The position numbers and the translations under genes were made by a program. Below the pieces are notes generated by a model. The model was given only the letters and a program-made list of their open reading frames with translations. It had not been told where the DNA came from and did no database searches. A DNA stretch of 64,000 bases from an uncultured bacterium. Its GTDB lineage: Bacteria; Patescibacteriota; Saccharimonadia; Saccharimonadales; 2-12-FULL-41-12. Of the stretch, positions 1 to 64,000 are shown one piece after another. Location: positions 199,572 to 263,571 of the forward strand of contig CAWIAU010000001.1 in NCBI GenBank assembly GCA_963834265.1. Reading direction: 5' to 3'. Positions within the stretch are counted from its first letter, which is position 1. Each line of letters begins with the position of its first letter.

Positions 1-1
1 T

Positions 2-853
2 ATCCCGGAAACAGGTAATGACGCCCTGATTGGCAACATGGTAGACGAATTGATGAGAAAGCAAGTACATGTATTCAGACACGAAACACACGATCTTGAC
101 GGCGCCGGACCACTGCATGTATCAGGGCACGCCAGTATCGATGAATACAAAGAAATGATCGATATGATCAAGCCTGCGTTCTTCATCCCCATTTACGGCA
201 GCTACCGTTCCAAACAGCGCCATATCGAGATTGCTGTAGAAGAAGGCTTCCCACGTACCAATACTGTCAATGCCGAGAACGGCGATGTGATCGCACTTTC
301 TCAGAGTAAAATGGAGATTGTGGGCGAAGTCCCGCATGGTACCATCCTGGTGGATCAGACAGGGGCCATTGTCAGTAATATAGTGGTCAAAGACCGTCTG
401 GTACTGGCCAGTGAAGGTCTGGTAGCCGTTGTGCTGACTATTGACCGCAAGTCCGGCCAGCTGATGACCAGTCCGGATATCATCAGCCGCGGCTTTATCT
501 ATATGAAAGGCCAGGAAGAGCTGATGAACGCTTTCCGCATCGAGCTGAAGCGGGCCGTTGCCCAGCGATTCAAACGGATTGATCTGGACCGTTTCAAGCT
601 GGAGCTGCGCGAGCACGTCACGCACTTTCTGTACGAGCAGACCGGGCGTAGCCCGATTGTCATTCCGGTAATCAATGTCGTGGGCGGCGGCAAACCGGGT
701 GGCAATCCACAGCAGCAGGGCAATAACCGCCCCGCGTCCGGTGAGAAGCCGGCAACTCAGGAAAAAACTCCCGAACAGCAGGCTGCCGAAGCCCAGCAGC
801 GCTTCGCTCAGATGCGTTCCCGCCTCTTAAACCAGGATGCCCGAACCGACTAA
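2..853 (+). CDS. rnj: ribonuclease J, C-terminal part (5' end upstream of window)
   Basis: The frame is open from base 2. HVSGHASIDEYKEMIDMIKPAFFIPIYGSYR and following blocks match the RNase J MBL/beta-CASP C-terminal region, followed by a Gln/Pro-rich tail. Confidence 0.8.
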   Translation: MPETGNDALIGNMVDELMRKQVHVFRHETHDLDGAGPLHVSGHASIDEYKEMIDMIKPAFFIPIYGSYRSKQRHIEIAVEEGFPRTNTVNAENGDVIALSQSKMEIVGEVPHGTILVDQTGAIVSNIVVKDRLVLASEGLVAVVLTIDRKSGQLMTSPDIISRGFIYMKGQEELMNAFRIELKRAVAQRFKRIDLDRFKLELREHVTHFLYEQTGRSPIVIPVINVVGGGKPGGNPQQQGNNRPASGEKPATQEKTPEQQAAEAQQRFAQMRSRLLNQDARTD

Positions 854-897
854 AATTACGTACTTTCTCAGAATAGGGAAATTAATCAAAAGCAGGA

Positions 898-926
898 TTG
901 ACTTTTGTAGTATTTTCTGCTACAAT
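898..926 (+). promoter_or_regulatory. sigma70-like promoter upstream of ftsK
   Basis: TTGACT (898-903), a 17-nt spacer, then TACAAT (921-926), about 55 nt before the ftsK ATG. Confidence 0.5.
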
Positions 927-979
927 ACTTACACGTCTATAAATATATAAAGTGTTACAATAATATAGAAGTATCCAAG

Positions 980-3181
980 ATGGCCAAAAAGAAAAAATCC
1001 AAAAAGAAAGTTAGTGAATCAGCTGCACCGGAGCGCTCAGCATTCTGGCCGCTCAGTGGTGCTCTCCTGTTGATTATTCTCGCAGTACTGATGCTCATAG
1101 GCGGCTTTGGTACGGGCGGTTCTTTGCCCACAGGGATGTTCCGGGCAGTATACGAAGCCCTGGGCTGGGTAGCGTATCTGACACCTCTGGCACTCATATT
1201 CTTCGGTGTTATGAAATTCAGGAGCGAAGACCATCACATTCCACTCGGTAAATTTACAGCTATGCTCGGTTTCCTGACATCAGCGGCAGTTGCAATGCAT
1301 ACGATGTTTGCCTCGATTGACGAGTCTGGCAATGTTATAGAAAAGTCCGGCCACGGCGGATACACAGGCAGCGTACTCGGCAATGCCATTCTGTTGGCGC
1401 TGGACAAGTTTCCGGCTAGTCTTATATTTATTGTATTAGCTGTTCTGGCATTCTTCCTGTCGTTCAGTATTTCGCCTAAAGTACTTCTCAGGCTCCTCAG
1501 TCCATTCAAACCGAAAGAAAAAGAGGATACCGATCTGGCCGACCTGAAGGGTAAGAGCGAGCATGAATTCAAATTAAATGAAGGAGTACCAATGGTGAGA
1601 GCCGATTCCGCTGAATCTGCGCGCCCCAGGCTGAATAGTCTCAAAAATTCTGCTCAGAAATTGGCAGGTACAGAAAACCATGTGGCATTAACTACCGCCA
1701 GTGATCCTAACTGGCAGTTTCCTTCGCTTGACCTGCTGAATCAGAAGCAGGATAAGGCCGATGCCGGAGATGTGCAGGCCAATGCCGAGGTTATCCGCGA
1801 GACATTCCACAACTTCAATATCTCCGTTGATATGGAAGGTGCTAACGTCGGTCCGCGTGTCACACAGTACACGCTGAAGCCGCCAACTAATGTTAAACTG
1901 ACCAAAATTACCGCTCTCGAGAATAATCTGGCGCTTGATCTGGCCGCACATACCATACGTATGGAAGCACCGATTCCCGGCAAACGTCTGGTTGGTATAG
2001 AAGTTCCTAACGTCAAAGCCGCTACAGTCCGGACCGGTAATTTATTGACGTCGCCGCAGTGGCAGCAGGCCAATTCTCCTTTGGAATTTGTGATCGGTAA
2101 AGATATTGCCGGACAGCCGGTACTTGCTGATCTGGCTAAACTGCCTCATATACTGGTCGCCGGCCAGACAGGTTCCGGTAAATCCGTGATGATCAATACT
2201 ATCCTGACCAGTCTGCTGTATCGCAACAGCCCGGCAGATCTGAAGCTGATTCTAATCGACCCTAAGCAAGTGGAGCTCAAGCCGTACGATGATATCCCCC
2301 ACTTGCTGGCCCCGGTGATTACCCAGCCCGAAAAGTGCGTCAGCGCTCTCAAATGGACAGTAGCCGAGATGGAGCGCCGTTATAAAGCTCTGTCTGAGGT
2401 CAATCGCCGGAATATTATTGAGTACAATAAGCTTAAAAAAGAAGAGGGAATGCCCTACATTGTGGTTGTTATTGATGAGTTAGCAGAACTTATGATGGTA
2501 GCCGCACGTGATGTTGAGTCACTGATCGTACGCATAGCGCAGAAAGCCCGGGCTGTTGGCATCCACCTGGTATTGGCTACTCAGCGCCCCAGTGTTGATG
2601 TCATTACCGGCCTGATCAAGGCAAACGTACCGGCCCGGATTGCCTTTACAACAGTGAGCCAGGTTGATTCCCGTACCATTATTGACGGAATAGGGGCTGA
2701 AAAGCTGCTGAACAGGGGTGACATGTTGCTAAAAACTTCCGAAATGCCCAAGCCAAAGCGCGTGCAGGGTGCATTGATATCTGATGATGAAACCCTGAAT
2801 GTTACGGACTTTTTGCGTGAACAAAGAGCACCGAATTATGACGATGAGATTATCAGCCAGCCGGTACAGCTGGGCAAAGGCAGCTTAGTGGCTGATTATG
2901 GAGGTCAGGATACCGATGATGACCTTTGGCGCGATGCTATAAAGGTAGTAATAGAGGGTGGCAAAGCCAGCACCAGTCTGCTTCAGCGACGCTTGCGTGT
3001 CGGCTATGCCCGTGCTGCCCGATTGATCGAGAATATGGAAGAGCAGGGCATTGTAGGTCCGGCTGACGGAGCCCGCCCACGTGAAGTACTGGTGAGAAGC
3101 ATGGACGAAGTATTCGGTGACCCGGCCAACCCTGACGGTGACGTCTACGACGACATGACCGACACCGAAGCAGTAAAATAA
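980..3181 (+). CDS. ftsK: DNA translocase FtsK/SpoIIIE
   Basis: 733 aa with N-terminal TM helices, Walker A (GQTGSGKS), Walker B (VVVIDELA) and a C-terminal winged-helix gamma-like domain (LLQRRLRVGYARAARLIENME). Confidence 0.95.
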   Translation: MAKKKKSKKKVSESAAPERSAFWPLSGALLLIILAVLMLIGGFGTGGSLPTGMFRAVYEALGWVAYLTPLALIFFGVMKFRSEDHHIPLGKFTAMLGFLTSAAVAMHTMFASIDESGNVIEKSGHGGYTGSVLGNAILLALDKFPASLIFIVLAVLAFFLSFSISPKVLLRLLSPFKPKEKEDTDLADLKGKSEHEFKLNEGVPMVRADSAESARPRLNSLKNSAQKLAGTENHVALTTASDPNWQFPSLDLLNQKQDKADAGDVQANAEVIRETFHNFNISVDMEGANVGPRVTQYTLKPPTNVKLTKITALENNLALDLAAHTIRMEAPIPGKRLVGIEVPNVKAATVRTGNLLTSPQWQQANSPLEFVIGKDIAGQPVLADLAKLPHILVAGQTGSGKSVMINTILTSLLYRNSPADLKLILIDPKQVELKPYDDIPHLLAPVITQPEKCVSALKWTVAEMERRYKALSEVNRRNIIEYNKLKKEEGMPYIVVVIDELAELMMVAARDVESLIVRIAQKARAVGIHLVLATQRPSVDVITGLIKANVPARIAFTTVSQVDSRTIIDGIGAEKLLNRGDMLLKTSEMPKPKRVQGALISDDETLNVTDFLREQRAPNYDDEIISQPVQLGKGSLVADYGGQDTDDDLWRDAIKVVIEGGKASTSLLQRRLRVGYARAARLIENMEEQGIVGPADGARPREVLVRSMDEVFGDPANPDGDVYDDMTDTEAVK

Positions 3182-3218
3182 TTTCAATTTTTAAGCCCGA
3201 GATATATTATTAAGTAAT

Positions 3219-3488
3219 ATGAGCAGCGTAAATAATCATGAAGTTTCTTTATTGCCAGTGATGAGATTAGAAGGTGAGGGTGGCCACGTGGAAGAACTTC
3301 ATCCTGAAGCAGTAGCGGGGCTTTTCCATATTGCTACAAAAAATAGTTTTGGTACTGGAACTGAGGGAGTGGGTTTAGCTATTACTCAAGCTGTGGGCAT
3401 AGCAGATTCTATTGAGAGTGCCTTGGCTAACGGAGAGACAATACTAATAGGCCGAGGCACTAGGTTTAGAGTATTAGAACTTGTCTAG
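3219..3488 (+). CDS. hypothetical protein (weak call)
   Basis: 89-aa ORF with no recognisable motif and no Shine-Dalgarno sequence. It occupies the ftsK-rpsF gap. Confidence 0.3.
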   Translation: MSSVNNHEVSLLPVMRLEGEGGHVEELHPEAVAGLFHIATKNSFGTGTEGVGLAITQAVGIADSIESALANGETILIGRGTRFRVLELV

Positions 3489-3498
3489 CCCGTGGTTA

Positions 3499-3527
3499 TT
3501 GACGAACAGGGGTGAGTAAGGTACAGT
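3499..3527 (+). promoter_or_regulatory. sigma70-like promoter of the rpsF operon
   Basis: TTGACG (3499-3504), a 17-nt spacer, then TACAGT (3522-3527). Confidence 0.5.
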
Positions 3528-3606
3528 TAACTTACTATTAACTCAGTTTGCGACCCGCATGATAATCAGCGGATGGACGCAGGCAGTAACCAAAGGAGTA
3601 AGAGGC

Positions 3607-3996
3607 GTGAATCAATACGAAATCGCTGTTTTATATGATCCCGGTTTGGAAGTAGATCTTTCAAAGGCCGAGACCAAATTTACAAAAATTGTCGAAGCCG
3701 GCGGCGGCAAAATAACCAAGACAGATAATTGGGGCAAAAAGAAACTGGCGTACCCGATTGCCGGGCACGATATGGCTGTCTATGTCTTCTATACAGTTGA
3801 TATGCCTGCCGAAGGTGTGCGCAAGGTAGAAGCCACTCTGAATATCACAGACGAGATAATCCGTTATCTGATCACACGGCCTGACCTTAAGGCAATTGCC
3901 AAGGCAGAAGAAGCCAGGGCCGAAAAGGCTAAGAAAGCTGCCGAGCGCGGAGATTCTCCGCATCGTGATGACGACGAAGAATCCGAAAGAGAGTAG
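3607..3996 (+). CDS. rpsF: 30S ribosomal protein S6
   Basis: NQYEIAVLYDP...KLAYPI...RYLI is the S6 signature. I prefer the GTG at 3607 (AAGGAG 9-10 nt upstream) over the in-frame ATG at 3559 given by the ORF track. Acidic C-terminal tail. Confidence 0.9.
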   Translation: MNQYEIAVLYDPGLEVDLSKAETKFTKIVEAGGGKITKTDNWGKKKLAYPIAGHDMAVYVFYTVDMPAEGVRKVEATLNITDEIIRYLITRPDLKAIAKAEEARAEKAKKAAERGDSPHRDDDEESERE

Positions 3997-4006
3997 AATA
4001 AAAGGG

Positions 4007-4141
4007 AAATTAGCAATTAACAATGAACGATATGCAATGTATTCACAATTGGCAATTAGCATTTGACTCCAGAGGGCCATCGCTAATAGCAAATTCATTG
4101 CCAATAGTTAATCGTAAATTGATAAACTAACGACGAAGGAG
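4007..4141 (+). repeat. intercistronic imperfect-palindrome element, copy A
   Basis: Starts ATTAGCAATTAACAATGAACGA, has a central CATTTGA..CCATCGCTAA block, and ends TAACGACGAAGGAG, which supplies the ssb Shine-Dalgarno. Collinear with copies at 4633, 4985 and 62566. Confidence 0.8.
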
Positions 4142-4149
4142 ATTGAAAG

Positions 4150-4632
4150 ATGGCTAAAGGATTTAACAAAGTAATTTTGATGGGCAACCTGACGCGCGAC
4201 CCTGAAGTACGCGCTACGAATAGCGGCCAGAGTGTCACAGGCTTTGGTCTGGCGGTCAATCGTACCTGGAAGAGCTCTGATGGTAGCCAGCAGGAGAGCG
4301 TCAGCTACATCGACTGTGTGGCCTGGGGCAAGACAGGCGAGATTATTGCCCAATACATGCAAAAAGGCCGGGCACTGCTGGTAAGCGGCCGTTTGGAGCA
4401 ACGCAGCTGGGATCAGGATGGCCAGAAGCGCAGTAAGGTAGAAGTAATTGTCGAGGACTTCAACTTCGTTGATAGCCGGGGCGGTGGTAACGAGAGCAAT
4501 CAATCCGTCCCTGCTTCGGTCAGTGATAGTTCTGATGCCGGACCAACAAAACCAGCTAAGAAAAAAGATAAGGACGTGGTAATAGAGGATATTGGTGACG
4601 AACCTATTAACCTCGACGACATCCCATTCTAA
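4150..4632 (+). CDS. ssb: single-stranded DNA-binding protein
   Basis: OB-fold N-terminus (NKVILMGNLTRDPEVR), a Gly/Ser-rich linker and an acidic C-terminal tip (DDIPF). Confidence 0.95.
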   Translation: MAKGFNKVILMGNLTRDPEVRATNSGQSVTGFGLAVNRTWKSSDGSQQESVSYIDCVAWGKTGEIIAQYMQKGRALLVSGRLEQRSWDQDGQKRSKVEVIVEDFNFVDSRGGGNESNQSVPASVSDSSDAGPTKPAKKKDKDVVIEDIGDEPINLDDIPF

Positions 4633-4769
4633 GGCAATTAGCATTTAACAATGAACGATTTGCAATATATTAACGATGAGCAGTTAACATTTGACCCCAA
4701 TGGTCCATCGCCAATCGCTAATTCATTGCTCATTGCTAATAGTAAACCGATAAATTAACGACGAAGGAG
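4633..4769 (+). repeat. intercistronic imperfect-palindrome element, copy B
   Basis: Same architecture as copy A and same 3' TAACGACGAAGGAG. Immediately precedes rpsR. Confidence 0.8.
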
Positions 4770-4775
4770 TAATTT

Positions 4776-4979
4776 ATGGCAAAGATTTTTAAACACCGGA
4801 CTGACGTAGCATTTTTTGACTACAAGGACTTCAAAACCCTGCAACGCTACGTCAATCAGTACGGACAGATAGAGACCCGTAAGAAAACAGGCCTGAGCGA
4901 GAGTCAGCAACGCCGGCTGTCGGTCGCAATCAAGCGCGCCCGACACCTTGCACTACTGCCGTTTGTGATCAGCAACTAA
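4776..4979 (+). CDS. rpsR: 30S ribosomal protein S18
   Basis: [20 protein letters not shown]...[18 protein letters not shown] is the S18 signature. Confidence 0.93.
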
Positions 4980-4984
4980 AGAAA

Positions 4985-5118
4985 GATTAGCAATTAACAA
5001 TGAACGATTCGCAATACATGAACAATTGGCAATTAGCATTTGAATCCAACTGTCCATCGCTAAACGCTAATTCATTGCTTATAGCTAATCGCTAATCGAT
5101 AATATAACGACGAAGGAG
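4985..5118 (+). repeat. intercistronic imperfect-palindrome element, copy C
   Basis: Same family, with GATTAGCAATTAACAATGAACGATTCGCAAT at the 5' end and TAACGACGAAGGAG at the 3' end. Confidence 0.8.
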
Positions 5119-5123
5119 ATAAG

Positions 5124-5429
5124 ATGGATCAACAATATGAAGAAGCTGTTCGAACAACCGAAGAACTGCATAACAAAGCACGGGATCTGATAGATGATTC
5201 CGGCAATTCTATGGGCCGGCAGCTGCTGGAAAACGCTCATCGGCTCTACAATGACACCAAAGGTCAGAAAAATCCCCGCTCCCTGGAAGACCAAACTGAC
5301 AGTATAATGGAATTACTGCGACAAATACGAAGCAGTAGCGAGCCAGCCATGAGTCCTCCTGATGCGGACTTTCTATACAAGAGTTATGAGCAACTCAAAA
5401 TGGCATATAGAAAGTTTGAGAACCATTAA
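5124..5429 (+). CDS. hypothetical helical protein
   Basis: 101-aa ORF with a strong Shine-Dalgarno supplied by repeat copy C. It sits where rplI normally follows rpsR, but has no L9 similarity by eye. Confidence 0.55.
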   Translation: MDQQYEEAVRTTEELHNKARDLIDDSGNSMGRQLLENAHRLYNDTKGQKNPRSLEDQTDSIMELLRQIRSSSEPAMSPPDADFLYKSYEQLKMAYRKFENH

Positions 5430-5437
5430 GAGCCCGC

Positions 5438-5731
5438 ATGATTGACTTAAAGGCCGCCAAAGAAGTACACAGATTGGTCTATGAAGTGACTACCCGAAAT
5501 ATTCCGAATTTCGGAGGCAATCATGGCTTCAATTTATCACCGGCTTCCAATCCGGACGAGTTACTCCGGGCCAGCAGCAATTTTCTGGGACTTGTAAATT
5601 CGGGAAATAATCCCTCCTATGAACAGATTGAGGCACTGCGGGCCGAGTGTATGTTAGGAATGGCTACCGGCCTGCTGGGCAGTAAGGATATAGAGAAGAT
5701 TAACAAGCTATTAGATATGGAGGAAAAATAA
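5438..5731 (+). CDS. hypothetical protein
   Basis: 97-aa ORF tightly packed between the 5124 ORF and efp. No recognisable motif. Confidence 0.5.
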   Translation: MIDLKAAKEVHRLVYEVTTRNIPNFGGNHGFNLSPASNPDELLRASSNFLGLVNSGNNPSYEQIEALRAECMLGMATGLLGSKDIEKINKLLDMEEK

Positions 5732-5734
5732 ACT

Positions 5735-6301
5735 ATGGCATTCGGAGTGACTGATCTTAAAAAAGGTGTGATTTTCCAGATGGAGAATGTGCCCTACAGA
5801 GTAGTTGAGTACGGCCAAAAGGTTATGGGACGACAGGGGTCAGTAGTTAATGTCAAAGTTAAAAGCCTGGTTGACGGTAAAGTACTGGACAAAACCTTTA
5901 AGGGTAACGATACGATTCAGGAAGCTGATGTTGCGAATGGTAATGCCCAGTATCTTTATAGTGATGATAAAACATTTTATTTCATGGATGAGGATAGTTT
6001 CGAAACTCATGAAGTTCCGGCCGGAATTGTCGGTGACCAGGCAGGTTATCTCAAGGAGGGTGATAAAATTCAGACACAGAGCTTCAACGATCAGATTATT
6101 AATGTTGTCCTGCCCAAGAACATATTTCTGGAGGTGACTTATGCTGAAGAAGCAGTCAAAGGTGATACCAGTTCGGCAATTACCAAGGATGCCACGCTCG
6201 AAACCGGAATTATTGTTAAAGTCCCGGCGTTTATAAAAACCGGCGATATAATCAGTGTGGATACCGCGACCGGTGCTTATCGTGAACGCAAAAAAGATTA
6301 A
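5735..6301 (+). CDS. efp: elongation factor P
   Basis: 188 aa. The N-terminal KOW-like domain (DLKKGVIFQMENVPYRVVEY...) and OB domains are typical of EF-P. Confidence 0.93.
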   Translation: MAFGVTDLKKGVIFQMENVPYRVVEYGQKVMGRQGSVVNVKVKSLVDGKVLDKTFKGNDTIQEADVANGNAQYLYSDDKTFYFMDEDSFETHEVPAGIVGDQAGYLKEGDKIQTQSFNDQIINVVLPKNIFLEVTYAEEAVKGDTSSAITKDATLETGIIVKVPAFIKTGDIISVDTATGAYRERKKD

Positions 6302-6869
6302 TCCCGAATCGACAGAACACTATGTTTCGCGCGGGGGACATAAAATCAGTTCCGTCGCCGATAAATTTAACCTGCAACTTCGTGGAAGGGTAGTGCTGGA
6401 TGTTGGCAGCAGTACGGGGGGATTTACTGACTTTGCTTTGCAGCAAGGAGCAGACAAAATCATAGCTGTCGATGCTGGGACAAATCAATTACACGAAAGC
6501 CTGCGTAGTAACCCGAAGATTGAGCTGCATGAGCAAACTGACATCCGGGAAATCGATGTAGTAAGCAATCGAATAAACTATGTATTCATTGATGTTTCCT
6601 TTATCTCTATCAGGGAGGTTTTGGTTCATTTACCCAAAATTATTGACCAGGATACGCAGGTTATTGCTATGGTTAAACCACAGTTCGAGACTGCATCCGG
6701 CCATATGAAACACAGAGGTATTATCAAGAATGAAACCATCCGGCGTCAGATACTGAAACAGTTTGAGGAGTGGGTTCACAAAAGTTACCGGATCGTTGCC
6801 AAGGCAGACTCTCAGGTAAGGGGAGATAAGGGAAACAGAGAACGTTTTTATCAGCTGATACTGTTATGA
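6255..6869 (+). CDS. tlyA: TlyA-like FtsJ-family rRNA 2'-O-methyltransferase (no S4 domain)
   Basis: YVSRGGHKI...VLDVGSSTGGFTDFALQQGADKIIAVD is the SAM-binding TlyA core. The ATG at 6255 overlaps efp, and the in-frame GTG at 6282 is an equally plausible start. Confidence 0.8.
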   Translation: MWIPRPVLIVNAKKINPESTEHYVSRGGHKISSVADKFNLQLRGRVVLDVGSSTGGFTDFALQQGADKIIAVDAGTNQLHESLRSNPKIELHEQTDIREIDVVSNRINYVFIDVSFISIREVLVHLPKIIDQDTQVIAMVKPQFETASGHMKHRGIIKNETIRRQILKQFEEWVHKSYRIVAKADSQVRGDKGNRERFYQLILL

Positions 6870-7088
6870 CGGAGCAATAATAATCGGTGAAACGTAGCTT
6901 ATAGACGTTATAAAATATTGTATTCATGCTGTGGCCCGATACATAGAAAATTGTTCGGGCATATACGTAAAATAAAATAAAAAAACTCCTTGCAATGCAT
7001 AAGTAGAGTGTGTTACTTTTCGTAGTATAGGTTCTGAAATTAAAACAAAATAGAACCAAAACAAACGAACACTAAAAAAGAGATAAAA

Positions 7089-8039
7089 GTGAAAACACAA
7101 ACGTCAAAAGTCCGGGCAAACCGGGTAAGCCGGTTTCATTATAAAAGTGGTGTCGAGTATCGAACCAAAAACAGGCGGGTCCTGTGGAGCTTTCTTAGCC
7201 TTACAATTATGCTGGGATTTGGCGGTCTGCTGGCTACCCATACATCTCTTGCCAAAGATTTCTATAGCAAAACAATGAATCGTCAGGCTCACGCGGTGAC
7301 GTTAGCTGATCCGGCTATAAAATCTCAAAGCTCTGACCTGGCCTCTGCTCCCAAACTGCCAACGCAGGATAAACAGCTCGCCAAGAAGATTGCCGCTAAA
7401 CTGGATACTTTTCCAGACAGTCAGAAATGGTCTGTTTATGTTCAGGATATTGAAACCGATCGCTCTGTTGCTATCGATGCTGACTCCGGCTATGAACCTG
7501 CCAGTTTCTATAAGTTATTTCTGTTGGCCCCTCTGGAAAGTAAGTTCCCGACAGAAAAATGGTCTACACGTATTCAGGGCAGGACTCTTAAGTCCTGCAT
7601 TGATCTGATGTTGAGACTTTCTGACAATGCCTGCGGCCAGGCTATCGGTACTCTGGTAAATTGGAGCTATGCAGACACCTTCAACGAAAGTATCGGTATC
7701 AGTAAGACCAGGCTCGCCAGCGGTGTGGGTGGCACAACCACGGCGCGGGAGGTGGGGGAGCTTTTCGTAAATTTGCGTAAAGGTGAAATACTGACCGACA
7801 AAGCCCGTCGTCAGGTCTTTGACTCGCTCTACGGACAGAAACACACGACCGGTATACCCGCCGGATGCACCAACTGTCGCGTGGCCAACAAAACAGGCGA
7901 TATAAACGGTTTCGTACACGACGGCGGGGTTATAACCCACGGCAAAGACAGCTATGTACTGGTTATTATGAGTAAGGGTGGCAACTTCGACCAGATTGCT
8001 GATCTGACCCGCACCATCGACGCCGAAATGTACCCTTAG
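7089..8039 (+). CDS. membrane-anchored class-A beta-lactamase-fold serine hydrolase
   Basis: GTG start and an N-terminal TM helix. SxxK (SFYK), SDN and KTG motifs occur in the canonical order. Paralogous to the C-terminus of the 33617 ORF. Confidence 0.7.
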   Translation: MKTQTSKVRANRVSRFHYKSGVEYRTKNRRVLWSFLSLTIMLGFGGLLATHTSLAKDFYSKTMNRQAHAVTLADPAIKSQSSDLASAPKLPTQDKQLAKKIAAKLDTFPDSQKWSVYVQDIETDRSVAIDADSGYEPASFYKLFLLAPLESKFPTEKWSTRIQGRTLKSCIDLMLRLSDNACGQAIGTLVNWSYADTFNESIGISKTRLASGVGGTTTAREVGELFVNLRKGEILTDKARRQVFDSLYGQKHTTGIPAGCTNCRVANKTGDINGFVHDGGVITHGKDSYVLVIMSKGGNFDQIADLTRTIDAEMYP

Positions 8040-8184
8040 GGAACTCTTGCTGAACAGCACATTCCTAAGTGAAAATCTGTGCTCCGATGCTTATCGTACC
8101 TCTGGTACGCCTTTACTTCGGTGCTAGCTTTTCATCCCAAACTGTACTACTTAGGCAAGAGTCCTTGCAAGCGTAATAGAAAAT

Positions 8185-8952
8185 TCAGGAGCGAAGCTTG
8201 TAACCTCTGTTAAAGAGACGATAATTAAGCACGAATAAGCTGGCAGCAGCCAGTCCGATGACGCTCAGACTGATAGCTACGTTGACATCTGCACGACCCA
8301 GCATACCGTAGCGCACGGTGTTAATCATATAGTAAATAGGGTTGAACTGCGTAAGTGTACGGAAAGGTTCGGGAAGCAGTGATACCGAGTAGAAAACTCC
8401 GCCCAGGAATATCAGCGGCTGGAGAATGAATGTCTGGTACAGACTCAGATCATCGAATTTTTCTGCTATCAGACCGACCAGTACGCCGGCCATGGCGAAG
8501 AAGGTGCCAATAAGTACAAAACTGAGCAGGAATATAAACGGATGCGCCATCGGCAGATCATGAACCAGCAGGACTGCAGTTACATAGGCAATAGCGGTGA
8601 TTATAACTGCCCGGACAAAGCCTCCCAGGCCAAAGGCTATCAGCAATTGCACATTTGACACCGGTGAGGCAAGCTGATCATCGATGGCACGCTGCAGTTT
8701 CTGCTGCATCAGAGAGGATGAGTTATTGGAAAAAATATTGATTGCAAAGCTCATCATCAACAGTCCCGGTATGATAAAAACGATGTAACGGTGGCCATCC
8801 AGCTGATCAATACGGCTGCCCAGTGCAGCACCAAAGACGCTGATGTACAGATAGGTTTCCAGCAGAGGACCGAGGATTGTCTGGCGCTTGATGCCCCAGA
8901 ACCTTGATAATTCACGTCGCAGCACCGTCCAGAAGGGCAAAAATTTCATCAT
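8185..8952 (-). CDS. ABC-2 type transporter permease
   Basis: 255 aa with about six TM helices. It overlaps the upstream ATPase gene by 4 nt. Confidence 0.85.
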   Translation of the reverse strand: MMKFLPFWTVLRRELSRFWGIKRQTILGPLLETYLYISVFGAALGSRIDQLDGHRYIVFIIPGLLMMSFAINIFSNNSSSLMQQKLQRAIDDQLASPVSNVQLLIAFGLGGFVRAVIITAIAYVTAVLLVHDLPMAHPFIFLLSFVLIGTFFAMAGVLVGLIAEKFDDLSLYQTFILQPLIFLGGVFYSVSLLPEPFRTLTQFNPIYYMINTVRYGMLGRADVNVAISLSVIGLAAASLFVLNYRLFNRGYKLRS

Positions 8953-9704
8953 GAAATCGCTCCGTTTCTGGTCAGTTCGTTGCGACCGACCACTGTTAAG
9001 TAGACATCTTCGAGAGTTCGCTTCTTGTAATGTTTTTTGAGCTCGGCGCCCGTACCGGTGCGTACTATCCGGCCATGATTGATAAGCGCCAGGTTGTCAC
9101 AGAGTTGCTCGGCTTCTTCGATGTAATGCGTGGTCAGCAGGATGGTCGTGCCTTCTTTGTTTACCTTTTTCATGTAGCGCCACAGTTCCAGGCGCAACTC
9201 GACGTCTACACCGGCAGTCGGTTCGTCCAGTATCAGCATTCTGGGCCGGTGCATCAGAGCCCGGGCCAATACTACACGGCGTTTCATCCCGCCTGAGAGA
9301 AAGGCGCTCCTGGCCTTGCGTTTTTCAGTCAGCGAAAAAGCCTCCAGAAGCTCATCTATACGTTCGCGGCGCTGCTGCTTCGGCATGCCGTAGTACCCGC
9401 CGTGATAATCCAGCGTATCTTCAACAGATAAGAACCAGTCCAGATTTGTTTCCTGAGGTGCCAGCCCTACGAGGCTCCGGGCAGCCTGGTAATCTGTCAC
9501 AACATCATGTCCGAAAACCGTTGCCGTGCCGCTGGTCGGTATAGCCAGCCCCATAATACAGTGAATAATTGTAGATTTGCCGGCACCGTTCGGACCCAGC
9601 AGGCCGAAAAATGACCCCTCAGGAATTTCCAGATCAATACCTTTGAGCGCCTTTGTCCCGCTGGCATAGGTTTTCTTCAACTTCGTAACTTCCAAAGCTC
9701 CCAT
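8949..9704 (-). CDS. ABC transporter ATP-binding protein
   Basis: Walker A (GPNGAGKST), ABC signature (LSGGMKRR) and Walker B (LILDEPT). Confidence 0.93.
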   Translation of the reverse strand: MGALEVTKLKKTYASGTKALKGIDLEIPEGSFFGLLGPNGAGKSTIIHCIMGLAIPTSGTATVFGHDVVTDYQAARSLVGLAPQETNLDWFLSVEDTLDYHGGYYGMPKQQRRERIDELLEAFSLTEKRKARSAFLSGGMKRRVVLARALMHRPRMLILDEPTAGVDVELRLELWRYMKKVNKEGTTILLTTHYIEEAEQLCDNLALINHGRIVRTGTGAELKKHYKKRTLEDVYLTVVGRNELTRNGAIS

Positions 9705-9748
9705 AGATTTCTAGTTTACAGCATTTAAGAGCCTGTTTACAGGGGTTT

Positions 9749-10831
9749 TCAGACGTTGAAGCGGAATTCTACGATATCTCCCGGCTGCATAAGATAGGTT
9801 TTGCCCTCCGTACGGACTTTTCCGGAGCTTTTGGCGGCTGCTTCGGACCCTGCCGTTACCAGGTCGTCATAATCTATTACCTGAGCAGCAATAAAACCGC
9901 GCTCAAAATCCCCGTGTATTGCGCCGGCTGCCTGCGGTGCGGTGGCTCCCCGGGGAATTGTCCAGGCACGGACTTCTTTTGCGCCGGCTGTCAGGTAGCT
10001 TTGGAGCCCCAATGTTGCGTAAGCGGCATGTATAAGCTGGTTCAGTCCGGCTTCCTTAACCCCGTATGTTTCCAGGAGTTCTGAGGATTCTTCCAATGAT
10101 AGCCCCTGCAGTTCGCTTTCCAGCTTTGCACAGACAAATACAGCTTCAGCGGGAGCCACTATATCGGTCAACTCATTTTTTTTTGTCTGGTCTGCCAGTG
10201 TTTGCTCATCGACATTAAAGAGGTAAATCATGGGTTTGGCAGTGATAAGTTGCAGATCGGCTATCAGTTCGAAATTTATCGGTGTCGGGCTTTGACTCAC
10301 GGGCGTACCGCTGTCCAGCAGCCCTTTTACTCTGGCCAGTTCGTTCAGTACAGGTTTAAGCTTGGGGTTAATCCGGGCTTCTTTTTCGGTTCGTGGGAGG
10401 CGCTTGTCGACTGTCTGCAGGTCAGCCAGCACCAGCTCGGTATTGATAACATCTATATCCCCCCGGGGATTATGTTCCTTGTCGACGTGCTGCACATTGT
10501 CATCAGTAAAAGCTCTCACCACCTGACAGATTGCATTACAGCTGCGGATATGGCTCAGGAACTGATTACCCAGACCCTCGCCGTGGCTGGCACCGGCTAC
10601 CAGCCCGGCAATATCCACGAAGGTAACGCTGGCGGGGATTATCTTCTGACTGCCATACATTTGTGCTAATACATCAAGTCGCGGGTCTGGTACACCGACA
10701 ATTCCGGTATTGGGTTCAATTGTTGCAAAAGGATAGTTAGCCGCCAGAATATTATTATCTGTCAACGCGTTGAAGAGTGTGGATTTGCCGACATTAGGCA
10801 ACCCGACAATCCCTATCTTAAGTGTGCTCAT
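9749..10831 (-). CDS. ychF: ribosome-binding ATPase YchF
   Basis: MSTLKIGIVGLPNVGKSTLFNAL begins at 10831. The 60-codon N-terminal extension in the ORF track (to 11011) is hydrophobic junk overlapping the divergent gene. C-terminal TGS-like domain ends GDIVEFRFNV. Confidence 0.9.
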   Translation of the reverse strand: MSTLKIGIVGLPNVGKSTLFNALTDNNILAANYPFATIEPNTGIVGVPDPRLDVLAQMYGSQKIIPASVTFVDIAGLVAGASHGEGLGNQFLSHIRSCNAICQVVRAFTDDNVQHVDKEHNPRGDIDVINTELVLADLQTVDKRLPRTEKEARINPKLKPVLNELARVKGLLDSGTPVSQSPTPINFELIADLQLITAKPMIYLFNVDEQTLADQTKKNELTDIVAPAEAVFVCAKLESELQGLSLEESSELLETYGVKEAGLNQLIHAAYATLGLQSYLTAGAKEVRAWTIPRGATAPQAAGAIHGDFERGFIAAQVIDYDDLVTAGSEAAAKSSGKVRTEGKTYLMQPGDIVEFRFNV

Positions 10832-11003
10832 AGGTACTAGTTTAACAGATACAGAGTAGTTTACGATCAGCAGTTTGTCGGAGCCTGAGGTTAAGTGTGG
10901 GCAAACCAGGGCTGCAAAAATTGAAAAGGTAGTATATAAACACTTTGCAAATAGGCATAAGCTGTATACAATAGTTAAAAAGTAAACAATAACTATAGTA
11001 AGA

Positions 11004-12047
11004 ATGGTCATGAAACTACTAAAAAAACCGTCTGCGAAAAAAAATAAAAATCCGGTTCACGAAAACCCGAATGCCCCCCATACAACTGTACCTGCTGAGG
11101 ATTCCGCTGGATCGCAACAAATTGTTGGACCCAAAGTTTCTAAAAAGTGGCTGGGAAGTATTTTACTGATTATTGTTATAGGTGTAGCCGCTATCATGGT
11201 TGTTGACAAGAATAAGGACAATACGGTTTTTACCATAGATGGCAAAAGTTATAGCAACCAGCAAGTCAGCGATCTTACAGCTTTCCCCCGAAGCGCAGGA
11301 CTTGCTCCTGAAGATGCAGCACGTCAGGCCTTTGAGTTGCTGCGCAGCGTGAAAGCTGCCGAAAAATCCGGTGTTAAGCCCGATCCCAAGCTCTTTGAGT
11401 CTGCAAAAAAAGAGCTGCTAACGGCACTAAAACTTCAAAACTCAAAAGATAAGAATAGCTTGGCATGGGTTGATCTTCAGGCGCAGGTAAATGCTATCGA
11501 GCAGTATATTGGCGATACAGTTGTACCCGGCTATAAAGGCTACGCATTCGATTTTTATTTTGGCCAGCATATTCAGCATGGGCCGGACTCCAAAATTACC
11601 GGCTTAAATGACCCTGAGCTCATTCGCCAGGACAAAGAGTACGCAAAAAAGCAGGCTGACTTTTATTATCAGGGGATTAAGGGTAAGACTATGAGTCCAG
11701 AACAAGCACTGAGGCTCATATATAGCGACCCTAAGCTGACAAAGTTACCGGGTGGTGGCGGAACAACCAGCAAAAAATTCGGAAGTTCAAACACGCTTGA
11801 TTGGGAAACAGAAGTGCGTAATAAATCTGCCATTGATTATATAAAAAGCCAGACCCAGCCAGGCTTAAGCGATGTAAAAACGGGTAGGGCGGCAGCAAGT
11901 ATAAACCAGGAAGAAAAAGACTATCCGGAAATATATTACTATTTTGTACAGCTTGACGCGATCCCCGAGGTAAAAGCGGTAAGCCAGGCAGATTTTGCCA
12001 AAGCCAAAGATCAGATTAACGCAAAATATAAAGGGTTGAACAAATGA
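11004..12047 (+). CDS. membrane-anchored protein, possibly with a SurA/PrsA-N-terminal-like chaperone domain
   Basis: 347 aa with one N-terminal TM helix. No parvulin domain. Its stop overlaps the start of the next gene (ATGA). The functional call is tentative. Confidence 0.6.
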   Translation: MVMKLLKKPSAKKNKNPVHENPNAPHTTVPAEDSAGSQQIVGPKVSKKWLGSILLIIVIGVAAIMVVDKNKDNTVFTIDGKSYSNQQVSDLTAFPRSAGLAPEDAARQAFELLRSVKAAEKSGVKPDPKLFESAKKELLTALKLQNSKDKNSLAWVDLQAQVNAIEQYIGDTVVPGYKGYAFDFYFGQHIQHGPDSKITGLNDPELIRQDKEYAKKQADFYYQGIKGKTMSPEQALRLIYSDPKLTKLPGGGGTTSKKFGSSNTLDWETEVRNKSAIDYIKSQTQPGLSDVKTGRAAASINQEEKDYPEIYYYFVQLDAIPEVKAVSQADFAKAKDQINAKYKGLNK

Positions 12048-15000
12048 ATATCAAATATCCCTATAAACTTGCCCTGCTGGCTGTATTCAGCCTGACGGGA
12101 GTATTTATTGTGGGCGGTTCATCACCTGTATCAGCTGCTGCATCATGTGTAAATAACTCAGGCAATCATAACGATTATGCAAATATTGTAGTCAATGTGC
12201 AATGGATGGACAAAGCAGGCAATATCCGCCAATTCAATGATGGAAAAGTTCGCGTTACAACCGTTGCCTCTACTTCTGCCAGTGGCGGCAATAATATTAT
12301 TCAGACAAATAGCGGGGAGCGTCATTCTACTGCCGTTTTTGATCAGATCACCAGAGGTGACTGCGGTTTTAATAATCTACCCGGGGCGACCGGAAGCAAT
12401 CCTCCCGGCGATACCACTAATGTTATTATTGGCTACAATTTCGGAAGTAGTGGCTCCCCGCAGAATACTTCCCCCAATAATTATGGGGACGGTCCCTGGG
12501 CGCTCGATTGCGATGAAGCTGACAGGGGCATAGGCAACGGTACACGCTTTGAGATAAGCGGAGCAGGTGTACCATCTGCGGCAGATGGAAGAACAAATTC
12601 AGGGAACTGGGGCGCTGTGCAGGATATTACTTCGCGCAATGGCCGGACAGACAAAATAACTGTCACCTGGTATGAGTCACAGGATCCTCCACCCCCCCCG
12701 TGTCCTGTAGGCGCTCCTTCGGCTGTTCCTCCATGCTATCCGACTACCGTTACCGGAAATATAAATGTAGACTGTCAGTACGTAGCCGGCGGGTTCAATA
12801 ACGCAACCTTCAGGTACTACAAGGTGTTCAGGAATGGCATCGCGGCAGCAAATGTAATCGGCTGGGGAGCGATGGATGCCGCTGGCAATATTCCGGCCCC
12901 CGGTCTTTCTATCGACGGTGTGGCACTGATAGGGCAGGGAGATACCCGAGAGGACTTCTTTATCAGAGGTTACCAGAATGCTGGTAATCCTGCTGACCCA
13001 ACTACGTATTCCGGAGTCAATCCGGCTCCTACTCCGCAATTTGTGCAATGGTTCGACTGTGTAGATGATTCTGTGGAATATACTATTACTGCAGATTGTA
13101 CCACGGTTTATATCCGTGGATTGTATGATCCCGATGGTGGAGACGTGAGCTGGAATTTAAATAGCGGCCAAAGCGGAGCCGGGCGTGGCGACATTGATGT
13201 TGCTCATGGAGTATCTGCCGGTTCAAACGCAGGGTTCAGTATCACAATGAACGCCGGCAATATAGGTCCGAGTGGTCCCAACTCGATAGTTACGCAGTCT
13301 AATGTTGCCAAATCCTATAGCGTTCCGCCGCCTGACTGCTTCGACGACCCGCCCAGCTTCACTATCTCTGCTGATTGCAGCACAATCAGGTTGCGCAACA
13401 TGAACGATCCTGATACTCCGGGAGCCGGCCTGAGTTATTCCGGAGGCATATATCAGAGAGTCGGAGCTACTCAGGGCGTCCTGGCACAAACGCTTATCGG
13501 AGCAGGTACGGATGTAGATATTCCTTATGATGCGCAAGCCTTGGAAGATGGGGTAAATGGCGGTTTTGTGATAATAGTGGGTGTCTACAACAACGAGCCT
13601 GATGGTTTTGGAGGGGGACAGGGAGCCTATGTGGGTGAGCAGCGTGTGGATGTCGGTCCATGCTTCAGTGCCACCTGTACGATCAGTATTGTTACAAATG
13701 TCCCCGGTGCGCCGGCAGGGAGCAATAATGTTGATGCCCGCCAGCCTTACACGATCAACTACAGCATTACAAATACCGGTCCTTTACCTATGCCCGGAAC
13801 AATGGCGGGGAGCGGAGAGCGGACTTCGCTTAGCAATAATGTTGGCCCGACACCGGCATTTGCCAGACATGTGGATGGCAGACCACTGGCAGTTGGCAGT
13901 ACTATGAATGGTAGCTTCTCTGCACCAGCGATCAACAGGATTGGTTCTTTCGGAGCTAACGGCTATGCCAGTTACGCATCAAGTTTCCGTCTGGGTGCGG
14001 ATTGCTCTCCGGGGCCAAGTATCGGGCCGTCTGGTGGCGGTGGCGGAGGAGGTTCTGTGACGGGTCCTCCCGGTGGTCCCGGCACGGGTAGAGTCAGTAC
14101 CTATGACGAGTTCAGGCTCACCCCTATAGCTACGGCACCAGTCTTCGATAATGAGGAAACTCCCACCACGGTAACCTTTACCCGATCTGTTAACGAGGTT
14201 ACTCCACGCGGCGCAAGCTTACCCGGCTGGATCGGAGCACGCGCTACCGCTACCAGAACTGCTACTTACCAGAGATTTGGCACGCCGGCGCCTGTGATAT
14301 TTGCAGGTACGGGAGCATGGCCGGCACAACCTGGAAACGGCTCAGAATCAGTCAATTTCATCACAAGAAACTACGGATTCAGCCGGCCTCCTCCCGCAGG
14401 ATTCGGTGGTGGTGATGAGTTTTGCTCTCGCGTGGTAGTAGGTCCGTCTACGGGCTTTGCAGGACCTGGCTCCGGTAATAATGTCTTCCAGCCCGGGCCG
14501 GCCGCGGATTCCGGTGCACCACCAGCCGGTTGCAGCAAAATCTATGACGAACCTTACATGAGAGTCTATGGTAATGACGTATCTGCAGGCGGTGACTTCC
14601 GTGACCCGGCATGCACTATCACTACTGCAGCCAGAATAGATATGTTCACCAGGAATCTGTCCGGTATTGGTCGTGGTTCAGGTGCACAGATGGCAGTATT
14701 TGCACAAGAGAAAATCAGCGGATTCCCAAGTACCACCACCAAGAGCGCGGCTCCGAGTGGCAAAATCGGCCTGTCGTTCTCCAATACCTTCAACAATACA
14801 AATACCAACGAAGCAGAGGGTGGCGGGAGTAGTAACAGGCCACGATCCGGGGGCGGGTTTGCAAGTGGTCCGTGTATTCCAAATTACTTCGAAGAAACAC
14901 AGTACTCTGACGCAGAAGAAGTAAGTCCCGGAGTTCCCAGAAAAGTTAATGTAGCCGGCTTTGCCGGGCCCGTCAGTACCGCGAGCCTGCCCAATCCGCA

Positions 15001-15580
15001 GACTGTAGTCGGCAGTAATGCCACTGTGACCGGCGGCGCACTGGGATTAGGCGAAAGAAGGTCATTATTGGTAAACGGAGACGTTTACATCAGTGGTAAT
15101 GTCGTATATGACACTAACTGGACTGCCATTGCCGATATCCCGAGCTTCTACCTGATCGTGAATGGTAACATCTTTATAGATAAGGATGTTACCCGGCTTG
15201 ACGGCACCTATATAGCTCAGCCGCGAGCGCCTGGCGTTGGCGGAAATATCTTTACCTGCTACGAAGATCCCGGAGTACCGGTACCTGTTGCCAGCCTGAA
15301 GCCCACCTGCGACAGACAGCTTGTTATTAACGGATCATTTGTAGCCGAAAAAGTCCATTTCCTGCGAACTCACAGAACAATCAGAGACTCGCCTGCGCTG
15401 CCAAACACTGAGAATCCGCTTTCTCCGGTGGCTCCTGCGGCGGGGCCGACAGTAGCAGCAGCTGCCGAGATATTCAACTTTACCTCTGAGACATATCTGG
15501 CTGTTCCTGCCTTGCGGCCCCTGGGTGGAAGTGCTAATTCGCAGTATGACTATATAACGGCATTACCGCCGGTCCTCTAG
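12044..15580 (+). CDS. large secreted Gly/Pro/Asn/Thr-rich protein, candidate pilus-associated surface protein
   Basis: 1178 aa with a signal peptide (LLAVFSLTGVFIVGGSSPVSAAAS). Two internal Cys-framed repeats (C[VF]DD..[YF]TI[TS]ADC[TS]T..R...DPD) and a poly-Gly run. No recognised domain. Confidence 0.8.
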   Translation: MNIKYPYKLALLAVFSLTGVFIVGGSSPVSAAASCVNNSGNHNDYANIVVNVQWMDKAGNIRQFNDGKVRVTTVASTSASGGNNIIQTNSGERHSTAVFDQITRGDCGFNNLPGATGSNPPGDTTNVIIGYNFGSSGSPQNTSPNNYGDGPWALDCDEADRGIGNGTRFEISGAGVPSAADGRTNSGNWGAVQDITSRNGRTDKITVTWYESQDPPPPPCPVGAPSAVPPCYPTTVTGNINVDCQYVAGGFNNATFRYYKVFRNGIAAANVIGWGAMDAAGNIPAPGLSIDGVALIGQGDTREDFFIRGYQNAGNPADPTTYSGVNPAPTPQFVQWFDCVDDSVEYTITADCTTVYIRGLYDPDGGDVSWNLNSGQSGAGRGDIDVAHGVSAGSNAGFSITMNAGNIGPSGPNSIVTQSNVAKSYSVPPPDCFDDPPSFTISADCSTIRLRNMNDPDTPGAGLSYSGGIYQRVGATQGVLAQTLIGAGTDVDIPYDAQALEDGVNGGFVIIVGVYNNEPDGFGGGQGAYVGEQRVDVGPCFSATCTISIVTNVPGAPAGSNNVDARQPYTINYSITNTGPLPMPGTMAGSGERTSLSNNVGPTPAFARHVDGRPLAVGSTMNGSFSAPAINRIGSFGANGYASYASSFRLGADCSPGPSIGPSGGGGGGGSVTGPPGGPGTGRVSTYDEFRLTPIATAPVFDNEETPTTVTFTRSVNEVTPRGASLPGWIGARATATRTATYQRFGTPAPVIFAGTGAWPAQPGNGSESVNFITRNYGFSRPPPAGFGGGDEFCSRVVVGPSTGFAGPGSGNNVFQPGPAADSGAPPAGCSKIYDEPYMRVYGNDVSAGGDFRDPACTITTAARIDMFTRNLSGIGRGSGAQMAVFAQEKISGFPSTTTKSAAPSGKIGLSFSNTFNNTNTNEAEGGGSSNRPRSGGGFASGPCIPNYFEETQYSDAEEVSPGVPRKVNVAGFAGPVSTASLPNPQTVVGSNATVTGGALGLGERRSLLVNGDVYISGNVVYDTNWTAIADIPSFYLIVNGNIFIDKDVTRLDGTYIAQPRAPGVGGNIFTCYEDPGVPVPVASLKPTCDRQLVINGSFVAEKVHFLRTHRTIRDSPALPNTENPLSPVAPAAGPTVAAAAEIFNFTSETYLAVPALRPLGGSANSQYDYITALPPVL

Positions 15581-15630
15581 GGAGAATCGATGGTGGGATC
15601 CTGTAACGCTTATGGTAAAATGAGGTCAAT

Positions 15631-16671
15631 ATGAGCTTATTGAGTGGGATATCTGACTATTTCGGTCTGGACATTGGCGTAAATGCCATCCGGATCGTAC
15701 AGTTATCGAATACGCCTCAGAATAAGCGACTGCTACGGTTTGCTCTGTTACCAATAGATCCCAAGCTATCTACCAGCGATGCAAAATCAGACCAGCTGCA
15801 ACTTGCCGAAAAAATAAAAGAGGCTATAGCAGCTGCCCAGATAACCACGCGTAATGTAGCCGCCAGCCTGCCGTCACAATTTGTATTCACCACAGTGGTA
15901 GATATTGAACGCCTGCCGCCGGATGAGCTGGCCAAAACCATCCGATATCAGGCCGACGCCCTTATACCCACACCTCTGGAGACTTCCAAGATTGATTGGG
16001 CCGTTATCGGTGATTCTCCAACAGATCCTGCCAAACTCGAGGTTCTGTTGTCGAGTGTGACCAATGAGTATTCTGAACACCGGCTGGATCTGCTGGAATC
16101 AATCGGGCTCAATGTAATATCTTTTGAGCCGGAAAGTCTGGCCCTGACGCGTTCTATGCTGACAGCAGACATGTCCCAGCCATGCATGATCATAGATATA
16201 GATAATCGTAAAACAGATATAGTTATCGCAATTGGCGGCATTCCGCGTCTGACGCGTTCGATACCCAATGGCACAGATGCTATCATTCGCTCTGCCGTGC
16301 AGAATCTGAACATTGAAGAAAAACAGGCTCAGGAATTTGTATTTAAGTTCGGACTGAGCCAGCAAAAACTTGAGGGACAGGTCTACTCTGCAATTATCGG
16401 TACTATTGACCAGCTGATCGGCGATGTCGAAAAATCTATTAAGTTCTTCGCATCCCGCTATAACAACACGAAAATTAACCGGATTATTATGACCGGCGGG
16501 GCATCAAGCCTGCCTGAGTTTCCGCTGTATATGGCCAATAAATTTGGTATAAACGTCGAAATAGGCAACGCGTGGCGCAACGTAGAATACAGTCCGGAGC
16601 GCCAGAACGAGCTTATGGCTCTGTCTAATCACTTCGCGGTAGCAGTCGGTCTGGCGGAGAGAAACGAATGA
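15631..16671 (+). CDS. pilM: type IV pilus assembly protein PilM
   Basis: 346-aa actin-like ATPase fold. Position and length are typical, and its stop overlaps pilN. Confidence 0.85.
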   Translation: MSLLSGISDYFGLDIGVNAIRIVQLSNTPQNKRLLRFALLPIDPKLSTSDAKSDQLQLAEKIKEAIAAAQITTRNVAASLPSQFVFTTVVDIERLPPDELAKTIRYQADALIPTPLETSKIDWAVIGDSPTDPAKLEVLLSSVTNEYSEHRLDLLESIGLNVISFEPESLALTRSMLTADMSQPCMIIDIDNRKTDIVIAIGGIPRLTRSIPNGTDAIIRSAVQNLNIEEKQAQEFVFKFGLSQQKLEGQVYSAIIGTIDQLIGDVEKSIKFFASRYNNTKINRIIMTGGASSLPEFPLYMANKFGINVEIGNAWRNVEYSPERQNELMALSNHFAVAVGLAERNE

Positions 16672-17405
16672 TTCAGTTCAACTTACTCCCTGATGTAAAA
16701 CTGGAATATATTCGTACTCTGCGACGCAAGCGCCTTATCGTCTTAGGGTCAGTTATCGTCATTATAGTCTCTTTTCTGATTTTTACGATTTTGTTTGTGA
16801 CTGTGCGGGTCGGTCAGAGATCGAGCCTGGAAGATCTGGATAATGATATCAAAAGTTCAGTTAAAACACTTCAGTCCAAACCGGACCTGAACAAAGTCCT
16901 GACTATTCAGAATCAACTTAAGAGTCTGCCTGACCTTCATAGCAAAAAGGTCATGAGTTCCCGTCTTTACGACTTCCTGACGCAGCTGACACCTAATCAG
17001 GCAAATATCTCGCAGGTTGACGTAGACTTTGCAAATGGAAAGATAATTCTCAAAGGTGCCGCCGATTCAGTGTTGACCATAAATAAGTTCGTCGACACGA
17101 TTAAATTCACGAAATATCAGCAGGGGGATCAGCAGAAAGACGCCTTTTCTAATGTCGTACTTCAGAATTTCTCGGTTACCGGCAGTAAATCAAGCAATCC
17201 GGCTGAAGACAGGGATACCTCTTATGATATTGCTTTCAATTTCGATCCCGTGATCTTCGCATTATCTAAAGAGAGTACCAGTGTCGCGGATGATTCTTTC
17301 AAGCTTATAGTGCCGAATATTATCAGTACCAGATCAGAAACTCAAAAGCCCGCAAGTTTGTTCGTGCCGGAGCCGCTCGGGCCGGATAAGGAAAGGGATA
17401 ACTAA
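16668..17405 (+). CDS. pilN: type IV pilus assembly protein PilN-like
   Basis: The N-terminal FNLLP motif followed by a single TM helix is typical of PilN. Confidence 0.75.
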   Translation: MIQFNLLPDVKLEYIRTLRRKRLIVLGSVIVIIVSFLIFTILFVTVRVGQRSSLEDLDNDIKSSVKTLQSKPDLNKVLTIQNQLKSLPDLHSKKVMSSRLYDFLTQLTPNQANISQVDVDFANGKIILKGAADSVLTINKFVDTIKFTKYQQGDQQKDAFSNVVLQNFSVTGSKSSNPAEDRDTSYDIAFNFDPVIFALSKESTSVADDSFKLIVPNIISTRSETQKPASLFVPEPLGPDKERDN

Positions 17406-17406
17406 G

Positions 17407-18150
17407 ATGGCCAAAGCAAGACCACATTTCTCAGTAAAACGCATAGCTATTGATAAGGCCAATGCCCGGATGCTGAGCGCAGTCGCAGCCGCAGCTTTCT
17501 TTGCAGTATTTTCTCTTGTTGCATCTCAGGCGCTTGTAAGTCAGATGAAATATCAGAATAAGGTCATTAAACTCAAAAAAACTGCCCTGAATCAGCTCAA
17601 AGTTAATATTACGGAAACTGACAAACTCTACACTGCTTATCAGGAGTTTGCCGGCAATACCGAGAATGTTCTGGGCGGTAATCCCAAGGCCGATGGCCCT
17701 AAAGACGGAGAGAACCCGCGTATTGTCCTGGATGCCCTGCCCAGCAAATACGATTTTCCGGCACTTGCCACCAGTATCGAAAAAGTGCTTAAGGAAAACA
17801 GCTATACGATAACAAGCATTGATGGTATCGATGACGAAGTAGCTCAGTCTAAGAAAAAAGATACTGGTGCTGCCCCGAAACCTATAGACATCCCGTTCAG
17901 CTTTACAGCACCGGCAGAAAGCCAGAGAGCCAAAGAGTTAAGCCAGCTCCTGGAACGGTCGATCAGGCCGATAGAAGTGCTGAGGATGACCGTAACAATA
18001 CGTGAGCAGGGAGGCAGACTTATTGTAAAAATGGATGGTAAGACATATTTTCAGCCCGAGAAGAGCCTGAAGATTGAAGATCAGGTGATAGCACCGAACG
18101 GCAGTGCTAAAAAACCAGTAAAGAAGTCCACAGGAGCAACAAAAAAATGA
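17407..18150 (+). CDS. pilO: type IV pilus assembly protein PilO-like
   Basis: Single TM helix followed by a coiled coil, in the third position of the pilMNO unit. Confidence 0.65.
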   Translation: MAKARPHFSVKRIAIDKANARMLSAVAAAAFFAVFSLVASQALVSQMKYQNKVIKLKKTALNQLKVNITETDKLYTAYQEFAGNTENVLGGNPKADGPKDGENPRIVLDALPSKYDFPALATSIEKVLKENSYTITSIDGIDDEVAQSKKKDTGAAPKPIDIPFSFTAPAESQRAKELSQLLERSIRPIEVLRMTVTIREQGGRLIVKMDGKTYFQPEKSLKIEDQVIAPNGSAKKPVKKSTGATKK

Positions 18151-18383
18151 AAAGAAGCGACATAGGTTTAATTATCGCAGTTGTTATTGTCGCGGGCTTC
18201 ATGTCATTGATTACTTCCAGGATATTATTCTCACCAAAGAAGACACAAAACCTGTCAGCCCAAAAGGTAGAAGCTATAAAAGCGGAGTTTTCTCCTCCCG
18301 ACGAAAAATTCTTTAACAATGATTCCATTAACCCTACACAGCTGATTAAGATTGGCGACACCGAAAATACAAAACCTTTTTAG
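18147..18383 (+). CDS. small single-pass membrane protein of the pil operon
   Basis: 78 aa with an N-terminal TM helix. Overlaps the pilO stop. Confidence 0.55.
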   Translation: MKRSDIGLIIAVVIVAGFMSLITSRILFSPKKTQNLSAQKVEAIKAEFSPPDEKFFNNDSINPTQLIKIGDTENTKPF

Positions 18384-18451
18384 AAGCGCGACCAGATGAC
18401 GCTAACTACTAACTACAAAACAATAATCTCCATCCGGGCCGGAGGGTTACA

Positions 18452-20242
18452 GTGAGTATTCTGTCTGATACGAGTCAGACTAAACTGGAGGTTCTATTAG
18501 TCTCTGAAAAAATACTTACTAAAGCCCAGCTGGAGGCTTACAAAGCCGAGGCCGAGGCCGAAACTGAACCTCTGGTAGGCTATCTTATCAGCAAAAAAGC
18601 TCTGTCCGATGAGCTTCTGACCAAACTGACGGCAAAGATAAACCATGTGCCCTATGTAAATCTGACAGAAGCCCGCGTAGAACGTAATATCCTTCGTTTA
18701 TTACCTAAAGATCTGGCAGAAAGGTACATGGCAGTACCGCTGGGCCAGATGCAGAACCAGCTTATAGTTGCTATGCTCGATGCCGACAATGTCCAGGCAG
18801 CTGACTTTTTATCGAACCGGATTGGCCGGCCCCTCAAGCTATACACTGCATCTGAAGAGGGCATACGTAAGGTCCTGAAGCAGTATGACGAGGACGTCGA
18901 AGCCGATGTTGCCAAGGCGATCGGGGTGGATGTCAAAAAAGACGGAGATGTTGACGTAGAGGCACCGGCAGCCAGTTCGCAGGTCAAGACTATCGTCCTT
19001 GATTCCCCTATCAGCAAGGCGCTTTCTGCAATTCTGGAGTACGCAGCCAACGTCAAAGCCAGCGATATTCATATTGAACCCTTAGAGAATGAGTTGAAAA
19101 TCCGTTGTCGTGTAGACGGCGTTCTGCGTGAAATTATGAAACTGCCGAAATCGACTGAACCCCCGCTTATTTCACGTATCAAAATTCTGAGCAACCTGAA
19201 AATTGATGAACATCGTATTCCGCAGGACGGCCAGTTCACCGTAGCCGTCAAGGGCAACCCGATTGACCTTCGTATTGCTATCTCTCCGGTAGTCTGGGGC
19301 GAGCAGATTGTCATTCGTTTGCTCGACAAAACAGGTACCAGTCTCAAACTCGAAGATATGGGCTACCATGGCCGGGCACTCAGAACCATCCGCAAGGGAC
19401 TCCTGCAGTCGAATGGAATGATTCTGACATCAGGACCAACCGGTTCAGGTAAGTCTACCTCAATGTACGCTCTGATACAGGAGCTGAAAGACGATAGTAT
19501 TAATATCGTTACCCTGGAAGATCCTGTCGAATACAAAATGGACGGAATCAACCAGATTCAGGTAAATACTGAAGTCGGCCTGACTTTTGCCTCGGGTCTT
19601 CGCTCTATCCTGCGTCAGGACCCTGATGTAGTGATGGTCGGGGAAATACGTGATAAAGAAACCGCTCAGCTTGCCGTGCAGGCAGCGCTGACAGGCCACC
19701 TTGTTCTGAGCACTCTGCACACCAACAGTGCGGCTGGTATTTTGCCGCGACTTCTTGATATGGGGGTAGAGCCGTTCCTGATCGCCAGTACAGTCCGTAC
19801 AGTCATTGGCCAGCGTCTGGTACGCCGGGTGGCTGATAGTGTACGTGAACCATACCAGTCAACACCGGCGGAACTCCAGGCGATTACAGCCGGTATCAAT
19901 CATCTTTTGCCGACAACTCAGGAACAGCGTGCTACATTTGCCGCTGACCTTGGCTACAAAGACTTGCCTCTGGCAGGCCAAAGTGCTTATACTTTAAGCA
20001 GAGGTACAGATGGTCCTGAAACCCCGGGCGGTTTCAAAGGGCGGATGGGTATCTATGAGGTATTCGAGATAGACGAAGTGATTCAGCAGCTTATTCTGAA
20101 GCGTTCGACAAGTTCGGAGATTCAACGGGCCGCTCAGGCGAACGGCATGATAACTATGAGGGAAGACGGTTATCTCAAAGCACTGGCCGGTCAAACGACG
20201 ATTTCCGAAGTGAACCGCGTGGCTGCGACTGATAGTGCGTAA
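18452..20242 (+). CDS. pilB: type IV pilus assembly ATPase PilB (GspE family)
   Basis: GTG start. Walker A (GPTGSGKST), Asp box, Walker B and His box (TGHLVLSTLHTN). Confidence 0.93.
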   Translation: MSILSDTSQTKLEVLLVSEKILTKAQLEAYKAEAEAETEPLVGYLISKKALSDELLTKLTAKINHVPYVNLTEARVERNILRLLPKDLAERYMAVPLGQMQNQLIVAMLDADNVQAADFLSNRIGRPLKLYTASEEGIRKVLKQYDEDVEADVAKAIGVDVKKDGDVDVEAPAASSQVKTIVLDSPISKALSAILEYAANVKASDIHIEPLENELKIRCRVDGVLREIMKLPKSTEPPLISRIKILSNLKIDEHRIPQDGQFTVAVKGNPIDLRIAISPVVWGEQIVIRLLDKTGTSLKLEDMGYHGRALRTIRKGLLQSNGMILTSGPTGSGKSTSMYALIQELKDDSINIVTLEDPVEYKMDGINQIQVNTEVGLTFASGLRSILRQDPDVVMVGEIRDKETAQLAVQAALTGHLVLSTLHTNSAAGILPRLLDMGVEPFLIASTVRTVIGQRLVRRVADSVREPYQSTPAELQAITAGINHLLPTTQEQRATFAADLGYKDLPLAGQSAYTLSRGTDGPETPGGFKGRMGIYEVFEIDEVIQQLILKRSTSSEIQRAAQANGMITMREDGYLKALAGQTTISEVNRVAATDSA

Positions 20243-20272
20243 TGAATCATAATATGATAGGAATGGTGGGAT

Positions 20273-21337
20273 ATGCAAACCGTACGAATTGAACTGTTAC
20301 TCGAGGAAGTCATCAAGCTTAAGGCTTCTGATCTGCACTTACAAGTAGGGTTAACGCCCATGCTTAGAGTAGATGGAGCGCTTACACCTGTTGTGAGTTC
20401 GACAATACTTACCGAAGAGGCACTTGAATCACTGCTTTTTGCCATAATGGATGAGGAGCAGAAACAGATCCTGTTAAAGGACAAGGAATTTGACTTTAGT
20501 TTTGCTTTCGGCGACCTGGGAAGATTTCGCGTAAATGCTTTTCATGAACGCGGTAATCTGGCAGCTGCACTGCGTTTGATACCTAACCAACTGCTAACGA
20601 CAGAACAGCTTGGGTTGCCAAAAATTATCGATACATTCGCAGAATATCCCAGAGGACTTGTGCTGGTGACAGGACCAACCGGTTCCGGCAAGTCCACTAC
20701 TCTTGCCGCGCTGGTAGATAAAATCAACACAGAGCGGGCAGCACATATTGTTACTATCGAAGATCCGATTGAGTTTACCCATAAGAGCAAGCGTTCGGTG
20801 GTTGTTCAGCGCGAAGTCCATTACGATACTTATTCTTTCTCTGCGGCACTCAGGAGTAGTTTGCGTCAGGACCCTGATGTGGTGCTGATCGGTGAGATGC
20901 GCGACCTCGAAACTATCGCAGCTGCTATTACTATCGCCGAAACAGGTCACCTGGTCTTTGCAACACTACACACCAATAGCGCGGCTCAGAGTATTGACCG
21001 TATGATAGATGTCTTCCCGCCCCACCAGCAGCCCCAGGTTCGTGCCCAGTTGAGCAATATACTAATGGCAATATGCTCACAGCGCCTTGTACCTTCTATT
21101 GGCGGCGGCCGTGTCGTTGCTGCCGAACTGCTTATCGGTAACCCTGCGGTTCGTAATATTATCCGTGAGGGCAAAAGTCACCAGCTGGATGCCGTGATCC
21201 AGACCGGAGCCGAGTTCGGTATGCAATCAATGGACAAAACACTGGTAAATCTCATTCATGGCGGTACTATTACCTATGATGAAGCCCGGAATGTGGCTGT
21301 TGATATTGATGAACTAGACAGATTAATGAGAAGGTAG
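20273..21337 (+). CDS. pilT: twitching-motility retraction ATPase PilT
   Basis: 354 aa. ASDLHL..., GPTGSGKST and TGHLVFATLHTNSAAQSIDRMIDVFP are typical of PilT. Confidence 0.92.
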   Translation: MQTVRIELLLEEVIKLKASDLHLQVGLTPMLRVDGALTPVVSSTILTEEALESLLFAIMDEEQKQILLKDKEFDFSFAFGDLGRFRVNAFHERGNLAAALRLIPNQLLTTEQLGLPKIIDTFAEYPRGLVLVTGPTGSGKSTTLAALVDKINTERAAHIVTIEDPIEFTHKSKRSVVVQREVHYDTYSFSAALRSSLRQDPDVVLIGEMRDLETIAAAITIAETGHLVFATLHTNSAAQSIDRMIDVFPPHQQPQVRAQLSNILMAICSQRLVPSIGGGRVVAAELLIGNPAVRNIIREGKSHQLDAVIQTGAEFGMQSMDKTLVNLIHGGTITYDEARNVAVDIDELDRLMRR

Positions 21338-21349
21338 GAGCCTGTATCA

Positions 21350-22573
21350 ATGTACGCTTTCTCATACACCGCAAAAGACCCTAAAACAGGGCAGAGCATC
21401 AAATCCGTTCTACAAGCCGACAGCGAGGCGGCGGCCGCACGCCTGTTGCAATCACAGGGCCTGGCTCCTCTTAACATCAAATTGATTGATGATCACAAGA
21501 ACACCATGTTCGGAGTTTTTGGTAAGAAGAAGATCAAGACCAAAGACCGAATAATTTTCTCACGGCAGCTTTCGACGCTTATTGACGCCGGCCTGCCCCT
21601 TGCCCAGAGTCTGCACAACGTGAATAATCAGACACCTAACGGACCCCTGAAGATTATAATTACTCAGCTTATCAGCGACGTGGAGGCCGGCATGTCTTTT
21701 TCTCAGGCACTCGCCAAGCATCCCAAAATTTTCAATAATATCTACGTGAGCCTGGTTGCGGCCGGCGAGGCGTCAGGAACACTCGACAAAGCCCTTGAGC
21801 GCATTGCTTTCCAGCAGGAAAAAGACGCTGAAATTGTAGCCAAAGTCCGCGGTGCGCTGATGTATCCGCTGATTGTGGTTGTAGTCATGTTCATCGTCAT
21901 AGGCTTCATGATTACTAAGGTGCTTCCTCAGGTAGAAGTTATCTATAATGGTATTCCGGGCGCCCAGCTCCCGCTTCTGACCAGAGTGCTTCTGTCCATA
22001 TCCCGCTTTAGCGTGAAGTACTGGTGGGTGGTGCTGATAGTTACGGGCCTTATCACTTATGTTCTGATACGGTACACCAAAACCGGTCCCGGCAGGGAAG
22101 CGGTAGATAAATTCAAGATGCGCAGCTGGCCTATCGGCCCGTTGTTTATGAAAATGTATATGGCCCGCTTTGCCCGTACCGCCGGTGCGCTTATTTCCAG
22201 CGGAGTACCACTGATTCAGATGCTCGAGATTGTAGCAATTTCTGTCAACAATGCCCATGTAGAAAAAACCATCAGACGTTCTATAGAAAAAGTTAAGGGT
22301 GGCAAATCACTGTCGGAAACACTGGAAGGGGACCCGAACTTCCTGCCGCTGGTGCCAAGCATGCTCAAAATCGGCGAAGAATCGGGATCTATGGAGAAGA
22401 TGCTCGACAAGACCGCTGTATATTATGAAAAAGAGGTTGATGATCAGATCAAGGCAGTATCTACCATTATCGAGCCGGTACTCATGATTGTGCTTGGGGT
22501 TGTGGCCTTTATTATCGTTGCCGCGGTCCTGTTGCCGATCTATGCGCTGGTTGGTAAGGATATTATACGATGA
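21350..22573 (+). CDS. pilC: type IV pilus platform protein PilC (GspF family)
   Basis: 407 aa with a duplicated T2SS-F domain and three TM segments. Confidence 0.92.
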   Translation: MYAFSYTAKDPKTGQSIKSVLQADSEAAAARLLQSQGLAPLNIKLIDDHKNTMFGVFGKKKIKTKDRIIFSRQLSTLIDAGLPLAQSLHNVNNQTPNGPLKIIITQLISDVEAGMSFSQALAKHPKIFNNIYVSLVAAGEASGTLDKALERIAFQQEKDAEIVAKVRGALMYPLIVVVVMFIVIGFMITKVLPQVEVIYNGIPGAQLPLLTRVLLSISRFSVKYWWVVLIVTGLITYVLIRYTKTGPGREAVDKFKMRSWPIGPLFMKMYMARFARTAGALISSGVPLIQMLEIVAISVNNAHVEKTIRRSIEKVKGGKSLSETLEGDPNFLPLVPSMLKIGEESGSMEKMLDKTAVYYEKEVDDQIKAVSTIIEPVLMIVLGVVAFIIVAAVLLPIYALVGKDIIR

Positions 22574-22588
22574 CCATGCGAACAGGGA

Positions 22589-22617
22589 TTGCATTAATGT
22601 TACATGTAGGCTATATT
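22589..22617 (+). promoter_or_regulatory. sigma70-like promoter of the pilin gene
   Basis: TTGCAT (22589-22594), a 17-nt spacer, then TATATT (22612-22617). Confidence 0.45.
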
Positions 22618-22678
22618 CATAACCATAAGTACTAATATAGTAGTAAAAACGGGCACCATTTAAGGGGAAACTAATATC

Positions 22679-23149
22679 ATGAGCAAACAATTAAAAACCA
22701 AACAACAAGGCTTCACTATCATCGAAGTTCTGATCGTTCTGGCGATTGTCGGATTGATTATTCTGATTGTCTTCCTGGCCGTTCCTGCTCTGCAGCGTAA
22801 CTCCCGTAACACACAGCGCAAGACTGATGTAGGAAATATTGCCGCCGCCATGAATGAATTTATTGCGAATCACCAGGGCCAGGTGCCTGCGGACCAGGCT
22901 GAATTTGAATCTGACGTGGTTCCCAACGCCAAGACCAGCCTTTACACCGTTGCTGAAATGACCTATGAAAATCCATCGGTTACTCCGATATCACTGGATG
23001 TGGATAATCTTGTTATAGCAACAAATGCCAGGTGTGATCCTGCCAACGACGGAAATATCGTTGCCGGGGGTACCCGTAATTTTGTCGCCCTCTACAGTAT
23101 CGAGAATGGTACAGCTGCCGGAATGCAGGAAATATGTCAGGAAATCTAG
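22679..23149 (+). CDS. major type IV pilin
   Basis: Prepilin leader ending in G, then FTIIEVLIVLAIVGLI with Glu at +5. 156 aa with its own promoter and terminator. Confidence 0.9.
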   Translation: MSKQLKTKQQGFTIIEVLIVLAIVGLIILIVFLAVPALQRNSRNTQRKTDVGNIAAAMNEFIANHQGQVPADQAEFESDVVPNAKTSLYTVAEMTYENPSVTPISLDVDNLVIATNARCDPANDGNIVAGGTRNFVALYSIENGTAAGMQEICQEI

Positions 23150-23174
23150 CATAAATCTAAGTAGGAAATTAATA

Positions 23175-23209
23175 AAACAGGTCCTGAATTCAGGACCTGT
23201 TTCAATTTA
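23175..23209 (+). terminator. intrinsic terminator after the pilin gene
   Basis: Perfect 12-bp stem AAACAGGTCCTG / CAGGACCTGTTT with an AATT loop, followed by TTTCAATTT. Confidence 0.7.
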
Positions 23210-23215
23210 AAAAAT

Positions 23216-24112
23216 ATGCTGCTAATAATTTATCTAGGTATCTTGGGACTGTGTTTCGGTAGTTTTATAAATGCCCTCGTTTACAGACTGCATAAGCAAT
23301 CTGAGGAGGGGTCAGTAGTCAGTAGTCAGGAATCAGTTAAGAAGAAATCAAAAAAACTGAATACTGATAACAGATTACTTACTACTCAAAATCGTTACTC
23401 GATTTTGCATGGGCGTAGCATGTGTGTGCACTGCAGGCATCAGCTGGCCGTCAAAGACCTGCTGCCGGTCGTGAGCTGGCTGTTGCTTGCGGGAAGGTGC
23501 CGTTATTGTAGCAATCCTATATCCTTGCAGTATCCGGCCGTAGAGCTGCTGACCGCGGCTTTATTCGTCCTGTCATACCTTTCCTGGCCCGGGTTCCAGG
23601 GCCCGTCCCCGGGAATAACTGAGGCATTGGTGTTTGGATTATGGCTCATAGCCCTGATAGGATTGATTGCATTGGCGGTATATGACATCAGGTGGATGTT
23701 GCTGCCGAACCGTATCATTTTTCCGCTGTACGGACTGGCGATTATGTATGCCTGTGCCCTTGTATTTCAACAAGGTACAACGGGTGCCCTTTTCGACGTT
23801 TTGCTGGGGTCTCTCATAGGTGGTGGCATGTTCTATGTATTATTTCAGATATCGAATGGCCAGTGGATAGGCGGTGGGGACGTAAAGCTGGGATTTTTTA
23901 TAGGTGCACTTGCCGGCAGTGCCATACAATCTGTTCTGATGCTTTTTCTGGCATCGTTACTCGGTACTCTGTGGATATTGCCGCTACTTGCTGTCGGGAA
24001 AATAACCCGGAAAACCCGTATACCATTCGGTCCTTTTCTAATCACGGCCTGCGTTATTGTAGTGCTTTTCGGCAGTTCAATAACCTCTTGGTACGCAAGC
24101 CTCTTTCTCTGA
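23216..24112 (+). CDS. pilD: prepilin peptidase PilD (A24 family)
   Basis: Polytopic protein with N-terminal CxxC...CxxC (CVHCRH...CRYC) and the GGGDVKL aspartyl-protease motif. Confidence 0.92.
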   Translation: MLLIIYLGILGLCFGSFINALVYRLHKQSEEGSVVSSQESVKKKSKKLNTDNRLLTTQNRYSILHGRSMCVHCRHQLAVKDLLPVVSWLLLAGRCRYCSNPISLQYPAVELLTAALFVLSYLSWPGFQGPSPGITEALVFGLWLIALIGLIALAVYDIRWMLLPNRIIFPLYGLAIMYACALVFQQGTTGALFDVLLGSLIGGGMFYVLFQISNGQWIGGGDVKLGFFIGALAGSAIQSVLMLFLASLLGTLWILPLLAVGKITRKTRIPFGPFLITACVIVVLFGSSITSWYASLFL

Positions 24113-24146
24113 TAATTTCTATAGTGCTTGTGGTATAATTTGGTAC

Positions 24147-25085
24147 ATGAAATACGGCCCTGGACTCAGGTCTCAGAGAAGTGGCTATACTATTATAGAA
24201 GTGATGATCTTTTTTGCGGTCTCGGCTATTTTGTTCGGGTCTGTTTATGCAACTTTTAGTCTGCAAAGCCGGCGCGGAGAATTTACCGAGGGAGTGAGAA
24301 AAATCGAAACCAGTGTCAGGGATGTACTGAATGATGTAGAGACAGGTTTTTATCCCGCCTCAAGAGATTTCAGATGCGTCGTTGATCCGGGCACAGGTGC
24401 CTTAACTCTGGCTCCCGCAACCGGAGGTGCAGCCGATCAGGAGCAGGGAGGCAAGCAGGACTGTGTTTTTCTGGGCAGGGCTTTTCAGTTTAATCCTCTG
24501 AACGGAGGCGGGCCGGTGTCTTTCAACAGCTATAATGTATATACCATTGCCGGCAAGCGCCTTAATGCACAGCCTTCCGCTACAAATTCTGAGATCACGA
24601 ATACGGTCATATCAGTAGAAGATGCGGATCCAACCGCCATCACCGAGGGAGTAGACGGTATTGCTTTCGATACCAGACCTACCAATACATCCGTAGGTGT
24701 AACGCGCATTTTTAATCCGGCGGGTTCTGCACCCTTTGAGGATATGGGCGGTTTTGTAGTGCTCAGCGGTTTTGGACCCAGTGACGCAACAGGGAGCAAG
24801 ACCGGCACTATTCGTACTACTCTCATAAGTTTGCAGAGCTACGGTGGCGCACCTCCGCGGGCCGAACTGAACGACAGCACAGGAACTTACTCGACTGTCG
24901 ATTTTGTGAACCGGCTGGAGAGGATTGAATCGCCCCATACTCTGCCGGACGGCGTTGTTATTTGTCTCAGAGAAGACCCCGTAGCTGTGTCGGGCAGAAG
25001 AGCCTCAATAACCATTGGCGGTGATGTCAGTGGTCCTACCACTTTTGTAGATTTTGATAACTCAGCCAACGCAGGGTGTCCGTAA
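24147..25085 (+). CDS. minor pilin / pseudopilin
   Basis: Prepilin-type N-terminus QRSG|YTIIEVMIFFAV (Gly at -1, Glu at +5). Confidence 0.8.
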   Translation: MKYGPGLRSQRSGYTIIEVMIFFAVSAILFGSVYATFSLQSRRGEFTEGVRKIETSVRDVLNDVETGFYPASRDFRCVVDPGTGALTLAPATGGAADQEQGGKQDCVFLGRAFQFNPLNGGGPVSFNSYNVYTIAGKRLNAQPSATNSEITNTVISVEDADPTAITEGVDGIAFDTRPTNTSVGVTRIFNPAGSAPFEDMGGFVVLSGFGPSDATGSKTGTIRTTLISLQSYGGAPPRAELNDSTGTYSTVDFVNRLERIESPHTLPDGVVICLREDPVAVSGRRASITIGGDVSGPTTFVDFDNSANAGCP

Positions 25086-25558
25086 TGAGGAGCCGGCTAT
25101 CACAAAAAGGCGACACGATAGCAGAGGTTATGATTTCGTGCGCGGTAACCGCTTTGATACTGACCAGCGCTTTTATTCTGGCTAACCATAGCGTCAAGTC
25201 TACACGTCAGGCGCAGGAACGCAGCGAAGCTCTGAATATAGCGCAGGGCCAGCTGGAGAACTTTACCAACGAATTGATTACCGGTGGCAGTATTGATCTT
25301 GGCGGAAACGCTTTTTGTCTGCAGGACGGAACAGCACTGGCGCCCGATGTGACTTTTATATCCCATGGACCATTACTTTTGCCGCCTGACGATCCGTTTT
25401 ATCCATTAGAATGCAGACGACAGAATTTATACGGCATTGCTATTACCCGGACCGATCCTGCGTTACCAAATACCTATGATATTACTGTAAGCTGGCCCAG
25501 TATTAACGGGGACGGATATGACGACGTAGTGTTAACGGTCAGAAACTACGGGAACTAA
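25076..25558 (+). CDS. minor pilin / pseudopilin
   Basis: Prepilin-type N-terminus SQKG|DTIAEVMISCAV. Confidence 0.75.
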   Translation: MSVMRSRLSQKGDTIAEVMISCAVTALILTSAFILANHSVKSTRQAQERSEALNIAQGQLENFTNELITGGSIDLGGNAFCLQDGTALAPDVTFISHGPLLLPPDDPFYPLECRRQNLYGIAITRTDPALPNTYDITVSWPSINGDGYDDVVLTVRNYGN

Positions 25559-25563
25559 TCAGG

Positions 25564-26334
25564 ATGTTCATGTCAGTCTCTGCACAACGAAATAAACGCC
25601 AGCAAGGATTTACCATCATAGAACTGATGATGGCTACTACAGTATTCGCTGTTATTCTGTTGATTATCTCGTTCGGTATCGCAGCAATTGGCCGGCTGTA
25701 CTTCAAGAGTAATATCTCGACCCGGATCCAGGAATCCAATCGCTCGGTAGTAGAAGACATTTCCCGGACGATTCAGTTCGGCAACTCTTCTGTGCTGTCT
25801 ATGCCGGATCCGACGCTTATTACTGATAATCCGGCTGACCCGCATTCGGTATGTATCGGTGACACGCGCTATACCTATATTCTTGACAGGCCGGTATCTA
25901 CTGACGCTCTTGCGCCCCAACATGCATTGTGGGTCGATAAATTACAGATTCCCGGTGTGTGCCCGGTTGATCTGCCTGACCTTAGCCGGGACAATCCGTC
26001 GAACTTTAATACAGCATTAACCGGAACTGCTGTTGACGGCGGAGGTGCTCCTACTTCAGGCAAGGAGCTGTTAGGTAAAGATATGAGAGTCCTTGGTTTT
26101 GATGTGGATCTGATAGGAGGTACCGTTTATAAAATCAACGTACGAATAGCTTACGGTGACAGCGAGTATCTGACACATTATGATAATGCGGGCGTGGCTG
26201 TCGACCTTGACGGAGATGCTGTCACCGGAGACAGAGGCGATTTCCGGGCCGCAATATGCCGCAGTACCTCTCAGGGCGGAGCTTACTGTGCAATTTCCGA
26301 GCTGGACACTACCATAAAGAAGCGTATAAACTAA
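25564..26334 (+). CDS. minor pilin / pseudopilin
   Basis: Prepilin-type N-terminus RQQG|FTIIELMMATTVFAV. Confidence 0.8.
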   Translation: MFMSVSAQRNKRQQGFTIIELMMATTVFAVILLIISFGIAAIGRLYFKSNISTRIQESNRSVVEDISRTIQFGNSSVLSMPDPTLITDNPADPHSVCIGDTRYTYILDRPVSTDALAPQHALWVDKLQIPGVCPVDLPDLSRDNPSNFNTALTGTAVDGGGAPTSGKELLGKDMRVLGFDVDLIGGTVYKINVRIAYGDSEYLTHYDNAGVAVDLDGDAVTGDRGDFRAAICRSTSQGGAYCAISELDTTIKKRIN

Positions 26335-26355
26335 GGGCATAAGCGGATATAAACT

Positions 26356-27471
26356 ATGAAACACTTTAAATATAAAAGTTTGCTAAATGACCAAAGAGGT
26401 GTAGCCTCTACGGTTGTAGTCATACTGGTTATGACGATTCTCACACTCATAGTCATAGGTATGTCTCAGACCGCTAACAAAGAGCAGCGTCAGGCGCTTG
26501 ACCGCGAACTGAGTACCCAGGCAGTCTATGCAGCGGAGTCCGGCATCAGCGATGTGCTGAATTATCTGGATGAGAATCCTCCTCCTGCGTCTCCGCCCCG
26601 AAAGACTGAGTGTGTCGATAATCCAAGCCTTGTTACGCCGCCAAATCCGAATAGTTCGAACGTGACCGCCGATGGCAACGTTAAGTATACCTGCGCTCTC
26701 TATGACCAGACTCCGCTTATACTGGAATATTCATCTATTGGCACTGATCGCTCGGAGCTGATACCGATTTCCAGTACAGATGGCGTAATCTCCAATATTA
26801 CTTTGTCCTGGCAGGACAAGGGCGGCTCCAGCCCGCTGTGTAACGGCGCTTCTCCCACTCCGGCCAGTCTACCCTCTACAGCGACATATGCCTGCGGCAT
26901 AGGAGCCCTCCGTATAGAACTTATTGATATCCGGAATCCGGCTGCCGTATCCAGGACCACCCTGACCAACAATTTGTTTACTGCTTTTCTTTTCCCTCGC
27001 TCAGGCGGAGCTTCTCCAACTCCTGTAGCGTTTACGACTGTTCCTGCCGCTTCTACTCCGGCTGCAACAACTCCCCGTCTGATAAATGCCGGCTGTATCA
27101 ATGCTCCGACACCTCCCCGCAAGAAATGTTCTGTTCAGATAAATAATCTCAATGTACCCCAGAACGAAAGAATGTTCCTTCGGATCAAGTCTATTTACAG
27201 GGATTCAGAAGTTGCTATAGAAAATAACGGTGGCGGTGCAGCAGCTATCGGTTTTGCCGGAGCACAAGTCGTCATAGATGTTACCGGCAGGGCCAACGAT
27301 GTATTGAAGCGCATCCAGGTGCGTTCCCCTATACGCGATAAGCATTATTTCCCTGAATTCGGACTCCAGAGTACAGATAGCATTTGTAAACTTATACAGA
27401 TCGATAGTGATGCTACAAATAACACATATCGAAGCACAAATCTTTGCGATAACCCTCCTCTGACCCCCTGA
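26356..27471 (+). CDS. PilX-like minor pilin
   Basis: N-terminus QRGVASTVVVILVMTILTLIVIGMSQ with no Glu at +5, as in the PilX N-terminal domain. Last gene of the pil cluster. Confidence 0.65.
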   Translation: MKHFKYKSLLNDQRGVASTVVVILVMTILTLIVIGMSQTANKEQRQALDRELSTQAVYAAESGISDVLNYLDENPPPASPPRKTECVDNPSLVTPPNPNSSNVTADGNVKYTCALYDQTPLILEYSSIGTDRSELIPISSTDGVISNITLSWQDKGGSSPLCNGASPTPASLPSTATYACGIGALRIELIDIRNPAAVSRTTLTNNLFTAFLFPRSGGASPTPVAFTTVPAASTPAATTPRLINAGCINAPTPPRKKCSVQINNLNVPQNERMFLRIKSIYRDSEVAIENNGGGAAAIGFAGAQVVIDVTGRANDVLKRIQVRSPIRDKHYFPEFGLQSTDSICKLIQIDSDATNNTYRSTNLCDNPPLTP

Positions 27472-27491
27472 GCTAAAGTATCCACTCGCGC

Positions 27492-28409
27492 TCAGGAAAC
27501 TTCTTTGCGGTGGAATCGTTCGTGGACACTTTTTAAGTGTGGATCCGTTACATGCGTATAGATCTGGGTAGTGGCGATATTACTATGGCCCAGCATAGCC
27601 TGTACGCTCCTCAGATCGGCACCGTTCATCAGCAGATCGGTTGCAAAACTATGACGCAGAGTATGGGGACTGACGTGTTTTGTTATGCCTGCAAGGAGGG
27701 CATAGCGCGCCACCATTCGCTGCACACTCCGGGGTGTTAATCGCAAATAATTTCCGGTGACATCCGGTTTTTTATGTCCTCCTACGCGCACAAACAAGGC
27801 AGGTGACTTGTCCTCACGTTTATCCAGGTAGTGTTGAATCCATTCTGCAGCTTCGGGGCTGATAAATATCGGACGGTCTTTTTGTCCTTTACCCCGCACC
27901 ATGAATTCCATACGTTTCAGATTGATATGATCGCGGTTAAGCCCCGTCAGCTCAGATACGCGCAAACCACTCGAATACAGAAGCTCCAGGATAGCCCGGT
28001 CGCGGAGACCGGCTGCAGATGCTATATCCGGCTGCTCGAATAATCCGGCCAGTTCTTCGGGAGAAAGAAAGGTTACCTGGGCGCGCCTGGTTCGCGCCAG
28101 TTCTATCTTGTCAGCGCTGAGTGCCGGAATATCGCGTTTGGAACAGTACTTAAGAAAACTGCGCAGAGCAATAAGATGGTAATTCTGCGTATTCTTCTGC
28201 AGCTCATCGCTGGTATTGGTGCCCAATCTGTTGAGCCACAGCCGCCATTTTCTGATTAGTTCCGGTGTAACTTCGGTGATTTCTATATCACCGGCATAAT
28301 CTGTCAGCCGGGTCAGATAATGATGATAATTCTCAATCGTTTTTTGTGATCTGTTTTGTTCGATTTCCAGATATTCAAGAAAATCCACAAGCAGTGGTTG
28401 AACACGCAT
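27492..28409 (-). CDS. tyrosine recombinase, XerC/XerD family
   Basis: 305 aa with an N-terminal SAM-like core-binding domain. C-terminal catalytic R...HxLRH...Y context (HTLRHSFATDLL, LGHSNIATTQIYTHV). Confidence 0.9.
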   Translation of the reverse strand: MRVQPLLVDFLEYLEIEQNRSQKTIENYHHYLTRLTDYAGDIEITEVTPELIRKWRLWLNRLGTNTSDELQKNTQNYHLIALRSFLKYCSKRDIPALSADKIELARTRRAQVTFLSPEELAGLFEQPDIASAAGLRDRAILELLYSSGLRVSELTGLNRDHINLKRMEFMVRGKGQKDRPIFISPEAAEWIQHYLDKREDKSPALFVRVGGHKKPDVTGNYLRLTPRSVQRMVARYALLAGITKHVSPHTLRHSFATDLLMNGADLRSVQAMLGHSNIATTQIYTHVTDPHLKSVHERFHRKEVS

Positions 28410-28599
28410 CCCGTTAGAGTTCCCGATCAGTAATGATCAGTCGTTTATGTTTCTGACTCAGTTTGGAATAAGCTCTGACTGAACGCATATGTTTATTGTA
28501 CGACATAATAGACGGGAAACTAATTTGACCTGATAAATTCTGATTCTACTCTTGTGCCATATCTGTTAGAATAAAAGTTATTAGTTAAACAGGACATAT

Positions 28600-29064
28600 A
28601 TGGAGCTAACACTGATTATTGCGAAGCCTGATGCTTTGCAGCGAGGCCTTGTCGGAGAAATTATCCGCAGATTCGAGGCAAAAGGCCTCAAACTCATAGG
28701 TATCAAAATGCTGTCACTCAATAGCGAGCTTCTGCAGGAGCATTACAGCGAGCATCTGGAGAAGCCATTCTATGCGGGTCTGGAAGAATTTATGAAGAGT
28801 TCGCCGGTTGTAGTGATGGCGTGGGAAGGCTATGAATGCGTTAATTCAGTTCGTCTGCTGGTGGGTTCTACCAATCCGCGTGAAGCCGGGGCCGGTACTA
28901 TCCGTGGTGACCTGGCGATTGGAGCCGGCCGCAATCTTATTCACGCCTCTGACAGCCCGGCCAGCGGAGCGGCAGAGGTCGGAAGATTCTTCAGTAAAAC
29001 AGAACTATTCGAGTACGACAAATCCGAATACCTGCACGTGTACGAGTCGTCCGAGAGAGAGTAG
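28600..29064 (+). CDS. ndk: nucleoside diphosphate kinase
   Basis: ELTLIIAKPDALQRGLVGEIIRRFE and NLIHASDS (catalytic His) are NDK signatures. Confidence 0.93.
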   Translation: MELTLIIAKPDALQRGLVGEIIRRFEAKGLKLIGIKMLSLNSELLQEHYSEHLEKPFYAGLEEFMKSSPVVVMAWEGYECVNSVRLLVGSTNPREAGAGTIRGDLAIGAGRNLIHASDSPASGAAEVGRFFSKTELFEYDKSEYLHVYESSERE

Positions 29065-29177
29065 TGGTCTTTTGGGTCCCTGTAGTTTAATGGACCTGCG
29101 CACCAGTCTGCTTGCGGTAAATGGTGTGGGGCAAGTAGAATAACGAACGGACTCTGTCCGGCGCTTTTTATTCCCGG

Positions 29178-29252
29178 GCCCCTATAGTTCAATGGATAGA
29201 ATATCTCCGTCCTAAGGAGCAGATCTACGTTCGAATCGTAGTGGGGGCACCA
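29178..29252 (+). tRNA. tRNA-Arg (anticodon CCT), CCA encoded
   Basis: Hand-folded cloverleaf: acceptor GCCCCTA/TGGGGGC, D arm GTTC-AATGGATA-GAAT, anticodon loop GTCCTAA, T arm CTACG-TTCGAAT-CGTAG. There is a 27:43 mismatch. Confidence 0.85.
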
Positions 29253-29329
29253 AAAAGTGCCGGATCCTGAATGAGCAGTAAGGTTCGACTCCTCTCCTGT
29301 TTTCCAATATCGTATAATAAGTACTAAGC

Positions 29330-29875
29330 ATGAGCGACCGCGCACAAATACAAAAAACTTTTGATGACCAGCTGGACGGTGAAAATGTTCTGTTTGTATT
29401 TCATAAGCACCCTATAGTCATGCGAAAAGGACTTATATTGTCTATGATTGCCCTGTTACTGGGGACTGTTCCTTCCCTGATCAAACCGGAATACAGCTAT
29501 CTGTTTGGCGGGTTGGCAGCAGGTCTGGTACTGTCTGCGCTCATATTTCTGCCCTCCTGGATCAGCTGGCACTATAGCGTATTTATAGTTACCGATCAGC
29601 GGCTTATTCAGATTACTCAAAAGGGTTTTTGGAGTCGCAGCGTTGTTGACATTGGCCTGAATCAAATCCAGATGGTCAATTATCAGATAGGGGGATTCAA
29701 CGAAACGCTACTGGGATTTGGTACAATAATGATGCAGACATTTGTTGGCGATCTTATCATTCATGACGTGCATCACCCTGCCAGAATTCAAAAGAAACTT
29801 CTCAGTATATTACGGGATCAGGGGGTATTAGCTAACAGTCCGCCCGTATTAAATAACCGGACAGAAACCACATAA
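29330..29875 (+). CDS. membrane protein with bacterial PH (YdbT/bPH_2-like) domain
   Basis: 181 aa. GENVLFVFHKHP followed by two TM helices and a PH-like C-terminal half. Confidence 0.65.
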   Translation: MSDRAQIQKTFDDQLDGENVLFVFHKHPIVMRKGLILSMIALLLGTVPSLIKPEYSYLFGGLAAGLVLSALIFLPSWISWHYSVFIVTDQRLIQITQKGFWSRSVVDIGLNQIQMVNYQIGGFNETLLGFGTIMMQTFVGDLIIHDVHHPARIQKKLLSILRDQGVLANSPPVLNNRTETT

Positions 29876-29876
29876 G

Positions 29877-30929
29877 ATGAAAAAACCTAAGCTTAAAATT
29901 AAGAAAGTACTCCGCAGGGGTAAAAAAGCACCGGCCGGCTCGCTCAAAGACGAGCGTATTACCAATGAGACGATGGCGGCTCACCGCGACGAGATACTCG
30001 ATAGTGCCCGTAAGTACATCTATCCTGTCACGCGCTCCAAGCATCGTCTGGTAATTATTTCTCTCAGCCTGTTTTCTGTTTCGGTAATAATATTCTTCGG
30101 CTACTGTGTCGCCGCGCTATATAAATTCCAGAGTACATCGAGTTTTTTGTACCACGTTACGCAGGTAGTACCATTTCCGATTGCCCGGATAGGTTCGGAG
30201 TTTGTAGCATATGAGAACTATCTGTTCGAAGTAAACCGCGAGACATATTACTACCGTACCCAGCAGAAACTGGACCCCGGCAGCGAGACCGGTCAGCAGC
30301 AGCTGGCAGAAATTAAGAAGCAGGCGCTGGAAAAAGTTATTAATGACGCATATATCAAGCGTCTCGCCAAAGAAAAGGGCATAAAAGTAAGCGATCAGGA
30401 GGTTGAGGATGCTATAGCCATAGTTCGCAGTCAGAACCGTCTGGGCAGCAGTGATGAGGAGTTCGAAACTGTGCTCAGGGACTTCTGGAACTGGTCACCG
30501 GAGGATTTTCGCCGCAGCCTCAAACAGCAGTTACTTGCCCAGAAGGTTGCGTCCGAACTTGATACCGAAGCTCATGCCAAAGCTGATGCTGCATATGCCC
30601 GGCTTAAAGAAGGCAAAGACTTCGCAGAACTGGCAAAAACCGTTTCTGAAGATCCCCTGGCTAAGCAAAACGGAGGCGAATTCGGCTTCACAATAGAAAA
30701 GACTAACCGGGACATATCTTCCCGTACTGTCGAAGCCCTTTTCCGTCTAAAACCCGGGCAGTATTCTGAGATTATAGATGTTGGATACGGACTTGAGATA
30801 GTCAAAAATATCGAACAAACCGGTGAAAAAATCCGCGCTGCCAGAATCCTGTTCAACTTCAAGGACATCAATAACCACCTGAATGACACCAAAGACAAAC
30901 AAAAAACCCACAGCTACGTTCGTTTATAG
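29877..30929 (+). CDS. membrane-anchored peptidyl-prolyl isomerase (SurA-N plus parvulin/PpiC domain)
   Basis: N-terminal TM helix, a SurA-N-like helical domain and a C-terminal parvulin block (GGEFGF...LKPGQYSEIIDVGYGLEIVK). Confidence 0.8.
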   Translation: MKKPKLKIKKVLRRGKKAPAGSLKDERITNETMAAHRDEILDSARKYIYPVTRSKHRLVIISLSLFSVSVIIFFGYCVAALYKFQSTSSFLYHVTQVVPFPIARIGSEFVAYENYLFEVNRETYYYRTQQKLDPGSETGQQQLAEIKKQALEKVINDAYIKRLAKEKGIKVSDQEVEDAIAIVRSQNRLGSSDEEFETVLRDFWNWSPEDFRRSLKQQLLAQKVASELDTEAHAKADAAYARLKEGKDFAELAKTVSEDPLAKQNGGEFGFTIEKTNRDISSRTVEALFRLKPGQYSEIIDVGYGLEIVKNIEQTGEKIRAARILFNFKDINNHLNDTKDKQKTHSYVRL

Positions 30930-30967
30930 GTAATTTTCTATGGTGCTTATGGTAAACTAAAACGAAT

Positions 30968-31579
30968 ATGCGCTATAAAAAAATTATAGGTTCGAGTGCC
31001 GTCATTTCGGCAGTATGCCTGCTATCCGCCACGGTCATGGCTCAGATTCCGCCCGCCCCGCCAGCTGCCGGCAGCACAATCGAACAAAGACTTGCCCAGC
31101 GTAAGGCAGAACGTAAGATACAACTTATTGATAAAGACCAGAAACGCCTGGTTTCGCTATGCAAAGCCGCCCAGGAAAAGTCGCGATCGACACAACGTGC
31201 AACTACAGCCACTGTAGACAAACGTAAGAGCACTTATCGACTTATTGACGGCAAATTATGGATAATTAATGGCCAGCTGAAACTTGCCGGCAAAGACACA
31301 TTCAATCTGGAAAAAGCTCGTGCAGAACTTGATGCCAAAGTAGCAGCCTTTATTGTGACTGCTTCAATTTATCAGCAGGCACTGGATGATATGGTGCTGA
31401 TGAACTGCCAGGCTGATCCTGTAGGATTCAAGTCTATGCTCGAAACGGCCCGGATCTACTATACTCAGCTTCAGGCCCAGTCAACAGACATACGCGGGTA
31501 TATCATAAATTCGGTTAAACCGGTGCTGGCTGATTACGCTTTACAGCTGCAGCCCAAATCTAATCCGGAGGGTAACTAA
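30968..31579 (+). CDS. secreted hypothetical protein
   Basis: 203 aa with a signal peptide (AVISAVCLLSATVMAQ). Helical or coiled-coil composition. Confidence 0.65.
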   Translation: MRYKKIIGSSAVISAVCLLSATVMAQIPPAPPAAGSTIEQRLAQRKAERKIQLIDKDQKRLVSLCKAAQEKSRSTQRATTATVDKRKSTYRLIDGKLWIINGQLKLAGKDTFNLEKARAELDAKVAAFIVTASIYQQALDDMVLMNCQADPVGFKSMLETARIYYTQLQAQSTDIRGYIINSVKPVLADYALQLQPKSNPEGN

Positions 31580-31741
31580 ATGGTCTGCTTTGCGGTAACT
31601 TCAGGAGATAAAAAATGATAATTTTTGATCAAAACAGACAAACTGCGACAAAGCATAACCATAGTTATAGTGCGAAGCAATTTGTCTGTTTTGGGCATAA
31701 CGGGCGATTTTTAGCCCGGAAATTATCGGAAAGCAGACCAT
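31580..31741. repeat. 162-bp nested inverted-repeat (MITE-like) element
   Basis: Outer arms ATGGTCTGCTTT (31580-31591) and AAAGCAGACCAT (31730-31741). Inner arms CAAAACAGACAAA (31630-31642) and TTTGTCTGTTTTG (31681-31693). It fills the whole intergenic gap. Confidence 0.7.
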
Positions 31742-31742
31742 A

Positions 31743-32150
31743 ATGGATCCTAACCAGCCACCACTTCAAACTAATTCTCCCGTACCGAATCCGCCTGTTG
31801 ATCCCCTGGCCGGGTATGGAGCGGTACCTCAGGCATCCGGATCAGGCTCCTACTCGCCGCCTCCACTGTCGTCACCAAAGAAGAACAAATTACCTTTTAT
31901 TATTGCCGGAGTTGTTGTGGCTTTGTTGCTAATCATTACAGTGTTAGTTGTTATAACCAGTGGCAAAAAGTCTCCGTCCAAACCTCAGCCCCAGGCGAAT
32001 ACCTCGGATAACGGATCATCCTTTCTGAAGGCGGCCGATCCTATCGGTGTGCAGCAAACATCGGACTCAATCAGTCAGGATCTGGGAGGATTGAATGATG
32101 ATATTGATTTTCCGCCGAATAAGATTGACGACAAATCTCTCAGCCTTTAG
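31743..32150 (+). CDS. Pro-rich single-pass membrane protein
   Basis: 135 aa with a Pro-rich N-terminus, one TM helix and a Ser/Asp-rich exterior. Confidence 0.6.
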   Translation: MDPNQPPLQTNSPVPNPPVDPLAGYGAVPQASGSGSYSPPPLSSPKKNKLPFIIAGVVVALLLIITVLVVITSGKKSPSKPQPQANTSDNGSSFLKAADPIGVQQTSDSISQDLGGLNDDIDFPPNKIDDKSLSL

Positions 32151-32162
32151 TCAGAACCGGAC

Positions 32163-33512
32163 TTATGATCTGATCTCCGGATTTCGGATACCAACAGCCG
32201 ATATGATTCCACCTGCGAATAATAACAAGGCCATCAGCATAATCCCTCTCTGAAAGCCAGCCAGGTCAAGCTCTGCGCCAATTATGACGCCTATGACGGC
32301 TATTCCAACCAGTCCGGCAATCCTGGCCACAGCATTGTTAACAGCTGAACCGATACCCGCATATTTGGGATCCACCGCACCCAGAATTGCCGTCGTCAAA
32401 GGCGCGACGGTAATAGCCAGGCCTACACCGAAAATTAGTACGCCGGGCAGCAGCTGCGTCCAGTAATTTACCGATTCATCAACCATGAGCATTGTCAGGA
32501 ACCCTATACCTGCCAATATTGGTCCTCCGGCCATAAAGGCACGCGGTCCATACCGGCCCGCCAGTGCACCAAATCGTGATGACAGGGCAAAGAGAATCAA
32601 GGTGACCGGTACCAAACTCAAACCTGCCGCCACAGCTGAATAGTTTCCCACCTGCTGTACAAATACCGTTACCAAAAATAATGCAATTGCCAGCCCTCCG
32701 TAGATGGTAAAAGTGGCAATATTGCCTACCAAAAAATTACGAACCTTGAAAAGCCCGAGAGGCAGCATAGGATGAGGCGCCCGGCGTTCGTACAGGATAA
32801 ACCCTGCAAAGCAAACTATTCCAAGCAAAAGTGGCCCGTAGATCAGGGGATTGCTCCAGCCATAATGGGGTTGCTCAATAAGCGCGTATACCGGACCGCC
32901 GAGACCCAAACCACAAAGGACCGCACCGGTAAAGTCAACTTTGGCTTTATGAATTTTTTCTTTTTGATCAAGAGAACGCATTAACCACAGGGTGATAGCG
33001 ATCGGCACAATATTAATAGCAAATATCAGGCGCCAGGAGCCAATATCTACCAAAAACCCGCCAAGCAAAGGACCGACTACAAAGGCTATTCCGGTCCAGG
33101 CTGTCCACGTCCCGATTGCTTTGCCCTGAGCGCTACCCGCAAAAGCAGAAATAATAAGTGCGAGGGAACCCGGCACCAGGAGCGCGCCCGCCGCCCCCTG
33201 TAATGCCCTGGCAATGATCAAAAACACTCCGCCGGGGGCAATCGCGCAGAGCAAAGAGGTAATCGCGAAACCCCATAGCCCAAGCGCTATTATTTTTTTC
33301 CTGCCGAAAAGATCAGACAACGAACCTGCGACCAGCATCAATGAACCCAGCGTTATCAGATAAGCATTCACTACCCACTGCTGCGTAGTCAGGCCACCGC
33401 CAAGCTCCGATGATATGGCCGGTAGCGCCACGTTGATGACTGATCCGTCCAAAAAGGCCACGAATGAAGCCAAAATACTGATGTAAATCACCAATTTCTG
33501 CTGCTTGTCCAT
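32163..33512 (-). CDS. MFS transporter (DHA2/EmrB-like)
   Basis: 449 aa, polytopic. The GSLSDLFGRKK motif between TM2 and TM3 is typical of MFS drug/H+ antiporters. Confidence 0.88.
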   Translation of the reverse strand: MDKQQKLVIYISILASFVAFLDGSVINVALPAISSELGGGLTTQQWVVNAYLITLGSLMLVAGSLSDLFGRKKIIALGLWGFAITSLLCAIAPGGVFLIIARALQGAAGALLVPGSLALIISAFAGSAQGKAIGTWTAWTGIAFVVGPLLGGFLVDIGSWRLIFAINIVPIAITLWLMRSLDQKEKIHKAKVDFTGAVLCGLGLGGPVYALIEQPHYGWSNPLIYGPLLLGIVCFAGFILYERRAPHPMLPLGLFKVRNFLVGNIATFTIYGGLAIALFLVTVFVQQVGNYSAVAAGLSLVPVTLILFALSSRFGALAGRYGPRAFMAGGPILAGIGFLTMLMVDESVNYWTQLLPGVLIFGVGLAITVAPLTTAILGAVDPKYAGIGSAVNNAVARIAGLVGIAVIGVIIGAELDLAGFQRGIMLMALLLFAGGIISAVGIRNPEIRS

Positions 33513-33551
33513 CTATATGCAGTATACAGCCATTTCGAAGTGTAATCGATA

Positions 33552-33580
33552 TTGACAAACGTGATTTTTTGGAGTATAAT
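33552..33580 (+). promoter_or_regulatory. consensus sigma70 promoter
   Basis: Perfect TTGACA (33552-33557), a 17-nt spacer, then perfect TATAAT (33575-33580). Confidence 0.6.
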
Positions 33581-33616
33581 AACAAATGAATTATTAAAAA
33601 AATAAAAATATCGTTA

Positions 33617-35554
33617 ATGAAACAGTCAAAAAAACCAGTACCTAAGGCTAAATCTGTCCATCAGGTGCAATCCAGAAGTATTGTCCCTGTTGCAAAGTTG
33701 CGGAATCGTGAAGCTGCGTCCGGGCACAATCGTGCGATTACCCGACAAATCTGGTTACTTTACCTGAATTCATGGCAGTTTCGCGGCCGGCTCTGGTTCA
33801 TAGTCTTTACCAGAAAGTATCCGCACAGGACTATCTGCGAAAAGTACTGCAAAACTTATGCGTCCCGCAAGCGCTGCGAACATATAGTGAATTCACTCTG
33901 GACACGTCTGAGTGTGTCTTTTGCAGTTGCACTAGGCCTGTTGGTAGCCGCCCAGCTGGCTTATCCCGCTGACCGTGCATTACCGCTTGCCCGTCTGGAA
34001 GGGCATGGCTACGTTGGCTTCCGGACCTATAGTCAGATTGCCGCAAAAATAGGCAATACCGGCAGTAAAAAGGTAACAATTCTCACTGGTGGGAGTAATA
34101 CAGTTTCGTCCCTCGCCCAAATGGGGGTGGCTGTTGATACGAGTACCACTTTTGATCAGCTAAGCACGTATAAAATTCATCAGAGATTAATCCCGTTTTC
34201 GATTCTGGTCGCGGGCAATGACAAAAAATCTATCAATCGGCATATCGATGAAGTTAAACTGACAGAGTTTGCTAAAAATGTAGAAATTGCCAGCAGCAGA
34301 CCCTCGCAGGATGCGTTGATCGTCCGGCATGATACTAAACTGACGGTTATATCTGCACAGAACGGGTACGAATCTTCATTGCAAATTTTGAAACAGCAAA
34401 TCCGGGAAGCGAAGCTTCAGGATGATAATGTTATACTTTCGCCCAAAATATTGCTGCCACGCATTTCCACGCAAGAAGCACAGGAAAAAGCCACTCAGAT
34501 GCAGCGTCGTATTGATACGCCGCTGGTTATAAAAGCAGCCGAACACACCTTTACTGCCGATTCTGCTACTCTTGCTTCCTGGGTAGACATTATTCCTGAA
34601 CCTGATAAGAAGACGATTGATCTGAGTTTCAGCAAAACCCGTGTAGATAATTTCCTGAAACCTGTTCCGGCAGCCGTAGACCAGCAGGCGAAACCGGAAA
34701 TAGTAACTTTACTGAATGGGCTGGCAGCCGGTAGTACCAGGGGGAGTGCCGGTCGTGTGGTCAGCTATGACGAACTGGTGAAAGAAGTCACAGGCAGTAT
34801 TAACGCCGGCACTATCACTGTTTGGGCTAAGGTTAATGCTATTTTGCCTCCTCAGACATTTGAGCGACGCTACAGCCGGGATAGCCGGGGCATTCAGAGC
34901 CTGATCGATTATTGGGCATCACTGAATCAAGGCAGGCACGGCGTGGATTTCCGAACTATAAACGGCCGCATGGCAGCGACCCTGAATCCTTTCCGGCAAT
35001 TTACTGCTGCTGGTAGTAATAAACTATTTATTGCGCATCTGATATCCGGTCGTCTGGACGCCGGCTCTTTGCAGAATAGTACACCGACCAGTGCCGGATT
35101 GAATGTGGCTTCCTGCATGGATAAGATGGTACGGTTGTCTGACAATTCCTGCACTCTAGCGCTCGGCAGTATAGTTGGCTGGGGTAATAGCGATACATTG
35201 TTGCGCAATCAGGGCTTTACTTATACAACGCTTGTATCCGGAGGGGGGACGACTTCTGCCAGTGATACATCCAACTGGTTTACGCAACTATTAAGCGGTA
35301 GCTTAACTTCAGCAGGTCAGAGAAACTCACTGATCAGTTTACTCAGCAATCAAGCTACCCGAACGGGCATTCCGGCCGGTTCCGCAGGCATTGTAGTCGC
35401 CAACAAAGCCGGCAGCTTACGGGGTAATGTATTCGATGCTGCTGTCGTATATCACCCCGGAGGTACTTACATATTATCTGTTATATCAGACGGAGGAACC
35501 TTTCCGGCCATAGCCGACCTGGCAGCTCAGATCAACAGAGTCCTAAGCGAATAA
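33617..35554 (+). CDS. membrane-anchored protein with a degenerate class-A beta-lactamase-fold C-terminal domain
   Basis: C-terminal RLSDNSCTLALG and NKAGS...YILSVISDGG align with the 7089 protein. SxxK is replaced by SNK and KTG by KAG. The N-terminal 90 aa look non-native, and the in-frame GTG at 33887 just before the TM helix is an alternative start. Confidence 0.7.
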   Translation: MKQSKKPVPKAKSVHQVQSRSIVPVAKLRNREAASGHNRAITRQIWLLYLNSWQFRGRLWFIVFTRKYPHRTICEKYCKTYASRKRCEHIVNSLWTRLSVSFAVALGLLVAAQLAYPADRALPLARLEGHGYVGFRTYSQIAAKIGNTGSKKVTILTGGSNTVSSLAQMGVAVDTSTTFDQLSTYKIHQRLIPFSILVAGNDKKSINRHIDEVKLTEFAKNVEIASSRPSQDALIVRHDTKLTVISAQNGYESSLQILKQQIREAKLQDDNVILSPKILLPRISTQEAQEKATQMQRRIDTPLVIKAAEHTFTADSATLASWVDIIPEPDKKTIDLSFSKTRVDNFLKPVPAAVDQQAKPEIVTLLNGLAAGSTRGSAGRVVSYDELVKEVTGSINAGTITVWAKVNAILPPQTFERRYSRDSRGIQSLIDYWASLNQGRHGVDFRTINGRMAATLNPFRQFTAAGSNKLFIAHLISGRLDAGSLQNSTPTSAGLNVASCMDKMVRLSDNSCTLALGSIVGWGNSDTLLRNQGFTYTTLVSGGGTTSASDTSNWFTQLLSGSLTSAGQRNSLISLLSNQATRTGIPAGSAGIVVANKAGSLRGNVFDAAVVYHPGGTYILSVISDGGTFPAIADLAAQINRVLSE

Positions 35555-35934
35555 ATCGATACTTAGTTGGGAGCGCACATGTTGCCGTGATATGGATAAT
35601 CCGGCCAATGTGGAGGAGATTTAGTATCTAAAGCTGTGGTGTCCGCAACCGGAAGCGAATCCGCACAAATATTTGCTGTTACCGTTCCTGGTTCTTGCGA
35701 ATGCATATCAGCGCGAACGCCCGCCAATGCCGCTGTACCTAACCGCAGTGTTTCCGCTGCCAAGGGGTCTAAGTTTCCTGGTTCGGCAAAATTATTGTCA
35801 GAACCTAACTCAGAATGTTTTGATGTCATAAATTAATTTTAATTGCTCGGGCTCTCATTTACAAGCAAAAGCATAAAATTATTCAACCTGCAAGCCAAAC
35901 GACAGGTTGATTTTGAAAAGACAGACATGCATTA

Positions 35935-35963
35935 TTGCGTAAATCAGCTTTTTGCGGTATAAT
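35935..35963 (+). promoter_or_regulatory. sigma70-like promoter upstream of the GH10 gene
   Basis: TTGCGT (35935-35940), a 17-nt spacer, then TATAAT (35958-35963). Confidence 0.45.
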
Positions 35964-36062
35964 TATCCATATATTTGTTATTAAGGTAAGAATATCATTC
36001 ATACTTCCGAATACTCTCCACCCCCAAGCGGGTTTCCGGGCTGCATAAGCAAAGCAATTGGT

Positions 36063-37283
36063 ATGGCTCTGGTCGCAGCGTTCGCAGGCAATTCCTTAAC
36101 CCCCAACTCCGGCGTTCCGATAGAAAGAGAAACAACCCCCAGTGACTATAGTGAAAGGCCGTTTGTTACGCCCGAATCACACCTGCAGTTCGCGCCCGGA
36201 AGCAGCGCGGTGCATGCGGTTCAGGTGTCAGCTCAGCGGACAATTAGCAGCAGGCCGGACAAATTAATCATCCGGCCTGTGCGTACCGGTAAATTTAAGA
36301 AGCTGGGGGCAGCCGCGACGATAGTCGGACTGGGGGAGCCACAGTACGAAAAACTGCTTACCGAAGAGTTCGATTCGATTACAACGGAAAATGCGCTCAA
36401 AATGGTAAGCACGCAAACAAGTCGCGGGTCATTTGACTTTACGCAAGCCGACCGGATTGTTAGCTTCGCGCAGAAGCATGATAAAGAACTAATTGGTCAC
36501 ACATTAATATTTGGCGAGTCAGACTGGAGCCTGGGTTACTTGCGTCAACTTGCAAAAGGCTGCACAAACCCGCTGACCCGTCGCTCTAGCGCAGCAGCAA
36601 TGAGAAGCATAATGCGAGTACAAATCGAAACATCTATGAAGCGATATCCTTATATCAGGAAGTGGCACGTAATCAACGAGGTATTCAAAGATAATGGACA
36701 TTACAACGGCGAGGACAAAGGCGACAAGAATCCCTGGTACCCCTGCCTTGGACCCAGTTATCCTATTGAAGCATTAGCGATTGCCCGCCAAACCGATCCG
36801 AGTGCCCGTTTAATTGTAAATGAATACAATGCCGAGGGTGAAGGGAAGAGGCGCGACGCCTTAGTCAGGTTTACGAAAGACAACGGCCACCTGTTTGACG
36901 GAATAGGCATACAGGCACACCTCAGATATGATGACATAAAGAAAGCTTCACAGCTGCCGCAAACAATGAAAACTTATGCCGGACTTGGTAGATCAGTAGA
37001 TATAACGGAATTAGATATAGTGGTGCCGGAAAACCCAACAGATGCTGAACTTAAGTCCCAGCGCCGCATCAATAAAATGGTAGTAAAAGCCTGCGCGTTA
37101 GAACCCGCATGTGTAAACTTTAGCTATTGGGGAGTTAACGACCGCCTGTCGTGGCTAGGTGCCCGGCATCAGCCACTGCCCTTTACCGCCGGATATGCAA
37201 AAAAACAAATGTTTAATGACACCAGAAGATTTATTCCGGGGCCTCCCGCACATACAGCCGGACGCCACAAGAAGCTATCCTGA
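36063..37283 (+). CDS. glycoside hydrolase family 10 (endo-beta-1,4-xylanase-like)
   Basis: WHVINEVF (acid/base Glu context), NEYN, GIQAHL and ITELDI (nucleophile Glu context) occur in GH10 order. No signal peptide is visible. Confidence 0.75.
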   Translation: MALVAAFAGNSLTPNSGVPIERETTPSDYSERPFVTPESHLQFAPGSSAVHAVQVSAQRTISSRPDKLIIRPVRTGKFKKLGAAATIVGLGEPQYEKLLTEEFDSITTENALKMVSTQTSRGSFDFTQADRIVSFAQKHDKELIGHTLIFGESDWSLGYLRQLAKGCTNPLTRRSSAAAMRSIMRVQIETSMKRYPYIRKWHVINEVFKDNGHYNGEDKGDKNPWYPCLGPSYPIEALAIARQTDPSARLIVNEYNAEGEGKRRDALVRFTKDNGHLFDGIGIQAHLRYDDIKKASQLPQTMKTYAGLGRSVDITELDIVVPENPTDAELKSQRRINKMVVKACALEPACVNFSYWGVNDRLSWLGARHQPLPFTAGYAKKQMFNDTRRFIPGPPAHTAGRHKKLS

Positions 37284-37508
37284 ATTTTTCCGTCTATATC
37301 CGGGCTTTTTGATAGGTAGCAGCCTTAACCTGATGGTCGCGAGATCGGCCAAAGAAAACATTGGGAAATTTCGGCAAAGTGGCGCGGGTAAATGATCTGG
37401 TGCACAATCCACCTACCTCCGACAATGCTAAAAAACCAAACCTAATCCGGATATTGTCCATGAGACAACCGACAGTATCTGCCTGACGCCTGATCAATTC
37501 GTAATTAT

Positions 37509-37584
37509 TGGCGGGCCCGACCGGGATCGAACCGGCGATCTCCTCCGTGACAGGGAGGCGTGATAACCGCTTCACTACGAGCCC
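37509..37584 (-). tRNA. tRNA-Asp (anticodon GTC), CCA encoded
   Basis: Hand fold: acceptor GGGCTCG/CGGGCCC, anticodon arm CCTCC-CTGTCAC-GGAGG, T arm GCCGG-TTCGATC-CCGGT. Confidence 0.92.
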
Positions 37585-37613
37585 CGATAGAAGCGAGCTC
37601 GCTTCTATCGGGG
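37582..37613. repeat. perfect 32-bp palindrome abutting the tRNA-Asp 5' end
   Basis: CCCCGATAGAAGCGAG|CTCGCTTCTATCGGGG. It overlaps tRNA positions 1-3. CGAGCCC is directly repeated at 37578-37584 and 37614-37620. Confidence 0.9.
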
Positions 37614-37721
37614 CGAGCCCATTACCGTAATTTGTTCTAGCGGCTAGATCATACGATAGCAAAATCAGGGGTAAAAGGCAATCAGGGATTTGCTATAATT
37701 GGGCGAGTCCTATTGGAACCT

Positions 37722-37797
37722 GCCACCTTAGCTCAGTTGGTAGAGCGACACATTCGTAACGTGTAGGTCAGCAGTTCGATCCTGCTAGGTGGCTCCA
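37722..37797 (+). tRNA. tRNA-Thr (anticodon CGT), CCA encoded
   Basis: Hand fold: acceptor GCCACCT/AGGTGGC, anticodon loop TTCGTAA, T arm AGCAG-TTCGATC-CTGCT, discriminator T. Confidence 0.9.
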
Positions 37798-37953
37798 GGC
37801 TTTGTTTCACAAAGCAATTAACATTTAGCATTTCTCGTTTAGCGATTATGGACAAAAGTTAAAACTTTTGAATAATATTAATTTCAGCGAAGCTGGCCAC
37901 CATGGCGAATAGTAAATTGCTAAAGGATAATTGCTTTTGCAGAGCAAAAGCGG

Positions 37954-38027
37954 GCGGGATTAGTATAGTGATAGTACGCTTGCTTCCCAAGCAAGAGGTA
38001 CGAGTTTGATTCTCGTATCCCGCACCA
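37954..38027 (+). tRNA. tRNA-Gly (anticodon CCC), CCA encoded
   Basis: Hand fold: acceptor GCGGGAT/ATCCCGC, anticodon arm CTTGC-TTCCCAA-GCAAG, T arm ACGAG-TTTGATT-CTCGT. Confidence 0.9.
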
Positions 38028-38045
38028 ATAATATAAACTATTAGA

Positions 38046-38396
38046 ATGTCCAAAACATACTTCCATGACAGGCTGGTTCTTCTGCTTTTGACGGTAAACG
38101 CGTTTTTGACAGTTGCGGGTATACTTATAGTTTCTCTGAATCTTGGCGATACATCAACGGCTTACACCATACGATATCTTCCGAATCTGAATATCCTGGA
38201 CAGGCAAAAGGTCGGCGGACTTGGTGAAATCCTGAGCTTTATAGGATTTATTGTCATGATCTTTGTCTTTCAGCTGGTTGTCAGCATGAAACTTTATCAT
38301 ATCCGTAAGCATGCGGCTCAGATCGTGCTTGTACTGAGCCTCATCCTGTTGGTTTATACCGTAATAGTCAGCTACTCATTATTGAACCTGCGTTAA
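38046..38396 (+). CDS. small polytopic membrane protein
   Basis: 116 aa with three predicted TM helices. Lies upstream of the GT2 gene. Confidence 0.6.
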   Translation: MSKTYFHDRLVLLLLTVNAFLTVAGILIVSLNLGDTSTAYTIRYLPNLNILDRQKVGGLGEILSFIGFIVMIFVFQLVVSMKLYHIRKHAAQIVLVLSLILLVYTVIVSYSLLNLR

Positions 38397-38415
38397 CAGA
38401 TTCAATTATTATCAT

Positions 38416-39993
38416 ATGAAACAAATAGAAATACCTTTCCAGAATGAAAAAACACGGTCTTATCTTTTCCTTGAGAAGATGCCGGCTATCCTGAGCTGGT
38501 CATTACTGGCGTTGCCATTTATTCTGAGCCAGGTAAGCCCGTTGCTCACGGTATTTTTCATTATCGGCTATCTGTTGATGTGGTTTATCCGGGCCATCGG
38601 CCTGAATGTCCGGGTGCTGCAGGGCTGGAATAATATGCAGCAGCATCAGAACCTGAACTGGACTCCGATGATTGAAGATATAGAGAACAGAACTGTCACA
38701 CAGACACTCCCGGACTGGCACGCACACAACATCGAAAGGCTGGAGAAATATCCGGCGCCAGTCCGCCCGGACCAGGTCGTACACGTCATCATGATTGCCG
38801 CCTATAACGAGGGCAGAGATGTGCTTGAACCTACCATTCAATCTGTTGTTGCCTCAAATTACGATATGAAAAAGGTTATATTGGTAATCGCATACGAAGC
38901 CAGGGACGGTGCACAATCAGAAGAGGCAAGTGAGGCACTGGTCGCAGAGTACGGTAATCAGTTTATGCATGCTATGGCCATCAAACACCCTCTGACTCCC
39001 GGAGAAGTACGTGGCAAGGGGGGCAATATAACTTATGCCGGCCGGATATTGCAGTCAAAGCTGGAAAAATGGGGCATTGAGCCGCGAAACGTGCAGGTAA
39101 CTACGCTCGATTCTGACAATCGTCCGCACCCCAACTATCTGGCCGCCCTGACGTATACATTCTGTCTCTGTAGAGAGCCCAAATATATCTCTTTCCAGCC
39201 GGTCGTTATGTACACCAATAATATATGGGATGCTCCGGCGCTGATGCGCGTGGTGGCTACCGGTAACTCCTTCTGGAATATTATCCTGACCATGCGGCCG
39301 CACCTGATTCGTAATTTCTCTTCGCACGCCCAGAGCATGGAAGCTTTGATCGATACCAATTTCTGGAGTGTGCGTACCATTGTCGAGGATGGCCACCAGT
39401 TCTGGCGGACGTATTTTCGTTACGACGGTAAGCACGAGGTTTACCCTATATACGTGCCAATCTATCAGGATGCTGTACTGGCCGAGGGCTACCGGCGTAC
39501 GCTGAAAGCCCAGTTTATACAGGTCCGGCGCTGGGCATGGGGCGCATCAGACATCGCTTATGTAGTTACCAAAGGGTTCCTGACTAAGAATAAACTGCCT
39601 AAAACGGACCTGCTGGCCAAGACATTACGCCTGATCGAAGGTCACGTCAGCTGGGCCACAGCCCCCCTTATCCTGACGTTCTCAGCCTTTATCCCGATAC
39701 TATTCAATCCTGATGTTCAGGCCGCTATACTGTTGCCTAACACCGCCAGTTCTATACAAAGGGTGGCTATGGTTGGACTTCTTATAACAATGTTCCTGAG
39801 CTTTAAGGCATTACCGCCCAAACCCCAGCGTTACAGACGTCGCCGGACGTTCTTTATGGTCATACAGTGGGGTTTCCTGCCGTTTACCAGCATCGTATAT
39901 AGCTCATTTGCAGCACTGAATTCTCAGACCAGACTTTTCTTCGGTCGTTATCTGGATAAGTTCGATGTGACAGAAAAAGCTGTCAAGAAGTAG
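38416..39993 (+). CDS. membrane glycosyltransferase family 2 (processive synthase-like)
   Basis: IMIAAYNE, TTLDSDN (DxD) and QVRRWAWG (QxxRW) motifs with flanking TM helices. Confidence 0.82.
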   Translation: MKQIEIPFQNEKTRSYLFLEKMPAILSWSLLALPFILSQVSPLLTVFFIIGYLLMWFIRAIGLNVRVLQGWNNMQQHQNLNWTPMIEDIENRTVTQTLPDWHAHNIERLEKYPAPVRPDQVVHVIMIAAYNEGRDVLEPTIQSVVASNYDMKKVILVIAYEARDGAQSEEASEALVAEYGNQFMHAMAIKHPLTPGEVRGKGGNITYAGRILQSKLEKWGIEPRNVQVTTLDSDNRPHPNYLAALTYTFCLCREPKYISFQPVVMYTNNIWDAPALMRVVATGNSFWNIILTMRPHLIRNFSSHAQSMEALIDTNFWSVRTIVEDGHQFWRTYFRYDGKHEVYPIYVPIYQDAVLAEGYRRTLKAQFIQVRRWAWGASDIAYVVTKGFLTKNKLPKTDLLAKTLRLIEGHVSWATAPLILTFSAFIPILFNPDVQAAILLPNTASSIQRVAMVGLLITMFLSFKALPPKPQRYRRRRTFFMVIQWGFLPFTSIVYSSFAALNSQTRLFFGRYLDKFDVTEKAVKK

Positions 39994-40163
39994 CTCGCGC
40001 TTGTGCACCAGCCAGCCTGCTCTCTGACAAAGTCAGAGACACCGCTGTCTTCTTGGTACCCTGCGCAATTTTCTATTGCGATACTCGTTCACCGTACTAA
40101 TGTACGGCTTTCTGCGTTTCTCAAAGAGAAATCGCACAGGATACTCAAGTGCAAAAGTGCGAC

Positions 40164-40565
40164 TTAACGATGGTGGGCGCGGTAGTAGACGGCGGCAGCA
40201 CTATCGAATCGCTCTAATACTTCTTGTGTGCACCCAAAAATAACGGCCGTAGACAGGATACCAGCCTCTATAAGAGGTATTAGTCGTGTCGTAATAGTCC
40301 CGCTGAGCTCTCCAGCGTCTTTCAGAGCTGTTTTACGATGGCTCAGGCTTTCATACAGGCTTATGAATAACTTGTCGCGGCTAAAGAGCTCCAGAGTGTT
40401 TTCAGACATTTTTACGCGGACAGCTTCTCCCATATCCACTGATTCCCGGGTTGTAACTATTGCCTGGCAGTTCGGACAACTTCTTCGACGCCAAACCTGA
40501 TATCCGTTGTGCGTGGCACGGGAATTGTTTGTAGAGGTCCTGGACCGGCAATAAATACATACCAT
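40164..40565 (-). CDS. nrdR: NrdR-like transcriptional repressor (zinc ribbon plus ATP-cone)
   Basis: N-terminal CxxC...CxxC (CIYCRS...CPNCQ) plus VTTRE, followed by an ATP-cone-like region. Short at 133 aa. Confidence 0.7.
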   Translation of the reverse strand: MVCIYCRSRTSTNNSRATHNGYQVWRRRSCPNCQAIVTTRESVDMGEAVRVKMSENTLELFSRDKLFISLYESLSHRKTALKDAGELSGTITTRLIPLIEAGILSTAVIFGCTQEVLERFDSAAAVYYRAHHR

Positions 40566-40704
40566 GACAATATGTTGACATACAGCTGTTTAAAATACCA
40601 GTGGAAAAGTAAATAAATCAGGGGACATTTGCTCAGATGAAGCAGTTCTATGGGCAGCTAAAGAGCTATGCAGAGTTTGCTTAAGAGCAGTTTAATAAGG
40701 CCAG

Positions 40705-40971
40705 TTAAACCTGAACCCGTTTGATACGGGTAATCGGCTTGGTAGGGCGCAACTCTTCATAAAAAAGCTTAAATTCACCCAAAGCCTGACTGAACTTACC
40801 AGGAACCACGGTGTCATCAGATCCATCCGGGAGTGGTTCAAAAGGTCTTTTATCTGAGGGAAGAGTATCTGTAGATACTATGACAGCAGTAAAAAGACTA
40901 TTGGACACCTCCGGTGAATCCGGAATAGCAGGGATTTCGGGTAAATTCAGTTTAACAGTTTTGATTCTCAA
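40705..40971 (-). CDS. hypothetical protein
   Basis: 88-aa ORF with no recognisable motif. Confidence 0.4.
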   Translation of the reverse strand: MRIKTVKLNLPEIPAIPDSPEVSNSLFTAVIVSTDTLPSDKRPFEPLPDGSDDTVVPGKFSQALGEFKLFYEELRPTKPITRIKRVQV

Positions 40972-41089
40972 AAAATGCTCTCATTAACACGCTTATGTTA
41001 ACACAAAACATTAGCAAAGTCAATATTATGCATATGCATGACACCTTAAAATAAAAATATTCTGATGGAATACAGGATATTTCGTTATG

Positions 41090-41166
41090 CTGGTGGGCAA
41101 TATAGGATTCGAACCTATCACCTCCACAACGTCAATGTGGCGCTCTAGCCAAATGAGCTAATTGCC
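41090..41166 (-). tRNA. tRNA-Val (anticodon GAC), CCA encoded
   Basis: Hand fold: acceptor GGGCAAT/ATTGCCC, anticodon arm CCACA-TTGACGT-TGTGG, T arm ATAGG-TTCGAAT-CCTAT. Confidence 0.92.
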
Positions 41167-41404
41167 CTTATACAACAGATTAAAGAATAGCTAAATACAA
41201 CAGAAATGTAAACAGAGGCAGAATAATGTAAATAATACAATAACTTAATACTAGCCACATAGTACTAACCTTGCTATCATAGTACTCGTGGGTGGGATTT
41301 TGCTAGGTGTTTTAGCAAAACGAGAAAATGTCGTGTCTGATTGCGAGAAGACGCGACATTTTTTGTTTAATCAGAAAACAACACCTATAGATCTGATATA
41401 CTGA

Positions 41405-41565
41405 TAATCAAGCAATGAAGTGGCCTCACCAACCATTGAGCTTCGTAGGAGTGGCAACAGAGGTACGTTAACCAATGTCGCAAGAGAAAGGCTGAGGTGG
41501 AACCTCCCGAAACGGGACCGAAGCACGCATGGAAAGTAATTTCCTGGGTGTTTTTTATTTTTAAT
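41405..41565 (+). promoter_or_regulatory. candidate T-box leader (Thr-specific) of thrS
   Basis: GAGG-UGGAACC-UCCCG(AAA)CGGGA at 41494-41517 matches the T-box antiterminator layout (helix, 7-nt UGGNACC bulge, helix). The UGGA bulge complements the UCCA 3' end of the tRNA-Thr in this window. ACC-A candidate specifiers lie at 41428, 41432 and 41471. A hairpin plus T-run follows at 41524-41565. Confidence 0.5.
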
Positions 41566-41588
41566 CCACTTAAGGCATAGGGAAGTTT

Positions 41589-43361
41589 ATGATCGAAAAT
41601 AATAATAGTATCGAAGCGGTAAGGCACAGCCTGTCTCATCTGTTAGCGTATAGTGTCAAACAGCTGTATCCGGGTAGCCGGAATGCCATCGGGCCAGCTG
41701 TAGAGAACGGTTTTTATCAGGACTTCGAAGTAGAGGGGGTACTCGGCGAGGAAGATCTTTCAAAGATAGAAGAAAAAATGAGAGAAGTACTGAAGACGTG
41801 GCAGGGTTTTGAGCGAAAAGAAGTGGATATGAATGAGGCTTTGGAGATTTTCGCTGACAACAAATACAAGCAGGAGCTCGTAAGGGAGTTCGCAGAGGGC
41901 GGGAAAACGCTGTCAGTTTATACATCCGGAGATTTTGTGGATCTCTGTAAAGGAGGCCACGTCGAGGATATCAGCTCTATTAACCCAGCCGGCTTTAAGC
42001 TCACGAAAACAGCCGGTGCTTACTGGAGAGGTAACGAAAAGAACCTGATGCTGACCCGTGTATACGGAGTAGCCTTCGGTGATGCAAAACAACTACGGAA
42101 ACACCTGGAAATGCTGGAAGAAGCCAAAAAGCGTGACCACCGCAAGCTTGGCCAGGAGCTGGATCTGTTCGTTATTTCTGACCTGGTTGGGCCGGGATTA
42201 CCACTGTTCACCCCCCGCGGAACGGTTCTGCGCAATGAGCTGGTTAAATTTTCTGAGGAATTACAGCGGGCTGCCGGTTACGAAGCTGTCTGGGCGCCGC
42301 ATATAACCAAAGTTGATCTCTATAAGAAATCCGGCCACTATGATAAGTACCCGGAGCGTTTCGACGTCTCCAGCATCGAGTCGACAGATAATTTCATGAT
42401 GAAACCCATGAATTGCCCGCATGTGACCCAGATATATGCCAGTCGCCCCCGTAGTTACCGCGACCTGCCGCTACGCTACATGGAGACAACGACAATGTAC
42501 AGAGACGAAAAAAGCGGAGAATTACATGGCTTGTCGCGCGTGCGATCTCTGACGCAGGACGACTCCCATGCCTTTGTCCGTCATGACCAGATCGAGGCTG
42601 AATTCCTGGCTGTCCTGTCAATCGTTAAACAGATGTACGCAGTGCTGGATATGCCGCTCAGCGTGGATCTGTCATTCCGGGATGATAGTGATAACTATTT
42701 CGGTGAGGCAAAGTTGTGGGGCGAGGCTCAGCAGATTATCGAGAAAGTGGCTAAGTCTGAAGAGTTAAACTACAAAATTGAGCCAGGTGAAGCGGCTTTC
42801 TATGGTCCTAAGATTGATATCTATGTTTCCGATGCTTTGGGGCGACGCTGGCAGTGCGCCACTGTTCAGCTCGACTATGTTATGCCGGAGCGATTCGAGC
42901 TGGAGTACGTCGATCAAGAGGGTAATAAACAGCGGCCTGCCATGGTTCATAAGGCTATTCTGGGTTCGATTGAACGATTCCTCAGTGTCTATATCGAACA
43001 TACCGCCGGCAAATTTCCTGTCTGGCTGGCACCTGAACAAATACGTGTAATTACGGTCAATCAGGAAGAAGCGACTATTGCACTCGCCGCTAAAATACTG
43101 GACCAGTGCCGTGAGTCGGGACTCAGAGCCACTGTTGATAACGATAATGAGTCTGTCGGCAAAAAGATCCGTAGTTCTGAGCTCTGGAAAATACCATATA
43201 CGCTGGTCATAGGTGAGAAAGAGATTGAAAGCGGACGGGTAATGCCGAGAATACGCGGTGATCTGGTTGCCGGTGAAACTCATACGGATCATACAATCGA
43301 AGATTTCCTGAGCATCGTAGAAAATGAGACCAAAAATCGCGTCAATAAGTCGTCTTTATGA
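41589..43361 (+). CDS. thrS: threonine--tRNA ligase (no N-terminal TGS domain)
   Basis: 590 aa. It starts directly in the editing domain (RHSLSHLLAYSVKQLYP), followed by class II motifs and an anticodon-binding domain. Confidence 0.93.
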   Translation: MIENNNSIEAVRHSLSHLLAYSVKQLYPGSRNAIGPAVENGFYQDFEVEGVLGEEDLSKIEEKMREVLKTWQGFERKEVDMNEALEIFADNKYKQELVREFAEGGKTLSVYTSGDFVDLCKGGHVEDISSINPAGFKLTKTAGAYWRGNEKNLMLTRVYGVAFGDAKQLRKHLEMLEEAKKRDHRKLGQELDLFVISDLVGPGLPLFTPRGTVLRNELVKFSEELQRAAGYEAVWAPHITKVDLYKKSGHYDKYPERFDVSSIESTDNFMMKPMNCPHVTQIYASRPRSYRDLPLRYMETTTMYRDEKSGELHGLSRVRSLTQDDSHAFVRHDQIEAEFLAVLSIVKQMYAVLDMPLSVDLSFRDDSDNYFGEAKLWGEAQQIIEKVAKSEELNYKIEPGEAAFYGPKIDIYVSDALGRRWQCATVQLDYVMPERFELEYVDQEGNKQRPAMVHKAILGSIERFLSVYIEHTAGKFPVWLAPEQIRVITVNQEEATIALAAKILDQCRESGLRATVDNDNESVGKKIRSSELWKIPYTLVIGEKEIESGRVMPRIRGDLVAGETHTDHTIEDFLSIVENETKNRVNKSSL

Positions 43362-43439
43362 GTCCCGTCAGAACTTTACCATGCAGAATCCAGATCCTGA
43401 GCTGTGATCTGAATATAAGATTAAGGAAGTTCTAACGGG

Positions 43440-43754
43440 ATGAGCGAAGAATCAAATTTTGCCGGGAGGGTGAACCATGTTGTGGCCCAGATACCTGCGG
43501 GCAGGGTCATGACCTACGGCCAGATAGCCGGAATGTGTGGCAATGCCGCCGCCGCTCGTATTGTGGGTGGTATTGCTCACTTCGGCAATCCAGATATTCC
43601 GTGGCAGCGGGTCGTCAATAAGTCGGGCGGTCTTGCCTCCGGCTATCCGGGAGGACGCCAGGGACATAAAGCTGCATTAGAGGAGGAAGGTATAGAAGTT
43701 TCTGAAGATTATCGGATAGAAATAGACAAACTACTATGGCAGCCCCTGTTGTAG
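43440..43754 (+). CDS. alkyltransferase-like (ATL/MGMT-family DNA-binding) protein
   Basis: MGMT C-terminal fold (GRVMTYGQIA...) with PWQRV in place of the catalytic PCHRV, so the Cys is replaced by Trp as in ATL proteins. Confidence 0.75.
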   Translation: MSEESNFAGRVNHVVAQIPAGRVMTYGQIAGMCGNAAAARIVGGIAHFGNPDIPWQRVVNKSGGLASGYPGGRQGHKAALEEEGIEVSEDYRIEIDKLLWQPLL

Positions 43755-44605
43755 CGATTGTCGGACAGACAGCCAGCGGCAAGTCAGATCTGGCTATGAG
43801 ACTTGCCGGGCAATTCGACGGCGAGATTATCTGCGCTGATTCAAGGACTATATATAAGGGCATGGATATCGGTACCGCCAAGCCATCAGAGAAGGACCAG
43901 CAATTGGTTCCACATCATGGGCTGGATCTGATCACACCGAACGAATATTTTTCGGCTGCTGCATTCAAAGATCTTGCCACGTCAAAAGTTAACGATATTC
44001 AGAAGCGGGGCAGGTTGCCGATAATCGTGGGCGGTACGGGACTTTATATAGACGGATTTATTTATAATTATAATTTCCAGGCTCCTGTTAGTAGCTTAAC
44101 AAGATCAGAGCTCGAAGCGCTGAGCCTGCATGAACTGCACGAACGGGCACGGGCATTAGGTATCGACGAAGGGCAGACAGACTACAAGAATTACCGGCAT
44201 TTGAGTCGGGCGGTAGAGCGCGGTAATATCAACCCGGAGCGTCATCCTTTGCCGGAAAACGTTTTGATAATCGGACTCAAAATAGAGGCTGAACAGCTAA
44301 AAGAACGTATAGCACGGCGGGTGGATACAATGTTTGATATGGGTTTTGTGAAAGAATCTCAGAATCTGATAAGCATATATGGTGCCGATGCACCCGGCTT
44401 GCTAACACCAGGCTATAAAGCTGCACTCAGGTATATATCAGGGGAGATTACGCTGGAAACGGCAAAGGAAGAGTTCAGACGAAATGACAAACATCTTGCC
44501 AAACGCCAAATGACATGGTTCAAACGTAATCTGGATATTATATGGGTTCAGTCTGATGTTCAGGCAATTCAAGTCGTAAAAACTTTCTTACCCGGTAGAT
44601 ATTAA
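43736..44605 (+). CDS. miaA: tRNA dimethylallyltransferase
   Basis: P-loop GQTASGKS and ICADSRTIYKGMDIGTAKP are MiaA signatures. Overlaps the upstream gene by 19 nt. Confidence 0.9.
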   Translation: MAAPVVAIVGQTASGKSDLAMRLAGQFDGEIICADSRTIYKGMDIGTAKPSEKDQQLVPHHGLDLITPNEYFSAAAFKDLATSKVNDIQKRGRLPIIVGGTGLYIDGFIYNYNFQAPVSSLTRSELEALSLHELHERARALGIDEGQTDYKNYRHLSRAVERGNINPERHPLPENVLIIGLKIEAEQLKERIARRVDTMFDMGFVKESQNLISIYGADAPGLLTPGYKAALRYISGEITLETAKEEFRRNDKHLAKRQMTWFKRNLDIIWVQSDVQAIQVVKTFLPGRY

Positions 44606-44634
44606 TTAGTTCTCAGGTTTGCTACAATAGGATA

Positions 44635-45228
44635 ATGATCGAACAACTCTTTGGGTCCAAGACGCGGGTTAAGTTATTGCAAATGTTCTACAGTAATCCC
44701 AACAGGTCTTTTTATGTGCGTGAAATTACCCGCAAAATTGATGAGCAGATCAACTCAGTCCGTCGTGAACTTGCGAATCTGCTGAGTATCGGTATTATCA
44801 AATCGGAGGATAATAGTAATAAGCTGTATTATGAAGTCAATCAGAAGTATGAATACTATGCGCCGCTCCAGGCAATATTCGGAGAGGACGGCGCCGTCAA
44901 AGCAGCCGATGCAGCAGTAGAAGAGGACGCCGGCCTGAAAGCACTTGGCAGAGTAGACCTGGCGCTTTATACCGGCCAGTTTACCCGCGACGACAGAAGT
45001 GGTGTAGACTTCCTCGTCGTTGGTGACATCAACCAGACCCAGTTAACCAAATATATGGCAGAGCTCGAGAAAAAAGAAGGCAAGGAACTACGCTACGCTA
45101 CTATGACCATGAAAGAGTTTCAATATCGTCAGCAACTTAATGACCGCTTCCTTGGGGATGTGTATTCCGCAAAGAAGCAGATCCTGATCGACAAAGACAA
45201 AATATTTACAGAAACCGAAACAGAATAA
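44635..45228 (+). CDS. winged-helix (ArsR-like) transcriptional regulator
   Basis: N-terminal HTH (KTRVKLLQMFYSNPNRSFYVREITRKIDEQINSVRRELANL). Confidence 0.6.
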   Translation: MIEQLFGSKTRVKLLQMFYSNPNRSFYVREITRKIDEQINSVRRELANLLSIGIIKSEDNSNKLYYEVNQKYEYYAPLQAIFGEDGAVKAADAAVEEDAGLKALGRVDLALYTGQFTRDDRSGVDFLVVGDINQTQLTKYMAELEKKEGKELRYATMTMKEFQYRQQLNDRFLGDVYSAKKQILIDKDKIFTETETE

Positions 45229-45229
45229 A

Positions 45230-45862
45230 ATGGAATTAGAGTATTACGGCGGTAACTGTGTCAGAATTACGTCTAAAAAAGCGACCATTGTTATAGACGA
45301 TAATCTGCTGGCACTCGGCAAACAGAGCATTATTAAGCAGGGAGACATAGCGCTCTATACCAATAACAACATAGATAGTAAGCAAAATCCGGAGGGTCAA
45401 TTCGTTATAGACATGCCGGGCGAGTATGAAGTGTCGGACATTTCGATTATAGGCGTATCAGCGCGGGCGCACATGGACGAGCCGGGAGTACGAAGCTCTA
45501 CGATTTATCGCCTTACTATCAATGATGTCCGGATAGCCATAGCCGGCCATATCTATCCTGAACTTACCGACGATGAGCTGGAAACCCTCGGCACTATTGA
45601 TATATTAGTTATACCGGTTGGTGGAAATGGCTTCACGCTGGACGGTCTCGGTGCTCTGAAGATAATCAAAAAGATAGAACCCGGCATTGTCATTCCTACG
45701 AACTATGCCGACAAAGGTCTGAAGTACGAAGTACCGGCAGCAGATCTGGAAACAGCGCTCAAAGGTCTGTCTATGGAACCCGCTGAAACAGTCGACAAAC
45801 TAAAGATCAAGTCCCGCGAGTTTAGCGACACAACCCAGCTGGTCGTTTTGGAACGACAATAG
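45230..45862 (+). CDS. MBL-fold protein lacking an obvious HxHxDH motif
   Basis: 210 aa with the MELEYYGGNCVRI...VIDD beta-lactamase-fold pattern. The function is not assignable. Confidence 0.5.
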   Translation: MELEYYGGNCVRITSKKATIVIDDNLLALGKQSIIKQGDIALYTNNNIDSKQNPEGQFVIDMPGEYEVSDISIIGVSARAHMDEPGVRSSTIYRLTINDVRIAIAGHIYPELTDDELETLGTIDILVIPVGGNGFTLDGLGALKIIKKIEPGIVIPTNYADKGLKYEVPAADLETALKGLSMEPAETVDKLKIKSREFSDTTQLVVLERQ

Positions 45863-45868
45863 TACAGC

Positions 45869-45927
45869 AGGTTACAGCAAAAAAGAAGTTTCTTTAACGG
45901 TCATCTGTAACCTGTTTGCTGTAACCT
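45869..45927. terminator. bidirectional terminator hairpin between convergent genes
   Basis: 13-bp stem AGGTTACAGCAAA / TTTGCTGTAACCT enclosing a smaller AAAGAA-GT-TTCTTT hairpin. Lies between the MBL-fold gene and rpmB. Confidence 0.55.
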
Positions 45928-45930
45928 ACT

Positions 45931-46119
45931 TTAAAGCAGGCCTTTTTTGCGAAGAGTGCGGATAGCAGCTGTGCTGACTTTGAGCTTTACCTTTTTGCCG
46001 TCGACGACAACAGTCTTTGTCTGTAGATTTGGTTTCCAGACTTTATTTGTGCGGCGCAGGCTGAAGCTGACGTTATGGCCGTATTGTTTGCCCTTACCGG
46101 TGATGTCGCATTTTTGCAT
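45931..46119 (-). CDS. rpmB: 50S ribosomal protein L28
   Basis: MQKCDITGKGKQYGHNVSFSLRRTNKVWKPNLQ is the L28 signature. Confidence 0.93.
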   Translation of the reverse strand: MQKCDITGKGKQYGHNVSFSLRRTNKVWKPNLQTKTVVVDGKKVKLKVSTAAIRTLRKKGLL

Positions 46120-46174
46120 AGAAGATAATTGTATCTTAATAACAGATAAGAGTCAATGGTTTATACTATAGACC

Positions 46175-46798
46175 ATGCTTGAGAATCTGGATGTTGCGAC
46201 TATCATAATCGTGTTCGTATGTTTGGTGATCGCTATTACCATACATGAGGCGATGCATGCCTTTACCAGCCACTGGCTGGGAGATGATACGGCGCACAGA
46301 GAAGGACGTATTTCACTTAATCCGATCCGGCACGTGGACCCTTTTGCGACCTTGCTTTTGCCTATGATCACACTGGTACTATTCCATGTGCCTTTGCTTG
46401 CGGCCAAGCCGGTACCATTCAATCCTAACAGAGTAAAATATGAGGAGTTTGGTGCTGCAATGGTAGCATTGGTCGGTCCACTGACAAACCTGGTTCTTGC
46501 AATATTCGCAGCATTGTTCCTGCATATCTTTCAGGGTTCACTGGGGTTGGAGGGGATACGAATTGTGAGTATCTTTATGTTTATAAACGTCGGCCTGTTT
46601 GTATTTAACATGATTCCTATTCCTCCTCTCGATGGATCCCGTGTGCTGTACGCTGTTGCCCCTGAACCGGTACAGAACTTTATGGCGCAGCTCGAGCAGT
46701 TCGGTATATTCATTGTGTTTGGACTCGTGTTGGCGGTTCCGGCATTCGGCGAATTTATATCCGAGCTCAATAATCAAGTCATCCAGTTCCTGATTTGA
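46175..46798 (+). CDS. site-2 protease family (M50) membrane metalloprotease
   Basis: HEAMH (HExxH) in the first TM helix and a downstream LDG motif. 207 aa, polytopic. Confidence 0.85.
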   Translation: MLENLDVATIIIVFVCLVIAITIHEAMHAFTSHWLGDDTAHREGRISLNPIRHVDPFATLLLPMITLVLFHVPLLAAKPVPFNPNRVKYEEFGAAMVALVGPLTNLVLAIFAALFLHIFQGSLGLEGIRIVSIFMFINVGLFVFNMIPIPPLDGSRVLYAVAPEPVQNFMAQLEQFGIFIVFGLVLAVPAFGEFISELNNQVIQFLI

Positions 46799-46995
46799 GA
46801 TATAATAATAAATGGCTGGGACGGGCAGCCGGCGAATGATTATCTTAATAGTTATTAGATTAGGGAAGTCAATATTTATACCGGCCGTGGCTGGTATGTG
46901 AGATTACCCACTTGGTATTGCCAGGGTTAATCTAGCCGGTCCGACCTGGCTTTTTAGTGAAAAAAATCGGGGTGTAGCTTAGTTGCCATCCGCGT

Positions 46996-47091
46996 GCGGC
47001 TGGGGTGAGCTAAGCCAGTGGCAGTCTGCAAACGAGTCAACTCTTGCAGACTGGTTTGCAAATATGTTGCGACGGGGTCGCGGAACGTGAC
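46996..47091 (+). repeat. 96-nt element, copy 1 (tRNA-Pro locus)
   Basis: Ungapped hand alignment with 47215-47310 gives 65/96 identities. Conserved blocks are GGCTGGGGTGAG, AGCCAGTGGC, ACTGGTT, CGGGGTCGC and GTGAC. Confidence 0.7.
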
Positions 47092-47123
47092 CGGGATTAC
47101 CTTAAAAGTTATTATTATGCCAT

Positions 47124-47199
47124 CGGGGATTGGCGCAGTTGGTAGCGCGCACGGCTGGGGGTCGTGAGGTCGCTGGTTCGAATCCAGTATCCCCGACCA
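47124..47199 (+). tRNA. tRNA-Pro (anticodon GGG), CCA encoded
   Basis: Hand fold: acceptor CGGGGAT/ATCCCCG, D arm GCGC-AGTTGGTA-GCGC, anticodon arm CACGG-CTGGGGG-TCGTG, T arm GCTGG-TTCGAAT-CCAGT. Confidence 0.92.
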
Positions 47200-47214
47200 A
47201 TATTTTATGAAATC

Positions 47215-47310
47215 CAGGCTGGGGTGAGGTGAGCCAGTGGCTCACCGCAAGGAAACCTTCCGATGCCAACTGGTTGGCAATAGTGAAGTTTCGGGGTCGC
47301 CGAAGGTGAC
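47215..47310 (+). repeat. 96-nt element, copy 2 (tRNA-Pro locus)
   Basis: Same length as copy 1 and collinear with it, 219 nt downstream. Runs directly into a tRNA-Pro-like T-arm/acceptor/CCA. Confidence 0.7.
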
Positions 47311-47347
47311 TGTGAAGTCGCAGGTTCAAGTCCTGTCACCCCGACCA
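47220..47347 (+). ncRNA. candidate 128-nt tRNA-like RNA (acceptor, D-like hairpin, T arm and CCA, but no anticodon arm)
   Basis: The 5' TGGGGTG pairs with the 3' CACCCCG-A-CCA. There is a canonical T arm GCAGG-TTCAAGT-CCTGT and a D-like hairpin GTGA-GCCAGTGGC-TCAC. The roughly 75-nt middle forms several hairpins but I could not fold a 7-nt anticodon loop. Confidence 0.35.
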
Positions 47348-47471
47348 CGGACGAAATTATCGGTTTTAATGAACCCGGCCCTCAAATTTTAAATTTGTAG
47401 GCTGTTTTTAACCTGTTTTTCGTAATTCTTTTATTATAGCTGGAACACCATCTGAGTGGACGGATCGACTT

Positions 47472-48164
47472 CTAGCGAGTACCGGGCTTAGAAAGAGCAA
47501 TCGTGTAACATTGGGTACCAGCTTTGTGAACTTTGAATGTTCCCATAGCTTCTCTAGATTCAAGCGTCTCGCCATCAATCACCTTTTTTACTATTTCAGA
47601 TCCTGAACTACTGGTTTCTTTTTCTCCGGAGTAATCAGGAGTTGTATCTTTTTCAAAGTTTCCGCATAACACATATGTAGTGTCGTTAATAATCTTGTAT
47701 GTTGTACCTTGAACTAATGATTGAGCTAATTCTGACTCACTAGGCAGACTGTTATTGTTCTTGTAATACAAATGATCAATTTTCGTATTAATTTCTCTCA
47801 AATCGTTCGCCTTTTTTGCATCACGAGGATTTTCTGGCGGTCGGGTTAACCTGTTGTAGCCCATATATCCGGCAAGTATCAATAAGGCGAACACGGCTGA
47901 AATAGCCCACAATAACCAAACGGATTTCCGCGTTGCGCTCGTAAATTTCTTACCCAGAATAAAGAATACAGCCAGCGCCATTACCGCAACCGGACAGAGG
48001 AAAAGGATTACGATCATAAATCCCCATCCGGTTTCGGGTACGCCACGCAAAGCACCTGACATAATATCCCCGATGACAAAAATTAATATTTGAACTATAG
48101 CGAGTATAAAAATTGAGCCTGCTATGGATGCAAATAGTGCAAAAAGTTTTATTTTCGCAATCAT
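47472..48164 (-). CDS. polytopic membrane protein with a pilin-like C-terminal head
   Basis: Four N-terminal TM helices, then RDAKKANDLREINTKIDHLYYKNNNSLP. This resembles the RDAKR..DL..I..AL..YY start of type IV pilin globular domains. No prepilin leader is present. Confidence 0.6.
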   Translation of the reverse strand: MIAKIKLFALFASIAGSIFILAIVQILIFVIGDIMSGALRGVPETGWGFMIVILFLCPVAVMALAVFFILGKKFTSATRKSVWLLWAISAVFALLILAGYMGYNRLTRPPENPRDAKKANDLREINTKIDHLYYKNNNSLPSESELAQSLVQGTTYKIINDTTYVLCGNFEKDTTPDYSGEKETSSSGSEIVKKVIDGETLESREAMGTFKVHKAGTQCYTIALSKPGTR

Positions 48165-48311
48165 AAACAGATTATAGCAGACATGAGATACAGTAATTTA
48201 TCCAGACATCGTATAAATAGACTTTGTTTCAACAGCTTAGCCTGATTTAAAACGCTTAAGTACTTATCGGGCCATTATTATTGATAACGATTAGGATATA
48301 ATGAAGAGAAT

Positions 48312-48569
48312 ATGTGGCAAAAGACAGACTATACTTTATATCAAAAATTTAAGTTCAAAGATTTTGACGAGGCTTTCATTTTTATGGAAAGAGTAGCAGA
48401 GGCTGCTCGCGTACAAAATCACCACCCTAAGATTATAAACAACTATAATATAGTAGAATTATGGCTCAGCACCCATAGTGCCGGCGATACTGTTACAGAC
48501 AAAGACCACCAGCTAGCAAAGGCAATAGACGAGGCGTATGAATCCCGTAGTGAGCCCCAAAGCCGCTAA
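48312..48569 (+). CDS. pterin-4-alpha-carbinolamine dehydratase (PCD/DCoH)
   Basis: FKDFDEAFIFMERVAEAARVQNHHPKI...VELWLSTHS is the PCD signature. Confidence 0.85.
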   Translation: MWQKTDYTLYQKFKFKDFDEAFIFMERVAEAARVQNHHPKIINNYNIVELWLSTHSAGDTVTDKDHQLAKAIDEAYESRSEPQSR

Positions 48570-48666
48570 GCGGGAAATAATGTTAAATTCAATATGATGC
48601 TAGGATAGGTAAGATGACACAACAAACGCAAACCTTTTCTAAAAGTACTTCGGAATATACTACAGG

Positions 48667-49464
48667 ATGAAAACACTAAAATTTGACCATACAGTAGCGC
48701 AGGAAATATTAGCCGGCAAAAAAACAGCCACATGGCGTATGTACGACGACAAGGACTTATCTGTGAATGACGAGGTCAAAATAATTGATAAAGTTGATCC
48801 TGACTCTTCGGATTCATGGCAAATTATTGGCGAAGCCAGGATAACTCAAATTACCGAGAAAAATCTGGGAGATGTCACTCCGGCTGACATGAAGGGTCAC
48901 GAGGAGTTTCGCTCCCGCGCGGAAATGATGCAAACCTACAAAAATTATTATGGCGAACGCGTAGACTTCGATACTCCGGTCAGGATGATTTACTTTAAGT
49001 TTACCCCGTCAAGCGGTGAAAGAGCCTCAGAGGCTATGCTTCTGGAAGAGGCCAAAATTTATACTGACGGCGGCTCGCGTGGCAACCCCGGACACTCGGC
49101 TTGCGGGTATGCCATCTGTAATATGGATGATAGTGTTGTCGAAAAAGCAGGCGTTTACATCGGTATTGCCACCAATAATCAGGCAGAATATAATGGCTTC
49201 GTCCGTGCACTGGAGCGGGCTCAGGATCTGGGTATAGACAGGATTATGCTCTTTTCTGACAGTCAGCTGGTCGTCAATCAGATGAAAGGCCTCTACAAGG
49301 TCAAAAATCAGGAGCTCGCCCCTCTGCATCAGCAAGTCGTTGAGCTTAGCAGATCATTCAAAGAAATAAGCTTCACTCATATCCCGCGTGAGCTCAACAA
49401 GATTGCCGATGCAATGGTCAACGAAACGCTCGATGCCCGTGAGCAGGGCAGGCATAGCCAGTAA
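48667..49464 (+). CDS. ASCH domain - RNase H (type 1) fusion protein
   Basis: The N-terminal roughly 110 aa is ASCH-like (ILAGKKTATWRMYDD). The C-terminus has RNase HI catalytic blocks (IYTDGGSRGNPG, NNQAEY, LFSDSQLVVNQM, NKIADAMVN). Confidence 0.75.
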   Translation: MKTLKFDHTVAQEILAGKKTATWRMYDDKDLSVNDEVKIIDKVDPDSSDSWQIIGEARITQITEKNLGDVTPADMKGHEEFRSRAEMMQTYKNYYGERVDFDTPVRMIYFKFTPSSGERASEAMLLEEAKIYTDGGSRGNPGHSACGYAICNMDDSVVEKAGVYIGIATNNQAEYNGFVRALERAQDLGIDRIMLFSDSQLVVNQMKGLYKVKNQELAPLHQQVVELSRSFKEISFTHIPRELNKIADAMVNETLDAREQGRHSQ

Positions 49465-49468
49465 TAAA

Positions 49469-49811
49469 AGCCAGACTATCTATAAGCCGGGTTTTGTAAT
49501 CGTTGATCATCTATCTAGTCCCGACATTGCTATCAGGATCAAGCGGTTCTTATGAAGTATAATCGGCGGGAACCTATGTGAATATACTTCTCCTTGCAGC
49601 AGACAGGGTTTACCTCCTGACTACGTCACCATAATCAGCTGTGAGCTCTTGCCTCACTCTTTTCACCATCTCCTCCCGAAAGAGGAAGTATTGTTTCTGT
49701 GGCACTTTCCCTGGGGTTACCCCCGGTTGCCGTTAGCAACTGTCTCTCCCTATGCTGCCCGGACTTTCCTCCCCCGACGAGTCGGGGGTGATCAACCGAT
49801 AATCTGGCTAA
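49469..49811 (-). ncRNA. rnpB: RNase P RNA, bacterial type A
   Basis: The minus strand reads AGCCAGAUUAUC (P1)...CCCCCGACUCGUCGGGGG (P3) GAGGAAAGUCCGGGC (P4 5')...GUGCCACAGAAA...ACAAAACCCGGCUUAU (P4 3')...GAUAGUCUGGCU (P1 3'). The ends are approximate. Confidence 0.92.
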
Positions 49812-49824
49812 CTCAGTATAGCAT

Positions 49825-50169
49825 TTATTTGCTGGCGGCTTTGACTACTTCAGTGAAGGCTGCGGGTTCATTCACCGCGAGTTCGGCGAGAATTTTACGG
49901 TCCAGCTCAATGTTGTTCTTTTTGAGTCCGGCGATAAGTTTGCTGTAGGTTGTGCCTTGCAAACGAGCAGCAGCATTGATACGGGTGTTCCAGAGCTGGC
50001 GGAAAGTGCGCTTACGATCTTTGCGGTCCCTGGTAGCATTCTCGAGTGCCTTAATGATAGCTTGTTTGCCACGACGGATACTACTCCTGTTAGAGCGGGT
50101 CATGCCTTTGGTTGCTTTGCGGATCTTCTGGTGGCGGGCGTGTGTAGTTGTGCCTCTTTTTACGCGCAT
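49825..50169 (-). CDS. rplT: 50S ribosomal protein L20
   Basis: [22 protein letters not shown]...RRGKQAI is the L20 signature. Confidence 0.95.
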
Positions 50170-50172
50170 CGA

Positions 50173-50367
50173 TCAGACTCCTAGCTTTCGTTTCAAATTC
50201 CTGACAGCCTTGCCTGTGACAGTCTCTGTGCCGGCAAAAGTACGCTTCGTAGAAGCACTTTTCTTCTTGAGGAAGTGATTAACAGCAGTATGGCGCCGAA
50301 GTACCTTGCCGGTCTTGCTTATCCTGATACGGTCTTTTGTCCCGCTGTGAGTTTTCATCTTTGGCAT
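50173..50367 (-). CDS. rpmI: 50S ribosomal protein L35
   Basis: MPKMKTHSGTKDRIRISKTGKV is the L35 signature. Confidence 0.95.
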   Translation of the reverse strand: MPKMKTHSGTKDRIRISKTGKVLRRHTAVNHFLKKKSASTKRTFAGTETVTGKAVRNLKRKLGV

Positions 50368-50368
50368 G

Positions 50369-50908
50369 TTATTCCTTTACTTCCTGCTTCTCGCGAGCAG
50401 AGGCACTGCCCCTGATGACGAATATTAATTGTTTGCCCGCCAGACTTGGTGGCTGATCGACATGGATACTGTCTCCGAATTGCTCAATAACTTTGGTTGC
50501 CAGAGTGAATCCGATGTCCTTATGAGCTAATTCCCGGCCCCGATAAAAGATAATCATCTTGACCTTGTGGCCTGTTGTCAGGAATTCGTTTACCTTGCGC
50601 AGCTTTACTCCCAGGTCGTGCTCACTGATTTTCAGGCCAAAACGCATTTGTTTGACTTCTAAAACCTTGGCACCACGCTTGTTCTTATGGAGTTGCTTGG
50701 TCTTTTGGTAGTTATATTTTCCCCAATCTACAATTTTGGCTACGGGAGGGTTTGCCTCCGGAGAGATTTCTACCAGATCCAACTCCTGATCGATTGCTAG
50801 CTGCAACGCTTCGCTACGCGAGAACACACCGATCTGTTTACCATCCTGATCTATAATACGTAGACTTGGTGCTCGGATCGCGTGATTCAAGCGGGTTGTT
50901 TTACTGAT
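50369..50908 (-). CDS. infC: translation initiation factor IF-3 (probable ATC start)
   Basis: IRAPSLRIIDQDGKQIGV and later IF-3 blocks. AAGGAG lies 8 nt upstream of the in-frame ATC at 50908-50906, whereas the TTG used by the ORF track (50890) has no Shine-Dalgarno. Confidence 0.9.
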   Translation of the reverse strand: MSKTTRLNHAIRAPSLRIIDQDGKQIGVFSRSEALQLAIDQELDLVEISPEANPPVAKIVDWGKYNYQKTKQLHKNKRGAKVLEVKQMRFGLKISEHDLGVKLRKVNEFLTTGHKVKMIIFYRGRELAHKDIGFTLATKVIEQFGDSIHVDQPPSLAGKQLIFVIRGSASAREKQEVKE

Positions 50909-50949
50909 TGGTTAATCTCCTTGCCCGGGCCGTGTAGATTGATCAGACA

Positions 50950-50978
50950 ATCATACCAGACTAAGTAACAGAGGTCAA
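50950..50978 (-). promoter_or_regulatory. sigma70-like promoter of infC-rpmI-rplT
   Basis: On the minus strand: TTGACC (50978-50973), a 17-nt spacer, then TATGAT (50955-50950). Confidence 0.55.
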
Positions 50979-50983
50979 GAATT

Positions 50984-51023
50984 AAGGAGGGAAAACCCGC
51001 TGCGCGCGGGGTTTTCCCTCCTT
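50984..51023. terminator. long GC-closed hairpin between comM and the infC promoter
   Basis: AAGGAGGGAAAACCCGC...GCGGGGTTTTCCCTCCTT forms a stem of about 17 bp with one bulged C. No adjacent U-run on either strand, so a terminator role is uncertain. Confidence 0.35.
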
Positions 51024-51110
51024 AGCTCACTTGCTGGTACTCGTTAGGATTTTCCCTTTCCATACTCTCTATTTTCGACGAGTAAATCGCCGAAAATGTG
51101 AGTATGATAA

Positions 51111-52622
51111 TTAGAGGACTAAGGGCTTTTTGCGGTACTGCAGAGCTTCGCTGATCTGGGCAATGCCCACTGATTCCTGACCGTCTACATCTGCAATTGT
51201 GCGGGCAACTTTCAGAGCTTTCATATAGCTTCTGGCTGACAGCTGCATTTGTTCGGCTGCATGATTGAGCATCTCTTCAGCTGCATCTGATAACAGCGCA
51301 AATAGCTTGAGTTCCTTATTATTCAGTTCGCTATTCAGTTTGCCTTCTCCCCGATCACGTTGCATACCCCGGGCGGCCAGTACTTTATCGGCAAGCCGCT
51401 CGCTCTCACCAATAAGGTTTGAATTCTTAAGCAGACGATTATGCGCGACTCCTTCTACTTCCACATACAGGTCGATACGGTCAATAACCGGTCCCGAGAT
51501 TTTCTTTTGATATCTTACGATTTCATGAGGCAAACAGTTGCAGGCCTGAGCTGTCCCGTAGTAGCCGCATGGACAGGGATTAGCTGTAGCCACCAGCATG
51601 AAGTTAGCGGGAAAGTCGACTGTGTCCCTGGCGCGGGCGACGGTAATCATTTTATCTTCCAGAGGCTGCCGAAGAGCTTCTATGACACTTCGCGCGAATT
51701 CCGGGAATTCATCAAAAAACAATATGCCATGGTGACTCAGGCTGATCTCGCCGGGTCGCGGGTTCTGGCCGCCGCCTATTATAGATATATTGCTGGAGCT
51801 ATGATGGGGGGTGCGAACTGGTCGGTTTTGTACAATTTTATCGAATTGCTTGCTGGCCAGACTATGCAGGTGGGTGACTTCCAGCATTTCTTCCCGCGAC
51901 AAGCAGGGCATAATGCCTGACAAAGCTTTCGCCAGCATACTTTTGCCGGTGCCGGGGGGTCCGTTTAGCATGATGTTATGATGGCCGGCAGCGGCAATCA
52001 ACAGGGCGCGCTTGGCGCTCTCCTGACCAACAACATCCTCAAATGATATCAACGGAGCTTCTCTCTTCTTATGTGGTGATGGTGATTCGCCAATCTCCCT
52101 GGAGTTGATACTTTCCGGTGTATTAAGCGCTTCGTACAAACTTCTTAGGCTGTTGACAGGGAAGACCTTTATACCTGGTATCAGACTGGCCTGAGGCAGA
52201 TTGGCCTCCGGTAACCAGAATTCGGTAATTCCAAGTTCGCGTCCTGTCAATATTTTGCCTATGATTCCCCGTACAGCCCGTACTGAGCCATCCAGGCCTA
52301 CTTCACCCATTACAGCGATATTCGGAGTTATAGAGGTAGTAATGAGATTGCCTGCCTGCATGATTGCTATTATCATCGGAAGATCGAAGCTTGTACCTTC
52401 TTTAGGAATATCTGCCGGGGCAAGGTTCAAGGTGATTCGTTTTTTTGGCAGCTGGATATTACTGCTGGAAAAAGCGCTGCGAATTCGTTCCTTAGCTTCA
52501 TCGACAGCTTTATTGGCAATACCTACAATTATAATATTAGGCAGAGAATTTGACAGATGGCACTCCACTTCCACAAGCAAGCCACTACCACCGCTTTCCA
52601 GTATTGTTTTTATACCTGCCAT
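51111..52622 (-). CDS. comM: Mg-chelatase-like AAA+ protein ComM/YifB
   Basis: 503 aa with an N-terminal Lon-protease-like domain, Walker A (GPPGTGKS), Walker B (ILFFDEF) and a C-terminal ChlI-like domain. Confidence 0.92.
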   Translation of the reverse strand: MAGIKTILESGGSGLLVEVECHLSNSLPNIIIVGIANKAVDEAKERIRSAFSSSNIQLPKKRITLNLAPADIPKEGTSFDLPMIIAIMQAGNLITTSITPNIAVMGEVGLDGSVRAVRGIIGKILTGRELGITEFWLPEANLPQASLIPGIKVFPVNSLRSLYEALNTPESINSREIGESPSPHKKREAPLISFEDVVGQESAKRALLIAAAGHHNIMLNGPPGTGKSMLAKALSGIMPCLSREEMLEVTHLHSLASKQFDKIVQNRPVRTPHHSSSNISIIGGGQNPRPGEISLSHHGILFFDEFPEFARSVIEALRQPLEDKMITVARARDTVDFPANFMLVATANPCPCGYYGTAQACNCLPHEIVRYQKKISGPVIDRIDLYVEVEGVAHNRLLKNSNLIGESERLADKVLAARGMQRDRGEGKLNSELNNKELKLFALLSDAAEEMLNHAAEQMQLSARSYMKALKVARTIADVDGQESVGIAQISEALQYRKKPLVL

Positions 52623-52833
52623 TCTTGTTTCTAAGTATAGCGGACTTACGCTAAATCACTCAGCACCGGATCAAATCTGAACAGTTACAAATTCCCACCT
52701 TCTAACGATGTAGCTATGGTTACTTCTCATTCAGCTGAAAAGTTTTCACTAGCATGATTTTAACTCTGAATCTTAAGTTATTTTGCATATAGTCCGGTTA
52801 ATTAGTATCAGGATTAATCAGGCATAAATTAAA

Positions 52834-52859
52834 AGACCCTGCTTGTGTAAGCAGGGTCT
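52834..52859. terminator. strong hairpin with U-runs on both strands
   Basis: 11-bp stem AGACCCTGCTT / AAGCAGGGTCT with a GTGT loop. The minus-strand reading is followed by TTTTAATTT and the plus-strand reading by GATGTTTTTGT. No annotated gene ends here. Confidence 0.55.
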
Positions 52860-54420
52860 GATGTTTTTGTGTTGGGCGGGGATTTGGATTTTCTTTTTTA
52901 TAATACGTCTGCTGGGTTTTTTGGAACAACGGCTTGCGAGAAGCCGTTGTTACTAGAGACGTTTTTGTTTTTGAGCACTTTTTTTATTCAAGTGCTGTGC
53001 ATATCTTATAAAGAGTTGTTAACAGTGTCAATACGTTTCTGCTTTAAAGCTGTGCATAAGTTTTTTATCAAGAATGCTTATCTACGAAATTTAAAGAATA
53101 CGCACATAATTCGGGTACATTTTTTATAAATATTAAGAAAAACAAAGATTTTTAGCCCGGTCGTATTGTACTGAGTTTAACTATTATCGAAGCCCCCACA
53201 TGCAACATAATAATCGTATATATTGCAAATTCAGCGCCACTATTGCATTTTAGCTGCCTGAGTAAATTCTGAGCAGGGAAATTTGATATACAACGTATAT
53301 AGATTACTAACAGTAAAGATCGCTGGTATACGTAAAATGTAAGAGTATTAGAATACCAGTTCCGGATTTGCATACCGATCATCAGTTATTCTTAAACAGA
53401 AGCAAACGCGTATACTACTAACTAGTAGTATACGGCTAGTTACGAATCAAAATGCTTCGGCGATGTTATCAGCTCAATTTCATGAACTTTGTGTCTCCGC
53501 ATGAATATTGAGCCAAAAAACATCACATACAGATATTTTGTCGGAAGATTTAATCGATATTTTTGACACGTCACACGTCCGGGTACAATAAGCAGATATC
53601 GTAATCGGTAAATAAAAATTATAAAATAAAAAGACCGGCCGCAATAATATGCTTATTGTGCAGCTCAAGCAAATAAAGGTTTATTTACTGCATGTGTCAG
53701 TTTCTGTTCAGAATATTTCGTTCACAACGCGCCTGAAATATGTAAAATATCATCACGGAAAAATAGGTTTATATATAACTCTATTTTTATGGCTATAAAA
53801 CCGATTGTCAATTTAGTAATGGTATCAGCTGTTGAAATCTATACATATAAATACTCGTAATGGTTCCGGAATTAATTAACAAGCCTGAGTTTCAGATTTA
53901 ACCAGCTTTACATCTAAGGTCGAAAATCTACTGATTCTTTTCCATCGGAACTTTATATCTTGCATTCTGAATCAATAAAACTGGTGCCAGGTAAACGATT
54001 ATGAAATTAGTTCAGACATTGTGTTGTCAAAATAGCTACTTAACTATAACATCTGTATATCTGATGTATTGTTATAAAAACAACCTAAAGATATTGACAA
54101 AAACACTTCTTTGTACTAAGATGGAACATGTAAACGTATACAAAATAAAAACGTCTGCAAAATTTAACGCTCTTGTTCTTGCGAATAGCAGAACAGAGCG
54201 GTCAGTCAAAGCCTTCAGGGCGATAAGCGCTAAATAGTAATAATTTACAGAGCGGTTTTATCGTCCGGGGCTCCTTTTTATTTCTGAAAATAATAGTTTG
54301 ATGTATGGTTAAATCAGTAAGGCAGCTACCGGATTTATCACGGTTTTCGATGAGCAGAAGCAAATGATCTGTCAGCGGGTATTTTTTTATCGGCACATAC
54401 AGATTACACTATGGAGAAGT

Positions 54421-54765
54421 ATGATCAGAGTTAAGAAATACCGCCATTTATTACACGCTTTGACAGGCATTTTTGCTCTGCTTATTTTTTTAATCACTAC
54501 TACTCCGGAGCAAATAGCACTCGGATTTTTGGTGATTCCGATTCTGGTAATTGTATTTATAACTTATGAACTGGTACGTTTCGGAATCTCGGTTTTCTCA
54601 AATAAGAAAGAGACCAAAAAACAGCAGGCTGTTAGTGCTATAACAGCAATTGCAACCGGACTTCTGCTTATGCTTCAATCAATCGGCCAGCTGTCAGCCG
54701 GTGATCTGGCTATTGTAGTATTTTTTGTTTTGATCTCAGTTTTTTATATTAATCGATTTCGATAA
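54421..54765 (+). CDS. small polytopic membrane protein
   Basis: GGAG lies 5 nt upstream of the ATG at 54421, so I prefer it to the track start at 54364. 114 aa with three hydrophobic helices. Confidence 0.6.
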   Translation: MIRVKKYRHLLHALTGIFALLIFLITTTPEQIALGFLVIPILVIVFITYELVRFGISVFSNKKETKKQQAVSAITAIATGLLLMLQSIGQLSAGDLAIVVFFVLISVFYINRFR

Positions 54766-54825
54766 AACGTAAATACTTTTTGTAAAGGCCCTTTAAGCCT
54801 ATGCTTATCTGTTATAATTTACAGT

Positions 54826-55131
54826 ATGGACTCGTCTCAAACACCTGCCAATTTTTCTCAGGGCAGCTCTCCTAAGCTACCTGCACAATCTTCGAACCAT
54901 TCCTCTGATGAAGAAACACCAGCTGCTGGTATTCAGGCTTATTCGGGTACGCAGGTGCCGGATGATGCAAGTGATGCTGATCTGATAGAAAAGGAGTGGG
55001 TTATAAAGGCTAAAGACATAGTGGATCACACGCAGGATAACCCGCATGCTCAGCAAAAGGCGATTAGTAAATTCAAGGCTGATTATATGAAGAAGCGCTA
55101 CAATAAAGACATTAAGACAGAGGGAGTCTAG
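54826..55131 (+). CDS. hypothetical soluble protein
   Basis: 101 aa with a low-complexity N-terminus and a helical C-terminus. Immediately precedes the ATPase gene. Confidence 0.5.
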   Translation: MDSSQTPANFSQGSSPKLPAQSSNHSSDEETPAAGIQAYSGTQVPDDASDADLIEKEWVIKAKDIVDHTQDNPHAQQKAISKFKADYMKKRYNKDIKTEGV

Positions 55132-55151
55132 CGGAAGGGCTTATATAGATT

Positions 55152-58100
55152 ATGGACGTGTTTGTAGCTTTGGTTTTCGGCTTACTCTTCGTAGCTGCAA
55201 TTGCGGGTCCGGTGATTTTTCTGCATACCCGCCGTATACTCCGTGAGCAGAAAGATTTCGAGCGTGGTCTCAAGATGGTTCCGTTACTTATACATCTGCC
55301 ACCACCAAGCGATGATACAGATGTCGGCCAAAGAGATGTGCGTGATGTAACAGATGAGAATATAAGCAAAGCCCAGATACTCTATAGCATTATCGCCAGT
55401 ACTATGCAGAAAAGCTTCAAAAGTAAATTTTATGGTCAGCGGCATATATCTCTCGAAATTGTCAGTGCCAAAGGAGTGATTGATTTCTATGCCGGAGTGC
55501 CTATATCCTTGGTTGAAGTCGTAAAACAAGCGGTTTTCAGCGCATATCCCTCAGCCCGACTGGAGGAGGTGGCTGAACACAATATTTTTAGCGATGTGGG
55601 AGGTATCAGCAGCACATTCGGAGGTGAGCTGACTCTCAAAGAAAGCTATGCCTACCCGATAGCCACCTATCAGGATATAAAAAGAGACCCGATAAACTCC
55701 ATCCTGAACTCCTTGTCCACGCTCGAAAAAGAAGACGGGGCCGGCATTCAGCTCCTTATCCGGCCCGCAGATAGCGGCTGGCGCAAAAAATCATCGGAAC
55801 TTGCTTCCAGGAAGAGGGGCGGTAAAGATAAGGCAAAGGGCCATGAACAGCTTTTTTCCTGGACGACAGATCTGTTCGGAGCACTGAACAAGCCTCCGGA
55901 AGAAAAAGGCGGTAGTAGCGGTTCCGAGAAGACACTATCAAGTATGGAAGAGGCCACTCTTAATGCCATAGACGAGAAGACCAGGCATCCGGGATTTGAA
56001 ACGACAATCCGGATCATCGCTTCTTCGAACGTTGCCCAGCGCTCCCAGAGTGTTCTAAACAACATCGTACATAGCTTCGCGTTGTTTGATGCGCCCGGCA
56101 AAAACGGATTCAAGTTTACGCCGGCTCAGGACATAGAACAGTTCACGACTGCGTATATTCTGAGGTTCTTTCCGGCCGGCCACAAAAAAAATATTCTGAA
56201 CGCTATCGAGCTGGCCAGTCTTTACCACTTCCCGCAGGAAGATAACATACCTACAGCTCAACTAAGCCGACAGGATTCCAAACAAGTGGACGGACCACGA
56301 AATATGCCGGAAGAAGGCCTTCTGTTCGGATATAATATTTTTCGCGGAACCAAGAAACCGATCCGGCTGGCTCTGCAGGACCGTCAACGTCATATATATG
56401 CCGTAGGACAGACCGGAACCGGTAAATCAACGTTTCTGGAGAATCTGGCTCTGCAGGACATGATATCGGGCGGGGGATTCGCTTTTATTGATCCTCACGG
56501 CGATACTGCCGAAGCTCTCTTATCAATGGTGCCGAAAGAAAGAACCGAAGACGTGATCTATTTTTGTCCGGCCGAAACTGATTACCCGCTGGGTCTGAAT
56601 GTGTTCGAAGCGCAATCTGATGACCAGAAAGATTTTGTCATACAAGAAGTAATTAATGTTCTGTACAAACTGTACGATCCGCAGCGCCAGGGGATTATCG
56701 GTCCCCGTTATGAGCACTTGTTCCGCAACGCCGCGCTAACTGTTATGTCTGGTCCCGAGGGAGGAAGCTTTATTGATATACCGAAGCTCTTTACGGATGA
56801 CGACTATGTTGCACAGAAGCTCAAATATGTGACTGACCAGAACGTATTGGACTTTTGGCAGAAGGAAATGCAACGGGCCAAAAAATCTAATGAGTTCGGT
56901 GATGTTGTCAGCTGGTTTGTCAGTAAGTTCGGTGCCTTCCTGTCCAACAGCATGATGCGAAATATCATCGGCCAGATTCACAGTTCATTTGATTTGCGCG
57001 AGATTATGGACAATAAGAAAATCCTGCTCGTGAATCTGAGTAAGGGCCGTACAGGGGACATGAACTCCAAGTTGCTCGGCATGATCTTCGTGATGAGATT
57101 CCAGGCTGCTGCTATGTCGAGAGCTAATATACCCGAGAGTGAGCGTCAGGATTTCTGTCTGTATGTGGATGAGTTCCAGAACTTTTCTACTGATTCTTTT
57201 GCCACAATCATGTCAGAAGCCCGGAAATATCACCTGAACCTGGTGGTGGCGAACCAGTTCACTACGCAACTTACCGAGGAAATTCGTGATGCGGTATTCG
57301 GAAACATGGGTACAATTGTTTCGTTCCGTATCGGCCAGAACGACGTAGACGCTCTGGCGCGCTATTTCCAGCCTACTTTTGATGGGGATGACCTTGTACG
57401 CATTCCAAACCACAACGCCATTGTACGCACTCTCGTGAGTGGCGTACCGACCCAATCGTTCAGTATGGCTACTATTCCGCCGCTCGGTACACCCAATCAG
57501 GAGCTCGGCGATGCATTGAAGCAGCTTTCCGCCGCAAAATACGGTCGTCCGCGGCAGGTAGTAGAAAAAGAAATCTTTGCCCGCCTCAAAACTAATGATC
57601 CTCCGGCCAGGCCTGCTATTCCTCAGTCATTATCTGGCAGCGGAGGAACAAGAGGATTCGGTGGTACTGCCGGACAGCCTCCGGCTTTTGGATCAGGTCC
57701 CGCATCGGCCGCACCTGCACCCAACAGCTCAGCGTCATTTCTGGATCAGTGGCTGGATAAAAGGCAGAAAAAGTCGCCCGTATTGTCTGCTTATCCTCCG
57801 GCTACCAGCAGACCGGCTCCGGCATTTAGTTCCGGTAGTCCGGCTGCAACTCCGCAATTTCAGCCGGCCGCATCTCCCGCGCAGAAGCCTTTAGCTGCAC
57901 CGGAGCCTGCTCAGACTCCTGATTATTCACAGATAAGCTCCTCTCCGAGCCAGGGAGAACCTGAGCAAACGGCCACTACGCAAGCTGTGCCGGACACATC
58001 GGGAAGCACCGTGCAACACGATACGCCGGTGTCAGCTCCAAAACATCACGGTGTGAAGCACAAAACCAGTCAGTCTCATCCGGCAGGTGAACTCAAAATA

Positions 58101-58205
58101 ACCCGTGAATTTCATAAAGATCAATCACACCCGCAGGAAGACGCTATACGTATTCACCGTGGTAAACATTCTGTGCCCGATTCTGAACAACCAGCAGATA
58201 AGTAA
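55152..58205 (+). CDS. TraD/TraG/VirD4-like (type IV coupling protein-like) P-loop ATPase with a long Pro/Ala/Ser-rich tail
   Basis: N-terminal TM helix, Walker A (GQTGTGKST), Walker B (LYVDEFQNF) and an ARKYHLNLVVANQ block, as in conjugative coupling ATPases. The last roughly 250 aa are low-complexity. Confidence 0.65.
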   Translation: MDVFVALVFGLLFVAAIAGPVIFLHTRRILREQKDFERGLKMVPLLIHLPPPSDDTDVGQRDVRDVTDENISKAQILYSIIASTMQKSFKSKFYGQRHISLEIVSAKGVIDFYAGVPISLVEVVKQAVFSAYPSARLEEVAEHNIFSDVGGISSTFGGELTLKESYAYPIATYQDIKRDPINSILNSLSTLEKEDGAGIQLLIRPADSGWRKKSSELASRKRGGKDKAKGHEQLFSWTTDLFGALNKPPEEKGGSSGSEKTLSSMEEATLNAIDEKTRHPGFETTIRIIASSNVAQRSQSVLNNIVHSFALFDAPGKNGFKFTPAQDIEQFTTAYILRFFPAGHKKNILNAIELASLYHFPQEDNIPTAQLSRQDSKQVDGPRNMPEEGLLFGYNIFRGTKKPIRLALQDRQRHIYAVGQTGTGKSTFLENLALQDMISGGGFAFIDPHGDTAEALLSMVPKERTEDVIYFCPAETDYPLGLNVFEAQSDDQKDFVIQEVINVLYKLYDPQRQGIIGPRYEHLFRNAALTVMSGPEGGSFIDIPKLFTDDDYVAQKLKYVTDQNVLDFWQKEMQRAKKSNEFGDVVSWFVSKFGAFLSNSMMRNIIGQIHSSFDLREIMDNKKILLVNLSKGRTGDMNSKLLGMIFVMRFQAAAMSRANIPESERQDFCLYVDEFQNFSTDSFATIMSEARKYHLNLVVANQFTTQLTEEIRDAVFGNMGTIVSFRIGQNDVDALARYFQPTFDGDDLVRIPNHNAIVRTLVSGVPTQSFSMATIPPLGTPNQELGDALKQLSAAKYGRPRQVVEKEIFARLKTNDPPARPAIPQSLSGSGGTRGFGGTAGQPPAFGSGPASAAPAPNSSASFLDQWLDKRQKKSPVLSAYPPATSRPAPAFSSGSPAATPQFQPAASPAQKPLAAPEPAQTPDYSQISSSPSQGEPEQTATTQAVPDTSGSTVQHDTPVSAPKHHGVKHKTSQSHPAGELKITREFHKDQSHPQEDAIRIHRGKHSVPDSEQPADK

Positions 58206-58207
58206 GA

Positions 58208-58759
58208 CTATCGTTTTGCGAGGCGTACGACAGCTTCTATAGCAAGACCTGCTATAAAGCCCCAGCCAAAGAAAATCAATGCAAGCAGGAAGTTGTAATC
58301 GTAGCCGTAGTAATAGCAGGCTATAAGCAGTCCGAAACTGCTCAGGAGCGAAAACAAGCCGCCGACTAATAGTCCGCCGGGCCTGGCGACAGTCGCTGAG
58401 GTGATATCTGAGATCTGCTCTACAACCGGATTGTGGATGAACCTGCTGAATTGCCGTTCCGACCTGGGTAGTTTGCGTCTGACTCTTTGCAGAGTCTGAT
58501 TGAGTGCATGATTTTTGAGGTCCTTGTTAGGGGCGTATACCGGCGTTTCATCTTTTTCCTGATCGTGTTGCTGTTGTTCTTTTATTTTCTCAACGGAAAC
58601 GGCCTGTTTTTCTGCTGTATGACGAAGTTTCTCTACTGACTGAGCAGATTTAACTTCGACAGGTTTTTCGTGCTGAGCCTCCGGCTTTTCTTTATGCGCT
58701 TCATGAACTTTCTGTGGTTCCGGGTCATGCTCATGATTTTGGTGTAGTTGTTCGCTCAT
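58208..58759 (-). CDS. membrane protein with a His/Glu/Lys-rich N-terminus
   Basis: 183 aa with a charged repetitive N-terminal half and two C-terminal TM helices. Confidence 0.55.
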   Translation of the reverse strand: MSEQLHQNHEHDPEPQKVHEAHKEKPEAQHEKPVEVKSAQSVEKLRHTAEKQAVSVEKIKEQQQHDQEKDETPVYAPNKDLKNHALNQTLQRVRRKLPRSERQFSRFIHNPVVEQISDITSATVARPGGLLVGGLFSLLSSFGLLIACYYYGYDYNFLLALIFFGWGFIAGLAIEAVVRLAKR

Positions 58760-58762
58760 TTT

Positions 58763-60426
58763 TTATACTCCCGCCGATGTATAATCTTTTTTGACTAATG
58801 TTAACTCTTTGGCGAGTAGCCGGCTTCGGGCAAAGAAGTAACTACTGAGAACCGTCATAGTGAATATTGCTGCTACTGACGTACCGGGGCCTGTATTCGG
58901 TAACTGCTCTATGGTTTTGATGACAGCACAGTCAACCGGTATTGCTACTTCGTCGCCATAAATGTTCTGTATTTTACAGTCAAAATCAGGGGCGGTTTTA
59001 TTTGGCTGATTTGTCGTTGGTAACGGATTTTTCATGACCACTCGGAAAGTTCTCTTAAGTTCTCCGCCAGGAGCAATTTCCTGAACGGACCAGGTAATAG
59101 TTTTTCTATCAGTCAGGTAGGTACCTTTCTGGCTTGTCAAAAATGCGGTGTCTAGATCAGCGTAATCCAACAAATCCCCAATATAGTCCTCGACAGAATA
59201 ATCGATCTTTGAAGATTTATTCGTATTAGTAGTAGTCAGTGTGTACTCGATTATGTCGCCAGCTTTTGCTTGTGTCCGAGGAGTTTGCTCGCTGGTGAGA
59301 TTTTGCGTAATATTTCTAGCTGATTTTTGAAAGCCCGGTGGAGTGACAGGGGGAGGCGGTGGAGGAGGAGATGGAACACTATCAACCGTAATCTGCTTAA
59401 TACAGGCAGGTGTTGATGCTGTATTACCTTTGTTAGTTTTTACTGTCAGGCTGACAGTATAGGTACCGGGCTTTTCCTGATTCAGGACATAGGTATTGGC
59501 GGTACTGTCCTGAGCACTTACTCCGTTTACCGAGAATATGTATCCGGTAATTTGTACATTCTGAACTTTACCCTGTCCGGTGAATTTAAAGCTGGTACGA
59601 CTTATTTTCTCTACATTCAGAGAATCACAGGAATAACTTTGTGGTGGAGGCGGCGGTGGAGGCGGTGGAGGCGGTGGAGGTGGAGGTGGAGGTGGCGGTG
59701 GAGGTGGCGGCGGTGGAGGTGGAGGTGGTGGCGGAGGTGGAGGTGGCGGCGGTGGAGGTGGGGAGGTGGAGGTGGAGGTGGAGGTGGAGGTGGAGGTGGA
59801 GGTGGAGGTGGAGGTGGAGGTGGAGGTGGAGGTGGAGGTGGAGGTGGCTCAGGGGGTGCGGGTGCATGCCTATAGGCAATATTGCCACAATCTTTCAGAA
59901 CCCAGATGTAATACCATTGGCCATCACTGCCCTGACGTTTACCAAAAAAGTATGCAGCATCCCCGCCCGACCATTCTCCGGCGCTCCGGCTATACATTGT
60001 AGTGCCTGCATATGGACCCATAGGAGCATCGGCGCCTGGACTTTTTTGTCTGCCGATGGTTCTGGTACCCTCAGCACCCTGAGTAGGAAAATTAAAGGTA
60101 GTATTCTGAACCGAATAGCCTGGTATTGACTCGCAGTTCAAACCAAACCGTGCATAGAGAGCTCGCGTGTCTGCCCGGGCACCGCATTTTGTTGAGAGGT
60201 CTCCAATAGAACTTACGCCTCCGTATATAACATCGTTATTCGATGCCGCCAGAGATTTTTCCGGCGGCACCATAGCGGCGAATGTCTGTACAAAAAGGCT
60301 TAGTATTACGAATACGAGTCCGATTCGCCGGACTGATTTTTCCTGGTTGAGTCGCCTCGCATAGAATGAAACATCATCGATCATGCTGGGATTAAAAGGC
60401 AGATTCGCGAGTAATTTATTTATCAT
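58763..60426 (-). pseudogene. LPXTG-anchored surface protein with a polyproline stalk, interrupted by a frame change
   Basis: The N-terminal ORF (60426-59761, signal anchor plus globular domain) reads Pro codons until 59761, then falls into HLHL nonsense. A second frame is open with no start codon from 59848 to the stop at 58763. It encodes about 40 more Pro, Ig-like segments and LPNTG, then a TM helix and a basic tail. The frames differ by one nucleotide at GGTGGGGAGG (59758-59767). Confidence 0.75.
59764..59847. repeat. perfect hexanucleotide tandem repeat (AGGTGG)x14, coding-strand (CCACCT)x14
   Basis: 14 uninterrupted units counted by hand. It is flanked 3' in the coding sense by a degenerate 120-nt CCN tract (59642-59761). 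Confidence 0.9.
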
Positions 60427-60547
60427 TTTTTATCTTTATTGTTTTACTTTATTTAGCTTGTGTTTATTGAACCATAAAACTATATGTTCAGGCAAGTCAT
60501 AAAATTTACGTAGGTAGTCTTTCTTTGCTATAATTATATTTGAATAA

Positions 60548-62563
<2,016 letters not shown>

Positions 62564-62565
62564 GA

Positions 62566-62692
62566 AAAGCAATTAACAATTTGCAATTATCAAATGGTAA
62601 TGCATTAACAATTAGCAATGGACAACAAGTGACGGATTCATCGCTAATCGCTCATTGCCAGTTCATCGCTCATTGCAAATTGCTAATAGGGA
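62566..62692 (+). repeat. intercistronic imperfect-palindrome element, copy D (divergent)
   Basis: Same vocabulary and order as copies A-C (AAGCAATTAACAAT...ATTAGCAAT...CATCGCTAATCGCTCATTGC...ATTGCTAAT), but without the TAACGACGAAGGAG end. Confidence 0.65.
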
Positions 62693-62705
62693 ATAGATTT
62701 TAGCT

Positions 62706-64000
62706 ATGGATGAGGAAAAAAACACGCCTGAGGAAATGCTGGTTCCGGATCTCGCTCCAATGGAACATATTCCGTCACTGGACACTGAAGTATTAGATGC
62801 TGATCATTCACGTGTTGTCGAACTGCGCAAAGTAGAGAACATCATGGAAGACAGCTATCTTCGTTATTCGATGAGCGTTATCGTAGCCCGCGCTCTGCCA
62901 GATGTGCGTGACGGCCTCAAGCCGGTACACCGGCGTATCCTGTACGTTATGGACAAAATGGGTATCCGTCCGACAGGCAAGACTGTCAAAAGTGCCCAGA
63001 TAGTCGGTGAAGTCATGGGTAAATACCACCCGCACGGTGACTCTGCCATCTATGACTCGATGGTTCGTATGGCTCAGCCATGGTCACTGCGCTATATGCT
63101 GGTGCAGGGGCAGGGTAACTTTGGTTCTATGGACGGCGATCCTCCGGCTGCATATCGTTATACAGAAGCCAGAATGGCCAATCACGCCGAAGCTATGCTG
63201 GCTGATATCGACAAAGAAACAGTCGACTTCCGTGACAACTATGACGGAACCCGTCAGGAACCAACGGTGTTGCCTGCGAAATTGCCGAATCTTCTGCTCA
63301 ACGGCCAGATTGGTATCGCTGTCGGCATGGCCACCAATATCCCACCGCACAATATTACTGAAATCATTGATGCCACTATTCAGTTGGTAGAAAAACCTGA
63401 TTCGACTCTCGACGAATTGTTGGAATTCGTCAAAGGCCCCGACTTTCCTACCGGCGGCATAATATATGGGCGTGAATCTATACGAACCGCCCTCGCTACC
63501 GGCAGGGGTGGTGTAGTAGTCAGAGGAGTGGCCACTGTAGAAGAGAACAATAAGGGCACTCAACAGATAATCATAACCGAGATACCTTATCAGGTGAACA
63601 AAGCCGGTTTGCTCGAGAAAATTGCAGCTTTGGTTCACGAAAAGAAGATTTCCGGAATCCGTGACCTGCGCGACGAGACTGCCCGGGGCGAAGTACGCAT
63701 CGTTATAGATCTCAAAAAAGATGCATACCCTAAGAAGTTACTGAATCAGTTATATAAACTCACACCTCTGCAACAGACATTCCACTACAACATGCTGGCC
63801 CTGATAGACGGTATCCAGCCCCGGGTTCTCGGCCTTCAGGATATACTGCAGGAATATATTAAGCATCGGGCGGTCGTGGTTCGCCGACGGACAGAGTTCG
63901 AACTGCGGAAGGCAAAAGACCGCGCACACATATTAGAAGGTCTGAAGATTGCACTTGATCATATAGATGAAGTTATCAAAGTGATTCGTGCCAGCCAGAC
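62706..64000 (+). CDS. gyrA: DNA gyrase subunit A, N-terminal part (runs off the window)
   Basis: Not in the ORF track because there is no stop in the window. Translation from the ATG at 62706 gives [34 protein letters not shown] and the active-site region [10 protein letters not shown]. Confidence 0.93.

Follow-up and report, generated by a model that had tools for sequence, protein, structure and literature searches.

A nested tRNA-Pro(GGG) locus in Saccharibacteria with a lineage-specific structured RNA at position 37/38 of the anticodon loop

In bacterial YrlA/Y RNA, in mascRNA and in engineered tRNA scaffolds, elements of a tRNA bear a foreign RNA domain, recruit tRNA processing enzymes and confer stability. 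In E. coli, the tyrT-rtT repeats consist of partial tRNA 3' ends, CCA included, that lie beside tRNA genes and arose by unequal recombination. To our knowledge, the only interruptions of bacterial tRNA genes are group I introns and, in rare cases, group II introns. Group I introns have been described in the anticodon loops of tRNA genes of Patescibacteria and other bacteria (PMC13011429; bioRxiv 10.1101/2020.01.27.920355). Protein-spliced tRNA introns at position 37/38 are found in archaea and eukaryotes, and archaea also have split and tri-split tRNA genes (PMC4390854, PMC2237900). Here we describe a nested tRNA-Pro(GGG) locus on a chromosome of Saccharibacteria (Patescibacteria), in which an outer tRNA-Pro(GGG)-derived gene is broken exactly at 37/38 of the anticodon loop by an insert of about 303 nt. 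The locus lies in a 64-kb stretch of DNA that was analysed as a whole and is called the window below. The insert (47006-47308) contains, in order, a structured module that we call E (copy E1), a spacer, an intact tRNA-Pro(GGG), a second spacer and a second copy of the module, E2 (Table 1).

Table 1. Coordinates of the features of the nested tRNA-Pro(GGG) locus in the window
Feature	Position	Strand	Basis
Outer 5' half, tRNA-Pro(GGG) positions 1-37	46968..47005	+	alignment to inner tRNA 5' half
E1, left copy of the module	47006..47091	+	model R1, pair table
E1 helices	H1 47006-47016/47020-47030; H3 47038-47051/47054-47069; H4 47077-47082/47086-47091	+	
Promoter-like site (GTGACC, 17 nt, TATTAT)	47087..47115	+	consensus scan only
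Spacer between E1 and inner tRNA, holding the promoter-like site	47092-47123		
Inner, intact tRNA-Pro(GGG)	47124-47199	+	ARAGORN; Rfam tRNA 61.4 bits
CTGGGG, anticodon-loop remnant ahead of E2	47219..47224	+	sequence
E2, right copy of the module, intact	47225..47310	+	model R1, covariation
E2 helices	H1 47225-47235/47239-47249; H3 47257-47270/47273-47288; H4 47296-47301/47305-47310	+	
Outer 3' half (A38, anticodon-stem strand, variable loop, T arm, acceptor strand, A73, CCA)	47309..47347	+	
Hairpin followed by TGTTTTT, possible end of the transcription unit	47378..47410	+	inverted repeat; inferred

An earlier note on this DNA had reported a normal tRNA-Pro(GGG) bracketed by two homologous 96-nt segments, and both observations held. 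The segments 46996-47091 and 47215-47310 are identical at 65 of 96 positions without gaps, no other 96-mer in the window, whichever the strand, exceeds 43 identities, and a repeat search recovered the same pair. Because 46966-47005 aligns with the first 37 nt of the inner tRNA, up to the anticodon loop CTGGGG, the 96-nt element is located at tRNA position 37/38. Both strands of the outer gene's anticodon stem were found (TGCGG and CTGTG), and ARAGORN called a tRNA-Pro(GGG) when 46968-47005 and 47309-47347 were joined in silico; the outer gene is therefore interrupted exactly between 37 and 38. The note had offered, among its hypotheses, an interrupted tRNA-Pro gene around an insertion with its own tRNA, and this anatomy was correct; a relative, L090, is nested in the same way, with perfect exons. 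When the insert was kept in place, the outer halves were not called by ARAGORN with intron search, and only the inner tRNA forms, in place, an uninterrupted cloverleaf whose anticodon loop has 7 nt. The inner tRNA is presumably the working decoder. Loci of this kind mislead tRNA annotation and tRNA-based estimates of genome completeness.

E is a genuine lineage-specific structured RNA that belongs to no described family. It is about 86-93 nt long and has three covarying helices, H1 of about 10 bp, H3 of about 14-16 bp and H4 of 6 bp, with the invariant joining strands UGA, GCAAGG and CGGGG. The earlier note had proposed aligning the locus from related genomes to look for covariation, and the alignment bore the structure out. 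Nine E copies from seven Saccharibacteria lineages were compared, with slid-partner controls and 500 shuffles; the sample of E is nine or ten copies, all from metagenome assemblies. Pairing was found in 93.5% of the pairing cells of the nine copies versus 36-42% with the partners slid, compensatory (double) changes were found at 21 of the 34 pairs, none of the 500 shuffles matched the observed values, and RNAalifold agreed with the fold. The A-T to C-G change that had been noticed between the two copies, in a hairpin of the form TGCNN-CTGG-NNGCA, is real, lies within H3 and covaries in the nine copies. The pseudoknot suggested between ACTGG and CCAGT was not upheld, because the loops vary (CTTG, CTAG, TAT and TGT in H3; TGT and GGT in H1). 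One G.U pair in H4 is invariant across the nine copies, which points to E acting as a plus-strand RNA. Under covariance model R1 the nine copies score 90-109 bits, and a divergent copy in L010 scores 41.7 bits. E is conserved across genomes whose adjacent M50 protease shares just 47-52% identity, and its presence at the same tRNA position in distant relatives shows that it is a real RNA element and not random debris. Rfam searches at the gathering threshold over the whole window, and at E <= 10 over 46700-47600 and the isolated L017 unit, gave only the inner tRNA plus a sub-threshold 6S RNA and no family for E, so that the note's remark that it could name no matching RNA class still stands. 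The literature search retrieved the survey of group I introns in Patescibacteria and no description of E. Saccharibacteria are host-dependent and have tiny genomes, with little space for junk; the finding matters in that a short, well-folded RNA with no family match sits at 37/38 and is strongly conserved in this group.

The strand and distribution of E bear on whether it might act as DNA. We find it hardly credible that E works at the DNA level, through hairpins formed in DNA, as a recombinase target or as the terminus of a small mobile element that inserts into tRNA-Pro genes. tRNA genes are classical integration targets, the element brings a replacement tRNA with it, and the chimeric H1 helices found in the window's E1 and in the tRNA-proximal (second) E copy of L009 suggest crossovers within the GCC-NGT-GGC palindrome. 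However, no integrase, transposase or recombinase ORF lies within or beside 46799-47471, and on the opposite strand the invariant or frequent G.U pairs would turn into A.C mismatches. Further, each genome stretch examined has a single locus, and model R1 found no additional E copy in the 64-kb window. BLAST of phage and plasmid collections matched the tRNA part alone, with E absent; a viral-contig scan with a looser motif gave 50 matches, all due to chance and none scored by the E model; and a metagenome scan with an exact motif gave five, again all due to chance and in coding DNA. Unlike what att-site integration leaves, the orphan 3' half is only 81% identical to the 3' end of the inner tRNA, and no recombinase gene accompanies it.

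The two sides of the outer gene differ in condition. The 5' half has the acceptor strand CGGGGTG, the anticodon-stem strand TGCGG and the loop CTGGGG, and its first 18 nt match the tRNA of L016/L030 at 17 of 18 positions. In the cloverleaf that ARAGORN drew for the joined window halves, the acceptor stem has 7 bp and the T arm is perfect, the D stem has only 1-2 real pairs, and the D loop, AGTTGCCA, lacks the GG (G18G19) of a functional tRNA; the outer gene of L090 has both an intact D stem and G18G19. E1 has a distally broken helix H1, whose cells are unpaired in the pair table, and R1 scores it at 90.0 bits, the lowest of the main copies, against 108.8 bits, the best of all, for E2. Judged from these features, the left part (5' half and E1) is decaying and the right part (E2 and 3' half) is intact. 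With a decayed D arm and a damaged E1, the outer gene here would no longer yield a tRNA. The idea in the earlier note that the flanks are decayed duplicates thus fits the left part, with its degenerate D arm and broken E1 H1, and does not fit the rest. Taken further, it would make the whole arrangement non-functional debris of duplication and recombination of a tRNA-Pro gene, in which the likeness of the copies reflects recent duplication only. Besides the visible decay on the left, this is consistent with arrangements that vary by locus, with the chimeric copies already mentioned and with tandem partial duplications in L009 and L034. It is nevertheless very improbable and is disfavoured by the covariation, in which 21 compensated pairs hold the three helices among lineages with about 50% protein identity. 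One fold fits both E1 and E2 at a sequence identity of only 68%, and the T arm, acceptor strand and CCA on the right are unchanged.

The right-hand unit reads, as had been claimed, straight from copy 2 into a tRNA-Pro 3' module. The sequence of 47310-47347 is CTGTG, AAGTC, the T arm GCAGG-TTCAAGT-CCTGT, the acceptor strand CACCCCG, A and CCA. This 3' half is identical to an intact tRNA of L018 at 36 of 38 positions, and its T arm, acceptor strand and CCA are identical to the intact tRNAs of relatives at 28 of 28. The inner tRNA matches it at only 29 of 38 positions (81% identity as a repeat pair), and the window therefore has no gene-conversion donor for the 3' half. The three acceptor-strand candidates listed earlier, CGGGGTG at 46968 and TGGGGTG at 47001 and 47220, are all present, and the last of these (47220-47226, made up of CTGGGG and the TG of E2) is complementary to CACCCCG at 47337-47343.

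The best reading of the right-hand unit, which draws on predicted folds and on the conservation of the T arm, acceptor strand and CCA and which we hold only tentatively, is that E2 and the 3' half make up a non-coding, tRNA-like RNA some 128 nt long. UGGGGUG and CACCCCG would form an acceptor-like stem stacked on the intact T arm, with a genomically encoded CCA. The unit is probably on one transcript with the inner tRNA, and RNase P and 3' processing, i.e., the machinery of tRNA maturation, would excise and stabilise the RNA, whose ends we infer; E would be its functional domain, binding a putative partner. The earlier note had raised a tRNA-like RNA of this length, and for the right copy the idea remains plausible and has gained support. 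The right-hand unit has been kept while the left part decays, and E nowhere stands in for the tRNA. At minimum energy, the window unit and that of L017 fold so that the acceptor-like stem UGGGGUG/CACCCCG closes them, with z = -3.6 and -3.7. In L010 an E-like RNA stands alone, closed by the same GGGGU/ACCCC helix and lacking a T arm. A unit of E, T arm, acceptor 3' strand and CCA recurs directly 3' of tRNA-Pro(GGG) in L017 and L005, with 15-19 nt between tRNA and E, and the T stem of L017 has undergone a compensatory change from GCAGG/CCTGT to GCAAG/CTTGT. E plus a 3' half is also found in L090, there with the 5' part of the outer gene kept. Against the 128-nt RNA, the acceptor-like stem showed no double compensatory change in the four cases compared, the stem of L005 has a G.A mismatch, and the L005 fold lacks the T arm. 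CUGGGG is also simply the anticodon loop of the tRNA, and it may therefore have been conserved by descent rather than through service as an acceptor strand. In L004 and L034 an intact E is fused to 5' halves, with no T arm or CCA, and a tRNA-like scaffold leaves these fusions unexplained. Recombination among the repeated tRNA and E segments may have produced the varied arrangements of the relatives. If E2 and the 3' half do make a tRNA-borne RNA, it would parallel in nature what engineered tRNA scaffolds do and would add a new RNA to those of the Candidate Phyla Radiation.

Such an RNA would have relatives in design. As in tmRNA, including the two-piece, permuted form, a large domain foreign to tRNA is set within an acceptor stem, T arm and CCA, and internal processing could split the molecule as it does two-piece tmRNA. 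Unlike tmRNA, the acceptor CGGGGTG/CACCCCG has G3-C70 and not the G3.U70 alanine identity pair. The E copies of L005 and of L009 next to the tRNA are 1 nt longer, and so no tag reading frame is conserved. A tmRNA was ruled out by the G3-C70 pair, by the lack of an ARAGORN or Rfam tmRNA call in the window and by L009, which also encodes a standard tmRNA. The tyrT-rtT repeats resemble the unit in that a partial tRNA 3' copy with CCA adjoins a tRNA gene; they have no covarying multi-helix domain, whereas the unit here is structured and conserved across deep lineages. YrlA/Y RNA, mascRNA and tRNA scaffolds share with it a foreign RNA domain borne on tRNA elements. In contrast to these, E takes the place of the D and anticodon arms, and no associated protein gene was identified. 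There was no Rfam match to YrlA, and the unit ends in an acceptor-like stem and not in a Ro-binding stem.

The position of E suggests a serious rival to the 128-nt RNA, although we consider it somewhat unlikely: E may be a new bacterial tRNA intron at 37/38, self-cleaving, self-splicing or removed by the host, and possibly homing into tRNA-Pro(GGG). Complete E-bearing genes would then give tRNA-Pro(GGG), and truncated copies, including both in the window, would be short-lived relics that arise once a redundant intact tRNA exists. In at least three different tRNA-Pro(GGG) backgrounds the borders of E fall precisely at G37 and position 38, and the flanking sequence matches the local tRNA. When E is removed in silico, the window yields a tRNA-Pro(GGG) and L090 a perfect cloverleaf. 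Position 38 aside, the outer exons of L090 equal the functional tRNA of a sister lineage, although about 15% of the positions in E itself differ; that the exons were kept fits a removed intron as well as, or better than, a scaffold. E is also patchy among close relatives, being present in about 4 of 10 lineages near the window, and tRNA introns are abundant in Patescibacteria (PMC13011429). On the other hand, no E-bearing gene was seen as the sole tRNA-Pro(GGG), an intact, E-less copy lying within about 50 nt in 7 of the 7 E-positive lineages at this locus. Five of the nine E copies are in truncated hosts, with helices still kept by compensatory changes, and the window's outer D arm lacks G18G19, so that a spliced product would be a poor tRNA.

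Comparison with the known intron types bears on the same question. Like group I introns, E is a non-coding, structured RNA inside a bacterial anticodon loop, is found in Patescibacteria and is patchy in distribution. It is far smaller (about 86-93 nt versus about 200 nt or more), has three simple hairpins and no P3-P9 core, and, at E <= 10, matched neither a group I model nor any other ribozyme model. The last nucleotide of exon 1 is G37 (CTGGGG, followed by TGAG) where a U at -1 is usual, and no P1 could be drawn; a terminal G, as in the omega-G of group I introns, is present, since E reads GTG just ahead of A38. The host gene of E is usually truncated, with an intact copy alongside, again unlike group I. 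In a survey of 4,934 genomes, group I introns occupied nearly all anticodon-loop positions except 37/38 (PMC13011429). The 37/38 site, established by flank alignments in the window, L004, L034 and L090, is that of archaeal and eukaryotic introns, but by inspection and in the predicted folds no bulge-helix-bulge motif can be drawn at the borders of E. The 3' end of E (GAAGGTG or GAACGTG) is, on inspection, not complementary to loop nucleotides 32-37. We know of no splicing endonuclease in this bacterial group. Group I, group II and bulge-helix-bulge introns were ruled out by size, lack of a core and lack of the motif. As in split archaeal tRNAs, the halves are parted by other sequence in nested or split layouts; here they lie on one strand around an intact tRNA, and are not distant from each other with complementary leaders. 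These nested and half-gene layouts inform the origin of split and disrupted tRNA genes. It is quite unlikely that E is the first of a new class of small bacterial tRNA introns at the archaeal/eukaryotic-type site; as such, it would be a compact ribozyme that cleaves or splices itself, or else a substrate for some novel bacterial splicing pathway. If E is an intron at all, it would represent a new bacterial splicing system at the position that archaea and eukaryotes use; in a new class of this kind, the window and L090 loci would make one tRNA from within another, with a two-piece tRNA-like molecule possibly left over.

The closeness of E to an intact tRNA allows a further reading, which we judge decidedly improbable. 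E and the half-tRNA might be a cis-acting element of the tRNA-Pro(GGG) precursor that decides its maturation, with the duplicated 5' or 3' half competing with the real half for pairing and E acting as a sensor or protein-binding domain. E is on the same strand as the intact tRNA in its neighbourhood, up- or downstream of it; the upstream 37-nt half in L034 is identical to the adjacent tRNA's own 5' half; and the conserved unpaired junction nucleotides of E are aptamer-like. The idea is speculative, with no ligand or protein candidate, and in L010 a 3-kb contig carries an E-like RNA and no tRNA. Promoter-like boxes may also speak against a cis-acting role. The promoter-like site in the window ends about 8 nt upstream of the inner tRNA, and TATAAT/TATAGT-like boxes occur at the equivalent spot in L004, L009 and L034. 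These boxes, which resemble promoters in sequence and may act as such, separate the upstream E from the tRNA and suggest separate transcripts. At the other end of the locus, the hairpin that may close the transcription unit was not called by the terminator scan.

Two further features were considered and set aside. The six-nucleotide match between GCTTAG (46977) and CTAAGC (47010) is at chance level for a region of this size, and the other loci lack it. A short reading frame from GCA is open to TGA in both window copies of E, but the frame is shifted in L005 and in the tRNA-proximal copy of L009, and it lies inside the covarying helices.

The tRNA-Pro(GGG) locus of the window is nested and disrupted and contains a new structured RNA domain in two copies; this anatomy is secure. 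Re-reading the sequence bore out the description in the earlier note. ARAGORN and Rfam, two checks that it had proposed, found its tRNA-Pro(GGG) as the sole tRNA in the region, and a repeat search recovered the same pair of 96-nt segments. The segments share 65 of 96 ungapped identities; with both strands of the window compared, no competing 96-mer passes 43. In the repeat search, 46966-47005 repeated the tRNA's initial 37 nt, ending in the anticodon loop CTGGGG (repeat pairs D6 and D7), and therefore the 96-nt element starts within the anticodon loop. The segment 47312-47347 repeated the 3' end of the tRNA at 81% identity (D2), and anticodon-stem strands flank the element, TGCGG on the 5' side and CTGTG on the 3' side. 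When the outer halves were joined in silico, ARAGORN called the 77-nt product tRNA-Pro(GGG); its acceptor stem and T arm are perfect, its anticodon stem has three G.U pairs and its D arm is degenerate. A consensus scan placed a promoter-like site upstream of the inner tRNA, and an inverted-repeat search found a hairpin with a T run downstream of the locus. The antisense ORF is almost certainly spurious; it could get annotated as a hypothetical protein.

Features of the tRNA-Pro(GGG) locus and of related loci (window numbering unless a locus handle is given)
Feature	Position	Strand	Remarks
6S/SsrS-like RNA	46810-46956	+	Rfam 37.8 bits, under the cut-off of 46.4
Terminator-like hairpin	46934-46951		end of 6S-like RNA
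Outer tRNA-Pro(GGG), 5' half	46968-47005
E1, left copy of module E	47006-47091
ORF, 75 aa	47102-47329	-	TTG start; antisense across tRNA and E2
Inner tRNA-Pro(GGG)	47124-47199
E2, right copy of module E	47225-47310
Helix H1 (variable pairs)	47228-47232/47242-47246
Outer tRNA-Pro(GGG), 3' half	47309-47347
RNase P RNA class A	49467-49807	-	248.9 bits; 2 kb downstream of locus
6S-like match	L034 2657-2801		40.5 bits, also sub-threshold
tRNA-Pro(GGG) insert at 26/27	L090 2829-2986		intact, of another sequence type
Stand-alone E-like RNA	L010 681-770, downstream to about 600	-	41.7 bits, divergent copy
PIN-domain toxin-antitoxin pair	L091 1268-1932
tRNA	L091 1941-2014		downstream of PIN pair

The module shared by the two segments, E, has three helices (H1, H3 and H4) that are supported by a MAFFT alignment of nine copies. 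Standard pairs fill 93.5% of cells, versus 36-42% with partners slid by 1-3 columns, and both-sided changes occur at 21 of 34 pairs; none of 500 shuffles attained the observed values. RNAalifold gave the same helices, and they are well supported. One G.U pair is invariant in H4 and such pairs are common in H1, and therefore the structure is read as RNA on the tRNA strand; that E is a DNA-level mobile site is less likely. Invariant nucleotides lie in joining strands and helix ends (UGA, GCC-NGU-GGC, GCAAGG, CGGGG). With a covariance model of E, the scores were 90-109 bits for the nine copies and 41.7 bits for the divergent L010 RNA; no Rfam family was found for E, even for the isolated unit with relaxed filters. 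The distal four H1 pairs (table, and equivalents) differ in almost every copy but retain their pairing, and this holds even when L034 is compared with its close relative L090. Mismatched, apparently chimeric H1 strands occur in E1 and in the second, tRNA-proximal copy of L009; these chimeric and variable strands suggest recombination within the GCC-NGT-GGC loop region. The L010 RNA lies 3' of an oxidoreductase-like gene on a contig without a tRNA; it has a closing helix UGGGGUGA/UUACCCCG and an expanded H4, and two terminator-like hairpins follow it.

Scanning one genome per species with a motif turned up E in four Saccharibacteria assemblies (L004, L005, L009, L010); six other matches were chance, in coding DNA. 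Applied to metagenome contigs, this motif gave only chance matches, as did a looser one applied to viral contigs. BLAST against phages and plasmids matched the tRNA part alone and not E, and the covariance model detected no additional copy within the 64-kb window. Contigs encoding M50 protease homologues added three E-bearing lineages (L017, L034-39, L090) and seven without E after the 6S-like RNA, with a plain tRNA-Pro(GGG) or none (L016, L018, L020-29, L030, L031, L032, L091). The available copies number nine or ten, all from metagenome-derived assemblies. M50 identity to the window is just 47-52% in the E-positive L004, L005 and L009, and therefore E is spread across deep Saccharibacteria lineages; among close relatives its presence is patchy.

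Wherever tRNA flanks exist, they place E between G37 and position 38. In the left type (L004, L034 and the window's left side) the order is tRNA positions 1-37, E, 38-46, a spacer that bears a TATAAT-like box and an intact tRNA; the 37-nt upstream half in L034 is identical to the 5' half of its own tRNA. In the right type (L017, L005 and the window's right side) an intact tRNA is followed by a 15-19-nt spacer, (anticodon-stem strand) CTGGGG, E and positions 38-76, which include the T arm, acceptor strand and CCA. In L009, two E copies lie side by side upstream of the tRNA, along with duplicated fragments. L090 has a complete outer gene interrupted twice, by E at 37/38 and at 26/27 by a tRNA insert between the arms of a 19-bp inverted repeat (CCCCATAAAACAATGGTGA/TCACTATTGTTTTATGGGG, one G.U position) that looks like an RNA processing stem. 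With both inserts removed in silico, the gene gave a perfect tRNA-Pro(GGG) cloverleaf that differs at position 38 alone from the tRNA of L034, a sister lineage. Such perfect exons, the exact same insertion site across different tRNA backgrounds and the patchy distribution speak for the main rival explanation, that E is a new type of 37/38 tRNA intron, but E is of a size, and lacks any known core or splice motif, that speak against it, and an intact tRNA copy is always present: all seven E-positive lineages at the locus have an E-less tRNA-Pro(GGG) beside E.

The two sides of the window locus differ in preservation. The first 18 nt of the outer 5' half match one tRNA sequence type at 17 of 18 positions, and the D stem and G18G19 are lost; for the 3' half the match is to another type, at 36 of 38, with the T arm, acceptor strand and CCA at 28 of 28. 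E1 scores lowest with the model and E2 highest; in E1 the distal H1 lacks pairing and seems to be a chimera between two variants. Such asymmetry speaks for a right-hand unit, E2 plus the 3' half, that is being maintained and a left-hand unit that is decaying, and plain debris is a less likely account of the locus. With only 29 of 38 positions in common with the 3' half, the inner tRNA cannot have been the source of a gene conversion of the T arm on the right. Minimum-energy folds of the right-hand units of the window and L017 are closed by UGGGGUG/CACCCCG adjoining the T arm (z = -3.6 and -3.7); that of L005 is less convincing. We favour the reading that E2 plus the 3' half is a tRNA-like non-coding RNA, which would be matured along with the tRNA, because the unit is kept in truncated form in three lineages, because the E fold is kept in truncated hosts and because E never replaces the tRNA. 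A cis-regulatory role of E in tRNA maturation is less likely. The closing stem, RNA ends and function of the unit we infer.

The genes beside the locus encode MiaA, a metallo-beta-lactamase-fold protein and an M50 site-2 protease; the assignment of the window to Saccharibacteria rests on these neighbours and on the best protein matches. The M50 protease gene is followed by the 6S-like RNA and then by the tRNA-Pro locus. The order M50 protease, 6S-like RNA is kept in every Saccharibacteria locus fetched by synteny, and the Rfam model for 6S may detect too few such RNAs in this lineage. In all these loci but L091, tRNA-Pro(GGG) is directly 3' of the 6S-like RNA; in L091 the PIN-domain pair takes its usual place. 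RNase P RNA is also found near the tRNA-Pro locus in L005, L009 and L016.

Follow-up and report, generated by a model that had tools for sequence, protein, structure and literature searches.

The widest gene-free gap in the 64-kb stretch of a Saccharibacteria (TM7) genome analysed here (the window) is probably a composite, made up of two RNA genes at its ends and a spacer between them. Comparison between genomes shows the two ends to be putative small RNA genes that are transcribed divergently, RNA A on the minus strand on the comM side and RNA B on the plus strand on the p101 side. In covariance-model searches both are single copy at each locus, always divergent and beside comM, and the pair is present in 74–79 of 80 Saccharibacteria genomes as well as in many metagenome contigs. 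Neither a description nor a reported transcript of either RNA was found in the searchable full-text literature, and the two are apparently undescribed small structured RNA genes. Saccharibacteria and other bacteria of the candidate phyla radiation have tiny, packed genomes, and their RNA biology has hardly been explored.

When a spurious ORF of 86 amino acids is disregarded, the gap (hereafter the island) extends over 1741 nt (52623–54363), compared with a median of 77 nt for the gaps of the window and 520 nt for the second largest, which bears out the first-pass annotation in its claim that a gap of about 1.7 kb is unusually large. It had also described the island as more AT-rich than its flanks and as holding only short ORFs; indeed, the GC content is 0.346, lower than in the window (0.473) and in the remaining gaps taken together (0.401), and no ORF exceeds 86 amino acids. 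Searching eight island ORFs against Pfam at E ≤ 1 returned no match except for one at chance level. The hairpins and the palindrome with 12-bp arms that had been reported were all found in place. The island and its spacer contain the following:

52834–52859, both strands: terminator-like hairpin of 11 bp
52925–52951: inverted repeat I4, AACAACGGCTT/AAGCCGTTGTT
52974–52980 and 52990–52996: hairpin AGCACTT/AAGTGCT
53409–53434: perfect palindrome with 12-bp arms (I19)
53060–54093, no strand: lineage-specific AT-rich spacer of about 1 kb, which includes the palindrome and matches nothing

Perfect inverted repeats with arms of at least 11 nt occur three times in the island, whereas only 2 of 300 shuffles contained any at all. 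As for the several −35/−10 pairs that had been pointed out, the one given as an example, TTGACA-N17-TAAGAT at 54094–54122, is present, but the number of promoter-like sites across the island is at chance level (10 versus 9.5 expected), and two of them count solely because they are kept in other genomes.

RNA A and the elements upstream of it comprise the following features, all on the minus strand:

53051–53059: DnaA-box-like site TTATGCACA, conserved and located some 20 nt ahead of the −35 element of the RNA A promoter
53003–53031: promoter TTGACA-N17-TAAGAT, conserved across genomes
52826–52997: RNA A, about 172 nt when measured between the inferred start site and the last nucleotide of the U-tract of the terminator (covariance model R2)
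52974–52996: hairpin 1 at the 5′ end, AGCACUU / loop GAAUAAAAA / AAGUGCU (helix 1, alignment A5)
52961–52973: invariant single-stranded motif CAAAAACAAAAAC (invariant columns of alignment A5)
52925–52951: hairpin 2, with an 11-bp stem and an invariant CUCGC loop (helix 2; inverted repeat I4)
52860–52924: unstructured, CA-rich, G-poor tail (base composition over 106 tails)
52825–52859: intrinsic terminator, an 11-bp stem (52834–52859) plus UUUUAAUUU

With the R2 model, which scores 104 bits on the window copy (52912–53000, minus strand), a single match was obtained in 79 of the 80 genome loci and in 57 of the 80 from metagenomes. Across the alignment 99.7% of the cells are paired and compensatory changes occur at 10 pairs, while the strand is marked by 90 G-U cells versus 0 A-C cells, and the fold of the window copy has a z-score of −8.8. 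Helix 1 is paired in 100% of cells, with both-side changes at three pairs and G-U variants on the minus strand, and helix 2 in 99.5%, with compensatory changes at 7 of its 11 pairs. The motif CAAAAACAAAAAC, which can be read as (AAN)4, is rare in the window (five matches at no more than one mismatch versus 1.6 expected), and three of these five fall within RNA A or RNA B. The tails (n = 106) have a median length of 56 nt and consist of 53% A, 24% C, 6.6% G and 16% U; of 101 distinct tails, 65 contain AAAACC and 27 contain CCAAAAC, versus 22.5 and 5.5, respectively, in shuffles. Upstream, the TGTCAA and the −10 region of the promoter vary little or not at all among 25 genomes, and downstream 106 of 137 copies have an equivalent terminator, by strict criteria, after the tail. 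A small peptide encoded in RNA A was considered and rejected, since the ATG seen after hairpin 2 in some loci is missing in the window and in others.

RNA B is organised around a larger number of helices, all on the plus strand:

54094–54122: promoter TTGACA-N17-TAAGAT
54129–54287: RNA B, about 160 nt, structured and multi-helix (covariance model R1)
54142–54152: motif in the loop of P0
54168–54172 and 54196–54200: P1, with P2 between its strands
54200–54209: invariant junction GGUCAGUCAA
54210–54215 and 54267–54272: P3
54218–54226 and 54258–54266: P4
54228–54231 and 54251–54254: P5
from 54275: U-run

Its 5′ hairpin presents the A-rich motif that is shared with RNA A, the P1 helix is invariant and the P2 hairpin variable, and P3, P4 and P5 form one long hairpin closed by an AU-rich, variable apical loop of 18–27 nt. 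The R1 model scores 98 bits on the window copy (54164–54278, plus strand) and has a single match in 74 of the 80 loci from genomes and in 79 of the 80 from metagenomes. Here, 97.8% of the alignment cells are paired, and compensatory changes at 15 pairs (278 cells) give a signal that was matched by none of 500 shuffles. Of 73 sequences, 71 form P3 with at least 4 bp, and 36 distinct stem sequences are used; G-U cells outnumber A-C cells by 138 to 7, and the fold has a z-score of −4.8. In 62 of 73 loci the P1 helix is preceded, at a distance of 60–155 nt (mostly 60–100 nt), by a promoter of the form TTGAC(A/T)-N16-18-TAnnnT. At the 3′ end, 70 of 140 copies have a separate terminator and 18 a direct U-run, leaving about one third without a terminator under strict criteria.

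In nucleotide searches the conserved block of RNA A was recovered by blastn with 85–93% identity over about 90 nt in 77 of 80 loci, and that of RNA B was matched in 51 of 80, while the ComM protein is just 52–66% identical across loci; the two RNAs are thus conserved in sequence to a much higher degree than the flanking protein. No paralogue of RNA A or RNA B was detected in the window with filters off, each being single copy, and none was found on viral contigs. Outside coding regions, both RNAs come with a predicted promoter of their own and an intrinsic terminator, and both show a structure that is conserved on one strand and carries compensatory changes, as is characteristic of small RNA genes. 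From the promoters, the terminators and the strand-specific covariation we infer that both are transcribed. One or more unannotated non-coding RNAs had been among the options offered for the island, and this option has held up: the hairpins between 52834 and 52996 all belong to one conserved minus-strand RNA, and the promoter at 54094–54122 would drive a second conserved structured RNA on the plus strand. A single copy, a fixed place and conservation above that of the neighbouring protein genes indicate that the RNAs likely matter to the cell. This is cheap to test, as cultured, naturally transformable strains and transposon-insertion data (for Southlakia, BioProject PRJNA957798, PMC10633639) exist; in the complete genomes of cultured strains such as Nanosynbacter lyticus TM7x and Southlakia epibionticum ML1, sequence patterns (GAGCGGTCAGTCA...AAGCGCT and CTCAAAAACAAAAA...TTCTCGCA) can be used instead of the covariance models.

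The Rfam scan that had been suggested as a check places no known family in the island. With Rfam 15 at gathering thresholds only RNase P RNA and tRNAs were found in the window, none of them inside the island; at E ≤ 10, positions 52500–54500 and the compact locus L079 (9380–10000) gave only chance-level hits far under threshold, and six related loci gave nothing in the corresponding region. Individual candidates were rejected as well. The idea of a tmRNA, including its insertion-split form, had been prompted by the two conserved blocks at variable spacing, but the blocks lie on opposite strands, and ARAGORN, run on the window and on 16 related loci, detected no tmRNA, neither a tRNA-like domain nor a tag reading frame being present; furthermore, with only 6.6% G the tail of RNA A cannot encode an alanine-rich tag. 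The GGUCAG...AAGCGC of RNA B superficially resembles domain IV of the SRP (4.5S) RNA. However, there is no match at E ≤ 10, the covarying P3/P4 helices pair these bases otherwise, in conflict with an SRP-like local fold, the helix-8 fold is absent, and the apical loop is AU-rich, variable and 18–27 nt long instead of a GNAR tetraloop. 6S RNA was dismissed because RNA A and RNA B fold into series of local hairpins and not into a rod with a central bubble, and RF00013 is not matched. Antitermination of the NusB/NusE boxA type was suggested by UGCUCAAAAACAA of RNA A, which resembles the rrn boxA, but the 16S leaders of two loci of the same lineage (L046 and L065) do not contain the motif. A genome announcement for Saccharibacteria lists just two ncRNAs from NCBI's pipeline (PMC8830319), so that some expected RNAs may escape detection in this phylum. 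Since both RNAs were encountered in Saccharibacteria-type loci only, a housekeeping role is speculative.

On the basis of these features RNA A and RNA B would act as stand-alone small RNAs that are probably abundant, each expressed from a gene with a predicted sigma-70-type promoter and intrinsic terminator. RNA A may work via its unstructured A/C-rich repeats, either by titrating an RNA-binding protein, as CrcZ and CsrB do, or by base-pairing to targets rich in G and U. RNA B may serve as a scaffold for a protein or a ligand, with its invariant junction nucleotides held by the covarying helices. The A-rich motif common to both suggests a shared partner, and the DnaA-box-like site between the promoters may point to an expression coupled to DnaA. 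It is possible, albeit doubtful, that the pair represents RNA families that are specific to and universal in Saccharibacteria and lie under a DnaA-box-controlled region, where they would be core regulators or RNP components of DNA uptake and processing, or stand-ins for housekeeping RNAs that standard annotation misses in this phylum, with RNA B perhaps forming a new class of RNA that binds a ligand or a protein. The setting is that of a naturally competent, nucleotide-scavenging epibiont, and the pair lies between genes for DNA-handling ATPases, comM and a TraD/VirD4/CedD-like translocase.

It is rather unlikely that RNA A and RNA B are instead cis-acting 5′ leaders (attenuators, riboswitch-like elements or antitermination RNAs) gating read-through from their promoters, past their terminators, into comM and into the operon of p101 and the TraD-like ATPase. 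Because both downstream genes encode DNA-handling ATPases, such leaders would make the region a control point of DNA uptake or transfer. At every locus both RNAs lie directly upstream of genes on the same strand, the succession of promoter, conserved structured domain, terminator and gene is the classic layout of a riboswitch or attenuator, and the invariant junction nucleotides of RNA B, held by covarying helices, are aptamer-like. However, the terminators vary in sequence and in their distance from the conserved domain (median 56 nt, range 33–86 nt, for RNA A and median 20 nt for RNA B), no conserved alternative pairing that could serve as an antiterminator was noticed on inspection of the alignments, and no known riboswitch family was matched. 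Furthermore, in most of the loci displayed comM has a −10-like box of its own (by eye, unscored), located 12–20 nt ahead of its start and downstream of the RNA A terminator, so that RNA A looks like a separate transcription unit, and in six loci a variable gene (p133) is interposed between RNA B and p101.

Far less probable still is that the island is junk, the decayed cargo of an element or pseudogene debris with the hairpins as leftovers; for the island as a whole, the fact that both RNAs are conserved has already refuted this. The central part (53060–54093) is AT-rich and without any match, and the same slot is occupied by unrelated genes elsewhere, which fits gene gain and loss. By contrast, both ends are among the most conserved sequences of the neighbourhood, and the ATPase cluster next to the island is part of the syntenic core genome, in which the order is rnpB, infC, comM, RNA A, RNA B, p101, p1017 and, further on, gyrB. 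Among the 80 loci p101 is matched in 65, p1017 in 71 and gyrB in 57; the order of the three is identical in all 17 loci listed, where p1017 is 60–79% identical. Neither an integrase domain in the flanking proteins nor long or flanking direct repeats at the island were found, and translated remnants are absent as well. This speaks against the earlier option of a decayed cargo or junction with the ATPase cluster as the survivors, of which only one part remains, namely that the middle kilobase alone behaves as a variable or decaying slot. Comparing the comM-to-gyrB interval in relatives, a check that had been proposed, likewise revealed a core TraD-like ATPase cluster and no mobile element, which corrects a tempting misreading, since here the wide AT-rich gap next to a TraD-like gene is not the scar of a mobile element.

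The spacer itself is most likely relaxed or decaying sequence without detectable function. Relaxed blastn and six-frame tblastn against the 80 loci gave chance-level matches only, which answers the earlier call for a translated search for gene remnants, and with no Pfam match at E ≤ 1 pseudogene debris was rejected. A phage or repeat origin was rejected too, as no phage was matched and neither similarity nor a second copy was detected in the remaining window or the metagenome loci; the exact pattern of the palindrome (53409–53434) had no match in the metagenome contigs. The spacer could also carry a fast-evolving, species-specific transcript; on its minus strand there are a promoter-like site (53811 to 53783) and a hairpin (53434 to 53409). 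In other genomes the equivalent slot measures 50–1080 nt, contracting to 50–80 nt in several of them, and is empty or filled with unrelated genes, for instance those for a DHH-like protein, an alpha/beta hydrolase or an unknown protein. Its contents may be exchanged by homologous recombination through the conserved flanks in this naturally competent lineage, and the RNA-bracketed slot may be a place where genes are repeatedly gained and lost.

The DnaA-box-like site is conserved as well. The consensus pattern TTATNCACA occurs in 73 loci, nearly all of which have it some 70 nt upstream of RNA A, with one such site per locus, and only the N position of the consensus varies; a consensus box conserved next to a promoter would make this a candidate DnaA-regulated promoter. 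The suggestion of a regulatory or replication-related region therefore survives in its regulatory half, with two conserved divergent promoters and one DnaA-box-like site, but not in its replication half, as there is no box cluster and no skew switch. A chromosomal origin, or some other replication element under the control of DnaA, is hardly credible here, although the island is AT-rich, non-coding and near gyrB, holds a perfectly conserved box and has divergent promoters flanking it as in the oriC of Escherichia coli, since there is only one box per locus, the window is not enriched for it (3 occurrences versus 2.3 expected, one of them in the island), the cumulative GC skew climbs steadily from 0 to 2.0 over the window with no inflection at 52–54 kb, most of the genes to the left and right of the island are on the plus strand, and the AT-rich spacer is down to 50–80 nt in several genomes.

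Several known systems resemble parts of this locus. tRNA- and tmRNA-associated islands are variable gene slots bordered by conserved RNA genes, and here, too, highly conserved RNA genes bracket a slot that varies between genomes; unlike in those islands, the slots examined contain no integrase, att-like direct repeats or mobile-element genes. The put antitermination RNAs of phage HK022 sit behind divergent promoters. RNA A and RNA B share with them and with riboswitch leaders a structured RNA at the start site, a terminator, a same-strand gene and the divergent arrangement, but differ in the variable linker between domain and terminator, in that no conserved antiterminator was noticed, in the apparent own promoter of comM in most of the loci displayed, and in being mutually unrelated save for the A-rich motif. 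In CrcZ and CrcY, A-rich AAnAAnAA motifs bind Hfq/Crc, and CsrB and RsmZ are likewise protein-sequestering sRNAs. RNA A is similarly short and stand-alone with a strong promoter and a terminator, and holds several copies of short single-stranded motifs (CAAAAACAAAAAC, AAAACC and CCAAAAC), whereas it has neither sequence homology to CrcZ and CsrB nor an Rfam match, its motifs are A/C-rich and not GGA as in CsrB, and its two invariant hairpins are missing in both. 6S RNA, the SRP 4.5S RNA and tmRNA are housekeeping RNAs that are annotated in most bacteria, and like these RNA A and RNA B are class-wide, single copy and near-invariant, about 160–175 nt in length, and equipped with a promoter and a terminator of their own.

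The gap between comM and the TraD/VirD4-like ATPase cluster (52623-54363, the island) is the largest in the window, at 1741 nt (median gap 77 nt, second largest 520 nt), and it is AT-rich: its GC content of 0.346 lies below both the window's 0.473 and the 0.401 of the other gaps. Its longest ORF spans 86 aa, no Pfam matches were obtained, and the hairpins, palindrome and promoter-like pair described in the first-pass annotation were all recovered in place. The island contains three perfect inverted repeats with arms of at least 11, and any such repeat arose in only 2 of 300 shuffles. Comparison with 80 related genome loci (blastn of the island) revealed two conserved blocks: block A (~52912-53070) has a match in 77 of the 80 with 85-93% identity over ~90 nt, and block B (~54165-54282) in 51 of the 80 with 72-86% identity, whereas the comM protein beside them is only about 55-65% identical. 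Two new small RNA families, RNA A on the minus strand and RNA B on the plus strand, are well supported, and the island further comprises a non-conserved spacer between the RNAs and a conserved region of divergent promoters that includes a DnaA-box-like site. The parts of RNA A, read from the multi-locus alignment, are listed 5' to 3' on the comM strand, followed by those of RNA B.

Elements of the two RNAs and the comM start region
Minus strand: DnaA-box-like upstream element of RNA A, TTAT[A/G]CACA
Minus strand: RNA A promoter, TTGACA-N17-TAAGAT
Minus strand: first hairpin of RNA A, AGCACUU/AAGUGCU
Minus strand: invariant RNA A motif CAAAAACAAAAAC, after the first hairpin
Minus strand: second hairpin of RNA A, 11 bp, loop CUCGC
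52834-52859, minus strand: intrinsic terminator of RNA A, the 11-bp hairpin of the first-pass annotation
52623-52660: comM -10-like box (TATACT or similar), with equivalents in L001, L002, L004, L007 and L024
54094-54122, plus strand: RNA B promoter, TTGACA-N17-TAAGAT, the promoter-like pair noticed earlier; position kept in 62 of 73 loci
Plus strand: P1 of RNA B, invariant CGCUC/GAGCG, enclosing a variable P2 hairpin
Plus strand: invariant GGUCAGUCAA, between P1/P2 and P3-P4-P5
Plus strand: P3-P4-P5 of RNA B, a long hairpin 3' of GGUCAGUCAA

A covariance model of RNA A finds one copy per locus in 79 of 80 loci (104 bits for the window copy, whose fold z is -8.8), and 99.7% of the alignment cells are paired, with compensatory changes in 10 pairs. 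Since 90 of the cells are G-U and none is A-C, selection acts on the minus-strand RNA. The tail between hairpin 2 and the terminator (median 56 nt) consists of 53% A and 24% C but only 6.6% G, and is enriched in AAAACC/CCAAAAC. A [C/U/A]UCGC motif was observed in the terminator loop of 19 of 101 distinct RNA A copies (e.g. L081, L083, L090, L097, L119, L001 and L002), so that some copies show the invariant CUCGC loop motif of hairpin 2 a second time; the terminator loop of the window copy lacks it.

For RNA B, the model finds one copy per locus in 74 of 80 loci (98 bits for the window copy), the six others extending barely or not at all upstream of comM (202-1223 nt). Here 97.8% of the cells are paired, with compensatory changes in 15 pairs (278 cells), a level of covariation matched by none of 500 shuffles, while slid controls fall to 31-49% paired; G-U cells number 138 versus 7 A-C, and the fold z is -4.8. 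P3, which lies outside the model, forms at least 4 bp in 71 of 73 sequences with 36 distinct stem sequences, its mean of 4.52 bp comparing with 3.69 +/- 0.09 for mismatched partners. The 5' hairpin loop carries AAAA[C/U]AAAAA in 52 of 73 loci, and a stem of at least 4 bp surrounds this loop in 78 of 110 copies.

Block A is always found ~165 nt upstream of comM. The RNAs could instead be cis-acting leaders of comM and the ATPase operon, a serious rival that is nevertheless considered unlikely. In most of the loci inspected, a -10-like box (identified by eye, unscored) is located 12-20 nt before the comM start and 3' of the RNA A terminator. RNA A therefore looks like a separate transcription unit, and the comM mRNA would be nearly leaderless. 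For RNA B, a separate terminator follows 3' in 70 of 140 copies, and a U-run directly after P3 in 18 of 140, the window included. In several loci a CTTATGC/GCATAA element, also seen by eye, recurs around the promoters of comM, RNA A and RNA B.

The comM product is 52-66% identical to proteins on 80 genome contigs, nearly all labelled Saccharibacteria or Saccharimonadales. One side of the island carries an RNase H-like gene, RNase P RNA, infC and comM, and the other, in order, a 133-aa membrane protein, a 101-aa protein, a 1017-aa ATPase, three small genes and gyrB.

Genes around the island
48667-49464, plus strand: 265-aa protein, ASCH domain fused to an RNase H-like domain
49467-49807: RNase P RNA, from an Rfam search of the window
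51111-52622, minus strand: comM, flanking the island
54364-54765, plus strand: 133-aa membrane-protein ORF, directly 3' of RNA B
55152-58205 (with 54826-55131), plus strand: 1017-aa ATPase, weak TraD/VirD4/CedD-like and HerA-like matches
59617-60426, minus strand: 269-aa ORF, whose start and the sequence just beyond overlap the high-GC stretch 59400-60000

The suggestion that the ATPase cluster survives from an integrated element did not hold: because the gene order is kept in 17 of the 17 loci listed and the ATPase is conserved (60-79% identity in those loci, a match in 71 of 80), the neighbourhood is core genome rather than a mobile element. Judged by sequence, the ATPase belongs to the conserved gene core of Saccharibacteria, lies outside any conjugative element here and may be part of a DNA uptake or transfer machine. 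It is always close to comM, and its conservation exceeds that of comM itself. Only 6 of 80 loci have a homologue of the 133-aa ORF, which may in fact begin with the ATG at 54421 (GGAG six bases upstream). The ASCH/RNase H-like fusion, encoded beside the RNase P RNA gene, is matched in 62 of 80 loci. A 16S rRNA gene is located ~9-10 kb upstream of comM in L046 (1-640) and L065 (1-782), and many assembled contigs stop 12-17 kb upstream of comM, where assemblies probably break at the rRNA operon. The composition of 59400-60000 (GC 0.54-0.60, GC skew about +0.47) is biased and suggests a coding segment that is probably of low complexity.

The centres of blocks A and B are 273 to 1302 nt apart across loci. 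The intervening slot (53060-54093 in the window) yielded no matches to the 80 loci by nucleotide and six-frame comparison, to metagenome loci, the rest of the window, phages or Pfam. Elsewhere it holds 50-80 nt, 400-890 nt of ORF-free AT-rich DNA, or unrelated genes, among them one with a weak DHH-like match below threshold, one for an alpha/beta hydrolase and one for an unknown protein of 181 aa.

Features of the slot
53409-53434: perfect palindrome with 12-bp arms, a terminator-like hairpin on the minus strand, matching no other sequence examined
53783-53811, minus strand: promoter-like TTGACA-N17-AAAAAT, ~350 nt upstream of the palindrome hairpin
L001:8764-9684, L042:8871-9632 and L022:9066-9611: slot genes of other loci, all oriented as RNA B

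As far as these comparisons reach, genes have been gained and lost repeatedly at this slot, which near-identical RNA genes bracket; in this genome relaxed or decaying DNA is its simplest reading. The promoter-like site and the palindrome, which had no exact match in metagenomes, may delimit a species-specific transcript.

Both RNAs are single-copy within the window. A metagenome scan with the RNA B core pattern matched at least 120 stretches; RNA B was confirmed in 79 of the 80 metagenome loci examined and adjoined by an opposite-strand RNA A in 57. At least four of those RNA A matches are truncated by the end of a contig, and many of the contigs are just 1-3 kb long. Neither RNA was found in viral contigs.

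Rfam, searched up to E<=10, contains no family matching either RNA. No tmRNA was found, the folds of SRP RNA and 6S RNA agree with neither, and a boxA-type element is dismissed, the RNA A motif that resembles boxA being absent from the rRNA leaders of L046 and L065. A replication origin is likewise rejected, with a single DnaA box, no skew inflection and unchanged gene-strand bias. A full-text literature search found no description of RNA A or RNA B; a Saccharibacterium genome announcement gives only two ncRNAs, from NCBI's pipeline (PMC8830319), and ncRNAs go unmentioned in the main genetics paper on this phylum.

Between the promoters lies a conserved TTATNCACA, which suggests input from DnaA, and the A-rich motif present in both RNAs suggests a common partner. 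RNA B could serve as a protein- or ligand-binding scaffold. RNA A, which has a strong promoter and several copies of single-stranded A/C-rich motifs, might titrate a protein, or base pair via a C/A-rich seed; in these motifs and this promoter it is similar to the protein-titrating small RNAs CrcZ or CsrB.
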